Positions 1-64,000 of a stretch of 64,000 bases of DNA are shown in pieces. Below the pieces are notes generated by a model that searched no databases, was not told where the DNA came from, and saw only the letters and a program-made list of their open reading frames with translations. The first letter of the stretch is position 1. Every line of letters starts with the position of its first letter. Location of the stretch: contig CBDBHR010000030.1 of assembly GCA_965205865.1 (NCBI GenBank), forward strand, positions 544,001 through 608,000, given 5' to 3'. This DNA comes from a bacterium. GTDB lineage: Bacteria > SAR324 > NAC60-12. Both the position numbers and the translations under genes were made by a program.

Positions 1-2155
1 CAATGACTTTTTCCTGCAGGAAAGAAGGCATTGCGACGTATTTTTCAAATTCCATCGTAAAGGTGGCTTTTCCGGCACTGATGGAGCGAAGTTCGGTGGC
101 ATATCCGAACATTTCCAAGAGAGGCACTCCCGCACGGACCACCGTGCTTTCTTCGCCGACCTCCGAACCATAAATCACCCCCCGTCTGGAACTCAGATCT
201 CCAATCACCGTCCCCTGGTATTCGGCTGGAGTTTCCACTTCGACTTTCATGACCGGTTCCAGAAGAATCGGTCGGGATTTGGCGATGGCTTGTTTCATCG
301 CCTCCCGGCAGGCAAGGCGGTAGGCCAGATCACTGGAATCGACGTCATGGTATTTGCCATCAATCAGGGTAACCTTGATCCCGGTCACGGGAAACCCCGC
401 CAGCGGGCCTTTTTCCATGACGTCCTGAAATCCTTTTTCGCATGAAGGAATATGAGCGCTGGGAATAGAGCCGCCAAAAATATCGTTGATGAATTCAAAA
501 CCGTTTTCGTGTTCTGCCGGCAAGGGCTCGATAGTGCCACTGACTCCGGCAAACTGACCTGCTCCGCCCGTTTGTTTCTTGTGTAAATGAACAAATTTCG
601 CGGCTTGGGTGATCGCTTCCCGGTAGTTGACTCGAGGTGCGCCAACCAAGACGTCGACTTTATATTCACGCTGGATCCGTTCCAGGTATATTTCCAGGTG
701 CAACTCTCCCATCCCTGAAATATGGGTTTCTCCCGACTCCTTGTCCACCTTGACCTTGAAGGTGGGATCTTCACGCATGAACCGTCCCAGGGCCTTGCTC
801 ATCCTGACCTGCGATTCATTGTTTTTGGTATCCACCGCCAGTGAAATCACCGGTTCGGAGACGTGCATGGATTCACACGCCAGCTGAATCCCGGAGCCGC
901 AAAATGTATCCCCGGAGGCGCACTCGACGCCAATCATAGCCACGATATCCCCTGCTTGCGCCTTGTCTATATTCTGCCTGTCATTGGCATGCATGCGTAC
1001 CATTCGACCCACGCGAATCTTCTTGCCGGTGCGAATGTTGACGATTTGATCCCCTTTGCGCATGGAACCCTGGTAGATCCTCGTATAGGTCAGTTGCCCG
1101 AATTGCTCTTCTGTCAGCTTGAATGCCATTGCAACCAGCGGTAACTGTGGGTCCGGCAGCAATTCGACGCTTTGATTTTCGTCTGCAGGATTCTTTGCCA
1201 AAGCCGGTTCCGCTTCCAGCGGGGAAGGCAGGTAGTGGCAAACCGCGTCCAAAAGCGGTTGCACCCCCTTGTTGCGGAACGCCGAACCCAAATAGACCGG
1301 ACAGAGTTGCAACGACTGCACCCCTTTTCTGACAGCCACGTGGATCGCTTCTGCGGAAACTTCCTTTTCCTCCAGCAAATCCTCCATCAGTTGGTCATCG
1401 AACATGGAAACCGCTTCCAGCATCTCCCTGCGCCTCTCCTCGGCCGCCTCAATCGAGTCGGCAGGAATACCTTCCACGCGCAATTTCTCTCCTCGCGTCC
1501 CCTCGAAATAAATGGCCTTCATGCTGACCAGATCCACCACCCCTCGATGCTCCTCTTCCAGACCAATCGGAATCTGCATGGCGACCGCATTCAATTCCAG
1601 GATCTCGCAAAGGTCTTCGACCACTCGTGCGGGATCCGCCCCCCGGCGGTCCAGTTTGTTGATAAAAGCCAGCCGGGGCACCCGGTAGCGTTTCATCTGA
1701 CGATCCACCGTGATCGATTGCGACTGTACCCCGGCAACTCCGCAAAGGACCATGATCGCGCCATCCAACACTCGCAAGGAACGCTCCACTTCAACCGTGA
1801 AGTCCACATGCCCCGGGGTGTCGATGATGTTGATCGTCTCTCCCTTCCAAAAAACGGTGGTGGCGGCGGAAGTAATGGTGATCCCCTTCTCTTTTTCCAA
1901 ATCCATATGATCCATCGTCGCCCCCGCTCCCCCGCCATGCACTTCCCCGATCTTGTGAATCTTTCCCGCGTAATACAAAATGCGCTCGCTCAAAGTGGTT
2001 TTGCCACTGTCGATGTGGGCTGATATACCGATGTTTTTCATACGTCCAATGCTTCTTTGCAGGATATCGTCGCACGACAATTCCCGACTTTCCGACAGGT
2101 CACTGCCGTATTTATACGAAGGTTCAGAAACGATTACCTCTCCTTGATTTTCCAT
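1..2155 (-). CDS. fusA: Elongation factor G, 3' end truncated by the window edge
   Basis: Manual translation of the minus strand gives [24 protein letters not shown]...[18 protein letters not shown] (ATG at 2041; in-frame upstream ATG at 2155) and, in the same frame at the left edge, [30 protein letters not shown]...EKVI. Absent from the ORF track because the stop lies outside the window. Confidence 0.95.
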
Positions 2156-2315
2156 GAATTTCTACTGCTTTCTAATTAGGGTTTGCCCATCTGCGTAATA
2201 AAAGTTAAGCTGCATTTTTTATATCATCTATCAAAGGATCGCAAGTTTTTTTCATATCATGATGCGCTCCTCATTGCTATCCCTCCGTTGCAGTGAAGCA
2301 AGAGGACGCGAATAA

Positions 2316-2676
2316 GGAGCCCGAAACATAGTCGCCGGTGATCGAATCACGGGAGGAAAGTCCGGGCAACGCAGGGCAGGATGCTGGCTAACAGCCAGGC
2401 AGCGCGAGCTGACGGAAAGTGCAACAGAAAATAAACCGCCGATGGCTTTTTTGAGCACAGGCAAGGGTGAAAAGGCAGGGTAAGAGCCTACCGCGGCTCT
2501 GGTGACAGAGTCGGCAGTGTAAACCCCATCCGTTGCAAGTCCAAATAGAACCGCGTCGAAAGATGGCCCGTCCAGCGGTTGGGTAGGACGCTCGAGGTTC
2601 CTGGCAACAGGGATCCCAGATAAATGACTATGGTCTGCCGCAAGGCAGGAACAGAACCCGGCTTATTGCGGGCTCC
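2316..2676 (+). ncRNA. rnpB: RNase P RNA, bacterial type A
   Basis: Conserved GAGGAAAGTCCGGGC, GGAAAGTGCAACAGAAA, GTAAACCCC and ACAGAACCCGGCTTAT motifs; terminal P1 pairing GGAGCCCG/CGGGCTCC. Confidence 0.95.
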
Positions 2677-2698
2677 GCTCGACAGGCATGATAGAATT

Positions 2699-4279
2699 TC
2701 AAGGCCGCGGCAGCGCTTTGAGACAGAGCAGTGAGGTGGTCGAGGTGTTCTTCACGGTATAGTCTTGCAAGGCTACGGGAAGAAATAATCCATTCGCCGG
2801 TTGCAGGAAAGCGGGTTTCTGCGACCGGCGTTCCTGCGGCGCGGGGACCGGCCCGCCTTTTTTGTCGAGGGAGAAATGAAGCGTTCCTTCTCCCTTTACG
2901 CCGTACCACAGGTGGTAATCATCGCCCGTCTTATCCGAGTATTCACCCCCGGGGCGGACGATGATGCGCTCGACTGAAAAATCCGGGAAATCCACCACGC
3001 GTTCTTTTTGCCACTCTTCCGTTTTTCCCAATTCCTGCGGCGGAGAGCTGCGGTACGCTTCGGGTTTCAGCAGGGAGAGAGCTTTTGCCGTGTCCCGGTA
3101 ATCCTGGGTGAGCACCTTTTGCCCGGACATGAGAATCAGTCTTTCGTAATGCGGCGTTTGGAATTCAACGACCCGAATGCCATGCTGCAGGCTATGCAGG
3201 TGACAGGGGGGAAAGGTAATGACGTCCCCCACCCCGACCTGGTGATTTCCCACAAAATCGTAAAGTTGCTCCCGGCGCCGTTTTTCTTCATTTTGCAAGA
3301 CGAGCGGGATTTTTTTCAGGAGTTGTAAAGCGGTCTCCGGGGGGAGAGTGGCATGAGGGTCGATATGTTCACGTATTTTCATCTCATCCAGCAAACTGTC
3401 GATCCGGAGGCGGGTGTCCGCATAGGCGGCAAGGGAGCTTTCAAAATTCCGCAGGTAGGGGGCGAGCCAGTCCTCTCCACGGCAATCCCGGTAAGCTTTC
3501 ACTTTGCCGGGATGCAATCCTGCCTTGATGATGCCCACCCCTGAAGGCCAGGCTGTGGGATCGATCTCCGTGACCAGATAAACTTCCCATTTTTTTTCAT
3601 GCATTTCCAGGTAGAGGTCTCCCAAGACTTTCTGGGGCGCCGGATTCAAGGTTTTCAACAAAATCGGGCACTCCGCGTGGTTCTTCAAATAGCACTGGCG
3701 AAAGAGGGACAACGCATAGGGCAATTCCGTGGATCCTTCGGCAGTCCGTACGCGAGCCACTCCTCTTTTTTCAACCCCGGTGTACCATTCTTCATACCCC
3801 CATGGCTTGGGAACGAGGACCGTTTGCAAGGACAGGGGTTGCCCGGAAGACAGCAGGGCCGCCCGCTGCTGAGCGGCGATCGTTTCCAGCGGCGCCTGCC
3901 GGTTCAGTTGCAGCATTCGTTCGATTTCAGAGGCAGGTCGAAATGAGCCCTTCCAGACGCAACCCCGCATCGCAGCCGAGTCGGATTGGAAACACAAAAG
4001 CTCCTGAAAATCCTGGCGGAGTGCCGGTTGTCGCCAGGATTCTTCCCGCCGTCTATCGAGAAGCAGGAAAAATCGCGTGATCGCATGGTTTCGCATCCAC
4101 TCGTGAATGAAGGGAGCCAACAAGGCGCCCTCGAATTTTCCCAGGTCGCTTCTTCCCCGCAGATCCACTGCCAGGAAGGCGCGTCGCCTGGAATTGCGAG
4201 GTGGCGAGATGATCCGAACCTGATGCCGGTGGGCGTCCCAAAGCGCGGATAGGATGGAGACGGACATGGTCATGATCAA
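2699..4279 (-). CDS. Hypothetical protein with cupin / phosphomannose isomerase-like domain
   Basis: 526-aa ORF with PKPWGYEEWY, LEMHEKKWEVY and GDVITFPPCHLHSLQHGIRVVEFQ motifs resembling type I PMI cupins. Confidence 0.6.
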   Translation of the reverse strand: MIMTMSVSILSALWDAHRHQVRIISPPRNSRRRAFLAVDLRGRSDLGKFEGALLAPFIHEWMRNHAITRFFLLLDRRREESWRQPALRQDFQELLCFQSDSAAMRGCVWKGSFRPASEIERMLQLNRQAPLETIAAQQRAALLSSGQPLSLQTVLVPKPWGYEEWYTGVEKRGVARVRTAEGSTELPYALSLFRQCYLKNHAECPILLKTLNPAPQKVLGDLYLEMHEKKWEVYLVTEIDPTAWPSGVGIIKAGLHPGKVKAYRDCRGEDWLAPYLRNFESSLAAYADTRLRIDSLLDEMKIREHIDPHATLPPETALQLLKKIPLVLQNEEKRRREQLYDFVGNHQVGVGDVITFPPCHLHSLQHGIRVVEFQTPHYERLILMSGQKVLTQDYRDTAKALSLLKPEAYRSSPPQELGKTEEWQKERVVDFPDFSVERIIVRPGGEYSDKTGDDYHLWYGVKGEGTLHFSLDKKGGPVPAPQERRSQKPAFLQPANGLFLPVALQDYTVKNTSTTSLLCLKALPRP

Positions 4280-4438
4280 AATATGGGAATAAAAAACATC
4301 TCCGCGGTCAACTGCGAGCTATCAAGACCTCGACCGCTTCGCGCTCTCCGGAGAGGCAAAGCGCCGGAACGGTCGGTCACGCGGCAAGCTACGGGGAAGC
4401 GCACGCGGAAAATCGAAGACGAGCGCCAAGAAAACGGG

Positions 4439-5458
4439 TCAAAACAAATCGGGTTTGAGCGTATGGTTTTGCAATGCATGCATGGTACTCGAAGAAATCT
4501 CAGACAAAAAGCGAGACACGGTGGCCACTTCGTTGGCAGGAAGCGCATATCGGGATATGAATTCAACGGAAAAATTGCCGGCAAGCGGAGCATGCTCTTC
4601 GGATGAAAGAATCCCCCTCCCCTTGAGGGAGGGGTCGGGGGTGAGGTGTCGCGGGGAGGGGTAATACGGCATTTGGGCCATGATTTGTCGGCAAGCCGCT
4701 TCATTGGGATCGAGTATCACCGCCTGGCGTCCCAACTCTTGAAAGGCTTTTTCAAATAATTTTGCCTGGTATCCATAATGGGTACATCCCAAAAAAGCAT
4801 AAAGGGGTTTGAAAGGTCGGGACGTTTGCGCCAGGGCAATTTTGATGAAGTTCGTGATGCTCTGATAGACCTGTTTTCCTTCAGGGTCATTGGAGATCAT
4901 GGTGGCCACTCCCGGAAGGGCTCGGGAAATCATGCGATCGCCGGCAATGCCGGCTGCTGACAGCTTTGTGGCGTAAATCGATTCCGCAATGGTGGTCTCG
5001 GCAGCAAAAATGAATACGCCGGATGCGGGATTGGCGGAGAGGTGGCGGACAATCTGGCAGACGCCGGCGGAAATCATACCTGCCGGCGAAAGGGCAAAGC
5101 GACGGCTTTGCTTGTCCTGGAAAAAAGCCGTCTCCGAGAGCAAGGCGGACAGAGTATGGCAGGCGATAAAAATGAAATCAGGCTGGTACCAGCGCTCGAT
5201 CCCCGCCAGGACTTTGTCGAAGAAAAAAATTTTCTGCAACCGCGATTCCATTTGATTGAATCCCCAATCATTTTCGGGAACGGCATTCACGTATTTGAAT
5301 TCGACGGAAGCGGAGCGCCACCTGTTTGGGCGCTTGGCGGAACCAGACGCTCCGCCGACGCGGCGAGGGGTCAGTAAGGCGCAGATGGACAGGCCACCCA
5401 GTCCGGAATCGACAATCGCAATTTTCATTGAAACGCCTGAAATGCTTTTCAATTTCAA
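4439..5458 (-). CDS. murI: Glutamate racemase family protein
   Basis: DSGLGGLS, IACHT and LGCTHY catalytic motifs; carries an in-frame palindromic repeat insertion at about 4606-4665. Confidence 0.8.
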   Translation of the reverse strand: MKLKSISGVSMKIAIVDSGLGGLSICALLTPRRVGGASGSAKRPNRWRSASVEFKYVNAVPENDWGFNQMESRLQKIFFFDKVLAGIERWYQPDFIFIACHTLSALLSETAFFQDKQSRRFALSPAGMISAGVCQIVRHLSANPASGVFIFAAETTIAESIYATKLSAAGIAGDRMISRALPGVATMISNDPEGKQVYQSITNFIKIALAQTSRPFKPLYAFLGCTHYGYQAKLFEKAFQELGRQAVILDPNEAACRQIMAQMPYYPSPRHLTPDPSLKGRGILSSEEHAPLAGNFSVEFISRYALPANEVATVSRFLSEISSSTMHALQNHTLKPDLF

Positions 5459-5476
5459 TAAAGGAAAAAGGCCGCT

Positions 5477-8400
5477 TCAGTTTGCCATACCAGCCGCCTC
5501 TTGAAATTCGACCGAAACCATTTTGGAAACTCCCGGCTCTTCCATGGTCACCCCATACAAACGGTGCCCTATTTCCATGGTCCTCTTGTTGTGCGTGATG
5601 ATGATGAATTGTGAATCCTTCATCATCTGTTGGATCATCACATTGAAACGCCTCACGTTCACGTCGTCCAAAGGCGCGTCTACTTCATCGAGTAAACAAA
5701 AAGGACAGGGTTTGATCAAAAAGATCGCAAAAATGAGCGAGATGGCCGTCAGGGCTTTCTCACCTCCTGAAAGCAAATTCATGTTTTGTAGTTTTTTCCC
5801 GGGAGGCTGAGCAATGATCTGAATACCGGCTTCCAGGACGTCTTCGTCATCCGTCAGAACCATGCGGGCCTCTCCCCCTTCGAACAAGGTGGTAAAGGTC
5901 TCTTTGAAATACTGATTGACCTGTTCGAAGGTTTTCTGAAACCGCTGGCGTGATTCCACGTTGATTGCTCGAATGGATTGTCTCAAATCATTCATGGCCT
6001 TTTGCAAATCCGAAGATTGCTGCTCCAGAAAAAGGACTCTTTCCGCGAGGGCCGCGTGTTCCTGCGGAGCGCTCTGGTTGACGTGGGACATTTCGTTCAA
6101 CCGCGCGCGCAATTTTTTCAATTGTCCCGCCAGCTGACTTTCATCGAGATTCTCGAGATCCAATTGCTCCGTCATTTCCTGAGGAGCAAGGCTGTATGAA
6201 TTGGATATTTCCTCTTCGATTTGTTCACGCTGAATGCGTTGTTCGGTTGCCTGCAGGCTTGCTTCATGTATTTTCGTCAACAACCGCTCCAACTCCTCCG
6301 TCAGCTCCTGCAAATCTGTAGAGGATTGGGATCGTTTTTCCATCATTTGCTCGTGAATCTCCGTTTCCTGGTTCAAACGGGTCTTCAAGGCATCCCTTGC
6401 TTGCAGAAAGTCGTCGAAACGGGAATCGATTTCTGCGATGATCTGCCGGCTTTTTTTGATTTTTTCCCCGACTTCTTTTTGAGAATTCTGCAAAACCCCC
6501 ATGCGTTTCCGACAATCCATCGACTCGTGGGATAGTCGTTGTACCCGCTCCTCAGCGGTTTTGAGTTGTTGATGGACTTCCGTCAGCTTCACCCGGGTGG
6601 TGAGCAAGGTTTCCAATATTTTTTCCACGGTCTCCCGTTGGGCCCGCATCGATTGCTGGTGTCCTTCCATTTCCCCTTCCAGGCGTTTGCGGTCTTTTTC
6701 GAGGTGGACCAGTTTCGTATCGATTTCCTGCCGGTCTTTTTCATATTTTTCGATTTCCTGCCGCTGCTGTTGCCGGTCTGCTTTGAGTTGTTCCTTGAGT
6801 TGCGCGGTCCGTCGGTGTTCGAGTTGGTCGAATTCCAGTTCTTTGTGGAGGCGGGACAATTCCACATCCGATTCATGCTGCCGGCTTTTTTCCCGGTCAA
6901 TGGTTTCACTCCGTTGCGAGTATTGATCTTCGAGGGCCGTTTTTTCTTTCTGCAAGAGGGCCATTTCTTTCTGCGAATGCGATGCTTTTTGGGTCAGCAT
7001 TTCAATTTGGTTTTTACGTTTGAGGAAGCCAAAGGACGATTGGCGAGGCTGACCGATTCTGACGATTCCCTGCCGCGCGTAATAACTCCCTTGAGGAGAA
7101 ATCCATTCAATGGCTGTTTCGTCCACCGGTCGGGTTTGCCATGCCTGCTGGTTTTCCACCAGGTAAATCCGGCTGAAGAATCCCCGCGCCAACGAAGTAA
7201 CGGCAGTATCCGGCAGGGGGGCGACGAATCGAAGCAGATCCGACAAAGGAATACCGGGCAGTTGGCCGGGAGGGGGAAAATGGTCTGCCTGGTCCAGGGG
7301 GATGAAACCCAGGCGCCCCATTTCCTGCTGCTGGCAAAACCTTTCGATCTCGGGGAGAAATGCCGCTTTTTCCACCAGCAACAAATCCAGGTAATCCACC
7401 AGGGCGGGAGCGACTTTGGCAAAGTGGGAAGCTTCGACGTTGAGGAATTCAGCCACCACTCCTATAATTCCCAGGCGTTTTTTTTCCGCAGGGGATTCTT
7501 TCAGCAACATTAAAAAAGATTTCACGCTTTCATCGAGATCTTCATATTGATCCTGAATGCTCCTCAGGGATTCGAGGTGGGAGGTAGTCGTCTGAAAGCG
7601 ATATTGTCTTTCCTGCAGTCGCCTCTCATGGTCCGCCATTTTTCTTTGATGATCCGCATGCGCCGCTTCCAATTCTTGCAGGGATTGCAAAGCCTGCTCT
7701 TGCTCCGTCTGCAAACGATTGACGTTTTCCCCGGTTCGCGTCGCTTTCTCATGAGTCTCGCGCAAATAGGCCTCGTTGCTCCGTCTCTGTTCCTCGAGGC
7801 GGATGCCTCGTTCCGAAGTACTTTCAAGACGGTCTTGCAAAAATCCTTTTTGATTCGAGTGATTGGTCAAGCGCGTATGAATGGCAAGCAACTGTGTTTG
7901 TAAGGCTTGCGTGGCTTCGTTCAAGGTATTCAGGACGTTCCCCTCCTGTTGACGAGACTGCTCGACCTGCTCGACGTCCTCCTCGATTTGCACGAATTGT
8001 TTTTCCAGCAAGGCTGTTTCCTCTTGCGCGCAAGCCTGCTGCTCCCGCAAGATGGCGTCCTTGCCTTGCAATTCTTCCAACTCGCGGGCGTGTTGTTGGA
8101 TCCACTCCTCGTAGTTTTGTATGTTTTGCCGTTCCAGTATACGTTTGTTGTCACTTTCCTGGATTTCCCGTTCTTTCTGAAACGCCTCTTCGCGAAGGGT
8201 TTCCAGGTGGGTGTTGTGCCGGGTCGATTCCGAAGAAAGTTGTTCCAGTCGATTTTCCCGGACGGCGCGCTTTTCCTGCAAGACCGTCTGCTGTTTTTGG
8301 TGGCGGTTTTTGATGGTTTGCGATTCTTTTTCCTGCCGCTGCGTCCTTTGCCATTTCAAGGCCAGCAGTTGTTGATCGATTTGCCGCGTTTTATTTTTCA

Positions 8401-9064
8401 GATCGAGATAACGGATCGCTTTGTCCATTTGTTCGCGGAGGCCTTTTTCCTGGCGGCGCAACTCCTGCAGCAGATCGTCGACGCGCAACAGATTTTGCTG
8501 CGTGCTTTCCAAGCGTCTTTCCGCAGTTTGACGTTTCGTTTTGAATTTGACGATACCCGCCGCTTCCTCGATCAGATAACGGCGGTCGAGGGGTTTGGCG
8601 CTAATTATTTCTCCCACTCTTCCCTGCTCGATGATAGCATAGGATTTGCTGCCGATCCCGGTGTCCATGATCAACTCCCGCACGTCCATCAAGCGTACCG
8701 GTGATTTATTGATCATATAGACGCTCTCGCCGGAACGGTACAATTTACGGGAAACCGAAATTTCCGCAAAGTCCCGGTATCGAGGCAACACGGGACCGGC
8801 CTGATTATCGAAGGTCAGCATCACCTCGGCCAGGCCGACCGGTTTTTGGAAGTCACTGCCTGCGAAAATCACGTCTTCCATCCCGCCTCCACGTAAGTGC
8901 TTGGCACTTTGCTCTCCCAGCACCCAGAGGATGGCATCGGCGACGTTGCTCTTGCCACACCCATTGGGGCCGACCACCATGGTGATGCCATTTTGGATGA
9001 ACTCGAATTTGACGGAATGACAAAAAGACTTGAATCCTGTGATTTGCAGACTTTTGATGCGCAT
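5477..9064 (-). CDS. smc: Chromosome segregation protein SMC
   Basis: GFKSF, Walker A GPNGCGKSN, long coiled coils with hinge, LSGGEKAL signature, LLDEVDAPLD Walker B; 1195 aa. Confidence 0.97.
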   Translation of the reverse strand: MRIKSLQITGFKSFCHSVKFEFIQNGITMVVGPNGCGKSNVADAILWVLGEQSAKHLRGGGMEDVIFAGSDFQKPVGLAEVMLTFDNQAGPVLPRYRDFAEISVSRKLYRSGESVYMINKSPVRLMDVRELIMDTGIGSKSYAIIEQGRVGEIISAKPLDRRYLIEEAAGIVKFKTKRQTAERRLESTQQNLLRVDDLLQELRRQEKGLREQMDKAIRYLDLKNKTRQIDQQLLALKWQRTQRQEKESQTIKNRHQKQQTVLQEKRAVRENRLEQLSSESTRHNTHLETLREEAFQKEREIQESDNKRILERQNIQNYEEWIQQHARELEELQGKDAILREQQACAQEETALLEKQFVQIEEDVEQVEQSRQQEGNVLNTLNEATQALQTQLLAIHTRLTNHSNQKGFLQDRLESTSERGIRLEEQRRSNEAYLRETHEKATRTGENVNRLQTEQEQALQSLQELEAAHADHQRKMADHERRLQERQYRFQTTTSHLESLRSIQDQYEDLDESVKSFLMLLKESPAEKKRLGIIGVVAEFLNVEASHFAKVAPALVDYLDLLLVEKAAFLPEIERFCQQQEMGRLGFIPLDQADHFPPPGQLPGIPLSDLLRFVAPLPDTAVTSLARGFFSRIYLVENQQAWQTRPVDETAIEWISPQGSYYARQGIVRIGQPRQSSFGFLKRKNQIEMLTQKASHSQKEMALLQKEKTALEDQYSQRSETIDREKSRQHESDVELSRLHKELEFDQLEHRRTAQLKEQLKADRQQQRQEIEKYEKDRQEIDTKLVHLEKDRKRLEGEMEGHQQSMRAQRETVEKILETLLTTRVKLTEVHQQLKTAEERVQRLSHESMDCRKRMGVLQNSQKEVGEKIKKSRQIIAEIDSRFDDFLQARDALKTRLNQETEIHEQMMEKRSQSSTDLQELTEELERLLTKIHEASLQATEQRIQREQIEEEISNSYSLAPQEMTEQLDLENLDESQLAGQLKKLRARLNEMSHVNQSAPQEHAALAERVLFLEQQSSDLQKAMNDLRQSIRAINVESRQRFQKTFEQVNQYFKETFTTLFEGGEARMVLTDDEDVLEAGIQIIAQPPGKKLQNMNLLSGGEKALTAISLIFAIFLIKPCPFCLLDEVDAPLDDVNVRRFNVMIQQMMKDSQFIIITHNKRTMEIGHRLYGVTMEEPGVSKMVSVEFQEAAGMAN

Positions 9065-9309
9065 GTGGCAAGTCTTTGAAAATGGCGGAGCGGACTGTTA
9101 TTTTTCTATGACGTCATCAGAATCTATGCCATAGTGCGGGGATAAAGAAAAGTTTTCCCGTAAATGACGCGGATTCCACGGCGAGTATCATGGACAGCAA
9201 CAAACGATGCGGAAAAATCTGTTGATTTCAATTACGGGACTGTGATACCTTGCCGGGAAGCTCCATTGAGTAAACGTCATTGCTCTACCATTCTGCGAAA
9301 GTTTTTACC

Positions 9310-9543
9310 ATGTCGGAACACGCTTTTGAAACTGCATTGAAACATCTCGAGGAAGCTGTCAACCAACTGGAGACCGGTTCGTTGCCTCTGGAAGATGCCT
9401 TGAAATCCTTTGAAAACGGCATTCGCTGGAGCAGGGAATGCCACCGGTTTCTGGAAAAAGCCGAAAAACGCATCGAAGTGATTTTGAAAAATGAGCAGGG
9501 AGAACACGCCCGGAGCTTATTCGATGCGGAGCAGCGGGATTGA
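9310..9543 (+). CDS. xseB: Exodeoxyribonuclease VII small subunit
   Basis: FETALKHLEEAVNQLETGSLPLEDALKSFENGI...LEKAEKRIEVI pattern; 77 aa from ATG at 9310. Confidence 0.92.
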   Translation: MSEHAFETALKHLEEAVNQLETGSLPLEDALKSFENGIRWSRECHRFLEKAEKRIEVILKNEQGEHARSLFDAEQRD

Positions 9544-9663
9544 CTATCCACATTCATATAATGCAAAATCACTGCTTGGAACCTCACTTTTCCACTTTCC
9601 TTCTGAAAACAATCAAACCATCTCCTCTCCGGAGTCTCTTACCTTTTCGATAAAGGAATTTTA

Positions 9664-12105
9664 ATGATAAAAGAAAATAAAAAAATGCTCGTCAACGTCG
9701 ATGATGACGAAACGCGTATTGCCGCGGTCACCGGGAATACCCTGGACAATCTCCACGTCGAACAGACGGGAACCAATCGAATGATTGGCAACATCTATCG
9801 TGGCAAGGTGGTCAAAGTGCAGAGTTCCTTCCAGGCCGCTTTTGTGGAATACGGGGCGGAGCGTCACGGGTTTCTGGCGTTTTCGGACGTCAACTTTCAG
9901 GTCATCAAAGCTGCCGATAATCCGCTTAGTAAATCTGCCATTGAAAAATTTCTCAAGCCCGGACAATGGGTCATGGTACAAGTGACCCGCAATCAAATAG
10001 GACGCAAAGGGGCGAGTCTGACGACCCATATCAGCCTGCCGGGACGTTTTCTGGTCTTCATGCCCAACAGCAACAAGGGAGGCGTTTCCAAGAAAATCGA
10101 GGATTTGGAAACCCGGGCGCGCTTGAAGCATTTGCTCGAGGGACTGTGTGGCGAGAAAGATTCGGCAATCATCCGCACTGCCGGAGTGAACCGGGGCGCA
10201 TCCGAACTGAAGCGGGATTTCATGGCCCTGCGCCGCAAATGGAACGAAATCCTGAGAAATTATGAAAGCGCCGCCGGACCCGGACTTTTGTATGAGGAAG
10301 AGGACGTGGTGGTGCGCACCTTGAGAGACTATTTTATCGACGACATTGCTGAAATCTGGATTGATCACCCGGAAACCTTTCAACGAGCCCGGGAGTTTTT
10401 CAAGGCCAATATTCCCAACCGCCAGAAGCGCCTGCAATTTTATTTGGGAGAACGTTCCCTGTTTTCGGATTATGGCATTGAAAACCAAATCGAACAGCTC
10501 AGCAGTAACCATGTGCCACTTCCTTCAGGAGGGAGCCTGGTGATCGATCCCACCGAGGCCTTGGTGGCGATCGACGTCAATTCAGGACGTTACAACCAGA
10601 GCCATGATATCGAAGAGACGGCACTGCGCACCAATCAGGAGGCGGCCGAGGAAGTCGCCCGTCAGCTTCGTTTGCGGAATCTGGGGGGCTTGATCGTGAT
10701 TGATTTCGTCGATATGACTGGCGAGGAAAACCGCAATGCCGTTGTCAGAACGATGGAAGAGCGCTTGCAGGACGACAAAGCCAAGTGGACCCTGGGGAGT
10801 ATTTCACAATTCGGTTTGCTCGAAATGAGCCGGCAGCGCATCGCCAATGCGCTTTCCCAGGAAATGAAAACCACCTGTCCCACTTGTGGCGGGATGGGGG
10901 AAGTTCTTTCGGTTTCCTCCCTGGCCAACGCGGTTTTGCGGAAAATCCGGGATCTGGCTGCAACTGCGGTGCGCGGGAGTGGCGAGATCATTGAAATCCA
11001 TAGCCTCGTTCCGGTGGAATTATCCAATCATTTGTTCAATAAGAAACGGCAACAGTTGGATGAACTCGAAGTTGAATTCGGCATCAAGATAGTGCTGACG
11101 GCGGATCTTTCCGCAGATCCCGGAAAATTGCCGGATTTCGAGGTGCTCAACAGAACGGCCGGTACCTCGGAAACGGTCGGTGGAAGCGGGAAAAAATCAT
11201 TGCGGGAAGAAGAGAAGACTCCCAAGGACAAGGAAGAGAAAGAAAAATCAGGAAAAAACCGGCGTAAAAAGGAAAAACCGGCGGCTCTTTCACAGCCATC
11301 CGAAAGCATGGAAGAAGCAAAAACCGCAGTCGACCCGGCGGAAGAACCGGTGGATTCCAATAAGGATTTACCTGGCGAAGTGGAAAAGCCACCAAAACCC
11401 GTCCCCTTGTATAGCAGCGCCCACCAGCCTGGGCCCGCAGAGCAGGCAGGCGTCGCGCCACCGGCGCTTCCCTCCGCAAAAGCGAATCCCCCTGATGAGA
11501 ATGGCAAAGACGTTCCTCCGTCCACCGTGCTTTTCAGCAGTTCCCATCGTGATTCACGGCAAAACCGGATCAGTCCCCCTCCCCCGGCCCCTCCCTCCAG
11601 GGGAGGGGAATTGATCGATCGCGCTCCGGAGGTTGCGGAACCGGTGGATCATATCAGCGCGGCCGGGGTTGCCGTTTCCGAGCCGGTGAACGAGCCCGCC
11701 GCCGTGGAGGTTCCGCCACCAGTTCCCGTCGCCGGGGAAAAGGCGCCGGCCAAGCCACGCGGCTCCACGAGGCGAAAGCCGACTCAAAAAAAAGAAACAG
11801 CCGAGCCGGCCACGCGGAGTGAAAAAAAACCGAAGCCAAAACCCCGCAATGCTCCCAAAAAAGCGGAAGATACTGCGGAAAAGAAGGACGAAAGCGCAGC
11901 CGTGACTGCAAAGGCGGGCAAGAAAACTGCTGCAGAAACCGTGAAGAGCAAATCGAAAAAAACGACGACTCCTTCAAAAGCAGAACCCACTGCCACTGAA
12001 AAGGCGGCCAAAAAAGCTCAGCCGACCACCGCTAAAAAGGCAGCCGGGACGAAAACCGCAAAGTCGGGCAAAGCAGTCCGCCAAAGCGGGAAAACAACGG
12101 AGTGA
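9664..12105 (+). CDS. rne: Ribonuclease E/G family protein with long disordered C-terminal tail
   Basis: GNIYRGKV, QAAFVEYGAERHGFL, TEALVAIDVNSG, RLRNLGGLIVIDFVDM and CPTC Zn-link motifs; Pro/Lys/Ala-rich tail. Confidence 0.93.
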   Translation: MIKENKKMLVNVDDDETRIAAVTGNTLDNLHVEQTGTNRMIGNIYRGKVVKVQSSFQAAFVEYGAERHGFLAFSDVNFQVIKAADNPLSKSAIEKFLKPGQWVMVQVTRNQIGRKGASLTTHISLPGRFLVFMPNSNKGGVSKKIEDLETRARLKHLLEGLCGEKDSAIIRTAGVNRGASELKRDFMALRRKWNEILRNYESAAGPGLLYEEEDVVVRTLRDYFIDDIAEIWIDHPETFQRAREFFKANIPNRQKRLQFYLGERSLFSDYGIENQIEQLSSNHVPLPSGGSLVIDPTEALVAIDVNSGRYNQSHDIEETALRTNQEAAEEVARQLRLRNLGGLIVIDFVDMTGEENRNAVVRTMEERLQDDKAKWTLGSISQFGLLEMSRQRIANALSQEMKTTCPTCGGMGEVLSVSSLANAVLRKIRDLAATAVRGSGEIIEIHSLVPVELSNHLFNKKRQQLDELEVEFGIKIVLTADLSADPGKLPDFEVLNRTAGTSETVGGSGKKSLREEEKTPKDKEEKEKSGKNRRKKEKPAALSQPSESMEEAKTAVDPAEEPVDSNKDLPGEVEKPPKPVPLYSSAHQPGPAEQAGVAPPALPSAKANPPDENGKDVPPSTVLFSSSHRDSRQNRISPPPPAPPSRGGELIDRAPEVAEPVDHISAAGVAVSEPVNEPAAVEVPPPVPVAGEKAPAKPRGSTRRKPTQKKETAEPATRSEKKPKPKPRNAPKKAEDTAEKKDESAAVTAKAGKKTAAETVKSKSKKTTTPSKAEPTATEKAAKKAQPTTAKKAAGTKTAKSGKAVRQSGKTTE

Positions 12106-12187
12106 TCCACTCGAGCGCTGAGCTGAATTGGCGTTTCGACCTTGCGGTCAGCTGGAGTGGTGTTCCACGAAAGGCGTGATAAAGGCT

Positions 12188-13729
12188 ATGTCGACCCGCA
12201 AAACATCCGCACCGCAACAGCAAAGTAAGGGGGAAACCCGGGCGGGGGTCCGCTCTTCCAATCCCCTCGAGGCGCGTTCCGCGCTTTATGGTCTGTTGCC
12301 TTCGATCAGGGAAGTCGATCATTATCTGAAAGCGCGCGATCTGCACTTTGGTAAACCGGTGCGCGCCCATGTCAACGGGGTTCTGGACGGATTGCGGGAA
12401 GAAATTTCAGCTTCAATCAATCCCCCTCCCCTGGAGGGAGGGGCCAGGGGAGGGGGATTGGCGGAGGGTGGAGAGCCGGCGGTCCCCCCTTTGCCGTTTT
12501 CCAGCAAAGAGCAAATCCTGGAGCATCTGGCTGCGATCGTCAGGCAGCGGGGTCAGATCAGTATTCGTCGCGTGATCAATGCGACCGGCGTGGTCATTCA
12601 TACCAATCTGGGCCGCGCTCCTATTTCGCGGAAATTGATCGATTCGATTCTGCCGCTGCTCTCTTCTTATGCCACCGTCGAGTACGATTTGGAATCCGGC
12701 AAACGCGGCACCCGTGGCGAGGGAGTGAGGAATCACCTGCGCTTTCTATCGGGAGCGGAGGACGCGCTGGTGGTCAACAACAATGCCGCGGCGCTTTATT
12801 TGATGCTGGTGGCCCTGGCTTACGGAAAGGAAGTGATTGTTTCCCGCGGGGAACTCATGGAAATAGGTGGATCCTTCCGCGTTCCGGACATCATGCGGGC
12901 TGCCGGCGTTCGACTGGTGGAAGTGGGAACGACCAACCGCACGCGTCTTTCCGATTATGAAAAAGCCATCAACGGCAATACGGCCGCCTTGCTGAAAGTT
13001 CATCCTTCCAATTACGAGATGCGGGGATTTGTCGAGGAGACGCCGGTTGCCCAAATTTCCCGGTTGGCGCGCGAGCATGAACTGTTCGCGTTCCATGATC
13101 TGGGAAGCGGCAATTTCTATCAATTCGAACAGCCGGCCTTGCGGGGTATCTCCACGGTGCAGTGGGAAGTACGCAGTGGAGTCGACCTGCTGACCTTCAG
13201 TGGAGATAAATTACTGGGCAGTACCCAGGCAGGCATCGTGGTTGGTCGTAAAAATCTGATCCGCCGACTTGCCCGCCATCCCCTGTTCCGCGTGCTGCGT
13301 TTGGACAAGATCACCATGGCTTTGCTGGAAGTCCATCTGGCAGCCTATTTTCAAATGGAGACACTGGCCAGCGCCATCCCCACCATCGGACTATTGGAAC
13401 AATCGAGCGACGCCATCCGGCAAAAGGCGGAGACCGTGCTGCGCTCCCTCAGCATTCCTCCTCGATGCGGCTGGTCCTGCAAGTTGGCAGCGGCAGCTTC
13501 CCTGAGCGGAGGTGGGGCTTTGCCGGAAATTTATCTCGATTCCTATTGCCTGGTGCTGGAACACGTCACTTTGCCTGCTGAAAAAATCCAGCAGTTTTTC
13601 CGACAACAGGAGATACCGGTCATTGCAAGAGTGCGGAACAACCAGGTCTGGCTGGATTTCCGCACGGTTTTTCCCGAGGAATTTCCCCTGATCACTCGCG
13701 TTCTTCATCAACTGTTCGCTGCTCAATGA
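12188..13729 (+). CDS. selA: L-seryl-tRNA(Sec) selenium transferase
   Basis: VINATGVVIHTNLGRA, VVNNNAAA, SRGELMEIGGSFRVPDIM, EVGTTNRT and FSGDKLLG (PLP lysine) motifs. Start codon uncertain. Confidence 0.95.
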   Translation: MSTRKTSAPQQQSKGETRAGVRSSNPLEARSALYGLLPSIREVDHYLKARDLHFGKPVRAHVNGVLDGLREEISASINPPPLEGGARGGGLAEGGEPAVPPLPFSSKEQILEHLAAIVRQRGQISIRRVINATGVVIHTNLGRAPISRKLIDSILPLLSSYATVEYDLESGKRGTRGEGVRNHLRFLSGAEDALVVNNNAAALYLMLVALAYGKEVIVSRGELMEIGGSFRVPDIMRAAGVRLVEVGTTNRTRLSDYEKAINGNTAALLKVHPSNYEMRGFVEETPVAQISRLAREHELFAFHDLGSGNFYQFEQPALRGISTVQWEVRSGVDLLTFSGDKLLGSTQAGIVVGRKNLIRRLARHPLFRVLRLDKITMALLEVHLAAYFQMETLASAIPTIGLLEQSSDAIRQKAETVLRSLSIPPRCGWSCKLAAAASLSGGGALPEIYLDSYCLVLEHVTLPAEKIQQFFRQQEIPVIARVRNNQVWLDFRTVFPEEFPLITRVLHQLFAAQ

Positions 13730-13817
13730 AACGTGGCATCCGAAAGTCCGGCGCAAAACGGTCTTGAACCTATCAGCAATATGATTCATAACAGCTTAAA
13801 TTTTTTATTCTCTTTCA

Positions 13818-15176
13818 ATGGCTCCATCCCCTCCTCGACAGAGGCTTATGACAGACACGTTGACTGAACAAGCGCAAATTGCCCGGCGCGCTTCCCTCGA
13901 GTTGGCTAATTTGCAAACAAGCCGGAAAAATCGGGTACTGCAAGCGATTGCGGAAAACTTGCGTCTGAACCGGCAGAAAATCCTGCAAGCCAACGCCTTG
14001 GATCAAGTGCAGGCCAAAGCGATCATGGAAGCGGGAAAGCTTTCTGCTTCCGCCTTCGCGCGGGTTTCATTGAATGAAAAAAAAATCGAGCAGATGGCGC
14101 TCAATATGGAAAGCGTGGCTCGCTTGCCGGACCCCGTCGGAAAAATCGAAAGGGGCACGCGGCTGGCGGATGGTCTGGAACTTTACCGGGTGTCCTGTCC
14201 ACTGGGGGTCATTCTGGCGATTTTTGAATCACGGCCCGAGGTGCTTGCGCAGATTTCCGCCTTGGCGATCAAGTCGGGCAACGCGGTGATTCTCAAAGGA
14301 GGCAGCGAGGCGCAACACTCCAATCAAGCGCTGGCCCGGTTGATAGGGGAAACGCTGGCCCGGTTCGATTTCATGCCGCAGGGAACGACGTCGCTGCTCA
14401 ATACCCGTGCGCAAGTGTCCCGCATTCTGCAAGCCGCTGACTGCATCGATTTGATCGTCCCACGCGGAAGCAATTCCCTGGTGCGCTACGTCCAGGCCCA
14501 TTCCCGAGTGCCCGTGCTGGCCCATGCGGATGGCATTTGCCACGTTTATCTCGATTGCCGGGCCGACCTGGGCAAGAGTGAGGAAATCGTACTCGATGCC
14601 AAGCTGCAATATCCGGCGGTCTGCAACGCTATGGAAACGATGCTGGTTCATCGAGCATTCCCTCGATCTTCCCTGGTGGATATCCTGAAAAAGCTGCAAG
14701 ACGCCGAGGTGGATTTGCGTGTTTGTGAGACGACCCGACAGCGTCTGCAGGGAGTCGATTCATTGCGTCTGAAAGAAGCATTGCCGGAAGACTGGGTGAC
14801 GGAATACGGCGATTTGATCCTTTCCGTAAAAACGGTCTCTTCTCTGCAGGAGGCTGTGGCCCACATCAATGCTTTCGGTTCCAAACACACGGACGCGATC
14901 GTCACCGAAAACAAGGAAAAGGCGGAATGGTTCATGAATCAAGTGGACGCGGCCAATGTCTTTTGGAACGCTTCCACCCGATTTTCCGATGGCTTTCGCT
15001 ACGGATTCGGCGCCGAAGTGGGAATCAGCACCAGTAAAACCCATGCCCGTGGTCCGGTGGGATTGGAAGGGCTGGTGATTTACAAATACAAATTGTACGG
15101 GCAGGGACAAAGCGTGGGGCGTTTCGAGGGATCAGGCGCTGATTACCTGCATGAAGCGATCCCACCCGTTCAATAG
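13818..15176 (+). CDS. proA: Gamma-glutamyl phosphate reductase
   Basis: PLGVILAIFESRP, KSGNAVILKGGSEA, PAVCNAMET and NASTRFSDGFRYGFGAEVGIST motifs. Confidence 0.96.
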   Translation: MAPSPPRQRLMTDTLTEQAQIARRASLELANLQTSRKNRVLQAIAENLRLNRQKILQANALDQVQAKAIMEAGKLSASAFARVSLNEKKIEQMALNMESVARLPDPVGKIERGTRLADGLELYRVSCPLGVILAIFESRPEVLAQISALAIKSGNAVILKGGSEAQHSNQALARLIGETLARFDFMPQGTTSLLNTRAQVSRILQAADCIDLIVPRGSNSLVRYVQAHSRVPVLAHADGICHVYLDCRADLGKSEEIVLDAKLQYPAVCNAMETMLVHRAFPRSSLVDILKKLQDAEVDLRVCETTRQRLQGVDSLRLKEALPEDWVTEYGDLILSVKTVSSLQEAVAHINAFGSKHTDAIVTENKEKAEWFMNQVDAANVFWNASTRFSDGFRYGFGAEVGISTSKTHARGPVGLEGLVIYKYKLYGQGQSVGRFEGSGADYLHEAIPPVQ

Positions 15177-15186
15177 ATGAAAAGAG

Positions 15187-15849
15187 ATGCGATTGATTTT
15201 TTTAGGCGCCCCGGGGTCGGGTAAAGGAACACAGGCGCAAAAGTTCGTGAAGGATTTTGGTATCGTGCAACTTTCCACGGGCGATATGCTCCGCAAGGCG
15301 GTGGCTGGCGGGATGGAAATCGGACTGAGAGCCGCGGCGGTGATGGAGTCGGGCCAACTGGTAGCCGACGAAATCATGATCGGCATTATCCGGGAACGGC
15401 TTGCGGCGCCGGACTGCGCCAATGGCTATCTCCTCGACGGCTTCCCACGCACGGTGGCGCAAGCCGAAAAACTGGATGAGTTGCTCGCGGAAAGAAAGGA
15501 AAGGATCGATGCCGCTATTTATTTGATGGTGGCAGACGATTTGTTGCTCAGGCGAATCATGGGACGGCGCGTGCATCTGCCCAGCGGTCGCGTTTATCAC
15601 GTCGAATTCAATCCACCCCGAATCCCCGGCAAAGATGACGTCAGCGGCGAAGTCCTCACGCATCGAAAAGATGACACCGAGGACACGGTCAGGGAACGCC
15701 TGGCCGCATATCTCGAACAAACCGAACCCTTGACCGGCTACTATGCGAAGGCCGGGATGCTCGCAAAGGTGGACGGGGTCGGAGAAATCGAAGAAATATA
15801 TTCCCGTATCAAAAGCGCTGTTTCCCGTTGTGGCGAGGAGAACCTTTGA
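15187..15849 (+). CDS. adk: Adenylate kinase
   Basis: GAPGSGKGTQA, STGDMLR, LLDGFPRT, LID domain, RKDD. Confidence 0.97.
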   Translation: MRLIFLGAPGSGKGTQAQKFVKDFGIVQLSTGDMLRKAVAGGMEIGLRAAAVMESGQLVADEIMIGIIRERLAAPDCANGYLLDGFPRTVAQAEKLDELLAERKERIDAAIYLMVADDLLLRRIMGRRVHLPSGRVYHVEFNPPRIPGKDDVSGEVLTHRKDDTEDTVRERLAAYLEQTEPLTGYYAKAGMLAKVDGVGEIEEIYSRIKSAVSRCGEENL

Positions 15850-15871
15850 AACCATCACGACAACCGTGAGC

Positions 15872-16327
15872 ATGGATTTAACAAAAGAACTGGAACAACG
15901 CCTGCACCGGGATATCGCCATGACACGACACATGGGACTGCGCGTCGAAGAGTATGGTGGCAAAGGCTTGGTGCTCAGCGCTCCCCTGGCAAAAAATCTC
16001 AACCACAAACAAACCGCTTTCGGAGGCAGTTTGAACAGCCTGGTGACTTTGGCGGGATGGGGTATGGTTTATCTCCTCTTGAAGGAAATGGGACGGGAAG
16101 CCCATATCATCATTCAGGAAAGTGAGATTTCGTATCTCAAACCGGTGAAGGATGATTTTCAGGCAATTTGCCCTCTTCCCGAAGAGCAAGTGCTCTTCAA
16201 ATTCCAAAGGATGATCCGCAAAAAGAAAATAGGGCGGATTTCGTTGCCTTCTTTCATATACCGGAAAAAGGAATTGGCTGTCTCATTCCAGGGAAGCTAC
16301 GTGGCCACCGTCTTTTCTGAAAGATGA
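15872..16327 (+). CDS. YiiD C-terminal-like hot-dog thioesterase
   Basis: APLAKNLNHKQTAFGGSL and ISYLKPV motifs. Confidence 0.8.
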   Translation: MDLTKELEQRLHRDIAMTRHMGLRVEEYGGKGLVLSAPLAKNLNHKQTAFGGSLNSLVTLAGWGMVYLLLKEMGREAHIIIQESEISYLKPVKDDFQAICPLPEEQVLFKFQRMIRKKKIGRISLPSFIYRKKELAVSFQGSYVATVFSER

Positions 16328-16374
16328 TAAAGCGTCCTTCGTTCAAGTTATCCAAGTTATCGGGAGTCACCTAG

Positions 16375-18174
16375 TTGCAGCAACAGTACATACGAAATTT
16401 TTGCATCATCGCTCACGTCGATCATGGCAAATCCACTTTGGCGGACCGTTTGATGGAACGCACCGGTGCCGTCAGTGCCCGGGAATCCCGCGATCAGCTG
16501 CTCGATTCCATGGATATCGAGCGGGAACGGGGCATCACCATCAAATCTCAGACGGCCAGCCTGCGATACGAAGCCGGGGATGGCCACACTTATTTGTTGA
16601 ATCTGATCGACACTCCCGGACACGTTGATTTCAGCTATGAAGTGTCACGCTCCCTGGCTGCCTGTGAAGGGGCCCTCTTGGTCGTGGACGCGGCACAGGG
16701 TGTAGAGGCCCAGACGCTGGCCAACGTTTACCTGGCATTGGACAATGACCTGGAGATTCTGCCGGTGCTGAACAAGATCGACCTGCCCACCGCTCGCGCA
16801 GATCAGGTTTGCCGGGAAATCGAAGACCTGATCGGTCTGGATACCAGCATGGCCGTCCGTGCCAGCGCCAAGCAAAACACGGGCATTGCCGAAATCCTGG
16901 AGCAAATCGTGGCTTTGATCCCTCCTCCCCGCGGGGTGGTGAAAGCGCCGTTGCGAGCCTTGATTTTCGATTCCTGGTTCGACGCCTATCTGGGCATCGT
17001 CGTCATGGTGCGGGTGGTGGACGGCAAGGTCCGGCTAGGGGATAAAATCCGTTTCATGGCAACCGGGAGGGAATATGAAGTCCTGCAATTGGGAAATTTC
17101 AATCCCTTTCAGCAAGAAAAAAAAGTATTGCTGAGCGGAGAGGTGGGATTTATCAGCGCCTCCATCAAAACCATCGGCCACACTAAAATCGGGGACACGG
17201 TAACCTTGCGCGATCACCCGGCGCGAGAGCCCCTGCCGGGATACGCTGAAGCGAAACCGGTGGTTTTCAGCGGAATCTATCCCCTGGAAAGCGAGGCTTA
17301 TGAAGAACTGAAGGACGCTCTGCGCAAACTGACCCTCAACGACGTCTCCATCACCTATCAGCCCGAAAGCTCGGCAGCCCTCGGTTTCGGGTTTCGTTGC
17401 GGGTTTTTAGGGTTGCTCCACATGGAAATCGCTCAGGAACGCCTGGAACGTGAATTCGAGTTGCAACTGATCGCCACTGCGCCGACGGTTATTTACCGGG
17501 TTCACTTGAAGAATGGGGAGGTCTTGCAAATCGACAATCCTGCGCGACTGCCCCCTGCCATGGAGATCGATCGCATCGAGGAACCTTTCGTCCGTGGAAA
17601 AATAATGAGCCCCCCGGAATTTCTCGGCAATCTCTTGTCGTTGTGCCAGGAAAATCGCGGAATTCAGCTCGGCATCGAATACCCGACGCCCGACCGCACC
17701 CTGCTCATCTATGATTTTCCCCTCAACGAGATCATGATGAATTTTTATGATCGCTTGAAATCGATTTCGAGAGGTTATGCTTCCTTTGATTATGAACTGC
17801 TCGATTACCGGAAAGGCGACCTGGTCAAACTGGATTTAGCGCTCAACGGCAACCCGGTGGATGCTCTCTCGCTGATCGTGGCCAGGGTGAACGCCTATTA
17901 CCGGGGGCGGGAACTGGCGTCCAAAATCAAGAGTCTCATTCCGCGACAGATGTATGAAGTGGCCATTCAGGCAGCTATCGGTACTAAAGTGATTGCCCGG
18001 GAAACCCTGGGCGCCCTGCGCAAAAACGTGACGGCCAAATGTTACGGAGGAGATATCACCCGCAAACGCAAGTTGCTGGAAAAACAAAAAGAAGGGAAAA
18101 AACGAATGAAACGTCTGGGAACCGTGGAGGTGCCTCAGGAAGCATTCATGGCAGTCTTGAAACTGGACAAATGA
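16375..18174 (+). CDS. lepA: Elongation factor 4
   Basis: [37 protein letters not shown] and [28 protein letters not shown] start. Confidence 0.98.
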
Positions 18175-18207
18175 AACAATGGATTGATCTTCGGGGAAAA
18201 AAGCAGT

Positions 18208-18265
18208 GGGGGCGCCCGCGAGGGGTGCTTCAATCATCTCCGTAGGGGCGCCCTCGCGGGTGCCC
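18208..18265. repeat. GTAG-type REP-like inverted pair between convergent lepA and SprT genes; possible bidirectional terminator
   Basis: GTAGGGGCGCCCTCGCGGGTGCCC (18242-18265) with an imperfect inverted copy at about 18210-18233. Confidence 0.55.
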
Positions 18266-18775
18266 TTAGGATTGATCATTGAAGGCATAAATCACTTTCG
18301 CCCTGCAATAGCGGCAGACCAGATTTTTCCGTTTGCGGTGCACTTCCCGTTTCCAGCAGTGGTTTGAGCATTGCTGAATATATTTCGCTTCAACGAATTT
18401 CAGGGAGTGACAGCGCTGGGCTTTGCAACCGATCGCCAAGGCGACCTGTCGCCAGACCCGGTCATGTCCGCGCATGGGAGTGAGCGCGTGAGCGATTTCA
18501 TGCAAGATGGTATCAGTGATTTCGGCATGAAGAGCATGGACGGTGAAATGTCTTGAAAGGGAGATTAATTTTTTATCGTAGCGACACTGGCCCGCTCTCG
18601 ACCGGGCGTGATCGAATTGAAATTGCCATCCCTTTTGGATCAATCCATGCTTGCGCATCAAACAGTGGGCTTCCCGATTCACCTCTTCCTGCCGGGCTGT
18701 TTGCTCCTGTTTACCGGGAATATCCTGCTCCCGGTTGCAATTCCGGCGCTCATTCTTTTGTTGATTCCGCATCAT
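18266..18775 (-). CDS. SprT-like zinc metalloprotease domain protein
   Basis: RAGQC, TILHEIAHAL, GHDRVWR and C-terminal Cys pairs. Confidence 0.85.
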   Translation of the reverse strand: MMRNQQKNERRNCNREQDIPGKQEQTARQEEVNREAHCLMRKHGLIQKGWQFQFDHARSRAGQCRYDKKLISLSRHFTVHALHAEITDTILHEIAHALTPMRGHDRVWRQVALAIGCKAQRCHSLKFVEAKYIQQCSNHCWKREVHRKRKNLVCRYCRAKVIYAFNDQS

Positions 18776-19025
18776 TCATCCTTGCCTGGTAGGGGGAACC
18801 ACATTGTTACGATGCCGGTGCCTGTTCATTTCTTGATTCCGCATCATTCATCCTTCCCTGGTAGGGGGGAACCACATTTTTGTTTGCAACTATTCAGGTG
18901 CGAGTTTGCTGGGTTTGCGGGTATTTTCCTTAGAAAAAGCGCACTAAATCATCCACTTTTGAGGTATTTTGACGCAATTTAGAGGTTCTGTCGACCTCTA
19001 TCCCAGTGTTTTCGCACCTCAATAG

Positions 19026-19236
19026 TTAGTGCTTGGCCGAAAAATACTCAAATTGCTGGTATTAAATGACATTTCTTCAATTTCACAGGATGAAGATTTG
19101 TTTGATACAGTGTTCAGATGGCCAGAATCAGCAAAAAATGGGATTTTTGATAAGTTTTCCCAAAATCTTCGTTTCTTGAAAATAGGTGAATACCATTAAA
19201 TATCATGTAGTTATCTAATTTTCAGCCAAGCACTAA
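19026..19236. mobile_element. Putative MITE, about 210 bp, AT-rich
   Basis: Terminal inverted repeats TTAGTGCTTGGCCGAAAA / TTTTCAGCCAAGCACTAA (17 of 18 match); no ORF inside. Confidence 0.6.
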
Positions 19237-19408
19237 TTACTTTTGTTTTAATAGAGGTAATGGTATTTGGGGTCATATTGCTCGGTGTCTTCTCGACCGC
19301 AGAGAGAGATCTTCAAGGGTCCTCCGGAAACCGGGATTTCAATGTTTCTCTCTCCTCAGGTTTCGCTGGCTTGGACCAAATAGTCAATTCATACGAAGTT
19401 GCGCATAT

Positions 19409-19724
19409 AAAGAATCCCCCTCCCTTGGAGGGAGGGGCCAGCACGGGAAAATCCCCCTCCCCTGGAGGGAGGGGCCAGGGGAGGGGGACAGCAGCCCAAA
19501 GAATCCCCCTCCACGCCAAGAATCCCCCTCCACGCCAAGAATCCCCCTCCACGCCAAGAATCCCCCTCCCTTGAAGGGAGGGGCCAGCACGGGAAAATCC
19601 CCCTCCCCTGGAGGGAGGGGCCAGGGGAGGGGGACAGCAGCCCAAAGAATCCCCCTCCACGCCAAGAATCCCCCTCCACGCCAAGAATCCCCCTCCCCTG
19701 GAGGGAGGGGCCAGGGGAGGGGGC
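19409..19724. repeat. Composite tandem array of GC-rich palindromic element
   Basis: Five copies of AATCCCCCTCCC(C/T)TG(G/A)AGGGAGGGGCCAG interleaved with five 19-bp truncated units AAGAATCCCCCTCCACGCC. Confidence 0.9.
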
Positions 19725-19853
19725 GCGAAGCTGGAAGATCCCCCCCGACGTCAAAAAATTCACTACTCGTCGGGTTGTCTTGATTATCCTAAAGATTTCA
19801 GTATTACTCATTGAATCACAACTATTTTTTATTATTTTCCCTATTCCGGAGCC

Positions 19854-21902
19854 ATGAGATTTCAACTGTATTTTCGTCTTGTACTGCTGCTTTTTTGTTA
19901 TTTTCTGGGAGCATGTTTCGTCTTTTTTCTTTTTCGTCTCAACTTTTTGATTCGTTTTGGAGATTTACATGAAATTTCAGTTCATTATAAATGGGACCTG
20001 TTCGAGTCTTTTTGGATGGGCGCCCGTTTCGACGCCAAGGTGCTGGCCATCTCACTGGCGCCTCTCTTTGTTTTATGCGCCTTGAGTCTGCCTTTTCCCA
20101 AGGTGAGTCGGAATCTCATATTCTTTTGCTGGCCCTGGCTTGTTTTACAGTCTTTGCTGCTTTATTTCTTGCTTTTTATAGACCAGCTTTATTACGGTTA
20201 TTTTCAAAACCATATCGATATTCGCATTTTTGGTTTTATGGAAGACGATACCCGGGCCTTGCTGGACACTTTCTGGCAGGAATACCCTGTATTGCCTGTT
20301 CTTTCCCTTTTGTTATTGCTGTCTGTTCTGACGGGCTGGCTGCTTTGGAAATTGCATGCGCGCCTGCGAAACAGAAAAGCGCCCGCCTGTTTTTCGGGGT
20401 CGGCAGCCCGCATCTCTTTTGTGATTTTTACTTTGCTTTTCGTCAGTTTGGCGGCGCGCGGTTCGCTTGGCGTCTTTCCGCTCGCAAACCAGGAACGTGG
20501 CATCTCGGATCACCAGTTTCTGAATTTATTGGCGTATAACGGCATTTTTAGTTTTTATGATGCCTTCCAGCACCGGATAGAGAATCGATTTTCCACGGAC
20601 ATGGCACCTGTTTTAGCCAGGTATGAACACAAAGACCTCCGGGAAGCGCTGCGCAACTATTACCAGCTTGCCAGCCCTCAGGCTCCTTTTCGAAGGTATA
20701 TGTTCCGCAAGTCGGAGACCGCCTTCAGTGCTCCGGATAGGAAGTACCACGTCATTCTGATCATCATGGAAAGCTGGAGCGGATATTATTTTCGTTGGCA
20801 TAACCCGAGCTTTCACCTGTTGGGTCGTCTGGAGAAGCATTGGGATTCGTTGCTCCATTTCCCATACTTTTTTTCTGCGGAAAATGGCACTATTCTCGGT
20901 CTCGAAAGCCTTCTCATAAGAAATTCGGGGTCAATTTTATCACAGACAAAGTATGCTTCGCACAGCTTCGACACTGCCATCACGCGTCCATTCCTGAAGG
21001 CCGGTTATGAAACGCACTTTATCAGCAGTGGTAAACTGGCATGGCGTAATCTCGATTTATTTTTGCCAATGCAAGGTTTTGAGAAGCTCAGTGGCCAGGT
21101 AAAATTAGAATCCTTGCGCAAGGATGAGAATGCGCAAAATAACGTCTGGGGTGTTTTTGACGGGTATATGTTTGATTTTATGCTGGAAACCCTGCGCCAG
21201 GCTGAGAAACCTCAATTTATGGTAGCCCTGAGCATTACTCACCATCCGCCTTATAGAACGCCGGACGAGTACCAGGCTTCAGCGCTGCAAATCCCTCCCG
21301 CCCTGAGCGCAAAGCTCAAGACTGATAAGGACACGGCTCGACGCGCCTTCCTTTCCTTTCAATACGCCAATGACGCTTTGGGTTATTTCCTGGAGCAGAT
21401 CGAGCAAAGCAACTTGGCGAAAGAGACGCTGGTCGTCATGACGGGCGACCACAATACCTGGGGTCTGTTGGATTACGATCAGGAGAATCTGCATTGGAAA
21501 TATGCGGTCCCCCTTCTTTTTTACCTTCCTCCGGAATTAAAAGAGAAGGTCTCTTTTGCGGACCACCAGCGCTTTGGTTCCCACGACGATATCTTTCCCA
21601 CTCTGATGGCTCTGCTCTTTCCCGAAGAGGAATTTCTGCAAACAGGTTACAATCTTCTTGCTCCCCAAAGGCCGCCAAGTTTTGCAGTGAATGCCGCCGG
21701 ATGGGCTCTGGACCCGCAAGGAGCCGTTTCCCTGACGGGTCAGCCTTTGTTTTATAAATGGAGCAGTCCCCAACGCCAGAAGCTGGTCAAAAGCGCTCCC
21801 CGGCCTGAACTCATGGAATTGAGAAAGAGGGCGCAGGCTCGTAAGGTAATTATGAATTATGCGTTGCGCGCCGATATTTCAGGAGAACAGGCAGGAAAAT
21901 AA
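19854..21902 (+). CDS. LTA synthase / sulfatase family membrane protein
   Basis: About five N-terminal TM helices, GARFD, ARGSLG, IIMESWS, SITHHPPY and TGDH motifs. Confidence 0.88.
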   Translation: MRFQLYFRLVLLLFCYFLGACFVFFLFRLNFLIRFGDLHEISVHYKWDLFESFWMGARFDAKVLAISLAPLFVLCALSLPFPKVSRNLIFFCWPWLVLQSLLLYFLLFIDQLYYGYFQNHIDIRIFGFMEDDTRALLDTFWQEYPVLPVLSLLLLLSVLTGWLLWKLHARLRNRKAPACFSGSAARISFVIFTLLFVSLAARGSLGVFPLANQERGISDHQFLNLLAYNGIFSFYDAFQHRIENRFSTDMAPVLARYEHKDLREALRNYYQLASPQAPFRRYMFRKSETAFSAPDRKYHVILIIMESWSGYYFRWHNPSFHLLGRLEKHWDSLLHFPYFFSAENGTILGLESLLIRNSGSILSQTKYASHSFDTAITRPFLKAGYETHFISSGKLAWRNLDLFLPMQGFEKLSGQVKLESLRKDENAQNNVWGVFDGYMFDFMLETLRQAEKPQFMVALSITHHPPYRTPDEYQASALQIPPALSAKLKTDKDTARRAFLSFQYANDALGYFLEQIEQSNLAKETLVVMTGDHNTWGLLDYDQENLHWKYAVPLLFYLPPELKEKVSFADHQRFGSHDDIFPTLMALLFPEEEFLQTGYNLLAPQRPPSFAVNAAGWALDPQGAVSLTGQPLFYKWSSPQRQKLVKSAPRPELMELRKRAQARKVIMNYALRADISGEQAGK

Positions 21903-22308
21903 ATGAGGCTGGCACGGAAGGGGTTGAGGTGAATAAGGTCTCGGAAGGAGACCATGACTCAGTCCTATGTCTTTTCTAACAATTAAATTCAAATATGCAA
22001 GCCTGACCCCTTTTTTGACCCCTTTTCTCCAAGAGAAGAAAACTGAAAGATGAAAATATCCCACTTTTACCTTGATTAGTCTTCCAAAATACGAAAAAAT
22101 CATGAAAAATTGTCCTTTACTCCCAGATTTCCAGTTGTTATCGTTTTCAGTGATTTTCTTATGTTGATGATTTTCAGATATTGTCTAGATGTCATCATCC
22201 TCAATGATTTTTATTTTCCTAAAATGTCACCTCTTCCGGGTCTTGTAGTATCCGGAGGTTAGGGAACATACGGAGCTTGAAACACAAGAAATTCGGAGGA
22301 AAAACCCC

Positions 22309-23079
22309 ATGCGTCCGCATCGCCGTTACAAAAACCCACCCATAGAAGAGGCGCTTTGTGAATTTCGCTTCAAACCGGGACGGGACTGGGACCTCTTCAT
22401 TCCAGGTAAACTCCATTCCAAAATCGATGAGGAATATGGTGGTAAGCCACGGGAACAAAAAGTTGTCGAGTTGGGATTGGAAGCCCAGGGAGGCAAGCCT
22501 CCCAATCTGAGATATGGTGAAGCGTTGTCAATTATCCAACTGGTCACGAAGGATGGCAAAAGGATAGTTGGGGTTGGACCCGACATACTCAACGTTCACA
22601 TGCTGCGTCCCTATCAAAATCCTCTTGATCCTGAACGCAGTGGATGGGACGAGTTCAAACCCCGGATTTCAGAAGCGCTCGATGCATACTGGAAGGTGGC
22701 TAAGCCAATTGGTGTATGTAGGATTGGTATTCGGTACATAAACAAAATCCTCATACCACAGAAAACGGTAGAGGTCGAGGAATATCTCAAGTGTGCTTTG
22801 CCGGTTGTAAGAGGATTGCCAGATCGCCGGAAGCACTTTGTGAGCCGTGTTGATTATGACTATGGAGACGGTATGCGTCTGGGTTTGTCTCAGCGATCGA
22901 TCAAGGCCCCTCCGGATCACATGGGTTTTCTGCTTGATCTTGACGTCATTTGGGAGAACTCCAAATCGCTTGCGCAGGACAAAGCATTGGAAAAAGTAGG
23001 TGACTTGCGCACTCGTGAAAGAGAAGCATTCGAAACTGTCATCACGGATAAAGCCAGGGAACTCTTCGATGCCGATTGA
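22309..23079 (+). CDS. TIGR04255-like family protein
   Basis: YKNPPIEEALCEFRF N-terminus, RIGIRYINKI, FLLDLDV and FETVITDKARELF match my recollection of this family; RBS GGAGG upstream. Confidence 0.8.
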   Translation: MRPHRRYKNPPIEEALCEFRFKPGRDWDLFIPGKLHSKIDEEYGGKPREQKVVELGLEAQGGKPPNLRYGEALSIIQLVTKDGKRIVGVGPDILNVHMLRPYQNPLDPERSGWDEFKPRISEALDAYWKVAKPIGVCRIGIRYINKILIPQKTVEVEEYLKCALPVVRGLPDRRKHFVSRVDYDYGDGMRLGLSQRSIKAPPDHMGFLLDLDVIWENSKSLAQDKALEKVGDLRTREREAFETVITDKARELFDAD

Positions 23080-23791
23080 AAAATACGTACCTGCGCGTTC
23101 CAGAACCTCGACCTTTGATTCGGACACATTCTTTAAGATGGACGAATCGGGAGTGGCCTATGCCTCCCCGCATTGGCTCACCGAGGGAAAGGAATCGTTT
23201 GCGGCTTCTTTAGACGCCGAGACACCGCAAAAAGCGATGGCGGATCTGTTCGAACTATTCCCTGAGCAAACGACAGTGGTCCCGGATAGTACTTTATGGG
23301 TTGCGCTTATTTTTCCTGTACTCGTGGATGCAGCCTGCTTCGAACCGGCAGTCTCGCAACAGGCGCCTGTTGAAGGTCGAGAACAAAAACTGCTTGCGGC
23401 CAAACTGTGGACGTCCTTTGAAGCCGACACCCTTGAAGACGGAATGGAACATCCAGCCGAGCAGATTATTGGAAAGGCGTTGCGATCCGAGGAAGAACTG
23501 CGCGTTCTTGAATGGTTCAGGGCTTTTGCTTTGGATGCTGAACGGCCGAGCTTTGCGGCATCGGTTCTGCGTTGCCTGGGACGTCAAATGCATCCGGGGA
23601 CGGATTCATGGCGTGTTGAACTCGTGCGTGACGCGCTGGCCATGGATGATGTGGAGATCAGGGACGCAGCCGCACAAGCAGCTGAATCGTGGGGTGGCCG
23701 GGATCTGATCGAGGTTCTAACGTCTCATCGTGAGCCGGAACCTTGGCTTCGAGACTACATTCGGGACATCATTGATGACCTGAGGGAGTAG
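23069..23791 (+). CDS. Hypothetical protein with C-terminal HEAT-like repeats
   Basis: ATG at 23069 overlaps the upstream gene by 11 nt; LVRDALAMDDVEIRDAAAQAAESW resembles a HEAT repeat. Confidence 0.7.
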   Translation: MPIEKYVPARSRTSTFDSDTFFKMDESGVAYASPHWLTEGKESFAASLDAETPQKAMADLFELFPEQTTVVPDSTLWVALIFPVLVDAACFEPAVSQQAPVEGREQKLLAAKLWTSFEADTLEDGMEHPAEQIIGKALRSEEELRVLEWFRAFALDAERPSFAASVLRCLGRQMHPGTDSWRVELVRDALAMDDVEIRDAAAQAAESWGGRDLIEVLTSHREPEPWLRDYIRDIIDDLRE

Positions 23792-23794
23792 GGG

Positions 23795-24310
23795 ATGTTC
23801 CTGGCACGCAAGATTACACGCGCCAAGTGGCGCCCCAAGGAGGAATTGTCGGTGGAAGAAATTCCGGCCGATGCGGTGACTGTTGATCTGAGGACACAGG
23901 AAAACTCGTTGTCTTTCTGGCAGTGTAGCATCGGGGAAGAGGCCGAAGTCGAAGAGGTGGCGCTGGCGATAGCCGCCGCAGGTGAACGTATCGATAAGCT
24001 CGACATCGTTTGGTTTTCCGATGACGAGCTGCGGGCTGACAGCCAACAGTGGAAAAAAACCGACGGACGAACACCCGTTGCAGAGTTGGTCAGGCGACAT
24101 GTCGATGTGTATCGTCTCGACTACGTGCGCCTCGGAAAAGTCGCTTCTCGTATCGCTACTGCAATAAAAGAGAGCCGATTCCGGCGGCTATCGAAGAAGC
24201 GTGTTACAGATCTCCTTGCGACAGCAGTCGAACAAGAACGTGTCAAACTGGACGACCTTGATAGTCGTGTCCATACAGAGGTGCGTGAGTCGCTCGGGGT
24301 AGAGAGATGA
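23795..24310 (+). CDS. Hypothetical protein, putative CmdT-like ADP-ribosyltransferase toxin
   Basis: 171 aa, 3 nt after the upstream stop; N-terminal Arg (LARKITRAKW) and DLRTQENSLSFW (R-x3-N-x2-S-x-W) motif. Family assignment is inference. Confidence 0.55.
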   Translation: MFLARKITRAKWRPKEELSVEEIPADAVTVDLRTQENSLSFWQCSIGEEAEVEEVALAIAAAGERIDKLDIVWFSDDELRADSQQWKKTDGRTPVAELVRRHVDVYRLDYVRLGKVASRIATAIKESRFRRLSKKRVTDLLATAVEQERVKLDDLDSRVHTEVRESLGVER

Positions 24311-24360
24311 TCCATGCACTGCTAATGGTTGTACGAATTGAAATGGGGTCAGGCTGAAAT

Positions 24361-24581
24361 GGGGTCAGGCTTGCATATTGGTATTTGGGAATTGTCTCGA
24401 GTGCAGGAGTTCTTCAGCCAACCTTGGATCGACTCTCGTCTGGGTTTCCAAGGCAATGCGTTGTCGGCTCAACGAGGAAAGGTCTCTTTGATAATACTGA
24501 GCCTCCTCCTCTAAGAGCCCGCCCTTTTCCGTATAAAAGAGCGTCATCCTTCCTCATATATAAATATGCAAGCATGACCAC
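24361..24581 (-). mobile_element. Internally deleted transposase remnant with end repeats (probably Y1/REP-associated tyrosine transposase type)
   Basis: Bounded by GGGGTCAGGCTTGCATATT and AATATGCAAGCATGACCAC; residual peptide YYQRDLSSLSR...DPRLAEEL...NMQA* resembles the HTH-like C-termini of such transposases and stops inside the end repeat. Confidence 0.5.
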
Positions 24582-24602
24582 ATTTTCGTCCGGGGTTTTT
24601 TT

Positions 24603-25727
24603 CTAATGTTGACGTCCCCGGAATCTTCTCGCCAGTCTTTTGGGGATTCGCAGAATAGGATGGCGACGCAGCAATGCCACTCGTCGGTAAACCATGAAGT
24701 ATAGAATGAACTGCAACACGAATGCCAGCATTGCCCATTCCCGGGTGTGTGGAATAAATACGGCGAAAACCAGACTGCTCATTGTTCCTCCCCAGAGCAG
24801 CACGCTGGTGATGGCATTGGCGAGCTTTTCGTTTTTCAGCGATTTTGCAATCTTGCGGGCATAGGTCCGGTAGACCAACATATGCAGGTGTACTTTATCC
24901 GGTCTGGTGGGTCGATGGCGCTTACGGATCGTTTTTCGAATAATCGAATGAACGATTTCCAGCAGCGGATATGCCAGGATCATGATGCTGACCCATTCCG
25001 ATATTTCCGGATTTCGTACGGGAAGCATGACCGCCAGGGCGCCAAGCAGGAAACCCGCGAAATAGGCTCCTCCATCTCCCAGAAAAATGTATCCCCAGGG
25101 AAAATTCACCAAGAGGAACCCCAACAGAACTGCGACGATAATGGCCGCCAACAAGACCAATTCGTAATCATCCACCATATAGGCCACAACTCCGAACGCC
25201 GAAGCCATGATGATCACGGCTCCCGCGGCCAGGCCGTTAAAACCATCGATGACGTTGATGGCGTTAGTCAGACCGCTTATTGCGAGAGCGGTGAATACGA
25301 GTGAGACGAAATGCCGCTCGATGAGATCGTCGACCAGATAGACTTCCGTTTGGGTCACCGAGTATCCGGTCATCACGCAGAAAAGCAGACCCGAAATTAT
25401 CGTTGCCAGCAGGCGCAAGACGACCGGCGCTCTTTTGGTCAAATCTTCCATCAGACCCGCAAGGAAAGCCGGGCTGCCACTCATGCCAAGCACGATCAAC
25501 AGACTTTGCGTTGGTTGGGAAGTCGCCATCACGACCATCCAGAATCCGACGAACAGGGTCAGCCCGCCGATCCTCGGTGTCGGCTTATCGTGAAACTTCT
25601 GGGGTCCCGTGAAGGTATCGAAGGTAAGAGAACCATGCCAGCGCTTGCTGAGCACGATCAGAACGCTGCCGAGTAAGGAGACAAAAAAACCGCTCGATAG
25701 CGGCCATAATTCTGAAAGAGCAAACAT
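24603..25727 (-). CDS. MraY/WecA-like polyprenyl-phosphate sugar-1-phosphate transferase
   Basis: PTPRIGG, GLMEDL, NAINVIDGFNGLA, IFLGDGGAY and PDKVHLH; multiple TM helices. Confidence 0.92.
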   Translation of the reverse strand: MFALSELWPLSSGFFVSLLGSVLIVLSKRWHGSLTFDTFTGPQKFHDKPTPRIGGLTLFVGFWMVVMATSQPTQSLLIVLGMSGSPAFLAGLMEDLTKRAPVVLRLLATIISGLLFCVMTGYSVTQTEVYLVDDLIERHFVSLVFTALAISGLTNAINVIDGFNGLAAGAVIIMASAFGVVAYMVDDYELVLLAAIIVAVLLGFLLVNFPWGYIFLGDGGAYFAGFLLGALAVMLPVRNPEISEWVSIMILAYPLLEIVHSIIRKTIRKRHRPTRPDKVHLHMLVYRTYARKIAKSLKNEKLANAITSVLLWGGTMSSLVFAVFIPHTREWAMLAFVLQFILYFMVYRRVALLRRHPILRIPKRLARRFRGRQH

Positions 25728-25775
25728 TTGCGAACAATTCCTGGTTTCCGTCTCAAAGCCTGTCCGAATCCTGCT

Positions 25776-25883
25776 TCAGGACTGTTCTTTGGCTTTTCCG
25801 GCACATTCCGTGATGGCTTTTTCCTGCAGGAAAGAAGGCATTGCGGCGTATTTTTCAAAATTCATCGTATAGGTGGCTTTTCC
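25776..25883 (-). pseudogene. fusA: Orphan copy of the fusA 3' end
   Basis: 25811-25883 matches 1-73 at 66 of 73 nt; translates [35 protein letters not shown]. Confidence 0.85.
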
Positions 25884-25974
25884 TACAATGAAACTTCTAT
25901 ACCAGGTATTAAGGGATCACAAGCTTTTATCAAATCATAATGCGCGTCCTCATTGCGCCCCGGCCAAAACACAG

Positions 25975-26073
25975 TCGCTGGTGATGATCGACTTTTTGGT
26001 CCGTCACGGTCACCTTGACCCGCATGATCCCCATTTTTTGGAAATCGTCCATGGATTACGGTGGCTTCGTTGA
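25975..26073 (+). pseudogene. Probable 3' remnant of a DUF4743-type Nudix hydrolase
   Basis: LVMIDFLVRHGHLDPHDPHFLEIVHGLR resembles the C-terminus of that family; no Nudix box upstream. Confidence 0.55.
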
Positions 26074-26268
26074 GGATTATATGGGCAAATTTCCCTTGCC
26101 AGAGGTTGCAACTTGTATTATAAAATTATCCCTGAAAGAGACTCTACGAATGACCACAATTAATTTCATTTTTGTAGTAGCGTCTTATTGGGTACATTTC
26201 TCCGGATTCACGCTTTGTGACCATCGAAATCATCCGGATTTGGAGTCGCTGATTTCTGAACGCCCTGA

Positions 26269-26826
26269 ATGTCTGAAGTCGAAATGCAGTACAGCAGCAC
26301 AGAAAACTGGTACGCGCTCCGTATCCGTTCCAGGTTCGACCAATTGTCGGAAAGGGCGCTGAAGAACAAACGATTCGAGGTTTTCAATCCAACCTACCAC
26401 GAATGGAGTCGACGCAAGGATCGTAAAAAACTATTGAGAAAATCCATATTCAAGGAATACATGTTTTTACGAACCACCCTGACTGCGGAGATTCACCTGG
26501 AAGTATTGAAAACCTATGGAGTAATGCTACTCTTGCAAAACCGTACCGGTCCGGTCCCGATCCCCGACAGTCAAATCGCCAACATACGCCTGCTCGAGCA
26601 GCACGTGGGACGCTGTTTCCACGCTCCGGAATATGCGCAGGGGGATTGGGTCCGTATCCGTGATGGGGTTATGGAAGGTTTGGTTGGTCAAATTGATTGG
26701 ATGAAAAAAAATCTATTACGCATCACAGTCAACGGCATTGCCGGATCGGTTGCCATCGAAGTCAATCCGCATCAGGTGGAACTGCTGGAAAAGGACCCGG
26801 TCTACAAGGCAGTGGTCAGTCACTAG
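26269..26826 (+). CDS. NusG-paralogue transcription antiterminator (UpxY/RfaH/LoaP-like)
   Basis: WYALRIRSR, WSRRKDRKK, NGN plus KOW (GDWVRIRDGVMEGLVG); first gene of a polysaccharide operon. Confidence 0.88.
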   Translation: MSEVEMQYSSTENWYALRIRSRFDQLSERALKNKRFEVFNPTYHEWSRRKDRKKLLRKSIFKEYMFLRTTLTAEIHLEVLKTYGVMLLLQNRTGPVPIPDSQIANIRLLEQHVGRCFHAPEYAQGDWVRIRDGVMEGLVGQIDWMKKNLLRITVNGIAGSVAIEVNPHQVELLEKDPVYKAVVSH

Positions 26827-26943
26827 TCCTTTTTTTCTGCGCCGCATTTTGTCCGGTGCATTCCCGGGTCATGTAACGCAGATGGCGAAGCTTGCTCAAA
26901 AATAAAAGAATCAATTGAACCTACTCAAAAGGAGAAACGCATA

Positions 26944-28241
26944 ATGTCGGATCAACCAATTTCGCCGGTCGAAGATTCCGAAATCGATTTGCTCCACGTC
27001 TTCGCCGTCATCTGGCGCAGGAAATGGTTGATCGCCGGCGGTACGCTCATCGTTCTCGTTGCCGCCTGGTTTGCCTGCGCCAATCTTCCCAAGGCGTACC
27101 AGGTTACCGTCAAGATCTGGCCGGTCCACACCCCGGCGATTGGCGGAGAACTGACGTCGGGCGGAACCAATAGAGTGGACATGGAGGCCATCGTCAAACC
27201 GATCGTGGCATTTTTTCAAAACTATTCCCTGGCCGAGAGCGCCATTCGAGAGTTCGAACTGGACAAATCTCCATTCGACCTGACGGCGAGCGCTTTCCTC
27301 GAAGGAAACGTAGACGTGCAACTGGACCGGAAAACCAATTTGATCAATTTCAGTCGTGGAACTGACAGACGCCGCTTTGGCATGGGAGGTTGTGAATTAC
27401 ATGGCCCGTGAAGGGATCGAGAGGTACTCTCAGCTTGTCCAGAAAAAATTTACGCAGGAATGCGGATTACCTGGTGAGCCAACTGGATGAGAGCAGGATG
27501 CAATTGAAAAAGGAGGGGGAAGCGCTGACCGCCTTCCAACAGAAGGCCAACACGACCAGCCTGACTGGTCGCAAGTATTTTTTGCAGAGCCAGAGCGATG
27601 AACTTGCCGGCAAGATCGTCGAGGCGGAAATCGAACTGGCGGCAAAAGGCGCGGAAATTCTCGTGCTGGAGGATGCGGTCAAGGGAAACAACCAGAGCAC
27701 GGGGGCGAATGCATCTCCCAGTGGAGCAAAAATAAGCAGGGAGGAAACCAGTTCTTCAAATGATGGCCTTGATTCCATGCGGCTGCTTACCGAAGGACTG
27801 AAAAATTTTTTCGAAAATAACGAGGCGAGATTGATTCGAAACAAGGCAGAGTATGCATCGTTGCAGGCGGGCAAGGAAAAGATGGAGCAAACTAAACGTG
27901 AGACCGAGGCGGAGCTCGCCTTGATCGAAGAACAGCTCGCCACGGTGAGCGTCGAAGAAGAAAAGTTGCGTCGTAAACTGGAGTTGACGAACAAGATGAA
28001 TGAACTCACCGAGTTGGAATTGGTGAAAAGCAGGAATGCCTCGGAGTTGCTGGTTCAACAAATCGCAATCGTGGATACCGGGGGCATACCCCAGAAACCG
28101 GTTCGTCCTCGAGTGCTTTTCATTACCGCCCTGTCCGGTGCCGTGGCTTTCTCATTTTTCACCTTCCTTGCGTTTCTAATGGAGGAAGCCGTCAGGCGTC
28201 GTGAGATCCGTACATTGGAAAGACCTGCTTCGCTGTCCTGA
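26944..28241 (+). pseudogene. Wzz/GumC-type chain-length determinant, frameshifted
   Basis: EIDLLHVFAVIWRRKWLI N-terminus (26944-27411) and coiled coil plus PQKPVRPR-TM C-terminus (27408-28241) are in different frames; shifts near 27355-27430. Confidence 0.8.
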
Positions 28242-28278
28242 CGGATACAGCAATGAATGCAACTATTGGGTTAACCAA

Positions 28279-29634
28279 ATGAGAGCGCTATTCTGGCTGC
28301 TAGCTGTAATTGTTCTGCTGAACCTGAATAGCGCAACTCATATGTTTACCGGCGTGCCGAGCGCGTTTAAACCGGTACTTGTTCTTTGCTCTCTGCTCCT
28401 GATTTTGATTGGTTTGCTCAAGGTTCCGCCGGGGCGTGCCCTTGGAGTACCTGGCCTGCTGATCATTGCCGCCTTGGGGTCGTACCTGGTCATTGCCTCG
28501 ACAGTGTCCCTCACCACCGGCTTCGGCCCGGTTTGGGATGCCTGGGAACATTTTGAGGATTACGCCAGCTCCATTATTTTGATTCTGGCCGCGGCTCTCG
28601 GTGGATACTCGGTGATGCGAATTATGGGCAGCGAAACGCTCCTGAAAGTACTACTCGTGCTCTTGACCGTGGATTGCATTGCCATATTGGCCACGCCCTT
28701 ATTATCTGAATTTTACGTCATCAGTGGTCTATCGCCATATCGCTTCCTTGGAAACTTTAAGAACCCCAATGTCGCTGGTCTGATTGGATGTCTGACGGCA
28801 GTGTTGGCCCTGTCTTTTCTTCAAGTCCGCCGGCATCGATGGTTCGCTTACCTGGCGTTGACCCTGGCCGTGGGAGCCACTGTCGGGACGTTTTCGAGAG
28901 CCGCTTTCCTGATTTTGATCTTCGTCCTGATGGTTTTCTTTTTATTCAACTATCGCGGGAAAGCATTTGTTGTCAAGTGGTTGTCTCTCGTGGTTCCGAT
29001 CGGCGTCATTTTCCTGATGATCGTGGATTTGGACCTCTTTGTCTTGGAACAACGATGGCAACGGTTATGGGAAATAGCTACGTTGCTTCCCGGTTACGAG
29101 GTTACCGATTCATCAATAAGTGAAAGACAGGAATTGTTAGTCCTGGCTCTGGATGAGACAGCAAAATCTCCTCTCTTTGGTAATGGTCTCGGCACGATTC
29201 ATTCACTGGATCATGCCCCATACAGCTCGCAAGGCGTACCTCAGGGTGCTCACAATCTATACCTGATTTTAATAGGAGAAGCTGGCATTTTTCCGCTGGT
29301 GTTTTTTTTATTGTTTCTCGGTTCCTTACTGCGATTGCGCTTGACGACATCGAAATCCGTTGCCAGGGATGCCGTTGTCGGTTGGGCGATTGTCATTGGC
29401 ATGGCTTGCATGGCCTCCCATAATATACTGGCTATGAGAACAGTCGACTTCCTTATCGGTTTGAGTTGCGCAATGGTGGCCGGCTATCGGAGAATCCCAA
29501 ACGCGCCGGGTAGCGAATCCCAGTCTTCTTTTTCAGCAATCAGTCAAGGCTGTAATCAAGTCGTGTTTGGCCAAACCGGTAGAGGAGGTCCATCGCAGAG
29601 AGAAAAGGGAAATGACTGTGTGTCTCCGATCTGA
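28279..29634 (+). CDS. O-antigen ligase / Wzy polymerase family
   Basis: Many TM helices; NPNVAG, TFSRAA, PLFGNGLG and AHNLYLILIGEAG motifs. Confidence 0.85.
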   Translation: MRALFWLLAVIVLLNLNSATHMFTGVPSAFKPVLVLCSLLLILIGLLKVPPGRALGVPGLLIIAALGSYLVIASTVSLTTGFGPVWDAWEHFEDYASSIILILAAALGGYSVMRIMGSETLLKVLLVLLTVDCIAILATPLLSEFYVISGLSPYRFLGNFKNPNVAGLIGCLTAVLALSFLQVRRHRWFAYLALTLAVGATVGTFSRAAFLILIFVLMVFFLFNYRGKAFVVKWLSLVVPIGVIFLMIVDLDLFVLEQRWQRLWEIATLLPGYEVTDSSISERQELLVLALDETAKSPLFGNGLGTIHSLDHAPYSSQGVPQGAHNLYLILIGEAGIFPLVFFLLFLGSLLRLRLTTSKSVARDAVVGWAIVIGMACMASHNILAMRTVDFLIGLSCAMVAGYRRIPNAPGSESQSSFSAISQGCNQVVFGQTGRGGPSQREKGNDCVSPI

Positions 29635-29703
29635 CGTCTCGATGTTGCCTCATCCAAATCCTGCAAACCGCTGATAAGTCTACCAACGACCCGTAAGGCG
29701 CTG

Positions 29704-31056
29704 ATGACGACGGATTCCTCACAAGATCTGATGACGACGGGCGGACAGGAGGTTGTCATGGTTTTGGCGACCAAGGCCGGGCTCTTTATAACCGGTCTTT
29801 TGATCCAGAGCCTGCTCGCCTACGCGCTCCTTCCGGAAGGCCGCGGGGAATATGCCGTATGCATCATGTTTGGAGGGCTGCTCGGAGTATTGTTTACGCC
29901 TGGGGCCGACCGGGGCTCGCAGTATTTCGTCATGGCGAAACAGATCAGCGTTTCTCAGGGCGTATCCGTTGCCCTGACCATCTGTCTGACGGGTACCGCA
30001 TTGGCCCTAGTGCTGGTGGTTCCACTGATCCAAAGCGATATTGCCTTCTTTCGCAAGGCAAAACCCCACTCTTTGTACCTGGCACTCGCATTGGTCTTTC
30101 TCATGTCCTTCTCCACTTCACTTCAATTACAACTCGCCGGGCTCAGGCGTTTCGCTCGACTCGCATTATTTACATTATCTCAGGCTATGTTTCACGTGCT
30201 GGCAATAATTTCTCTTGTTTGGGGCCTTGGTCTTGGAGTTGATGGCGCCATCGTATCGCTCACCCTCGGCCATCTCGTGATGATCATCGCTTGCCTCCTA
30301 GATCTCCGAAAGAATTGCCGTCTGGTGTTGGAAATGCCGTCTCGTTCCGGGCTGACTCGTGTTTTTAGTTACGGTCTGAAATACTACGTCGCGCGTGTCG
30401 GAGCTGAGGTCGGTTCGAAAGTTGGAGTCCTTTTCCTCGGATTGGTAGCGAGCCGTTCTGAAATTGGCTTCTTTGCTCTGGGAAGCTCACTCATGTTACA
30501 GGTATTCATGCTCTCGAATGCGGTCTCTGCCTCCTTGCTACCTCGCGTCTCAAGCGATGAGAAAGGACGGCCTGAACTTGTTGCATTCTGCGCACGCAGT
30601 TCGTGCTGGGCCACCGGTGTGGCTCTTGTCGCACTGCTCGCAGTCAGTACGCCGCTGATTCGAATCCTGTTTTCGGATGCTTTCCTTCCAGTGATTCCGC
30701 TTATCTGGATCATCGCACCCGGAATTTTCGTATACTCAGGTAGCAGTATTTTTAGAATATATTTTCTTGGTGTAAACCGTCCGGAAGTATGCTCCTGGGC
30801 CATATGGACTGGACTGAGCGCAAATCTCGTCGTGCTCGTTTGGCTCTACTCACAACTGGGTGTTGAAGCTGTTGCTTGGGCAATGACCACTGGTATGCTC
30901 TGTAATAGCGCATTTCTCTGGATCGCATATCGGCGGACTACTCGTATGAGCTTTTTCTCGACATGGGTGCCAAAGCGTAGCGACATCAAATTACTATTGA
31001 CCTCGGGTCGGTTATTATTCAGCCGTGTCTTCAGGGTGAGGTCCGGTGATGCTTGA
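29704..31056 (+). CDS. Wzx-type oligosaccharide flippase
   Basis: About 12 TM helices; LLPEGRGEYA N-terminal motif; locus context. Confidence 0.85.
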   Translation: MTTDSSQDLMTTGGQEVVMVLATKAGLFITGLLIQSLLAYALLPEGRGEYAVCIMFGGLLGVLFTPGADRGSQYFVMAKQISVSQGVSVALTICLTGTALALVLVVPLIQSDIAFFRKAKPHSLYLALALVFLMSFSTSLQLQLAGLRRFARLALFTLSQAMFHVLAIISLVWGLGLGVDGAIVSLTLGHLVMIIACLLDLRKNCRLVLEMPSRSGLTRVFSYGLKYYVARVGAEVGSKVGVLFLGLVASRSEIGFFALGSSLMLQVFMLSNAVSASLLPRVSSDEKGRPELVAFCARSSCWATGVALVALLAVSTPLIRILFSDAFLPVIPLIWIIAPGIFVYSGSSIFRIYFLGVNRPEVCSWAIWTGLSANLVVLVWLYSQLGVEAVAWAMTTGMLCNSAFLWIAYRRTTRMSFFSTWVPKRSDIKLLLTSGRLLFSRVFRVRSGDA

Positions 31057-31798
31057 TGCTCGGATTCAGGAATTAAGAGTACGCCGGACGACCGTGGAAA
31101 TCGACGGCGACCGAGTCATAAAGAGACAGTCACCAGATCGTTCGCGTTTCGAGCGCGAACGCACTCAATTTGGAGCTTGCATCGCTTCCGAATGTGGCTT
31201 GTTCCATGTCCCCGAAATTCTTTCGTTCGACGATTCTGCAGGGGAGAATATCGTACGTTTCATACCTGGCGCGGTCCCGCTCAGAAGTTATCTCATTAAG
31301 CGATCTGAGCCTGAGCTTTTGGAACGTGCCGGTCGTGCGCTCGCAGCCATTCATAACGCTGGCTCCGACTTCAGCGAATCCGATGTGTTTTGGCACGGCG
31401 ACTACAGCTTGGGAAATCTGTTGTACTCAGAGAGCCACGATCGAATTACCATCGTCGACTGGAACAATGCGGATTGGGCGCTTGAGCCTCCAGAGCGCTC
31501 ACGAGGATCCGCAGGGTTGGATCTGGGAATTGCTCTGCTTTCTCTTTTCCATAGCAGAATCGCGTCTACCAAGCATATCCCCCAACCTGCACAGCTCGGC
31601 TCAATATTCCTGGAAGGCTATGCTAGAGATCGAAGTTACCTTCAGGTCCAAGGAATCCGACCATTCATTTCGGAACTGTTCCGCCGCTGGAATCGATATT
31701 GGCTGGCTCAGTGTGGAATCATGAGAGCCCAGGCGTATGCTCCTTCTATGATTCGACTCCGTCTCTTTCTATCAAGAACCGAAATTCTGGGTAAGTAA
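31046..31798 (+). CDS. APH/choline-kinase-like phosphotransferase
   Basis: VIKR, AGRALAAIH, WHGDYSLGNLL and IVDW motifs. Confidence 0.8.
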   Translation: MMLDARIQELRVRRTTVEIDGDRVIKRQSPDRSRFERERTQFGACIASECGLFHVPEILSFDDSAGENIVRFIPGAVPLRSYLIKRSEPELLERAGRALAAIHNAGSDFSESDVFWHGDYSLGNLLYSESHDRITIVDWNNADWALEPPERSRGSAGLDLGIALLSLFHSRIASTKHIPQPAQLGSIFLEGYARDRSYLQVQGIRPFISELFRRWNRYWLAQCGIMRAQAYAPSMIRLRLFLSRTEILGK

Positions 31799-31799
31799 G

Positions 31800-32540
31800 G
31801 TGAACGAGAGAAGTTACCGCAACTCCCATTTGTGCAAGGGCGCGGACTATCACGAAACCTACACATCAATGCCTCACCGGGCAATGCTCTGGAATCTGGA
31901 ACGCAAACTGCTGCGACGACTCGTTCTGGAACTATTCCCGACTTCTCCGCCACGATACCTTGATTTTGCATGCGGTACCGGACGGATTCTTGCGCATCTG
32001 ACACCATTTACGAAAGATGCCGTCGGCGTAGATATTTCGTCTTCCATGCTCGCAATCGCAAGTCGTGAACTTCCACACGTCGAATTGATAGAAGCTGATC
32101 TCACCCGCGATGATCGATTTGGCAACCGAAAATTTGACCTTATTACTGCTTTTCGTTTTTTCCCCAACGCTGAACCAGCGCTGCGAATGGATGCGTTCAG
32201 AGTTCTGGTTCGACACTTAAGTTTCAAAGGGGTACTGATTTTCAATAACCACAAGAATAGCGGAAGCCTGGCTCGCCGTATAACAATAGCCCTAGGAAGA
32301 ATCGACCCGGACAAGCGATCGGATTCCGACCGGTTCATGTCTCGTCAAGAGGTTTTCGAACTTGCGGTACGGGCAGGCCTGCGAATTACCAACGAATACC
32401 CTTTGGGAGTACTTCCTTTTACGGACCGTCACATGTTTAAACCCCCGGTTCTGCTAGAAGGTATTGAGTTGGTACTAAGCCAAGTGGGATTTGTCAAACC
32501 ATTGGCTCAGAATCTGATCTACCTTTGCCGGCATGTTTGA
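31800..32540 (+). CDS. Class I SAM-dependent methyltransferase
   Basis: YLDFACGTGRI, GVDISSSML and FDLITAFRFF. Confidence 0.9.
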   Translation: MNERSYRNSHLCKGADYHETYTSMPHRAMLWNLERKLLRRLVLELFPTSPPRYLDFACGTGRILAHLTPFTKDAVGVDISSSMLAIASRELPHVELIEADLTRDDRFGNRKFDLITAFRFFPNAEPALRMDAFRVLVRHLSFKGVLIFNNHKNSGSLARRITIALGRIDPDKRSDSDRFMSRQEVFELAVRAGLRITNEYPLGVLPFTDRHMFKPPVLLEGIELVLSQVGFVKPLAQNLIYLCRHV

Positions 32541-32900
32541 CCGTGAGTTATTACCGATTTCTCGGGACCTCAACCATCCTTCGGAACTAGACGAATGAAA
32601 ATGCACAAATTAAAAACCGCAGTTGTCATGGGACCACGGTTCAAGTTCCGAAAGAACTAGCAGAGCTTTTTGTAAATGCTGACTGATGAGCGAGTCTCTG
32701 ATGCGCAACGAGCGATTACCGAGATGCTTCAAGTTCAAGATAACGAGCAACGATGGTCATTGATCATCCCCACAGTTGTACTTCAAGGGAATCTCCTGAT
32801 TTCTACCAATTTCGGAGCTTTCAGAGTGATCGGCTCAAGCCTCTTGCGGGTGGACATGGTTGCAACGAGCCCGTCTTTTCAAAACATGGCCGATCAATAG

Positions 32901-34034
32901 GTGAGGCATAAACACGTTCTCTTTCTGATCCCTTCCCTTCGTGGTGGCGGAGCCGAACGCGTCATAACGACGCTTCTCCGGCATCTGGATCGATCGAGTT
33001 TCAAATTGACACTCGCGCTTGTGGATGCGCGGGACGCAGTTTTCCTGAATGAAGTCCCCGCAGACGTTGAGTTCATCGACCTGCGTTGCCGAAGAGTGCG
33101 TGACGCACTGCCGAAAATAGTTGCAATGATCTGGAAGCGGCGCCCAGACGTGGTTTTCTCGACGTTGGGTCATTTGAACTTGGCCCTGGCCCTGCTTCGG
33201 CCACTACTGCCGCGACATCCGCGCTATATTGCGCGGGAAACGAACATCGTCAGTCAGATTTTGGTTGCTCACGGAAACCCCTGGCTTTGGCGATGGATGT
33301 ACCGGCACTTTTATGGCAATCATGATGCTGTCGTATGTCAATCGCAGGACATGCTGGATGATCTGGTTGAAAATTATGCGTTTCCCGAGGAGCGGGCTAC
33401 CTTGATTTATAACCCGGTTGACTTTGAGCGCATACGGCAGTCGGTTGAGGAAACATGTCCCGACTATTTCTCCACGTTCAAAAGGCATTCGGATATCGTT
33501 CAATTGGTTGCGGCTGGTAGATTAGTCGATCAAAAAGGATTTGACTTGCTCATTGATGCCATAACACTACTGCATGACGACCGTATTCGGTTGACTATTC
33601 TCGGTGTAGGGCCATTATGCACAAGCTTGGAACGACTTGCGCAAGCCAGGCGCGTAGCAGATCAAGTGCAGTTTGCTGGTTATCAGACAAACCCCTACGC
33701 TTGGTTTGCCCGAGCAGACGCCTTCGTCCTTTCCTCGCGCTATGAGGGCTTTCCTAATGTCGTGCTGGAGGCTTTGGCTTGTGGCACGCCGGTCATTGCC
33801 ACCCCGGCGCCAGGTGGAACGCGTGAAATACTGGATAGCATTCCGCAATGCATAGTGGCGGAAGAGATCAGTTCGAATTCGCTGGCGGATGCTATTAACG
33901 AGTGGCTGAAGAGTAGTCGGGACCGGGTTCCCGAATACGCGGTCGTACCCTATCGACTATCGACCATCATGCCTCGCTATACGCGACTTTTCACGGGAGA
34001 GGTAGAGCGTGAAGCTGGCAAGGATCGGATATGA
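32901..34034 (+). CDS. Glycosyltransferase family 4
   Basis: GGGAER, GRLVDQKGFD and SSRYEGFPNVVLEALACG. Confidence 0.92.
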   Translation: MRHKHVLFLIPSLRGGGAERVITTLLRHLDRSSFKLTLALVDARDAVFLNEVPADVEFIDLRCRRVRDALPKIVAMIWKRRPDVVFSTLGHLNLALALLRPLLPRHPRYIARETNIVSQILVAHGNPWLWRWMYRHFYGNHDAVVCQSQDMLDDLVENYAFPEERATLIYNPVDFERIRQSVEETCPDYFSTFKRHSDIVQLVAAGRLVDQKGFDLLIDAITLLHDDRIRLTILGVGPLCTSLERLAQARRVADQVQFAGYQTNPYAWFARADAFVLSSRYEGFPNVVLEALACGTPVIATPAPGGTREILDSIPQCIVAEEISSNSLADAINEWLKSSRDRVPEYAVVPYRLSTIMPRYTRLFTGEVEREAGKDRI

Positions 34035-34153
34035 CCAGTGTCGGAACCAAGGAATGATTTTCGCTAAACTCCGACGACATAGCAAGTTGAATCGATTCAG
34101 AGAAATTCCACACCGGAGAGTGTTCAGGTTCACACACCTGTTAGAAAAGAGGG

Positions 34154-35644
34154 TTGAACGAAATGGATAACAACACACTCATCAACACACAAGTGGTAAT
34201 TCGTCATACCGGCACCGTGGCTTATCCTGCTTTTCCCTATAATCCGCCGCGCCGGTACCCGGAGTTCTCGACATTCGACGTGCAAGTCGACGAGACGAAT
34301 CATATCTATGAAGCTGTGCGGAACGTACTAGCCGACCTGCAACTCGATCGGGACAACTTCGACCACCCTTTGTGGAATCCTCTAGGGAGTTTCATCAAGA
34401 GCGGTCAACGGGCCTTGATCAAGCCCAACTGGGTGCTCCATGCGAACAGACTGGACGGGTCGATAGAATCCCTTATAACCCACACCTCGCTGATCCGAAC
34501 TATGATGGATTATCTTTTACTGGCGCTGAATCAGGAGGGTACCATAGAAATCGCAGATGCGCCATTACAGGGTTGCGACTTCGCCGAACTCCTGCGTCGC
34601 AATCTGGTCATGGAACTGCTTGAGGAGTACATAACACGGTTTCCCGCGGTAACGTTTACCGTCCTAGATCTGCGCAAGACAATCATGAGCGGAAAGGAAA
34701 AATGGTTCGGAGGGTTTGAAAAACAGACGGCACAAAGTGGTGACCCACGTGGTTATGCGCTGGTCGATCTCGGACAAGCGAGCTTTCTCGCGGAGATACA
34801 GGACAAATTCCAGCGATTTCGTGTTACTGAGTACGATTATCGCCTAATGCTTGAGCATCATAACGAAGAGAAGCACGAATATCTGGTTGCCAACTCTATT
34901 CTTTCGGCCGACTTCATCGTCAACCTGCCGAAGCTGAAGTGTCACATGAAGGCGGGCATAACCGGCGCGCTGAAAAATCTCGTAGGAATCAATGGGCATA
35001 AGGAATATCTACCTCACCACACCAACGGCTGTCCAGCCAGGGGAGGAGACCAATACAAGCACAACAGTGCGTTGAAGCCATTGATTAACCGACTGTACGA
35101 TGACTATTGGTCCAAGGTCAACGATCGTGGAACGCTGCATAACGTCTTGGAAGCGTATTTTATCCGAGCCCTGCGTCTTGCTTCGAAATTGCTGGACAAA
35201 GATCACAGGTTCGAAGGTGGCTGGTCAGGTAACGACACTATTCCAAGGACGACCCTGGATCTGAACCATCTGCTTTACTTCCATGACCCGGCCACACGTG
35301 ACTTTTCGCCGATACCTCTACGAAACATACTCCACATCGTTGACGGGGTGATTGCGGGTGAAGGTTACGGCCCGCTCACGCCAACTTCGAAGGCGGCGGG
35401 CGTCGTTTTGGGAGGATGGAATCCTTTGTTGGTTGACGTATGCGGAGCAAGACTCATCGGGTTCGACCCCATGAAAGTACGACTTCTCCGGTACGGGTTC
35501 AGCCATGAGAAAAGCCGGTTCTCAATCCCCCCGGCATCATTTTGGGATATTCTAGTCACTGAAGACGGTGAACTGAAGCAGTTAACGCACGTGCCCAGTT
35601 TAGGTTTTACGATACCCGATGAATGGAAAAATGCAGCGATTTGA
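34154..35644 (+). CDS. DUF362 domain protein
   Basis: LIKPNWV, ITH, NLPKLKCH, TGALKNLVG and DGVIAGEGYGP. Confidence 0.82.
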   Translation: MNEMDNNTLINTQVVIRHTGTVAYPAFPYNPPRRYPEFSTFDVQVDETNHIYEAVRNVLADLQLDRDNFDHPLWNPLGSFIKSGQRALIKPNWVLHANRLDGSIESLITHTSLIRTMMDYLLLALNQEGTIEIADAPLQGCDFAELLRRNLVMELLEEYITRFPAVTFTVLDLRKTIMSGKEKWFGGFEKQTAQSGDPRGYALVDLGQASFLAEIQDKFQRFRVTEYDYRLMLEHHNEEKHEYLVANSILSADFIVNLPKLKCHMKAGITGALKNLVGINGHKEYLPHHTNGCPARGGDQYKHNSALKPLINRLYDDYWSKVNDRGTLHNVLEAYFIRALRLASKLLDKDHRFEGGWSGNDTIPRTTLDLNHLLYFHDPATRDFSPIPLRNILHIVDGVIAGEGYGPLTPTSKAAGVVLGGWNPLLVDVCGARLIGFDPMKVRLLRYGFSHEKSRFSIPPASFWDILVTEDGELKQLTHVPSLGFTIPDEWKNAAI

Positions 35645-36947
35645 TTGTTTGGCGAAGTACCAGTTGTATCGTCTGCTGAAGTGGCGAAACTACCGGGACT
35701 ATACAAAACGCATACGCACCATGACGAACCAGGACCCATCTGCGCTTTCTCGCAAATATCTTGATCAACTTCTATCGTTCTGCAGTGAGCACAACACATA
35801 CTATGCGGAGTATCTCGCCGGTAGACGTGAACTCAAGAACCTACCTGTATTAACGAAGGAAGTTATCCGCGGGAGGTTCAATGACCTACAAAGTACGAAA
35901 CAAACGTCGCGGACTTACAGGAACAGCTCCGGCGGCTCGACCGGTAAACCGGTGATCTTGGTCCAGGACAATTCCTATAGCAGTTGGTCGAACGCGACTC
36001 AAGGTTTCTATTTCCGCGAATTTCTTGGTGTCGAGATGTTCGGCGCCAAGAGTATCTGGCTATGGGGTTCGGAGCGGGATACTTTCAAGCTGAGCTCTCG
36101 AAAAGCTAAACTCGGGTTGTTCCTTCAGAATCGTCTGCTCCTCAATACTTTCGATACGAGTGAGCAACGCTGGTTGGAGTATATCGAAAATATCCGTTCC
36201 TACCGTCCGTGCTATGTGGCCGGATACGCCGGCTCGCTCTATCAGCTAACGCGGGTGGCTCGCAAACATAATGTTCGTCTGTATAAGCCGGATTTTGTCT
36301 ATTCTGCGGCTGAGATGTTGCGCGACTTCATGCGAAGGGAAATCGAAGAACAATTCAATGCGAAAGTCTACGACTACTACGGTTCGAGGGAAGTCGGTGC
36401 CATTGCGGGCGAATGTTCAGCGGGTCGTCGACACGTATTCGTCATGAACAATTTGATTGAGATTCTGGATGATGAGGGTCATCCGATGGTGAATGGAAAA
36501 GAAGGCAGGATCACAATCACGAATCTTCACAACTATTCTTTTCCCATGATCCGTTACGACATCGGAGATAGCGGCGCGATTCGTTTCGACGAGTGCCCGT
36601 GTGGCTCGTCGCTGCCGGTTCTTGAAAAATTGACGGGCAGGATAACGGATCATTTTCTCTTGAGAGATGGTGGACTCGTTCACGGTGAATATTTCACTCA
36701 TCTGTTTTATTTTCGGAACTGGGTTGAACAATTCCAGGTCGATCAAGTCGACTACAACCGTATCAGGATTTTTGTCGTAGTGGACGCCCCAGTCAACGAC
36801 CATGACGTAGATGATATCAACGCGAAAATCCGCTTGGTAATGGGCAAAGACTGCGCTTTGGAATGGCAGTACGTGGATTCAATCGAAAAGACGCCACAGG
36901 GAAAGTATCTTTTTACGCGCTGTCTCATTGATGAATCGGCAGGATGA
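35619..36947 (+). CDS. CapK / phenylacetate-CoA ligase family adenylate-forming enzyme
   Basis: LPVLTK, SSGGSTGKP, YGSREVG, MIRYDIGD, GR and TPQGK motifs. Confidence 0.88.
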   Translation: MNGKMQRFDCLAKYQLYRLLKWRNYRDYTKRIRTMTNQDPSALSRKYLDQLLSFCSEHNTYYAEYLAGRRELKNLPVLTKEVIRGRFNDLQSTKQTSRTYRNSSGGSTGKPVILVQDNSYSSWSNATQGFYFREFLGVEMFGAKSIWLWGSERDTFKLSSRKAKLGLFLQNRLLLNTFDTSEQRWLEYIENIRSYRPCYVAGYAGSLYQLTRVARKHNVRLYKPDFVYSAAEMLRDFMRREIEEQFNAKVYDYYGSREVGAIAGECSAGRRHVFVMNNLIEILDDEGHPMVNGKEGRITITNLHNYSFPMIRYDIGDSGAIRFDECPCGSSLPVLEKLTGRITDHFLLRDGGLVHGEYFTHLFYFRNWVEQFQVDQVDYNRIRIFVVVDAPVNDHDVDDINAKIRLVMGKDCALEWQYVDSIEKTPQGKYLFTRCLIDESAG

Positions 36948-38221
36948 GCGAGGTCATCATACTATTATGCCCCTCACCGACATCGGTCTGGAGTTCGAGT
37001 TTTGGAAGAAAGGTCGTAAAACACGATGAGTCACAGTTGTCAGCGAAAAAATCCGAATTTTTCGAAGGGAAAAGAAAAGGAAAATTGAAGTTGATCGTAG
37101 TTATCACCGGTCTTTCCACCGGCGGCGCTGAAATGATGTTGCTCAAAGTTCTGGAGAACATTGATCGTCATCGATTTTCTCCACATGTCATTTCACTGAC
37201 GACAAAAGGGGAGATCGGCGACTGTATTGAAGCGCTGGGAATACCGGTCGAAGCGCTTGGCATGAAATCCGGTTGTTTCAGTCCGGTAAAGTTCTTACGA
37301 CTTGTCTACATGCTCCGAGAATTGAATCCGGATGCCATCCATACCTGGATGTATCATGCGGATTTGTTGGGCGGGTTGGCAGCACGCTTGGCAGGGGTCC
37401 GGACCGTTGGTTGGGCAATCCATCACAGTAATTTTTCGTCGTCACACAATAAGCGATCAACCTTATGGGTTATGAAGGCGTGTTCGCTCTTGTCTGATCG
37501 AATACCGAGAAAAATTCTATGCTGTTCTCGAGTGGCGATGGATATTCATATTTCTGCCGGATATGACAAAGGAAAGATGGTCGTCATCCCCAATGGATTC
37601 GACATCTCTCGGTTTCTCCCGGACGCAAACGCTCGTATCTCGGTACGTTCCGAATTGGGGTTGCGCAAAGACACCCCGCTCGTCGGGTTGATTGCACGCT
37701 TCGACCCGCAGAAAAATCATGAGGGCTTCTTCGAAGCCGCCGCGCGAATACATCAAAGCCTTCCCGACGCCCATTTTTTACTGGCAGGCGCTGGGGTGAA
37801 GGACAACAACCCCGCGTTGCGTCGCGCGATAAAGCAGGCTGGAGTGGGAACAAATACCCACCTTCTTGGAAAACGTGAGGATATTTCTCGTTTAATGGCT
37901 GCTCTGGACGTACTCGTTTCTTCTTCTTCTTTTGGTGAGGCCTTCCCCAACGTGCTCGGTGAGGCCATGGCTTGCGGCGTGCAATGCGTGGTCACGGAAG
38001 TTGGGGATTCAATGGAAATCGTAGGAGAGACGGGTCGGGTCGTGGCAGTGGGAGATATGGACGGATTGGCTCATAACATCGTCGAGATTTTGCAATTGTC
38101 TTACGAGGAACGCCGAGCCATGGGAGCAAAAGCGCGGGAAAGAGTTCGAGCGAGATACGAAATCGAAAGCGTGGTCAAACAATATGAAAGATTCTATGAA
38201 AGCCTAATGAGCAAGAGCTGA
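36944..38221 (+). CDS. Glycosyltransferase family 4
   Basis: GLSTGGAE, HTWMYHADL, ARFDPQKNH and EAFPNVLGEAMACG; true start may be further downstream. Confidence 0.92.
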   Translation: MSEVIILLCPSPTSVWSSSFGRKVVKHDESQLSAKKSEFFEGKRKGKLKLIVVITGLSTGGAEMMLLKVLENIDRHRFSPHVISLTTKGEIGDCIEALGIPVEALGMKSGCFSPVKFLRLVYMLRELNPDAIHTWMYHADLLGGLAARLAGVRTVGWAIHHSNFSSSHNKRSTLWVMKACSLLSDRIPRKILCCSRVAMDIHISAGYDKGKMVVIPNGFDISRFLPDANARISVRSELGLRKDTPLVGLIARFDPQKNHEGFFEAAARIHQSLPDAHFLLAGAGVKDNNPALRRAIKQAGVGTNTHLLGKREDISRLMAALDVLVSSSSFGEAFPNVLGEAMACGVQCVVTEVGDSMEIVGETGRVVAVGDMDGLAHNIVEILQLSYEERRAMGAKARERVRARYEIESVVKQYERFYESLMSKS

Positions 38222-38222
38222 T

Positions 38223-38373
38223 ATGTGTGGACTGACGGGCTTTTTTCAATACGATTCCTGGTTGCGCTTGGCCATTTCGGGATTGGGCGGAGGCGTTGCT
38301 GGACGAACCACCTTTACGGTAAGAAGGATTTTTCAATCCAGGACCTATCCGGCAGAAATGGGTAGAGTATCTG
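38223..38373 (+). pseudogene. asnB: Internally deleted asparagine synthetase-like amidotransferase remnant
   Basis: MCGLTGFF N-terminus joined within about 40 nt to C-terminal-type RDWAEALLDE...EGFFNPGPIRQKWVEYL with an in-frame stop. Confidence 0.7.
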
Positions 38374-38387
38374 AATCGTCAACGTAA

Positions 38388-39567
38388 TTGGCAATATCAC
38401 CTATGGGACGTGTTGATCTTTCAGATCTGGATGGAGGCGTCTCGCTGAAATCAACAAAGGTCGTCATCGCTTCCAACTCCGCCTGGAGCATCGTCAATTT
38501 CCGGGCTGGTCTCATCCGAGCCTTACTGGATTCGGGTTTCGAAGTGGTCGCGGTAGCTCCGCCCGACGAATTCACGGCCCAACTGTTCGATCTGGACTGC
38601 CGTTACCTGCCGTTGCCGATTGACGGCTGTGGTACTCATCCCGGACGCGATCTTCTTTGATGTGGCGATTTTGGCGGTTGTTACGACGCGAACGACCGGA
38701 CGTGTACCTGGGATATACGGTGAAACCCAATGTGTACGGTTCATTGGCTGCCCACGTATTGGGCATTCCAGTAATCAACACTATTACAGGTCTTGGTGTG
38801 GTCTTCATGAAGAAAAACTGGTTGACTCTGCTCGTACGTAGATTGTATCGACTATCCCTGATTCGCTCGAAGACGGTGTTTTTTCTTAACGAGGATGACC
38901 GTCAGTTGTTCATCGAAGACGGATTAGTGCAGTGCAAAAAAACGGACACGCTGAAAGGGGAGGGTTACTGAGTGATCTCGATGGATTCAAACTCACACCG
39001 ATTTCTCCTAATAACGAGCACCGATTTCGTTTTTGTTGATCTGCCGTATGCTCTGGGAACAAGGGGGTAGGCGAATATCGTGGAAGCGGCACGCATCGTC
39101 AAGCGCTGTTTTACCAAGCGCTGATTTCTGTTTGTTGGGGTTTCTCGATGTTCAAAATCCGTCCGCAATTGTCAGTAGTCAGATGGATGCGTGGATAGCT
39201 GAGGGCGTAGTGCGCTATCTTGGCGCCAGGCGACGACGTGCGCGGGGAGATCGAGGCGGCGGATTGTATCGTGCTACCCTCCTACCGTGAAGGGATGCCA
39301 CGCACGTTGTTGGAGGCCTCGGCTATGGGACGCCCCATTATCACGACCGATGCGGTGGGCTGTCGTGAGGTAGTGGACGACGGAGTGAACGGTTTTCTCT
39401 GCCGGGTGCAAGACGTGGATGACCTGGCTGAAAAGATGGAACGAATGCTGGCGCTCAGCCGGGAAGAAAGAAGCGAGATGGGTCGGCGTGGACGAGAAAA
39501 GATAGAACGGGAATTCGACGAGCGACTGGTGATTGATCGCTATCTGGAGGTAATTTCTACGCTATGA
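38388..39567 (+). pseudogene. GT4 glycosyltransferase, multiply frameshifted
   Basis: Consecutive fragments in different frames: NSAWSIVNFR, YTVKPNVYG, LICRMLW and LPSYREGMPRTLLEA. Confidence 0.85.
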
Positions 39568-39795
39568 ATCTCAAATTGGGGACGCATTGAACAATCTGCG
39601 CTTTCCTGAGTCGTAGTGGGAACGGAATGTCATAGCCAATGGCGATTTTTATACCAATTCCGCATCAGAAAATCGCAGTCATGAATAAACCCCGCATTGT
39701 GGATAACTATGAGTTCTGTGTGAATTGGATTCTGAATCAGTCGAGTGGAAATAATCTCAGCGTGCTTGACTGGGTGTAAAGAACTCAAGAGATAT

Positions 39796-41097
39796 CTATA
39801 ACAAGATGACGTTGTCTTTTTTTCCAGTTACGTGGCGGGTTCCGTTGCGCGTGTCGAAGATGACCGGCGCATACTCAACGAGCATGTCGTAGTCGAAGGT
39901 GGAATGGGCGGTGAGAATGAGGCAGGCGTCACATGCAGTCAATAATGCGGGAGTCAGCCGCCTGGCAGTATACTGCATATCCCCCACTGTCAGCCTTGCA
40001 GTGAATGGGTCCACGTAGAGGAGTTCCGCTTCTTCTTTTTGTAATAATTCCATGACCTTGGTTGCCGGAGATTCGCGTGGGTCACTGACGTCGGCCTTAT
40101 AGGTCACTCCCATGACGAGAACCGTTGCTCCATTCAAACATTTTCCACGTCGATTGAGCAGGCGTTGCAGTTTGCTGACGACAAAATACGGCATTCCGTC
40201 ATTGATTTCTCCCGCCAACTCGATAAACCGCGTGCGCAGATCGTATTCTTTCGCTTTCCAGGATAAATAATATGGATCGAGAGGAATACAGTGTCCTCCC
40301 ACCCCTGGTCCGGGGTAAAAAGGCATGAATCCGAAATTTTTGGTAGCGGCCGCTTGAATCACTTCATACACGTCGACGTCCATGCGGTCGCAAAGTAAAG
40401 CGAGTTCATTGACGAGCGCGATATTGACCGATCGAAAGACGTTTTCGAACACCTTGGTCATTTCCGCGACTCGAGTAGAGGAGACGGGAAAGATATTGCT
40501 GATGGATTGTTCATAAAAGATGCCTGCCAATTCGCAACAAGCTGGAGTCATGCCGCCCACGAGCTTGAAGGTGTTATGGGTCTTGAACGAGGGGTTGCCA
40601 GGGTCGACGCGTTCAGGTGAAAAGGCAACATGGAGATCTTGTCCCACTCGAAGCCCGCTTTTGGTCAATTCAGGCGCAATGATTTCTTCGGTCGTACCCG
40701 GATAAGAGGTGCTTTCCAGGACGACCAGCATGTTGGCATGGGAGTAGCGAGCGATGGTTTTGGTGACTTTGACAATGGCGCTGATGTCAGGTTCCTTATT
40801 GGCGGTCAGGGGTGTCGGCACGCAGATCAAGACGACGTCGCATTCGCTCAAGCAGGCAAAGTCCGTCGTGGCCGACAGGCGTCCTGCCCTTACCGTTTCG
40901 CGTAATTCGTCCGCATCGACGTCCGCCAGATAATTCACTGCCGCGTTGACTTTCTCGACTTTGTCCTCGTTCTCTTCGATTCCCCAGACTCGAAATCCTG
41001 TTTTGGCTTGCAAGACGGCCAGTGGTAATCCCACGTAACCCAAGCCAATGACTGCAATGACAGAAGACCGCGTTTCTATTTTTTCTCTCAGACTCAT
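39796..41097 (-). CDS. Nucleotide-sugar 6-dehydrogenase (WbpA/WecC-like)
   Basis: GLGYVG, CVPTP, LESTSYPGTT, FSPER, GPGVGGHCIP and YKADVSDPRESP. Confidence 0.93.
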   Translation of the reverse strand: MSLREKIETRSSVIAVIGLGYVGLPLAVLQAKTGFRVWGIEENEDKVEKVNAAVNYLADVDADELRETVRAGRLSATTDFACLSECDVVLICVPTPLTANKEPDISAIVKVTKTIARYSHANMLVVLESTSYPGTTEEIIAPELTKSGLRVGQDLHVAFSPERVDPGNPSFKTHNTFKLVGGMTPACCELAGIFYEQSISNIFPVSSTRVAEMTKVFENVFRSVNIALVNELALLCDRMDVDVYEVIQAAATKNFGFMPFYPGPGVGGHCIPLDPYYLSWKAKEYDLRTRFIELAGEINDGMPYFVVSKLQRLLNRRGKCLNGATVLVMGVTYKADVSDPRESPATKVMELLQKEEAELLYVDPFTARLTVGDMQYTARRLTPALLTACDACLILTAHSTFDYDMLVEYAPVIFDTRNGTRHVTGKKDNVILL

Positions 41098-41394
41098 ACT
41101 TCTTTCTTTTAGATCTCCCACAGGTGAGTTCTGATTGGGCGCGAGCTTGTCTGTAACTACTTTATCCGGGTTGCAAACTCAACGTCTTTTCTTTTGGAAA
41201 GCCGTCTCTCTGCTCAAACAGATCGAATGTCATTTCTCAAACGCCCTTGCGATTTTATATGCAAGATGACGTATAACGTTGAAATCAAATTCACATACGA
41301 TTGGATCACCGCTGGCGTCTCCGGGGTCAGCTGAATTCCCACTTCAAGTGAACCCCCGGACCAAGGAATGGCGCGTATGGACAATGGAAAAACA

Positions 41395-42370
41395 ATGACC
41401 CCCAGTTATCTCGTTACGGGAGCCGCCGGGTTCATTGGCAGTCGGGTGGCGGAGTTGTTGCTGGATGGTGGCGCGGAAGTTACCGGCGTCGACAATCTGA
41501 ATCACACCTACGACGTCCGGCTTAAAGAGTGGCGGCTCGCCCAACTCGATACCCGGGAGGGGTTCAGCTTCCGCAGAGTGGACATCTTCGACCCAAGAGC
41601 AGTCGACGGTCTCTTCGCGAAGGGCTTCGACGCCGTGGTCAACCTGGCGGCTCGGGCCGGGGTGAGAGCATCGGTGGAAGACCCGCAGGCGTATATCGAC
41701 TGCAACGTCAGCGGTACGCTGAACCTGCTGCGGGCATGCAAGGCGTATGACGTGCCCAAATTGGTACAGGCGTCGTCTTCCAGCGTCTACGGTTCGAGAA
41801 GCACGCCGCCGTATCGCGAAGACGCCGTTACCGACTGGCCACTCTCTCCATACGCGGCGTCGAAGAAGGCCTGCGAAGTCCTCTGCTACCCGTACCACCA
41901 TCTGAACGGCACCGACGTCACTGCCTGCAGGTTTTTCACGGTTTACGGCCCTGCCGGACGCCCCGACATGGTGCTCTTCCGAGTGGTGCAATGGATCGCC
42001 GAGGGACGCCCCGTCCTTGTCTACGGGGACGGGCGGCAAGAGCGGAACTTCAGCTACGTGGACGATGTGGCGCGAGGCGTGGTTGCGGGATTGAGGCGAG
42101 TGGGTTTCGAAATAGTGAATCTGGGCTCCGACCGGTCGGTGAAGTTGATTGACGCCATCTCGCTGGCCGAGAAGCTGCTGGGCAGGAAGGCGAAGATCGA
42201 GTATCTGCCCGGCAATCCGGCAGACGTGTCGCTCCAATCCGGCAGACGTCACGAAAGCAAAAAACCTGCTCGACTGGGAACCGCAAGTGGACCTGGAAGA
42301 GGGGCTCAGCAAAACAGTGGCCTGGTACCTGGAAAACCGCCAATGGGCCAAGGACTTGGTCACGCTGTAG
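41395..42370 (+). pseudogene. NAD-dependent epimerase (UDP-glucuronate 4-epimerase-like), frameshift near 42225-42250
   Basis: TGAAGFIG, LAARAGVR, YAASK and RFFTVYGPAGRPDM; conserved ADVTKAKNLLDWEP tail is in another frame after a duplicated CAATCCGGCAGACGT. Confidence 0.8.
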
Positions 42371-42525
42371 GGACAAATTGTGGTATGATACATAACATGT
42401 ATTATAAAATTGGACGTCAATATCATGCAAACTGAATAGGATACGAACATTTAATCTGTCCCTTTTTTTCAGCTGATTTGATTTCTAAACCAGAAAATCG
42501 AACATTTATGTAAGATTGTAGTAAT

Positions 42526-42759
42526 ATGAATGGCGCGGAATTGATAAGACGAATCAGGAAGCTGGGAAAAGAAACCGATACAACAGTACGATTCGAGTCG
42601 AGGCATGGAAAAGGCAGCCATGGTCGACTTTATTATGGCCCAAATTTTACGACAGTCAAAGATCGGAAAAAAGAAATAAGAGCTGGTTTACTGCATGCGA
42701 TGCTTGACCAACTTGGACTCACACTTGATGACATTACACGAAATCAGAGGTCTTTATGA
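42526..42759 (+). CDS. hicA: HicA-family toxin
   Basis: 77 aa, GKGSH motif, EIRAGLLHAMLDQLGL; 4-nt overlap with the downstream antitoxin. Confidence 0.85.
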   Translation: MNGAELIRRIRKLGKETDTTVRFESRHGKGSHGRLYYGPNFTTVKDRKKEIRAGLLHAMLDQLGLTLDDITRNQRSL

Positions 42760-43187
42760 AGCTCGAATATTCACTTAACCTCACCCCACAAGAGGATGGC
42801 AGTTATCTGGTTTCTTTTCCTGATATTCCCGAAGCGCTTACGGATGGGAAAACAAGAGAAGACGCCTTATCAGCCGCATCAGATTGTCTCATCGCGGCTC
42901 TGGGGGGGTATATCAGTGAACGGCGTGATATCCCCAAGCCATCTTTTCCAGGGACCGGTCAAGCAACAATCATTGTTCCCCCATTGATCTCCGCGAAATT
43001 AGCACTTTATCAAGCGATGCGTGAATCCAATACTACACTCGTCACCTTGGGAAAAAGACTTGATTTGAGTGAAAGCGCCGTACGCCGTTTACTTGATCTT
43101 GACCATCGATCACATATCGGACAAGTCGATGCGGCTCTTTCCGCTTTGGGCAAACGATTGACTGTTGAAGTTCAAGACGCTGCTTAA
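42756..43187 (+). CDS. hicB: HicB-family antitoxin with C-terminal HTH
   Basis: YLVSFPDIPEALTDG, AKLALYQAM and RRLLDLDHRS. Confidence 0.9.
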   Translation: MKLEYSLNLTPQEDGSYLVSFPDIPEALTDGKTREDALSAASDCLIAALGGYISERRDIPKPSFPGTGQATIIVPPLISAKLALYQAMRESNTTLVTLGKRLDLSESAVRRLLDLDHRSHIGQVDAALSALGKRLTVEVQDAA

Positions 43188-43241
43188 CAGCCAGTACTTT
43201 GTCAACGTTATAGTGTCGAGTCTAAAGGGTTGAAAATCAGT

Positions 43242-43358
43242 AAAGCAAAAAGATTGCTCGATTGGGAACCGCGAGTGGATTTGCAAGAGGGGCTCATCAA
43301 AACGGTGGCCTGGTACCTGGAAAACCGCGCATGGGCCAAGGACCTGGTCACGCTTTAA
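43242..43358 (+). pseudogene. Second, diverged copy of the epimerase 3' end
   Basis: Aligns ungapped with 42254-42370 (about 102 of 117 nt). Confidence 0.85.
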
Positions 43359-43447
43359 AAAACATATAGTTGACTTCACATTGGAATTCAATGTAGTACA
43401 TTGTAAAATTGTTTTTATAGACGAGAAAAATGCAGCGATAATAACAA

Positions 43448-43521
43448 CGTCTTTTCCACGAAAACAGAAATCCGGGGATTTAAGCTCCTTCCCTCCGGAT
43501 CCCCGCGTTCGCGAGGATGAC
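43448..43521. repeat. GTCATTCCCGCG...GGAATGAC-type palindromic repeat, degenerate
   Basis: GTCTTTTCCACGAAAACAGAAATCC...GGATCCCCGCGTTCGCGAGGATGAC; better conserved copy at 49441-49508. Confidence 0.55.
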
Positions 43522-43587
43522 AATTGACAAATCTCGTAACTAAGATAACTGCGTAGTATTTTAAAACCATAAACGCGGAGAAAAGAC

Positions 43588-43837
43588 ATGGCGATAAATA
43601 CTGAATTATTGAAGCGTATCACCGTGCGTTCAGACGTCTTCGGTGGCAAACCCATTATTCGTGATATGCGCATGTCCGTGCAGCACATCCTGGGAATGCT
43701 TGCTGCAGGTGAAACCGCAGAAATGATCTTGGAGGAATACTCATTTTCTAGAGCCTGAAGATATCCAGGCATGCCTTATATACGCCCACCGTTCACTGGC
43801 TGGTGAACATGTACATGAGTTGGGTGCAGTACGCTGA
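43588..43837 (+). pseudogene. DUF433 antitoxin, frameshifted
   Basis: RITVRSDVFGGKPIIRDMRMSVQHILGMLAAG...ILEEY, continuing as LEPEDIQACLIYA in a shifted frame. Confidence 0.85.
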
Positions 43838-43842
43838 ACTCT

Positions 43843-45293
43843 ATGAAATTTTTTCTCGACGTCTGCGCATCGTCTCGCAGTTTACGAGCAATGTTAACGG
43901 CTCTATTTGCGTTTAGTATTGGTCACCCCAAAGCACAGTTGAGATAGGCCACCGGTGGGATTGAATTTCCCTGTTTTTCAAGGCATCGCCTCCATCCCAA
44001 GTAATTGGGGAGGTATTTTGTTGCAACCCCATTGAATCGGTGCATCCAGCCTTTTAATCGGCTGTCATATGCGTTGACATTTTGAATGTGATAGACCTTG
44101 TCCATGACCCTGCTCTCATTGGAGGCGATCAGCCGGACATGCGCGACTTTCTCAGTGTTCGCGAATGCCCGATAAGATTTGTTTCCCTCCGTGCAAAGGA
44201 CCGCATCCTGTGCCAAGACAGGCTTGAGCACTTTGGTGATCGAGACTTCGCTGAGGTCTTTCAGCACTTCGTCCGTCATCTCTCCGTGGCGATCCCTTGC
44301 GATCAGAACCGGGATTTGCTCTGCCTACAACCCCCGCTTCGTGGCCTTGCCGCCCCTTTTGCGAGCTCTGCGCTCCAGGTTCCGCGAACCTTTGAACGAC
44401 TCCAGGAAGAAGGTCTCGTCGGCCTCGACTATCCCCTTGAGGCTACTGTCCTTCTTGTCCCTCAACCCACGCAGGAATCGGTGACGCCACCGGAAACTGG
44501 TAGTGGTGTCGATCCCGCATTTTCTGGCCGCTTTGCGGATACTCAAGCCGTCAACCATCGCCTTGGAATACTCCAGCCACTTCTCCTTTTTCCGCAGGTG
44601 CGCCAAGGGAGTTCCAGTGGCTGCGTTGAAGGTCTTCCGGCAGCTTTTACAACGGTAGCGTTGCATCCCGTGTGATCTTCCCCACCTTTGAAATTGATTA
44701 TGCTTGCAATGGGGACAGTGCTCGTCCCCGCTGAAGCGCTTCTCGAGTGTCTCTACCACTGCCTCGCCTTCATCCTTGATTCGCAAAACATGGGACAGCT
44801 TCCTTTTTTGTGCCGGACTCAACTCCTCAAGACGTGAAAGATATTCTTTGAATTCAGTATGATCCATCTCCTTCTCCTATAAAAATTTAGCGGTTAAAGG
44901 AAACAGTATGACAGATGTAAAAAAACTATCAATATTAATCGCAAACAGAGCCATGTTAACCGACTTGGGTTACGACGTCATCTCGGGCTTGGAAATAGAT
45001 CCCCGAGCCTCTGATGAAGTGTTGCTTGGACTTGCAAACCAAGAAGAACGCGTGCTCATCACTGAAGTCAAAGACTTCGGTGAACTGGTCTATTTACGTC
45101 ACTAACCACATCCGTGCATCATTCGATTTGTCGATATGCGGGTTGATAGAGAAAACAGCCGCCATGAAAAAGCTGATTGAATGTCATTCGGATGCGATGA
45201 AAAAGGGCTCTATCATAGTAAGTGACACAGCGACGGGTAAGAATACGTCCCGGACGGCTAGCGTGTGAGGTGAAGATATGTTTGTTTTCCTGA
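43843..45293 (+). pseudogene. DUF5615 PIN-like toxin interrupted by an IS
   Basis: MKFFLDVCAS...AMLT before the IS continues as DLGYDV...ASDEVLL...ERVLITEVKDFGELVY after it; further stop and frameshift downstream. End approximate. Confidence 0.8.
43899..44952 (-). mobile_element. IS1595-family insertion sequence; transposase (44867-43923) has an in-frame TAG
   Basis: Terminal inverted repeats GGCTCTATTTGCGTTTAGTATTG / CAATATTAATCGCAAACAGAGCC; 8-bp target duplication ATGTTAAC; CPHC/CKSC Zn ribbon, VEADET and HIQNVN motifs. Confidence 0.93.
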
Positions 45294-45339
45294 TCGACCA
45301 AGCCCAACCTGCGCTCATCACAGGACGCAGGTACTGATA

Positions 45340-45855
45340 ATGAAACCACGTCCTTTTTCCAACATCATTTTGATCGGGATGCCCGGGGCCGGGAAAAGTA
45401 CGATCGGGGTGATTCTTGCCAAACAAAGCGCGAGGGATTATGTGGACACGGACGTTTTGATTCAACTTGCGGAAAAGAAGTCGCTCCAGCAGATCCTGGA
45501 CGAAGCGGGATACATGGAGTTACGCCGGATTGAAGAGCGGGTTTTGCTGGAATTCGATTGCCGGAATCATATCATTGCCACGGGAGGGAGCGCGGTCTAT
45601 AGCGACGCGGCCATGCAACATCTGAAAGCAAACGGGATTGCAGTCTTTTTGCAGGTCGAACTGGAAGAATTGAAAAAACGCTTGATCGATATGGACACGC
45701 GAGGGATCGCTCAAAGACCGGGTCAGAGTTTTGCGGAGCTCTATCAAGAGCGACAACGTTTGTACCGGCGATATGCGGATCTCACCATTGATTGTACTCA
45801 CAAGGGACAGGAGCAAATTTCAATGGCGATCTGCGAGCAACTCAATCCACGTTGA
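45340..45855 (+). CDS. aroK: Shikimate kinase
   Basis: GMPGAGKSTIG, DTD, IATGGS and ERQRLYRRYAD. Confidence 0.9.
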   Translation: MKPRPFSNIILIGMPGAGKSTIGVILAKQSARDYVDTDVLIQLAEKKSLQQILDEAGYMELRRIEERVLLEFDCRNHIIATGGSAVYSDAAMQHLKANGIAVFLQVELEELKKRLIDMDTRGIAQRPGQSFAELYQERQRLYRRYADLTIDCTHKGQEQISMAICEQLNPR

Positions 45856-45861
45856 AAAACG

Positions 45862-47379
45862 CTACGCGCTACAAAGCGCCTGAACCAGACCCTCGATGTT
45901 TTGTTGCTCGGGAACGAGGGTAACCTCGAGTTGATACCGGCGGGCGGTTTGCGCAGTGATCTCACCAATACATGCAATGCGGGGAGTATGCTTTTTCAGA
46001 GCGATTCTCCCTGCCTCGGGGAGCAACTCGAAGAAATTCCTGACGGTGGAGGAACTGGTAAAAGTGATCCAGTCCAGTTCCCCGTTCTGCAGTAATCCGA
46101 CAAGCGGGTCCATGTCCACCACGGGGAGAACATTGCGGTAGACCGGGGTCGCATGGACGATGCCGCCCCATCGGGTCAGCGTTTGCTCCAGGATACCTCG
46201 TGACTCTTCTGCTCGTGGTAGCCAGACCTGTTGTCCCTGCCAGCAGAAAGGCCGCAGCGCGTCGATCAATCCCTCACTCTGAAAATGACGGGGAACCACG
46301 TCTGCGGTGAGAAAAAACTCTTCCAGATACCTGGCGCTGGAACCCCCCACGCAAGCAATCCGGCACGAGCCGAACACCCTGCCATCCATTCCCAACTCCC
46401 GCAAGCGTTCCATACTCCTTTCAATCCCGTTGATACTGCTGAAGACAACCCAATTCATTTCGCTCGAATTACCGGCAATGCGGTCGAATGCCTGCCAGGA
46501 TCGAGGAGCTTCCATCGAAATCGTGGGACAGGTCGTCACTCGAGCTCCTGCCGCGACCAGCTTTTCGGAGAGAGAAAAAGTCCCCGTTTCAGCCCGCGTG
46601 ACGAGGACGCGTTGGCCAAAAAGCGGTTGTTTTTCAAACCAATTGAAGCGCTCGTAAAACTGGCAGACCTCACCAATGACAGTCAGCAGCGGAGCCGTGA
46701 ATTGTCGATCGTTGACTTTTTGGACAATCGTTTCCAGAGTTCCCTGCACCGAACGTTGATGCGGCCAGGTTCCCCATTGGATTGCCGTGACCCGGGTGCG
46801 GGGATCGCGTCCCGCGGCAATCAGGCGTTCCATGACGTTCCTTAAAACCGTCAATCCCATCATGACGACGATGGTGCCGATCCGGGCGATCGCCTCCCAG
46901 GGAATCATGGTTTGCGGCTTGTCCGGATGTTCGGTGCCCGTTAAAAAAACGACGTTGGAACTGATGTCCCGGTGAGTGAGAGGAATGCCCGCATAGGCCG
47001 GTACGGCGACTGCTGAAGAAACGCCCGGTATCACTTCAAAGGGCAGATTGGCTTCAACGACTGAGGCCAATTCTTCTCCGCCTCTGCCAAATATGAAAGG
47101 ATCCCCTCCCTTCAGACGGACGACAATTTTATTTTCCAGGGCTTTTTGAACAATCAGTTCGTTGATATGCTGCTGAGAGATCGTGCGTTGGCCATGCCGT
47201 TTGCCTGCATCGATCAACTCCGCGCGAGGGGCATGTCGCAGGAGGAGGGGATTTGCGAGGAAATCGTAGATCACCACGTCCGCCTGCTGCAGAACTTCCC
47301 GCGCCTTGAGAGTGAGCAGACCGGGGTCGCCGGGACCGGCTCCAACCAAATATACTTTACTTCTGGAATGGGACATCAT
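45862..47379 (-). CDS. cobA-hemD: Fused uroporphyrinogen-III C-methyltransferase / uroporphyrinogen-III synthase
   Basis: VGAGPGDPGLLT, RLKGGDPFIFGRGGEE, then VLVTR, FTSSSTV and CIGEITA. Confidence 0.93.
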   Translation of the reverse strand: MMSHSRSKVYLVGAGPGDPGLLTLKAREVLQQADVVIYDFLANPLLLRHAPRAELIDAGKRHGQRTISQQHINELIVQKALENKIVVRLKGGDPFIFGRGGEELASVVEANLPFEVIPGVSSAVAVPAYAGIPLTHRDISSNVVFLTGTEHPDKPQTMIPWEAIARIGTIVVMMGLTVLRNVMERLIAAGRDPRTRVTAIQWGTWPHQRSVQGTLETIVQKVNDRQFTAPLLTVIGEVCQFYERFNWFEKQPLFGQRVLVTRAETGTFSLSEKLVAAGARVTTCPTISMEAPRSWQAFDRIAGNSSEMNWVVFSSINGIERSMERLRELGMDGRVFGSCRIACVGGSSARYLEEFFLTADVVPRHFQSEGLIDALRPFCWQGQQVWLPRAEESRGILEQTLTRWGGIVHATPVYRNVLPVVDMDPLVGLLQNGELDWITFTSSSTVRNFFELLPEAGRIALKKHTPRIACIGEITAQTARRYQLEVTLVPEQQNIEGLVQALCSA

Positions 47380-47466
47380 TAATACAAGTGAGATTGTGAG
47401 AGCGTTCGGCTATCAACGCTTTGATGATGAATAGTTGTCGTAAAAAATTAAAAACCCCCTCCCCTA

Positions 47467-48645
47467 GTGTGTCGCTCTTTTATTAATGTGTAAAAAAATC
47501 CTTGGTTTGCTATACTACGAGCTGTCCTTTTTTTTGCATATATGGAGACAGCATGAGAAAAGCACCAAGTATAAAACTGACCCGGGAAGAACGGGATGAA
47601 TTGGGCAAAACCGCACGCCGTCATACCGGAGCGATGCGAGACACTCGTCGTGCGCGCATCATCCTGTTGGCTGCTGATGGCCTTAAGAATCAAGAAATTG
47701 CCAAAACGCTTGGAACCAGCGGTAATGCCGTTGGAAAGTGGCGACGGCGCTTTGTTGAAAAAGGAATAACAGGTCTCAATGATGATCCGCGGCCTGGCAG
47801 GACACGCATTTATGGAGCGGATAAAATCGAGGAGATTGTGAAGAAAACCATTGAAGAGAAGCCTGAGGACCGTACCCATTGGAGCACGCGATCGATGGCC
47901 AAGGCAGTTGGCGTAGGCAAGACAACCGTCGGTAAAGTATGGAAGGCCCATCGCCTCAAGCCTCATCTGGAAAAAACATTTAAGTTGTCGCATGATAAGC
48001 ATTTCACTGCGAAACTGAAAGATGTCATCGGTTTGTACATGAATCCTCCTGAGAAAGCGCTGGTCTTGAGCGTCGATGAGAAATCACAAATCCAGGCACT
48101 CGATCGCACCCAGCCAGGTCTGCCACTGAAACCAGGGCGCAATGGCACCAGAACTCATGATTATATCCGTCATGGCACCTGCTGTCTGTTTACTGCTTTG
48201 AATACGCAGACAGGGGAAGTGCTCGCTCGCTGTGAAAAACGGCACCGACACCAAGAGTATCTGCGCTTCCTGCGTCTTATTGACAAGACTACCTCGAAGC
48301 AACTGCAGGTACACTTGATCCTGGACAATTACGCCACCCACAAACATCTTAAGGTGAAAGAATGGCTCAAAAAACACCCGCGATTTCACCCGCATTTCAT
48401 TCCTACTTCCTCCTCATGGCTGAACATGGTGGAACGCTTTTTTGGCAAGATCACTGCAGAACGGATTCGACGAGGCGCCTTCAAAAGCGTGCTCGAGTTG
48501 ACCGAAGCCATCCATAGTTACATCGAGACACACAATCGCAACCCAAAACCCTATGTCTGGACTAAAACTGCCGAAGAAATTATCAACAAACTCAAACCTG
48601 TCTACCAAATGACCAATAATACAATGTATTAAACAGGCAATACAC
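47467..48645 (+). mobile_element. IS630-family insertion sequence with apparently intact transposase (47553-48632)
   Basis: VDEKSQIQAL, HLILDNYATH and SSWLNMVERFF DDE motifs; ends GTGTGTCGC / GCAATACAC; flanking TA duplication. Confidence 0.93.
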
Positions 48646-48648
48646 TAG

Positions 48649-49113
48649 CCCCTCCCTCGAGGGGAGGGGGATTCTTTTGACAAAATTTCCCGTCGCTGAC
48701 CTCTCCCTCGAGGGGAGGGGGATTCTTTTGACAAAATTTCCCGCCGCTAAGCTCTCCCTCGAGGGGCGGGGATTCATTTGAAATCGTTTACACTCATACA
48801 CCTTCCACAAATTACCCCTCCCCTAGCCCCTCCCTCGAGGGGAGGGGGATTCTTTTGAAATCGTTTGCACTCACGCACCTTCCACAAATTACCCCTCCCC
48901 TAGCCCCTCCCTCGAGGGGAGGGGGATTCTTTTGACAAAATTTCCCGCCGCTGACTTCTCCCTCAAGGGGAGGGGGATTCTTTTGACAAAATTTCCGCCG
49001 CTGACCCCTCCCTCGAGGGGAGGGGGATTCTTTTGACAAAATTTCCGCCGCTGACCCCTCCCTCGAGGGGAGGGGGATTCTTTTGAAATCGTTTACGCTC
49101 ATACACCTTCCAC
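48649..49113. repeat. Tandem array of eight palindromic elements with two recurring linkers
   Basis: Core CCCCTCCCTCGAGGGGAGGGGGATTCTTTTGA x8; linkers CAAAATTTCCCGCCGCTGA or AATCGTTTACACTCATACACCTTCCACAAATTACCCCTCCCCTAG. Confidence 0.92.
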
Positions 49114-49314
49114 GACCTGCCGGTACGCCCGCCGGATTCCCAGGAGTAGCAATGCGTCTTGGCTGAGTCCATAGTGCCGGGCCAGCAATGCGTGGACGGT
49201 TTTGAAATCCTGCTCATGCGCTTTCTTTTGCTCAAAAATCACTTGCAGGTCATCAACGATATGTTGGTAACGTATTTTCCGAGGGGGAACGTTGGTGGTC
49301 AGTTTGCGCTTCAT
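49099..49314 (-). CDS. Small hypothetical protein
   Basis: 71-aa ORF with a plausible RBS (AGGGA); no recognised motif. Confidence 0.45.
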   Translation of the reverse strand: MKRKLTTNVPPRKIRYQHIVDDLQVIFEQKKAHEQDFKTVHALLARHYGLSQDALLLLGIRRAYRQVVEGV

Positions 49315-49440
49315 CGATATTCCCTGATCAATTCAGGCATGCAATCACGGATGCAGGAAAATAACCAGATTCACATGGCTCGACAAGACAATTTATACGA
49401 AATCTTGGGCACCTTTCATTTTCCAGTTTACAACTCCCCT

Positions 49441-49508
49441 GTCATCTTCGCGAAGGCGGGGATCCATCTTCGTGAATAATACTGGATTCCTGCCTGCGCA
49501 GGAATGAC
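49441..49508. repeat. GTCAT...ATGAC palindromic repeat
   Basis: GTCATCTTCGCGAAGGCGGGGATCCA...TGGATTCCTGCCTGCGCAGGAATGAC imperfect hairpin. Confidence 0.7.
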
Positions 49509-49689
49509 AACAAAGGCGGCAAACTGTAAACTACTTTTTTCTATTTTTGAAGGGTCCCAAATCTTCATTAAAATGTCGAGTTCAAGCAAAGGAGTTCAGT
49601 TGGCCGGGACGAAACCCCGCCCTACCATAACGTCGTTTCCGCGAACGCGAAATTCAGGGGCTTGGGTATGGGTATTTTCTTAAAAAAAC

Positions 49690-49719
49690 TTGCAAAGCCA
49701 TCCTCTTCGAGGTTAATAT
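49690..49719 (+). promoter_or_regulatory. Candidate sigma70 promoter for the tRNA cluster
   Basis: TTGCAA-N18-TAATAT preceded by an A-tract, about 60 nt upstream of the first tRNA. Confidence 0.4.
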
Positions 49720-49778
49720 TGCCTTTCGTCAACAACCCTTCTTAAAACAGGGGACGGGAAGGCCCTCCGGCAGATCAG

Positions 49779-49864
49779 GGAGGGGTGGGTGAGTGGTTGA
49801 AACCGGCGGTCTTGAAAACCGTTGAACGCGAGTTCCGGGGGTTCGAATCCCTCCCCCTCCGCCA
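49779..49864 (+). tRNA. tRNA-Ser(TGA)
   Basis: GGAGGGG/CCCCTCC acceptor stem, anticodon loop CTTGAAA, long variable arm, GTTCGAATC, CCA. Confidence 0.95.
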
Positions 49865-49887
49865 GGGTTCCGGATCTTCCCTGACTT

Positions 49888-49977
49888 GGAGAGATGACTG
49901 AGAGGCCGAAAGTGGCAGATTGCTAATCTGTTGTACTCGCAAGGGTACCGAGGGTTCGAATCCCTCTCTCTCCGCCA
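49888..49977 (+). tRNA. tRNA-Ser(GCT)
   Basis: GGAGAGA/TCTCTCC acceptor stem, loop TTGCTAA, long variable arm, CCA. Confidence 0.95.
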
Positions 49978-49985
49978 CCTCGCAC

Positions 49986-50062
49986 GCGCTCGTAGCTCAG
50001 TTGGATAGAGCATCTGATTGCGGTTCAGAAGGTCGCAGGTTCGAATCCTGTCGGGCGCGCCA
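49986..50062 (+). tRNA. tRNA-Arg(GCG)
   Basis: GCGCTCG/CGGGCGC acceptor stem, anticodon arm TCTGA-TTGCGGT-TCAGA, CCA; 77 nt. Confidence 0.92.
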
Positions 50063-50238
50063 CTCGATTCATCTCCACTACAACCGCTTTTGAGTCCAAT
50101 ATAACGGAAAACAAACTGTATTTTCAATAAGAAATTTTCCGTGTAAAGAGCAATGAAGGACCAGCGAAAGCGACCACCCGATAAAGTGCGCAGGCAGGCA
50201 TTCCCGCCGCGGTCGTCACCCTCGAGCAGGGAAGTATC

Positions 50239-51006
50239 GTGAACAAACTCACCGCCATCATTCCTACTTTCAATGAAGAACGGAATATCGAAGACGTTAT
50301 CAAATCGCTGTCTTTTGCCGACGAAATAATGGTCGTCGACTCCTTCAGTACCGACAGGACGATCGAGATTGCCCGCCGCTATACCGACTTTATTCTACAG
50401 CGGAAATACGAGAACAGCGCCTCACAAAAAAATTGGGCCATTCCACAAGCCAACTATGACTGGATCCTGCTGGTCGACGCGGATGAACGAGTGACCCCGC
50501 AATTGAGGGATGAAATCAGAAGCGTTTTAAGGAGTGACAGTGATCCTGTCGCATTTTGGATTGGACGCAGCAATTTTTTTATGGGGAAAAAAGTACGTTT
50601 CAGCGGTTGGCAGGGAGATGGCGTTATCAGGCTATTCAGGAGGGACGAGTGTCGCTATCAGAATAAACGGGTTCATGCTGAAATTGAAACAGACGGGAAA
50701 ATCGGGTTTCTTAAAAACAAATTGAATCATTATACTTATGCCGATCTCTCCCGGTACATAAAAAAATCAAATTATTATTCCACCTGGGGAGCATACGACA
50801 GGGTCGAAAAAGTAAAGAAGGTCACTTTATATCACTTGTTGATAAAGCCCGCGGCCCGATTCTCGAGACATTATGCGTTCAGACTGGGGTTTCTGGACGG
50901 CAGAGTAGGGTTCATTATCTCCGTACTCTCGGCTCAGCAAGTTTTTATGAGAAACCTCAAATTGTGGCGGATAAAAAATGGCGAAGAATTCGATAAAAGT
51001 AAATAA
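50239..51006 (+). CDS. GT2 glycosyltransferase (WaaE/KdtX-like)
   Basis: FNEERNI, VDSFSTDRT, QKNWA, VDADE and VHAE motifs. Confidence 0.9.
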   Translation: MNKLTAIIPTFNEERNIEDVIKSLSFADEIMVVDSFSTDRTIEIARRYTDFILQRKYENSASQKNWAIPQANYDWILLVDADERVTPQLRDEIRSVLRSDSDPVAFWIGRSNFFMGKKVRFSGWQGDGVIRLFRRDECRYQNKRVHAEIETDGKIGFLKNKLNHYTYADLSRYIKKSNYYSTWGAYDRVEKVKKVTLYHLLIKPAARFSRHYAFRLGFLDGRVGFIISVLSAQQVFMRNLKLWRIKNGEEFDKSK

Positions 51007-51235
51007 TTCCGCAATCACCGAGAGCGTATAGGCGTCATCATATTTTTTTAAAAAATTCTTGATACTTCCAAAGTTGAGAGTAGCCTAACTTTTTTTCAAC
51101 ATAGAGTCGGTTGATCGTACCCGGCAATCCATGTGATTTCGATATTTGTTTGCTCTCTCGAGCTGCCGGTTCCATGAGAGTGAATCGAGAAAGGAGTCAC
51201 AATCTTTTAAATACATGCAACGAACAGGAGGAAGC

Positions 51236-52168
51236 ATGAAATTTGGTGTTCAAGTAAATTGTTATAATACGACCTGGGATGAGATCCGCAGGTCAATTGA
51301 AACGATGGAGGCGGGACGATGGAATAGTCTGTGGTTTGCCGACCACTTTCTGCCACCCATCCCGGGTTCGGTTCCAAACTCAAAAGAAGAACTCTTGACG
51401 GCGTTTGAAGGGTATACCCTGATCGCCGTAGCGGCAGGAATGACAGAAAAACTGAGGCTTGGTCATTTGGTGTTGGGCAACACGTATCGCAATCCGGCAC
51501 TGCTCGCGAAAATGGCAGCCACGTTGGACCAGGCTTGCAAGGGGCGTTTCACCTTGTCACTCGGCGCGGCCTGGTTCAAACGGGAACACGAAGCATTCGG
51601 CTGGGATTTCCCCACGATGAAGGAACGGCAGGATCGATTCCAGGAAGCGTGTGAAATGATTCGCATGCTCTTCACCGCCGATGCTCCGGTCGACTACAAC
51701 GGCGAATACTATCGACTCGACAATGCCCCGCTTTCTCCCGGTTGTTATCAACAACCGCACATTCCGATCATGGTGGGAGGCACGGGAGAACGTCGCACGT
51801 TGCGTACGTTGGCGATGTTTGGTGACGTCTTCAATCTCGATGGTTGGGCGGGTCAAGGCATGTCCATGGATGTCTTCCGACATAAGATCGGCGTATTGAA
51901 TAAACATTGCGAGAACATCGGTCGCGACCCGGCGGAAATCAAACACACCCTGCTTTGTCCATTGCAGGTCACGGAGGACCAGGCCTCCGAGGAAGCCTTC
52001 CAAAAACGATGGGGGCCCGGAGCGATGTGCGGGTCTCGAAGCCATGTCGTCGATCGCATCGGTCAGTTCGTGGAGGAAGGTGTCGACGAGATTATATTTG
52101 GCCATCTTCCCACCGGCAACGTGGAAGCTTATCAGCGGGTGGAAGAAGAAATCGTTGCGGTCTTCTGA
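51236..52168 (+). CDS. LLM-class flavin-dependent oxidoreductase
   Basis: WFADHF, LGNTYRNPALLAKMAATLD and PIMVGGTGE. Confidence 0.9.
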   Translation: MKFGVQVNCYNTTWDEIRRSIETMEAGRWNSLWFADHFLPPIPGSVPNSKEELLTAFEGYTLIAVAAGMTEKLRLGHLVLGNTYRNPALLAKMAATLDQACKGRFTLSLGAAWFKREHEAFGWDFPTMKERQDRFQEACEMIRMLFTADAPVDYNGEYYRLDNAPLSPGCYQQPHIPIMVGGTGERRTLRTLAMFGDVFNLDGWAGQGMSMDVFRHKIGVLNKHCENIGRDPAEIKHTLLCPLQVTEDQASEEAFQKRWGPGAMCGSRSHVVDRIGQFVEEGVDEIIFGHLPTGNVEAYQRVEEEIVAVF

Positions 52169-52189
52169 GCGATTGCCGGCGTAATCAGA

Positions 52190-53380
52190 TTAAAAAAAGG
52201 CGTGTCTCCCAGGTGGATGGGCGAGGATGGCTTCTTCATTCAAATCAGTGCCCCAACCGGGGCCTGTGGGTATATGAAATTGTCCGTCCTCGATCAGCGG
52301 AACGTTGGTGACGATGTCATCCTTCCAGGGCACGTCGTCGATATCGATTTCCATAATACGAAAATTCGGTACTGCGGCGCATAAATGGGCACTCGTGATG
52401 GAAGAAAGGTGCCCATAAAAATTGTGGGGGGCCACGTTGATTTCGTAGGCCTCCGCCAGTGCGGCAATTTTGAGCGATTGCCAGATTCCATTCCAGCTGA
52501 CGTCGATGATGGCGACGTCCATCGCGTAATGTTCAAAATAGGGTTTGAAACCTCGCAATCCATACAAGGACTCGCAAGAAGCAATCGGGGTTCGCACCGC
52601 GTCTCGAATCATTCTCAAAGAGGGGGGATCGAAGAGATCTATTTCGAACCAGGTCAGTCCGAGATCATCGAGAGCATGCGCCACTTGTAAATAACCTTCC
52701 GTCTTGAAATTGAAATTCAAATCGAGGTGAATGCCCAAATCCGGCCCTGCCCCTTCTCGCAGGGCGAGGAGTTGCTCCCTCAGTCCATCGATGATTGCTT
52801 TGTCCGCGTTCAGTTCAGGCCAGCCCGGCGTTTTCGAGAAACCCGCTCCATACACTGTGGGTGAGTCGCCCAGAATAAAGATATTGGTTTTCAAAGCCTT
52901 GAATCCTTTTTCGCGCACCTCCCGAGCCAACGAAATCAAATCTTGCATGCTTCGTACCGGGGGTTTTCCTACTGCGGCAGCCGATTGTTCTCTGATGCGG
53001 GTCGTGCCGCAATGAGACCAATAGAGTGGTAAACGATCCCGCACGGCTCCCCCCAGCAGTTCATAAACAGGGACGCCGAGTGACCGCGCCTTGATGTCGA
53101 GCAGGGCATTTTCGATGGCGGCGATTGCTTGCCGGTTGACGCCTCCCGGCGCCTGCCGGGTCAGGGAATACAATTGCTGGCTCAGGCTTTCATGGGCGCA
53201 TGGGTCGCTTCCCAGAATGATATGAGCCAATCGTTCAATGACCCCGCTCAGTCCGGGGCTGCCATAGCCTTCGTTGTATTCGGAAATGCCGGTCAAGCCT
53301 TCGTCGGTGGTCAGTTTCAAAAATGAAAACGTTCGCCATCCCGCGTCACAATGCAATGTTCGATAACCAGTGAGTTTCAT
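52190..53380 (-). CDS. Mandelate racemase / muconate-lactonizing enzyme family
   Basis: AIENALLDIKARSLGVPVYELLGG, KALKT, APHN and PGWG. Confidence 0.9.
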   Translation of the reverse strand: MKLTGYRTLHCDAGWRTFSFLKLTTDEGLTGISEYNEGYGSPGLSGVIERLAHIILGSDPCAHESLSQQLYSLTRQAPGGVNRQAIAAIENALLDIKARSLGVPVYELLGGAVRDRLPLYWSHCGTTRIREQSAAAVGKPPVRSMQDLISLAREVREKGFKALKTNIFILGDSPTVYGAGFSKTPGWPELNADKAIIDGLREQLLALREGAGPDLGIHLDLNFNFKTEGYLQVAHALDDLGLTWFEIDLFDPPSLRMIRDAVRTPIASCESLYGLRGFKPYFEHYAMDVAIIDVSWNGIWQSLKIAALAEAYEINVAPHNFYGHLSSITSAHLCAAVPNFRIMEIDIDDVPWKDDIVTNVPLIEDGQFHIPTGPGWGTDLNEEAILAHPPGRHAFF

Positions 53381-53454
53381 GGATATGCCTCCTTGTTCGA
53401 GAATTCATCAGGAACCCGCTTTACGCAGGATTCATAGAAGTAAGGTGAGTCGAA

Positions 53455-54810
53455 TTATTTTTCCAAAAGCCTTTCCGCCATAAAGACGACAGGATGGATA
53501 ACCCGCAGGGGAAAGTCCCGGGACTGAATACCTGCCCGGATTTGGAAGAGACATCCCGGATTTCCGGTGACCAAGGTGCGAGCTTCGGGAAAACGGGCGA
53601 TGCTTGCTGCCACCGAATCCAATTTGCGGGCAAGAACGGCATTGGCCAATTCCGGTTGCGTTAAATTATAGATACCTGCGGAACCGCAACACCAGTCGGA
53701 TTCGCTGAGAGAATGCAGGGTGACGCCGGGAAGACGGTTCAGCAGTTTTTGAGGATTTTTATTGATCCCCTGAGCATGTTGCAAATGGCAGGGCGCGTCA
53801 TAGAAAATCACCTCCTCGTCCCGTTTCCAGGGAAGGTTTTTGACAAAATCGGGAACCCGGGATAAAAATTCGAGGATATCGATCGCCTTGCTTTGCAAGG
53901 TCTGCCAATCTTGTTGGGGAGCGGCATCTTTTTGCGCAAACAAGTGATGGTACTCTTTCAATTGGGCGCCGCATCCGGCCGCATTGGTGATGATGGCATC
54001 CCAGGGCTTATTTCCGAAAACGGCAAGATTTTGCCTGGCCAAACGGCGGGCTGTCTGGCGGTCACCACTATGGACGTGCAGGGCGCCGCAGCAGGTTTGT
54101 TCCTTGGAGACAACCACTTCACAACCGGCGGCCCGCAGCAAATTCAAGCTTGCTTCATGCGTGGCTACTTCGGAAACGTCCATGATGCAGCCCGTAAAAA
54201 ATCCCACCTGAAAGCGAGTTTTCTGGCGGTGGCTTGGTGCCAGAGAACCTTTGGCGGCATATTTCAATTTGAAGGAACTGCCCGAGAATTGTGGCAACAT
54301 GCTCTGCGCGCTGACGAGGCGCCGGGGGAGTATCTTGCGCAGGACCCTGTGGGTAATAAGCCGGGGTATCCCCGAGCTGATGTAAATTTTCATGATCACG
54401 CTGACCGACCGCAACAATCCGGTCGAGATCAAAAGATGCTTCAAAAACACTTTACGCAACAATCTTTCCTTGAAACTCTGAGATACCTTCTCCTGGATGA
54501 TCCCCCGCGTCTTTTCCAACAATTCCCCGTAGCGCACATTTGAGGGACAAGCGCTTTCACATGCCCGGCAATCCAGACAGCGGCTCAAAGGGGCGATCAC
54601 GTCTTCATTCAATTCAAGTTCGTTTTGCCAGAGTCCTCGCATGAGAAACAGCCTCCCCCGCGGAGAATCCTGTTCCATTCCCAGTTCGCGATAGGTGGGG
54701 CAGACGTCCAGGCACAAACCACAATGCACGCACGAAAGGATGCCATCGAAGTCAACATTTTCAAATAAGAACGGACGGTTCCGCTCACTGCGGAGGGGCA
54801 AATCGCTCAT
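53455..54810 (-). CDS. glcF: Glycolate oxidase iron-sulfur subunit
   Basis: CVHCGLCLDVCP and CLDCRACESACP, plus two CCG domains. Confidence 0.9.
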   Translation of the reverse strand: MSDLPLRSERNRPFLFENVDFDGILSCVHCGLCLDVCPTYRELGMEQDSPRGRLFLMRGLWQNELELNEDVIAPLSRCLDCRACESACPSNVRYGELLEKTRGIIQEKVSQSFKERLLRKVFLKHLLISTGLLRSVSVIMKIYISSGIPRLITHRVLRKILPRRLVSAQSMLPQFSGSSFKLKYAAKGSLAPSHRQKTRFQVGFFTGCIMDVSEVATHEASLNLLRAAGCEVVVSKEQTCCGALHVHSGDRQTARRLARQNLAVFGNKPWDAIITNAAGCGAQLKEYHHLFAQKDAAPQQDWQTLQSKAIDILEFLSRVPDFVKNLPWKRDEEVIFYDAPCHLQHAQGINKNPQKLLNRLPGVTLHSLSESDWCCGSAGIYNLTQPELANAVLARKLDSVAASIARFPEARTLVTGNPGCLFQIRAGIQSRDFPLRVIHPVVFMAERLLEK

Positions 54811-56084
54811 AGGGATTTTCCTTCGTCGAGTTCATAAAAAGGCGCGTGAAATACGGCGGCAGGATCCAATTTCCGTTTGAGGGATTTCATCAGCGAGTAG
54901 GCTTTCGGGATCGCAAACCCCTCCAGATACTCATTACCCAAGCCCGGGGCCGAATTGATCAAAGAGAGGGTTGCCGACGTATCTTCCAGCTGATTTTTTA
55001 CGGTAGTGAGCAGTTTTTTTTGGAATTCCACTGATTCATTCCGGTGGATCAAATGAAAATCACCTCCGATAGGATGGACAATCGCGCAGGGGCGCCCCTC
55101 GTGGGAGCCCACCAAGGTGTGGAGGCCCACGAGGGGCGCCCCTCCTTTCGTTTGATCGAGCATTTCCGCGGTGGAAACTACGCCATAGAGATGGAGATAA
55201 GCGTTTCCCAGTCGCAGGGGCCTCAAGACGTCCGGGAGAAATCCGAAAAATCGTTGCTGTCCGGGAAGGACTGCCAGGTTTCCCGGCGTTTTTCCTTCCG
55301 GCAGGACTTCGCAATTCCCGGAAAAAATAGCGCGCAAATCTTTTTCAATGCGTTTTTGTCGTACGTCGATACCTGAAAAACCTATTCCGACAACCCAGTC
55401 TGCCGATCCGGTTGAGATTGCTTCCACCCAATCAAGCGGGATCATTTGTTCTTGAAGCTCTTTTACTTTTGCGAGCCATTGGTTGTTCGTGAAGCTAAAA
55501 TAGAGCGCCGAAGCGCCGGGGGGTCGAGGCAGGACTTTGAAATTGACGGCGGTGATGACTCCCAAGCCTCCCCGGCTGCCGAGCATCATCCTGCTGAGAT
55601 CGTAACCGGTCACGTTCTTCACGACACGCCCCCCTGCTTTCACCAGTTCACCTTTACCATTGACGTATTCGATGCCGATAATCGAGTCGCGCAAACCACC
55701 GCCATTCATGCGATTGGCGCCTGAATCATTGCATGCCACGATACTGCCGATGGTGGAATTGGGATACCAGGGGTTGAAGGGGAGAAACATTTTTTTTTGA
55801 TTGATGAGGGATTGCAGGTCCCGGGCGCGCATGCCTGCTTGCACGCCAATCACCATATCATCCGCATCAAAAAAAAGAATTTCTTTGAGATTGCGGGTCG
55901 ACAAGACGTCCAGGTCGTTCTCGGAGCAGCGCGAATTCGAACCGCGAATGACAAAAGGCCGGTTTTGTTGGATGCGATTGTCGACCCATGCCTGCAGGTT
56001 GGCTGATTTTCGGGGAGAATAGGTTTTGTTCAGATTCACGCATGCACTCCGCTTTTGGCCTGAACGAACTTGGTCTCCATGCAT
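54807..56084 (-). CDS. glcE: Glycolate oxidase FAD-binding subunit
   Basis: GGRVVKNVTGYDL; located between glcD and glcF; start uncertain. Confidence 0.82.
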   Translation of the reverse strand: MHGDQVRSGQKRSACVNLNKTYSPRKSANLQAWVDNRIQQNRPFVIRGSNSRCSENDLDVLSTRNLKEILFFDADDMVIGVQAGMRARDLQSLINQKKMFLPFNPWYPNSTIGSIVACNDSGANRMNGGGLRDSIIGIEYVNGKGELVKAGGRVVKNVTGYDLSRMMLGSRGGLGVITAVNFKVLPRPPGASALYFSFTNNQWLAKVKELQEQMIPLDWVEAISTGSADWVVGIGFSGIDVRQKRIEKDLRAIFSGNCEVLPEGKTPGNLAVLPGQQRFFGFLPDVLRPLRLGNAYLHLYGVVSTAEMLDQTKGGAPLVGLHTLVGSHEGRPCAIVHPIGGDFHLIHRNESVEFQKKLLTTVKNQLEDTSATLSLINSAPGLGNEYLEGFAIPKAYSLMKSLKRKLDPAAVFHAPFYELDEGKSL

Positions 56085-57472
56085 TTACCGGGAGTGGGAA
56101 AGATTTTTCCGGGGTTGAGGAGGTTGAGCGGATTGAAGAAAGTACGAACCCAGGTCATGTTGTTCAGATCCGTTTCTGAAAACACCTGTGACATCATTTC
56201 TATTTTTTCCAGACCAATGCCATGCTCTCCCGACAAGGATCCTCCCAGCGAAGCGCAGATATTCAGAATTTCCCGCCCGGCTTTATCCGCGTTTTTGATT
56301 TCTTGCGGTTCCTTGTAATCGTACAAAATGAGAGGGTGCAGATTGCCATCGCCCGCATGGAAGACGTTGGCGATGGTCAAATCGTATTTCCGACCTATGG
56401 CCAGGACTTGCTCCAGCACCTCGGGCAGGGCGCTGCGGGGAATGACGCCATCTTGCACGTAGTAACTCGGAGAAATGTTGCCAATTGCGCCAAATGCCTC
56501 TTTTCTCGCTCTCCAGATCAATGCGCGTTCCTCTTCACTTTGCGCACGCCGGACGTCCGTGGCATTGTTGTCCTGCAGGACTTTGGCAACCCGGAAGGCT
56601 TCCTCTTCTATGCCCTCCTGCAGATCTTCCAATTCCACTAACAGGACGGCTTCCGCATCGAGAGGGAAACCGGGAGCGATCGATTTTTCAACGGCCTGGA
56701 TGACCACGTTGTCAATCATTTCCATGGCGGCGGGAATGATACCTTGCCGAATCGTGCCGGAGACTGCTTGACAAGCATCCCGGACGGAAGAAAAGACGCC
56801 AAGGAGAGTTATTACTTTTTCCGGAAGCGGCGTCAGACGGCAAATGACCTTGGTGACGATCCCGAAGGTACCTTCCGACCCAACAAAGAGTCCCAGCAGG
56901 TCCGGTCCGGGGGCGCCCCAGTGTTTGCCACCCAATTCGACCACTTCCCCGTTGGGAAGCACCGCCTCGATTCCCAAAACATGGTTGACGGTTACTCCGT
57001 ACTTGAGGGTATGCGGTCCTCCCGAGTTTTCCGCGACGTTGCCTCCCACCGTACAAGCTTTCTGAGAAGAAGGGTCCGGCACGTAATAATAGCCGTTGGG
57101 TTTGACATGTTCCGAAATTTTCAAATTGACCACCCCGGGACCGACACTGATGGAACGATTGAGAAAATCGATCTCATGGATTTGACGGAAACGAAACATT
57201 TCGAGGATCACGCTTTCTTCTTTGGGAATTGCGCCACCGGACAAACCCGTACCGGCCCCTCGCGGCAGGAAGCTGATACGATTGCCGTGCAACAACTTGA
57301 CGACGGCCACCAATTCTTGCCGGTTTCCGGGAAAAACCACGCCCATCGGCATTCCGGAATACAGAGTCAGCGCGTCCGATTTGTAGGTATATAAGGTGAC
57401 CGGGTCGTCTTTGACCCATTGCGCGCCCAAAATTTCGACCAGCGCCTTCTTTATCTTTTGATCAAATGCCAT
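56036..57472 (-). CDS. glcD: Glycolate oxidase subunit D
   Basis: PRGAGTGLSGG, PDPSSQKACTVGGN, HAGDGNLHP and GEHGIG. Confidence 0.92.
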   Translation of the reverse strand: MAFDQKIKKALVEILGAQWVKDDPVTLYTYKSDALTLYSGMPMGVVFPGNRQELVAVVKLLHGNRISFLPRGAGTGLSGGAIPKEESVILEMFRFRQIHEIDFLNRSISVGPGVVNLKISEHVKPNGYYYVPDPSSQKACTVGGNVAENSGGPHTLKYGVTVNHVLGIEAVLPNGEVVELGGKHWGAPGPDLLGLFVGSEGTFGIVTKVICRLTPLPEKVITLLGVFSSVRDACQAVSGTIRQGIIPAAMEMIDNVVIQAVEKSIAPGFPLDAEAVLLVELEDLQEGIEEEAFRVAKVLQDNNATDVRRAQSEEERALIWRARKEAFGAIGNISPSYYVQDGVIPRSALPEVLEQVLAIGRKYDLTIANVFHAGDGNLHPLILYDYKEPQEIKNADKAGREILNICASLGGSLSGEHGIGLEKIEMMSQVFSETDLNNMTWVRTFFNPLNLLNPGKIFPTPGKCMETKFVQAKSGVHA

Positions 57473-57556
57473 TTTTTCGTTCTCTTTGTTGGTAACAGTC
57501 GATGCACTTTTAAAATTGAAATCAGATTTACAGTAAATCTCGACTTTAGTCAAAAT

Positions 57557-58522
57557 TTAAGTGACCACGCGCAACTCCGGATTGATATTCCAACAGGCCA
57601 CTTTATGGCGGGAAAAATTTTCAAGCAGAGCAGGGGGATTCTGTTGACAAATGTTTTGGCGCAGGCTGCAACGGGAATAAAATCCACACCCTTTTGGCAA
57701 GTCCAGGGGGGAGGGTATTTCTCCCTGCAGAATTTTCAGTCCCATCGCTTTTTTGGCGAGGGTGGGCATACTTTGCAACAAGGCATGGGTGTATGGATGC
57801 TGAGCTCGGGAGCGAAGCGTTTTTTCCGGCAATTCTTCAACAATTTTTCCCAAGTACATGACGAGGATACGGTCACAAAAAAAATCCACGATTTCCAAGT
57901 CGTGGGAAATGAAAAGGAGACTTAGCTGGTGGTGCTGCTGCAGATCTTTCAATAAATTGAGAATCTGGGCTTGAATGGAAACATCCAGGGCGGAAACGGG
58001 TTCATCGGCAATCAACAATGTTGGTTTCGCACTGAGAGCGCGGGCGATTGCAATCCTCTGGCGTTGTCCGCCACTGAATTCATGGGGATATTTTTTCAGG
58101 GCGCTTTGGGGCAAGCCAACTTCCTCCAGCAGCGTTTTGCAAACCGTGGTCACGTCACTCGAGGGTTGATGCATGCGGATCATTTCGCTCAGAAGCGCCG
58201 CGACTGTCATTTTGGGATTGAGAGATGAAAAAGGATCCTGGAAGACCATCTGAACCCGGTGGTAATAACGCCGGCGTGGATAGCGGCGGATGGCGACCTC
58301 ATCCAGTTGGATTCGACCTGCCGAAGGTTCCAAAATTCTCATAATCAAGCGGGCCAGGGTGGATTTGCCACATCCCGATTCTCCCACGATACCCAGAATT
58401 TCGCCTGCTTCCAATTCGAAAGAAATCCCATTCACCACTGCCGCCCGGCTGGTTTCCCTCAACAAGACGCCGCTATGAATGGGAAAATGTTTGTAGAGAT
58501 CGTCGACTTTCAGTAGGGCCAT
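57557..58522 (-). CDS. Oligopeptide/dipeptide ABC transporter ATP-binding subunit (OppF/DppF-like)
   Basis: GESGCGKST, FSGGQRQR, ADEPVSALDVS, HPYT and Cys-rich C-terminus. Confidence 0.92.
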   Translation of the reverse strand: MALLKVDDLYKHFPIHSGVLLRETSRAAVVNGISFELEAGEILGIVGESGCGKSTLARLIMRILEPSAGRIQLDEVAIRRYPRRRYYHRVQMVFQDPFSSLNPKMTVAALLSEMIRMHQPSSDVTTVCKTLLEEVGLPQSALKKYPHEFSGGQRQRIAIARALSAKPTLLIADEPVSALDVSIQAQILNLLKDLQQHHQLSLLFISHDLEIVDFFCDRILVMYLGKIVEELPEKTLRSRAQHPYTHALLQSMPTLAKKAMGLKILQGEIPSPLDLPKGCGFYSRCSLRQNICQQNPPALLENFSRHKVACWNINPELRVVT

Positions 58523-58584
58523 ATTTCTCGAGTGGAAACGGTATTGGCGGAATCATCTCCGATTTTCCGCAAGCTGCATGAAAG

Positions 58585-59028
58585 CTACCATCCTTTTTCA
58601 CCCTGACAGACGATTCTATTTTTACGAATGCGAAAAGCCCGTGCGACGACACGCTCATCGAGGAAGGCGAAACGCTCCGCTTTCAAGGGAATTCCAAAGC
58701 TCCCGTCAGAACGCAAAATGACGCGGGTATTGGGAGCGGTAAAAAAGGTTTGCATGCCATAATCATGCAAGGGCCGCGAAGGATCAATCCCTTTCTCGGG
58801 AACGATGCTTTCACCGGTTCGCAGGACACAGACGAAGCGATCTTCATCACCCACCGAATGACTTTTAAGCCGGAAGTCGGTAACAAGCTTGTGCACCAGC
58901 CTCCTGCGATAGGAATTCATCGGTTGAAATTCCAGCATTTCTTCGTCGGATTCAATAAATTCTTTGAGATCCTGATAAACCGAATTTAAAAATTCTTGAT
59001 CTTCTTTGGTCAGTGGATTGTCCATCAT
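58585..59028 (-). CDS. R3H domain protein
   Basis: PMNSYRRRLVH...SHSVGDEDRFV. Confidence 0.8.
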   Translation of the reverse strand: MMDNPLTKEDQEFLNSVYQDLKEFIESDEEMLEFQPMNSYRRRLVHKLVTDFRLKSHSVGDEDRFVCVLRTGESIVPEKGIDPSRPLHDYGMQTFFTAPNTRVILRSDGSFGIPLKAERFAFLDERVVARAFRIRKNRIVCQGEKGW

Positions 59029-59203
59029 GGGGAATATTTAGAACGGCGATTTTTAGATTGAAATTCGGGTTCCGCGTGGCACTTTTTGTTTACGAAAATC
59101 CGCATTGCATAAGATTCATACAGGCGACGTCATTGAAAATATAATGAGAGCGGAATGAACACGCAAGCGAATATTGAAGCGGGCATTATGGGGAAGTCGG
59201 TAA

Positions 59204-59698
59204 TCAGGATTTGAAATAGTGGAGAAGGCGATGGATTCCAATGAGGAGCAGGCCTATCAGGGGGATTGCGTACCAGAAGGTGAGCTCAAACTCCAGGCGG
59301 AAAGCAAATCCCAAAAGGAGCAGGCTGCCACCAAAAACCCATCCCAGGCGCATCAGGTGACGACGGATCAAAAGGGATTTATGGTGAAAATCGTCTGTTG
59401 ATTCAAGCCACAGGTAAAATCGTTGCAAATCCCAAACGGCCAGAGCCGCGATCATGCCTGCTATAAAATACATTTCCCCCGCGCTTCGTAAGACCCCTGC
59501 AAGGGAGACCAGGACCAATAACAGCAAACAGAAATTTCCCACCCAAGGGCGATTGGAGTGAACTCCCCAACCCCAAAATGCCCCGAGAGACAGTAGGCAG
59601 AACAGACCTCTGCTTCCCCAAACAGTGGCAGCCCCGATTCCCACCCAGCCAGATAGCAGGATGATCAAAAACAAAATATGGTATCTGTTGAAATTCAT
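59204..59698 (-). CDS. Hypothetical membrane protein
   Basis: Several hydrophobic segments; translationally coupled to the DUF58 gene. Confidence 0.65.
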   Translation of the reverse strand: MNFNRYHILFLIILLSGWVGIGAATVWGSRGLFCLLSLGAFWGWGVHSNRPWVGNFCLLLLVLVSLAGVLRSAGEMYFIAGMIAALAVWDLQRFYLWLESTDDFHHKSLLIRRHLMRLGWVFGGSLLLLGFAFRLEFELTFWYAIPLIGLLLIGIHRLLHYFKS

Positions 59699-60978
59699 CC
59701 CCACCCCTGATGTTGTTGCCACACGCGAAATCGTGAGAAATGGAGCTGCAATGCCTGCTCAAAGCTCGATTGTACATCCCAGGAAACGACAAAAATTCCC
59801 TGTTGCAGCAATTTTTGCGCGACCAGAGTTTGTTCGATTTTTGCGACACGCCTGACCATCGATTGCTGGCGGATCGTGGAATGCTCCTCCAGCAGCGTGG
59901 CCGTGAAATCCGTCAATACCACCATCAGCTGATACCCCCGCGCCCGCAAACGAATGAGGGCGGAAATATCCTCGAGACGGAGAGGGCTGATGAGAATAAT
60001 TTGGGAATGGGGTGGAAAAAATCGAGTGGGAATGTTTTCCATTTTTTGAAATACCTGGTGCGTTCCTTCTCTGGCATTGCTCAGGGAATGGAATATTTTC
60101 TCCCGTTGGTATTTTCCATATCCCGGGAGAGTCCATTTCACGATCGTTCCGTAGATGAGCAGACCCACCCGATTTCCCCCGGACAGCAACGAGTCCGCCA
60201 AAGTGGCAGTCGCGTCCACTGCGTAGCTCAGGTAGCGGGATTGGGGATGCCGGGGGTAGCGAGCTTCTCGCTCATCGAGGATCAGGCCAATATCCGCAAC
60301 CCGTTCCTGTTCATAAGTATTGGTGAAGAACAACTCGGGGTTTCTGGCGCAGGCGTGCCAATTGATGCGGCGCAAAGAGTCACCGGGTTGGTATTCCCGC
60401 ACTTCAAAAAACTGGGTGCCCGCGCCCTGTACGCGGGATGGGTTGACTCCGAGCCTCTGCAAGGGACGATTCAAAGGCAATGGTATTTTTCTCAGTTTAT
60501 CGACTTTGGGCAAGACAATCAGATTTTTGGAATGGCACAGATTGGCGACTTTCCTGCGGAGGTGAAAGTGATCAAAGACGGTAACGGTCATGGCGCTGAA
60601 ATTGAATTCTCCCGGTTTGACCTCGACCGTATAGACCAATTCGATCGTTTCTCCGCTTTCAAAGGTTGTCGACATTTGGAGATTTCCCTCGACCAACTCG
60701 ATATTTTCGGGAAGCAAATCCTCGATATGCGCTTCTTCCAACCGTCCGGCGCCGCGATTGGTAATCCGGTTTGTGACTGTCACTCGATCCCCACGGAGGG
60801 CGCGGTTGTCGCTCAGTGTTCTTTGCAAAGATAAATCGATGGCGGAAGGGAAGCGCAGTATACTCGAGGCGATATACAAGGCATAAGGCAGCGCGGCTGC
60901 CAGGAGAAGAGATTCGCGAGCAAATATCCCGGCAAGGGCGAGCAGATAGAAGATCAGAATGACGATTTGCAGGTTCAT
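59695..60978 (-). CDS. DUF58 domain protein
   Basis: FFEVREYQPGDSLRRINWHACAR; follows MoxR. Confidence 0.9.
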   Translation of the reverse strand: MNLQIVILIFYLLALAGIFARESLLLAAALPYALYIASSILRFPSAIDLSLQRTLSDNRALRGDRVTVTNRITNRGAGRLEEAHIEDLLPENIELVEGNLQMSTTFESGETIELVYTVEVKPGEFNFSAMTVTVFDHFHLRRKVANLCHSKNLIVLPKVDKLRKIPLPLNRPLQRLGVNPSRVQGAGTQFFEVREYQPGDSLRRINWHACARNPELFFTNTYEQERVADIGLILDEREARYPRHPQSRYLSYAVDATATLADSLLSGGNRVGLLIYGTIVKWTLPGYGKYQREKIFHSLSNAREGTHQVFQKMENIPTRFFPPHSQIILISPLRLEDISALIRLRARGYQLMVVLTDFTATLLEEHSTIRQQSMVRRVAKIEQTLVAQKLLQQGIFVVSWDVQSSFEQALQLHFSRFRVWQQHQGWG

Positions 60979-61928
60979 TACAGAGGCTGATTGATCACGG
61001 GAACCGGAATTTTTTGAAGGATCCGACTGATCACTTGACGATCCGCAAATTTACTCGACCAGAGCTGGGGTACCAGCAACAGCCGGTGGGCCAGTGATTC
61101 GACGGCAAATTGCTTGATGTCGTCGGGGATGACATAATCTCTCCCCTGTTGGCAGGCCCAGGCTCGGGCTGATTTGAAAAGAGCCAGTGAACCTCGCGGG
61201 CTGGCGCCGATGGTCACCTGAGTATCTATGCGCGTTTCCCGCACGATTTGCACGATGTATTTTTCCAAATCCGCATCCAGAAAAACGTCCTCGATGATAT
61301 GACGGGCAGCTATCAACTCGGCCCGGCTGGTTTTTTGATGAATGGTCACTTGTTCCTGTTTGCGAAGTTTTCGATTTTGCAGAATCATCTGCTCCACCTC
61401 GAGGGTAGGATAACCGACTCTCAATCGCATCAGGAATCGATCCAACTGGGCTTCCGGGAGCGGGAAGGTGCCTTCGAACTCTATTGGATTCTGCGTGGCC
61501 AGGACGATGAATGGTTCCGGCAACGGCATTCTTTCGCCTTCCAAGGTCACCTGACCCTCTTCCATGGCTTCCAGGAGAGCTGATTGGGTTTTGGGGGATG
61601 CTCGATTGATTTCGTCTGCCAGGATGACGTTGCTGAAAATCGGGCCTTTGTGAACATCAAACTGTCCCCGCTCCCTGTTGAAAATATACCCTCCCACAAT
61701 ATCGCTGGGGAGCAGATCGGGTGTGAATTGTATCCTGCGAAATTCCAGGCCCAAAGCTGCCGCCATACTGCGGACCAAGGTGGTTTTTCCCAATCCGGGA
61801 TTGTCCTCGAAAAGCACGTGCCCGTTGACCAAAATGGCGGTCATGACCATTTCCAGCAACTGCCGTTTCCCCAGAATCGCATGTTCCACTTCATCAATGA
61901 CACGCTTGCTCAGTTCGTCGATTTTCAT
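60978..61928 (-). CDS. moxR: MoxR-family AAA+ ATPase
   Basis: PGLGKT, RIQFTPDLLPSD, DEINRASPKTQSALLEAM and ATQNPIEFEGTFPLPEAQLDRF. Confidence 0.95.
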   Translation of the reverse strand: MKIDELSKRVIDEVEHAILGKRQLLEMVMTAILVNGHVLFEDNPGLGKTTLVRSMAAALGLEFRRIQFTPDLLPSDIVGGYIFNRERGQFDVHKGPIFSNVILADEINRASPKTQSALLEAMEEGQVTLEGERMPLPEPFIVLATQNPIEFEGTFPLPEAQLDRFLMRLRVGYPTLEVEQMILQNRKLRKQEQVTIHQKTSRAELIAARHIIEDVFLDADLEKYIVQIVRETRIDTQVTIGASPRGSLALFKSARAWACQQGRDYVIPDDIKQFAVESLAHRLLLVPQLWSSKFADRQVISRILQKIPVPVINQPL

Positions 61929-62367
61929 GGCTTTCCCATAGACCAGGTTCGGTTGAATGTAAGATTGAAGAAAAACCGGGGACGCGGACTCGATTCGTCA
62001 CTCTGGTTTCGAGGTGGATAGCGTTGGACTTGTTCCACGTCGCCGAATTCCGCAACGATGACATCGGACTTGTTTTTTATTCCTGAAATATCGAATGATA
62101 GCAAAGGCATAATTCTGTCGGAATTCGATATTGGGTAGCGCCCCGTGATTTTCTATTTTAGTCACCCTGGATCGCCAGCAAAGTGGATTGCTGGTCTTCG
62201 CCAGGAATGACAACTCGATGAGACGCATAACTGCAAAAATCGCGCACCTAACATCAGTTAATAGCACAAGGTCGATAGTGATGGAATGGACAGGGAAGAA
62301 AAAATATGATATCAGCAATAATTGAACGGAAAAAAAACGTATCGCACCTGTATGAAGGGCACTGTCG

Positions 62368-63816
62368 ATGAGCAAATCAACACACATTCAAGAGATTGCG
62401 CAACAACGGGAAAGTTGGCTTCAAGCGATTTGGGCGCACCAAGTGTTCGATAAAAAAAATCTGCGAAGCACTGATGGAGAAAAGATCGAAATCGGCTTTC
62501 CCGGATGGCTCAATAAAGGGGTTGGCCCGGATTTTCACGATGCGCAGATTGTGATAGGTGACAGGCAATTTCATGGATCGGTGGAGGTGCATCTACAATC
62601 CTCTGCCTGGCATACTCACAAGCATCAGCAAAACCCCGCGTACAATTCCGTGATATTACATATTGTGCTCGATCAGAATACTTTCCGGCCCATCGAGAGA
62701 GAAGATGGGATTGCCGTTGCCGAGTTGGAACTTCGCGCGCGCTTGCGCAAGAATGTACTCTCGATGCTCGCAGACGAAAACGAATTGTTGGAACGATATG
62801 ACCATTTGCCCGGACGTTGTGGAATGATGGTGATGGAATGGGGGGCCATGCCACTCGAGCAACTGTTGGGACATGCGGCAGAAAACCGCATGCAGCGTAA
62901 AGTCGACCGGGTTATGCAGCAGTGGGACGGCCATGCACCGGAACAACTGCTATTTCAATTGATCTTCAAAACACTGGGCTATAGCAGCCATTCCCATTCC
63001 TTTGAAGAATTGGCCCAATTGCATCCGATCTCGGAACTGTACCCCTTGCTGCAACAACCCTATCGCGTGGCAAGAACGGAGATTTTGTCACGCTGGTTTG
63101 GGGCTTGTGATCTTTTTTCAAGAAAGAGTCCCCGTTTCGTCCACTCGACGTTGCGAAAAGAATACCATCAGTGGCAAGAAACCTGGCAACGGCAGTCCTC
63201 GAAACAAAAAATTGCCGGGAAATTCGTGATGACGTCTCGTCCGCAAAATTTACCGGAGCGCCGTTTGATCGGAATGTTTCATCACCTCTACCGTCTGAGT
63301 ACGGAGGGATTGTTGAAAGGCTGGTTGAAAGTCTTAACGGAACTGGAAAGCCTTTCGGCGGAAACTTCATTGAAGAAAAAGACCCTGGAACGAACCTCGG
63401 AATTGTTTGCCACGCCCGATTGGGAAATATGGCAATCCTTTCTGGGTTTGCCAACTTCTCATAGTTCCTCCAGCGCCCAGTTGATCGGGAAAGATCGACA
63501 GCTCGTTATCTGGGCCAATGCGATCATTCCTTTTTTTCTGGCATATGCCCGCCATGAAAAATGGATCGCCTTGGAAAAACTGCTTTTCCGTCTCTTCCTC
63601 GTCCTTCCTGCGGAATCGGCCAACCACCGAACACGTTTCATGGAAAAAAGACTGTTGCCATTTCCTGCGATTACCCTGAAACACAAAACCCTTCGCATTC
63701 AACAGGGATTACTGCAAATCCATCAGGATTTTTGCCAGAGTTTCGATCAAGGCTGCCGACAATGCCAATTGCTTCATTTTCTTGAACAATTTCATCGCGA
63801 TCAGCCCTCCTGCTGA
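62368..63816 (+). CDS. DUF2851 family protein
   Basis: ESWLQAIW, GPDF, GSVEVH, HKHQQNPAYNSVILH, RPQNLPERR and QQGLLQI...C..C..C. Confidence 0.85.
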   Translation: MSKSTHIQEIAQQRESWLQAIWAHQVFDKKNLRSTDGEKIEIGFPGWLNKGVGPDFHDAQIVIGDRQFHGSVEVHLQSSAWHTHKHQQNPAYNSVILHIVLDQNTFRPIEREDGIAVAELELRARLRKNVLSMLADENELLERYDHLPGRCGMMVMEWGAMPLEQLLGHAAENRMQRKVDRVMQQWDGHAPEQLLFQLIFKTLGYSSHSHSFEELAQLHPISELYPLLQQPYRVARTEILSRWFGACDLFSRKSPRFVHSTLRKEYHQWQETWQRQSSKQKIAGKFVMTSRPQNLPERRLIGMFHHLYRLSTEGLLKGWLKVLTELESLSAETSLKKKTLERTSELFATPDWEIWQSFLGLPTSHSSSSAQLIGKDRQLVIWANAIIPFFLAYARHEKWIALEKLLFRLFLVLPAESANHRTRFMEKRLLPFPAITLKHKTLRIQQGLLQIHQDFCQSFDQGCRQCQLLHFLEQFHRDQPSC

Positions 63817-63869
63817 TTCCGGAATCCTCCAATGGAGCAACCATGGCTCCGTCAAGGAGGATCCGGGAA
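63817..63869. terminator. Hairpin between convergent genes
   Basis: TTCCGGAATCCTCC...GGAGC/GCTCC...GGAGGATCCGGGAA imperfect inverted repeat. Confidence 0.4.
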
Positions 63870-63879
63870 AGCGACAGAA

Positions 63880-64000
63880 TCAAACCTCTGCGACTTCTTC
63901 CGAAATTTCAGGAGCTTGCGGGGCTTCCGAAATTTCAGGAGTTTGCAAAGTTTGCGGGGCTTTCGGGGCTTCCGAAATTTCAGGAGTTTGCAAAGTTTGC
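63880..64000 (-). CDS. 3' end of a gene entering from the right edge, built from 9-bp tandem modules
   Basis: Open frame QTLQTPEISEAPKAPQTLQTPEISEAPQAPEISEEVAEV* ending at TGA 63882-63880. Confidence 0.5.
   Translation of the reverse strand, partial: QTLQTPEISEAPKAPQTLQTPEISEAPQAPEISEEVAEV

Follow-up and report, generated by a model that had tools for sequence, protein, structure and literature searches.

A cassette of three genes in a SAR324 bacterium, lying within the 64,000-nucleotide stretch of contig that we analyzed (the window), appears on balance to be a horizontally mobile tripartite module resembling a toxin-antitoxin (TA) system, acting in addiction or in anti-phage defense, with the product of gene 3 as the putative toxin. 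What is directly observed is the order of its genes, their conservation and co-occurrence, and the sporadic spread of the cassette. Its three open reading frames (ORFs) are real genes: in 80 loci of other genomes the trio, or the pair formed by genes 2 and 3, recurs with 45–70% protein identity. A search of PADLOC-DB v2.0.0, a catalogue that runs up to 2023, gave no family match at E≤1 for any of the three proteins, and the original prediction of an undescribed system is supported insofar as the genes make up a conserved, horizontally spread module lacking a match to a PADLOC v2 model.

Genes 1, 2 and 3 all lie on the forward strand, at positions 22309–23079 (256 amino acids, TIGR04255 family, from the ORF list), 23069–23791 (240 amino acids, pI 4.5, a putative antitoxin or partner of gene 3) and 23795–24310 (171 amino acids, phrog_10743 family, the putative effector or toxin) respectively; the ORF list agrees with the earlier description of three co-oriented reading frames in which genes 1 and 2 overlap by 11 nucleotides and genes 2 and 3 are parted by 3. 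We place the start of gene 2 at the ATG at 23069 because it fits the conserved N-terminus (M.IET) of its homologues. An AT-rich leader with a GC content of about 0.40 (22015–22308, forward strand) precedes the cassette, and the GC content is 0.40–0.41 over positions 21800–22399 compared with about 0.5 around them; a GGAGG at 22295–22299 is 10–14 nucleotides upstream of the gene 1 ATG. Only the last ~50 nucleotides of the leader before gene 1 align with the closest related locus (L034), and nothing else outside the ORFs does so. A simple scan found no sigma-70-like site on the forward strand of the leader, and a promoter and terminator scan of positions 21850–24650 found nothing on that strand upstream of gene 1 or downstream of gene 3, with counts that lie within those of shuffled sequences. 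Among the sequencing runs, one RNA library labelled as a sponge metagenome (X13) contains 0.06 of the sampled words, and five contigs could be placed from it; we do not take this match as transcription because an RNA library can contain DNA. Upstream of the cassette is a sulfatase-family gene (19854–21902) and downstream, on the reverse strand, a Glycos_transf_4 or wecA-type gene (24603–25727), beyond which are NusG-like, Wzz and Wzy_C genes in that order. The GC profile, a repeat search and these family assignments bear out the AT-rich leader, the repeat ends on both flanks and the cell-envelope neighbors that had been reported from the sequence.

The left flank carries a copy of a dispersed inverted-repeat end (21985–22014, forward strand, with its core at 21992–22010), and directly 3′ of gene 3 there is a small inverted-repeat, MITE-like unit (24357–24585, with no strand assigned) that has several copies elsewhere in the same genome. 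At the left edge of this unit is a tandem 16-nucleotide duplication (24339–24370, forward strand), one copy of which is absent from contigs of two other runs. A 19-nucleotide sequence is present at 21992–22010 on the forward strand, as a perfect inverted copy at 24361–24379 on the reverse strand, and with two mismatches at 24563–24581 on the forward strand; not one of 100 shuffles gave three matches. Judged by the units that are intact at 24357–24585 and on another contig (C29), the left copy has the orientation of a right end and the copy 3′ of gene 3 that of a left end. The cassette is thus flanked by two copies of the element rather than contained in one, and the idea of a composite transposon was rejected. 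Comparison of the flanks with those of related loci found no conserved transposon-like ends of the cassette itself. We note also that a contig in run X3 joins position 22016 to position 24362, with 21 letters on its shorter side; this joint is flagged as unreliable and is no proof of an empty site.

The co-occurrence of the genes in other genomes, proposed at the outset as a check, is evident from tblastn searches: in all 80 related loci, which represent more than 10 phyla, gene 3 has gene 2 as its immediate neighbor, and 52 of these loci have a match to gene 1, among which one (L003) is a weak match of 49 residues, one (L015) is about 3.8 kb off and two (L002 and L076) are partial. These relatives come from Chloroflexota, Latescibacterota, Gemmatimonadota, Binatota, Spirochaetota, Rhodothermota, Pseudomonadota and others. 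The tree of gene 3 is weakly resolved, with 17 of its 76 inner branches starred, and the phylum labels need 24 changes on it where the minimum is 10. Within its own phylum gene 3 is present in two of 88 genomes and is absent from a genome of the same genus (G001, 93% complete); the cassette DNA is found in none of 30 relatives, whereas the wecA gene of G001 is 80% identical. A remote homologue of gene 3 is the last of a co-oriented three-gene cluster at the accessory end of the Acinetobacter prophage Ab105-1phi, and another likewise ends a trio on a 7.5-kb MOBQ plasmid; these prophage and plasmid homologues reach 99.8% against gene 3 in hhalign comparisons, and the middle gene of the MOBQ plasmid trio resembles the C-terminal end of gene 2 (80%). 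The first genes of the Acinetobacter trios have an hhalign probability below 0.1% against the gene 1 profile, and TIGR04255 is not detectable there.

The neighbors in the 76 loci surveyed are mostly ordinary metabolic genes, and this raises an alternative that we consider unlikely, namely that the cassette has no part in conflict and encodes a small regulatory or nucleic-acid-handling complex, consisting of a TBP-like binder and a heterodimer, that rides on mobile DNA. The many housekeeping neighbors, the lack of a toxin signature, and a conservation of 50–70% across phyla, as would be seen under strong purifying selection, all fit such a complex; its sporadic distribution, with two positive genomes among 88, and its carriage on plasmids and prophages do not.

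Gene 1 is a clear member of TIGR04255, scoring 123 bits against a cut-off of 30 (E = 1.8e-35, model positions 1–251 of 252 in NCBIfam), and a whole-genome search agrees; this is a database family without a described function, and a full-text search of the literature for that name found no paper. Its AF2 model (pLDDT 84, pTM 0.82), taken together with Foldseek, predicts two repeats of a beta-alpha-beta4-alpha unit arranged as a TBP/AdoMetDC-like sandwich; the Foldseek matches are to AdoMetDC (E 6e-5) and TBP entries, and there is none to SecB. The SecB-like chaperone that had been envisaged thus gives way to a model that resembles the duplicated alpha/beta sandwiches of AdoMetDC and TBP. A PDB sequence search with gene 1 gave no match at E≤10, and the ESM Atlas returned only TIGR04255 or hypothetical clusters. 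In other proteins this type of fold binds nucleic acids or small molecules, which would suit the regulatory complex just described; in the TA-like module gene 1 would be a dispensable accessory component, serving as a sensor, a stabilizer or a regulator.

Gene 2 consists of a variable N-terminal region of ~100 residues with short conserved motifs and a conserved, acidic, helical C-terminal domain (about residues 105–240). For the HEAT label originally given to the latter, Pfam has a HEAT_2 match (residues 150–225, E 0.0015) that at 19.2 bits is below the gathering score of 27.7, and we describe the domain as weakly HEAT_2-like; a precomputed PF13646 match is present in four of the 120 gene 2 homologues listed. 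The acidity is a family property, with a median pI of 4.6 in 40 homologues, and Pfam reveals no recognizable DNA-binding domain of the kind typical of type II antitoxins.

The presence of gene 1 is correlated with that of the N-terminal extension of gene 2: of the 80 loci, which are kin to one another, 38 have both, 29 have neither, 12 have gene 1 only and one has the extension only. The extension was scored by an HMM test, the ORF-length classes of gene 2 being unreliable in GC-rich genomes. In several two-gene forms the first ~10 codons of gene 1 are fused to the C-terminal domain of gene 2, with junctions that differ (L010, L013/L022/L023 and P0233), and these forms could stem from a few deletion events among kin. 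That gene 1 is repeatedly lost while the pair is always kept speaks against the non-conflict complex. We infer that gene 1 probably exerts its effect by way of this extension, much as SecB-like chaperones act on the extensions of the antitoxins in toxin-antitoxin-chaperone (TAC) systems, in which the antitoxin extension is reported to confer dependence on the third component (PMC6377645).

A multimer prediction had been suggested as a further check, and in it the conserved domain of the middle protein (residues 100–240) is predicted to bind gene 3 with an ipSAE of 0.88 (0.87–0.88 in three runs), as compared with 0.02 for the best of three controls. In a benchmark, 58 of 80 complexes of solved structure and two of 110 mismatched pairs reach this mark, counts that hold only roughly here because the prediction used custom alignments. 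The three runs have at least 95% of their contacts in common, with a partner pLDDT of at least 89, and the interface includes the invariant gene 2 residues E123–M126, E196, D199, E206 and W226 and the conserved gene 3 residues K6, K11, D26 and R33. The direct antitoxin-toxin complex that marks type II TA systems is thus predicted in silico, although it does not single out a TA pair because non-toxic partners also form stable heterodimers. In our proposal the acidic C-terminal domain binds gene 3, as the prediction indicates, and would mask and so neutralize it in the manner of an antitoxin.

Gene 3 would be the effector, a small alpha/beta protein whose AF2 model (pLDDT 87, pTM 0.81) suggests a new fold. 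It is a member of an unnamed family of considerable size (2363 clusters at 50% identity) and matches phrog_10743 (E 2.9e-28), a family without a described function. Only W12, S40, W42 and H102 are invariant among 66 diverse relatives, and R5 is at least 90% conserved; the protein is not basic (pI 5.9, with a family median of 6.3–6.7). No known toxin family or fold was found for it in Pfam, NCBIfam, PADLOC, the PDB or Foldseek: the first three gave no family match, a PDB sequence search gave nothing at E≤10, and Foldseek against the PDB and BFVD gave no match at E≤0.001, the best PDB entry having an E of 0.16. Smac/DIABLO was the sole PDB match of the gene 3 profile (E 0.15) and was taken as noise. 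For gene 3 the ESM Atlas returned unnamed clusters only, and a Pfam search of the 66 diverse relatives found no family in more than three members and none below E 0.002. Fused or longer forms (329–2000 amino acids) were not found at E≤1e-5, which is weak evidence, and the best 150 matches of an all-length profile search are all of 253 amino acids or fewer. In IMG/VR contigs, a search with the gene 3 alignment and one peptide pattern yielded no confirmed close relative.

The original prediction saw in gene 3 a CmdT-like mRNA ADP-ribosyltransferase (ART), held in check by an antitoxin and a chaperone, and this we now regard as very improbable. The residues to which it appealed (R5, R33, N37, S40 and W42) are indeed present. 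Of the strands predicted for gene 3, the first contains R5, the second S40, and the fifth H102 and D104, a layout loosely similar to the strand positions of ART motifs. The structure 1wfx, presumably a Tpt1/KptA homologue of the ART superfamily, appears at Foldseek rank 38 (E 1.1, probability 0.16, TM 0.27); this is within noise, and there is no ART among the top ranks. The model of gene 3 is confident yet has no Foldseek match at the threshold given above, which argues against an ART fold, as do the lack of Pfam, PADLOC and PDB-sequence matches and a gene 1 that is not SecB-like. CmdT itself is reported to resemble exotoxin A and to have a diphtheria-toxin-type H-Y-[E,D,Q] triad with a catalytic Y41, not an R-x3-N-x2-S-x-W motif (PMC11618068); the wide gene 3 family has no invariant Tyr or Glu, and among its 66 diverse members no Tyr or Glu/Asp/Gln column fits the triad.

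Additional evidence for the TA-like module comes from other clusters that TIGR04255 leads. On a Vibrio plasmid it is followed by a 179-residue gene and a Zeta_toxin gene (3e-12), at locus L110 by a 95-residue gene and a PemK/MazF gene (1.1e-18), and on a Crinalium plasmid by a 182-residue gene and a remote gene 3-like gene (86.9%), the middle gene of the latter reaching 0.9% in a profile comparison with gene 2. Among 401 Pseudomonadota genomes, 32 carry TIGR04255, and at 28 of the 34 loci examined the two ORFs that follow it, each of at least 93 amino acids, are co-oriented and closely spaced; these group into 13 clusters of second genes and 11 of third genes, which co-vary, with five or more recurring types of pair, including those with zeta, with MazF, and the present one. 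These arrangements support a role for TIGR04255 as the accessory first gene of TA-like trios, and the Zeta and MazF toxins in the slot occupied here by gene 3 are not what a non-conflict complex would lead one to expect. A broader proposal, which is possible but which we advance with some doubt, is that TIGR04255 is a promiscuous third component, either a SecB-independent counterpart of the TAC chaperone or a sensor of the trigger, that joins unrelated TA pairs by way of a short antitoxin extension; gene 3 would then found a toxin family with a fold unseen in solved structures, moving between phyla that share a habitat and often placed in type III restriction-modification (R-M) operons.

In seven of the 80 loci, from at least five phyla, the cassette has an intact type III mod gene upstream and an intact res gene downstream, both in its own orientation and separated from it by short gaps, and mod or res fragments lie beside it in three more; among the nearest ORFs of 76 loci, N6_N4_Mtase is upstream in eight and ResIII downstream in six. 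The res genes of the mod-cassette-res loci are 70–75% identical to one another, the loci themselves are scattered on the gene 3 tree (six changes for seven rows, at least two of them forced by starred branches), and the genome of the window has a 78%-identical res gene 584 kb from the cassette. These placements give the cassette a defense context, which counts in favor of the TA-like module. They would also agree with an accessory module of type III R-M systems, in which the heterodimer of genes 2 and 3 together with gene 1 modulates or backs up Mod/Res, for example by controlling Res or by sensing anti-restriction, and of which the window copy would be a detached remnant. We think this improbable. 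About 70 of the 80 loci have neither mod nor res within 6 kb; the window has no remnant of either near the cassette and no match with an E below 0.3 anywhere along it; and the remote trios of the Acinetobacter prophage and the small plasmids have no R-M genes alongside. In addition, the mod-res pair of the same genome carries other genes where the cassette sits elsewhere, which makes this position look like a site for cargo in general. That the cassette is found between mod and res again and again suggests that the R-M operon contains a cargo slot, an idea that bears on how defense genes travel together.

If the cassette is the TA-like module that we favor, it would provide a function for two orphan families, TIGR04255 and that of gene 3, a new effector fold, and a second way, with unrelated structures, of realizing the three-component logic of the SecB-type TAC systems. 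Comparison with known systems places it near several of them. It resembles type III R-M operons in the co-oriented blocks of seven loci, but the window copy lacks mod and res beside it, and family searches with the three proteins matched no methylase, helicase or nuclease. With type II TA systems it shares an antitoxin-like gene upstream, a 3-nucleotide gap, an acidic partner, a predicted tight heterodimer, and a sporadic distribution with plasmid and prophage carriage; it departs from them in that gene 2 has no DNA-binding domain and gene 3, the putative toxin, no known toxin fold. The omega-epsilon-zeta system is a three-gene TA operon in which the accessory gene comes first, followed by the antitoxin and the toxin, and omega is a small ribbon-helix-helix repressor. 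The accessory gene is likewise first here, and the Vibrio trio led by TIGR04255 ends in a Zeta_toxin gene; however, TIGR04255 is a duplicated alpha/beta protein of 250 amino acids, unlike omega, and gene 3 is no P-loop kinase. The TAC systems differ in that their third component is SecB-like, whereas here it is a TBP/AdoMetDC-like TIGR04255 protein encoded first, their antitoxin extension is C-terminal rather than N-terminal, and the putative effector here is of none of the ART, HigB, MqsR or HicA types. What the cassette has in common with TAC and CmdTAC is the arrangement of three apparently co-transcribed genes and a dedicated third component that would serve different TA pairs. In TAC the antitoxin extension confers dependence on that component; here, 67 of the 80 loci either have both gene 1 and the N-terminal extension of gene 2 or have neither.

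The three genes of the cassette lie on the forward strand of the window, with gene 1 (256 aa) at 22309-23079, gene 2 at 23069-23791 (240 aa, counted from the ATG that fits the N-terminus of its homologues), and gene 3 (171 aa) at 23795-24310. The tight coupling originally noted is confirmed, with an 11 nt overlap between genes 1 and 2 and a 3 nt gap between genes 2 and 3; there is a GGAGG sequence 5′ of gene 1, and the AT-rich leader is present (GC content ~0.40 in the 400 nt upstream). The upstream neighbour is a Sulfatase-family gene, and downstream, on the opposite strand, is a wecA-type (Glycos_transf_4) gene, followed by NusG-like, Wzz, and Wzy_C genes. We also note a nested G/C-rich tandem array with periods of 19 nt and 146 nt at 19410-19733, upstream of the Sulfatase-family gene.

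Gene 3 has no match in Pfam, NCBIfam, or PADLOC, and corresponds to phrog_10743, a phrog of unknown function. A word-indexed search places 455 proteins in its family, and an exhaustive profile search recovers 2363 clusters (50% identity, E≤0.001), with 1431 at E≤1e-10 and 313 at E≤1e-30; the best 150 of the 2363 clusters are all single-domain proteins of 116–253 aa. Residues W12, S40, W42, and H102 are invariant among 66 diverse relatives, and conservation reaches at least 90% at R5, K11, D26, D31, T34, G91, and T93. Candidates for a role in catalysis or binding are the invariant serine, histidine, and two tryptophans, as well as the conserved acidic and basic positions. AF2 models the protein with confidence (pLDDT 87, pTM 0.81), and a Foldseek search of PDB and BFVD with this model gave no match at E≤0.001.

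Gene 1 encodes a TIGR04255 protein (123 bits against a cut-off of 30), modelled by AF2 as two beta-alpha-beta4-alpha repeats (pLDDT 84, pTM 0.82). Foldseek matches this model to AdoMetDC (E 6e-5, TM ~0.28) and to TATA-binding proteins (with probabilities reaching 0.99 and a TM, normalised to the target, no higher than 0.45), but because the TM scores are low we take the likeness to be one of fold type only; no resemblance to SecB was found. These observations bear on the proposal that gene 3 is a CmdT-like ADP-ribosyltransferase (ART) accompanied by a chaperone. The residues listed in its favour do occur and are conserved, but differ from those of CmdT; gene 3 has neither an ART fold nor the H-Y-[E,D,Q] triad described for CmdT (PMC11618068), and its partner gene 1 is not SecB-like, so that membership of the CmdT group fails on every feature testable here.

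The N-terminal ~100 residues of gene 2 are poorly conserved apart from the short motifs M.IET... and GKESLA.S.DAA.LQ, and are followed by a conserved, very acidic C-terminal domain with the motifs LEDGM.HPAE, PSFAASVLRCLGRQ, EIRDAAVQAAE.WG, and H.EPEPWLR.YI; the pI of the protein is 4.5, and its sole family signal is a HEAT_2 match under the cut-off. Prediction of a complex between residues 100–240 of gene 2 and the gene 3 protein gave an ipSAE of 0.88 (0.87–0.88 across runs) versus 0.02 for the best control, with at least 95% of contacts common to the runs and a partner pLDDT of at least 89. Among solved complexes 58 of 80 attain this ipSAE mark, as do two of 110 mismatched pairs, a calibration that applies only roughly here because the prediction was run on our own alignments. 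The predicted contacts include invariant acidic residues on the gene 2 side and, in gene 3, D26, R33, and the conserved basic loop at the N-terminus. This prediction supports binding of the two proteins without demonstrating it, and is silent on toxicity.

We scanned one genome per species for related loci; this yielded 98 encoding stretches, and 80 were retained. Genes 2 and 3 are adjacent in all 80 loci (tblastn), and gene 1 is matched in 52 (including one weak fragment, two partial matches, and one lying 3.8 kb off). That last is in L015, where gene 1 (1070-1819) is ~3.8 kb from gene 2, perhaps separated from it by an insertion; in L009 an extra partial copy of the gene 2 C-domain region (2250-2628) precedes the cassette by 3.4 kb. 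Loci that lack gene 1 mostly have a gene 2 cut down to its C-domain, and in L010, the L013/L022/L023 group, and P0233 this gene opens with the initial codons from gene 1 (RQSYKNPPIE...), joined at varied fusion points; these are deletion derivatives that retain the start signals of gene 1. With an HMM of gene 2 residues 1–99, this region is detected in 38 of the loci that have gene 1 and in one that lacks it, and goes undetected in 12 that have gene 1 and 29 that do not, a co-occurrence to be read as a pattern rather than a statistic because the loci are mutually related. DNA similarity ends outside the open reading frames, save for ~50 nt upstream of gene 1 that can be aligned with L034 alone.

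The strongest argument for placing gene 3 in a toxin slot, with TIGR04255 as an exchangeable accessory, comes from TIGR04255 genes that lead other modules. Of 401 Pseudomonadota genomes sampled, 32 contain the family, and we examined 34 loci, 30 from this sample and four from genomes picked for holding the cassette. In 28 of these the TIGR04255 gene is followed by two co-oriented, tightly spaced ORFs, each of at least 93 aa; the resulting trios contain 13 second-gene and 11 third-gene clusters, and second and third genes co-vary. The gene 2/gene 3 type accounts for four loci, just one of which (L107) is from the unbiased part of the sample; one third gene is a PemK/MazF, and the other 27 have no Pfam match at E≤0.001. 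Annotated plasmids supply three examples: a Vibrio trio whose middle gene encodes 179 aa and whose last is a zeta toxin gene, a Crinalium trio with a 182-aa gene and a remote gene 3-like gene (hhalign 86.9%), and a Thermus TIGR04255 gene adjoining VapBC, a methylase, and cas6. The commonest other trio in the Pseudomonadota sample (L103, L111, L116, L119, L120, L130, and L131) has second genes of ~165–208 aa and third genes of ~93–166 aa, neither with a Pfam match and the latter sharing an N-terminus like ‘..DERLARY(I/L)..’ in L116, L120, and L131; it is another uncharacterised pair family. A second TIGR04255 paralogue in the window's own genome (G000:C24:30428-30958; locus L094 1435-2049, reverse strand; 204 aa) covers model positions 2–183 only, perhaps as a truncated copy; it is solitary, with a polA-like gene downstream and no partners of the gene 2 or gene 3 type.

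Mobile-element ends had been noted at both flanks, and copies of a 19-nt repeat are found on either side: at 21992-22010 (forward strand), as a perfect match past gene 3 at 24361-24379 (reverse), and with two mismatches at 24563-24581 (forward), three matches being reached in none of 100 shuffles. The repeat unit at 24357-24585 has more copies elsewhere in the genome, and the way its ends are oriented places the cassette between two element copies, not within one. A tandem 16-nt duplication (TGAAATGGGGTCAGGC) at 24339-24370 is recent, since one copy is missing from the cassette-bearing contigs of sequencing runs X3 and X7. Contigs of these runs that carry the flanking genes lose their fit to the window where the sulfatase and wecA reading frames end (X7 record 23 ceases to match just past the sulfatase stop codon), and a cassette-bearing piece (X7 record 24) bridges 21886-22842. 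Contig depth is ~15–19 for the flanking genes and ~2 for the cassette-bearing pieces, a crude measure that hints that the whole intergenic island (21905-24595) is strain-variable. Contigs of the RNA library X13 cover 22343-22447 and 23544-23808, which is no proof of transcription.

Gene 3 is present in two of 88 genomes of its own phylum and absent from a same-genus genome, and none of 30 relatives contains cassette DNA; relatives at 45–70% identity occur in at least ten phyla. A quick gene 3 tree requires 24 phylum-label changes against a minimum of 10, with just 17 of 76 inner branches well supported. Remote gene 3 homologues are the last genes of three-gene clusters on a mobilisable 7.5-kb plasmid and in Acinetobacter prophage Ab105-1phi, at its accessory end; the middle gene of the plasmid cluster is similar to the C-end of gene 2, and TIGR04255 is not detectable in the first genes of these clusters. 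Many of the holders are titled as MAGs of Latescibacterota, Dadabacteria, Binatia, Caldilineaceae, Gemmatimonadota (for example ‘Candidatus Palauibacter rhopaloidicola’), Rhodothermales, and Spirochaetia, lineages typical of sponge symbionts, and the label ‘sponge metagenome’ is that of X13, the sole RNA library with cassette-like contigs. Identity of 50–70% across holder phyla suggests that the cassette may be exchanged within one habitat.

Some cassettes are linked to type III restriction-modification. The nearest upstream ORF is an N6_N4 methylase in 8 of 76 loci, and the nearest downstream ORF encodes ResIII in six and a RE_endonuc domain in five. By tblastn, the cassette lies between intact, co-oriented mod and res genes in L011, L026, L029, L034, L036, L070, and L077 (five with gene 1 and two without), which are scattered over the gene 3 tree, and mod or res fragments are kept in L002, L021, and L053. 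There is no such remnant in the window, and a res gene 584 kb from the cassette in the same genome is 78% identical to that flanking the cassette in L034. This res gene belongs to a type III locus (L133, G000:C30:1149000-1161000) in which it is split from mod by four other genes, encoding a 156-aa protein, a 720-aa histidine-kinase-like ATPase, a 390-aa protein with a weak receiver-like N-terminus, and a 350-aa C5 cytosine methyltransferase, which gives the interval between mod and res the appearance of a cargo slot.

The three-gene cassette stands as an observation, whereas the CmdT/ART and SecB parts of its first interpretation are not supported. A tripartite toxin-antitoxin or defence module is the best-supported explanation, one that comparative genomics and a single in silico complex make on balance probable. 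Neither its components nor the proposed hub role of TIGR04255 appear to have been described, since a search of paper full texts found none with ‘TIGR04255’, and PADLOC v2 contains no match for the cassette. The kind of system is already known, namely a three-component toxin-antitoxin or abortive module.
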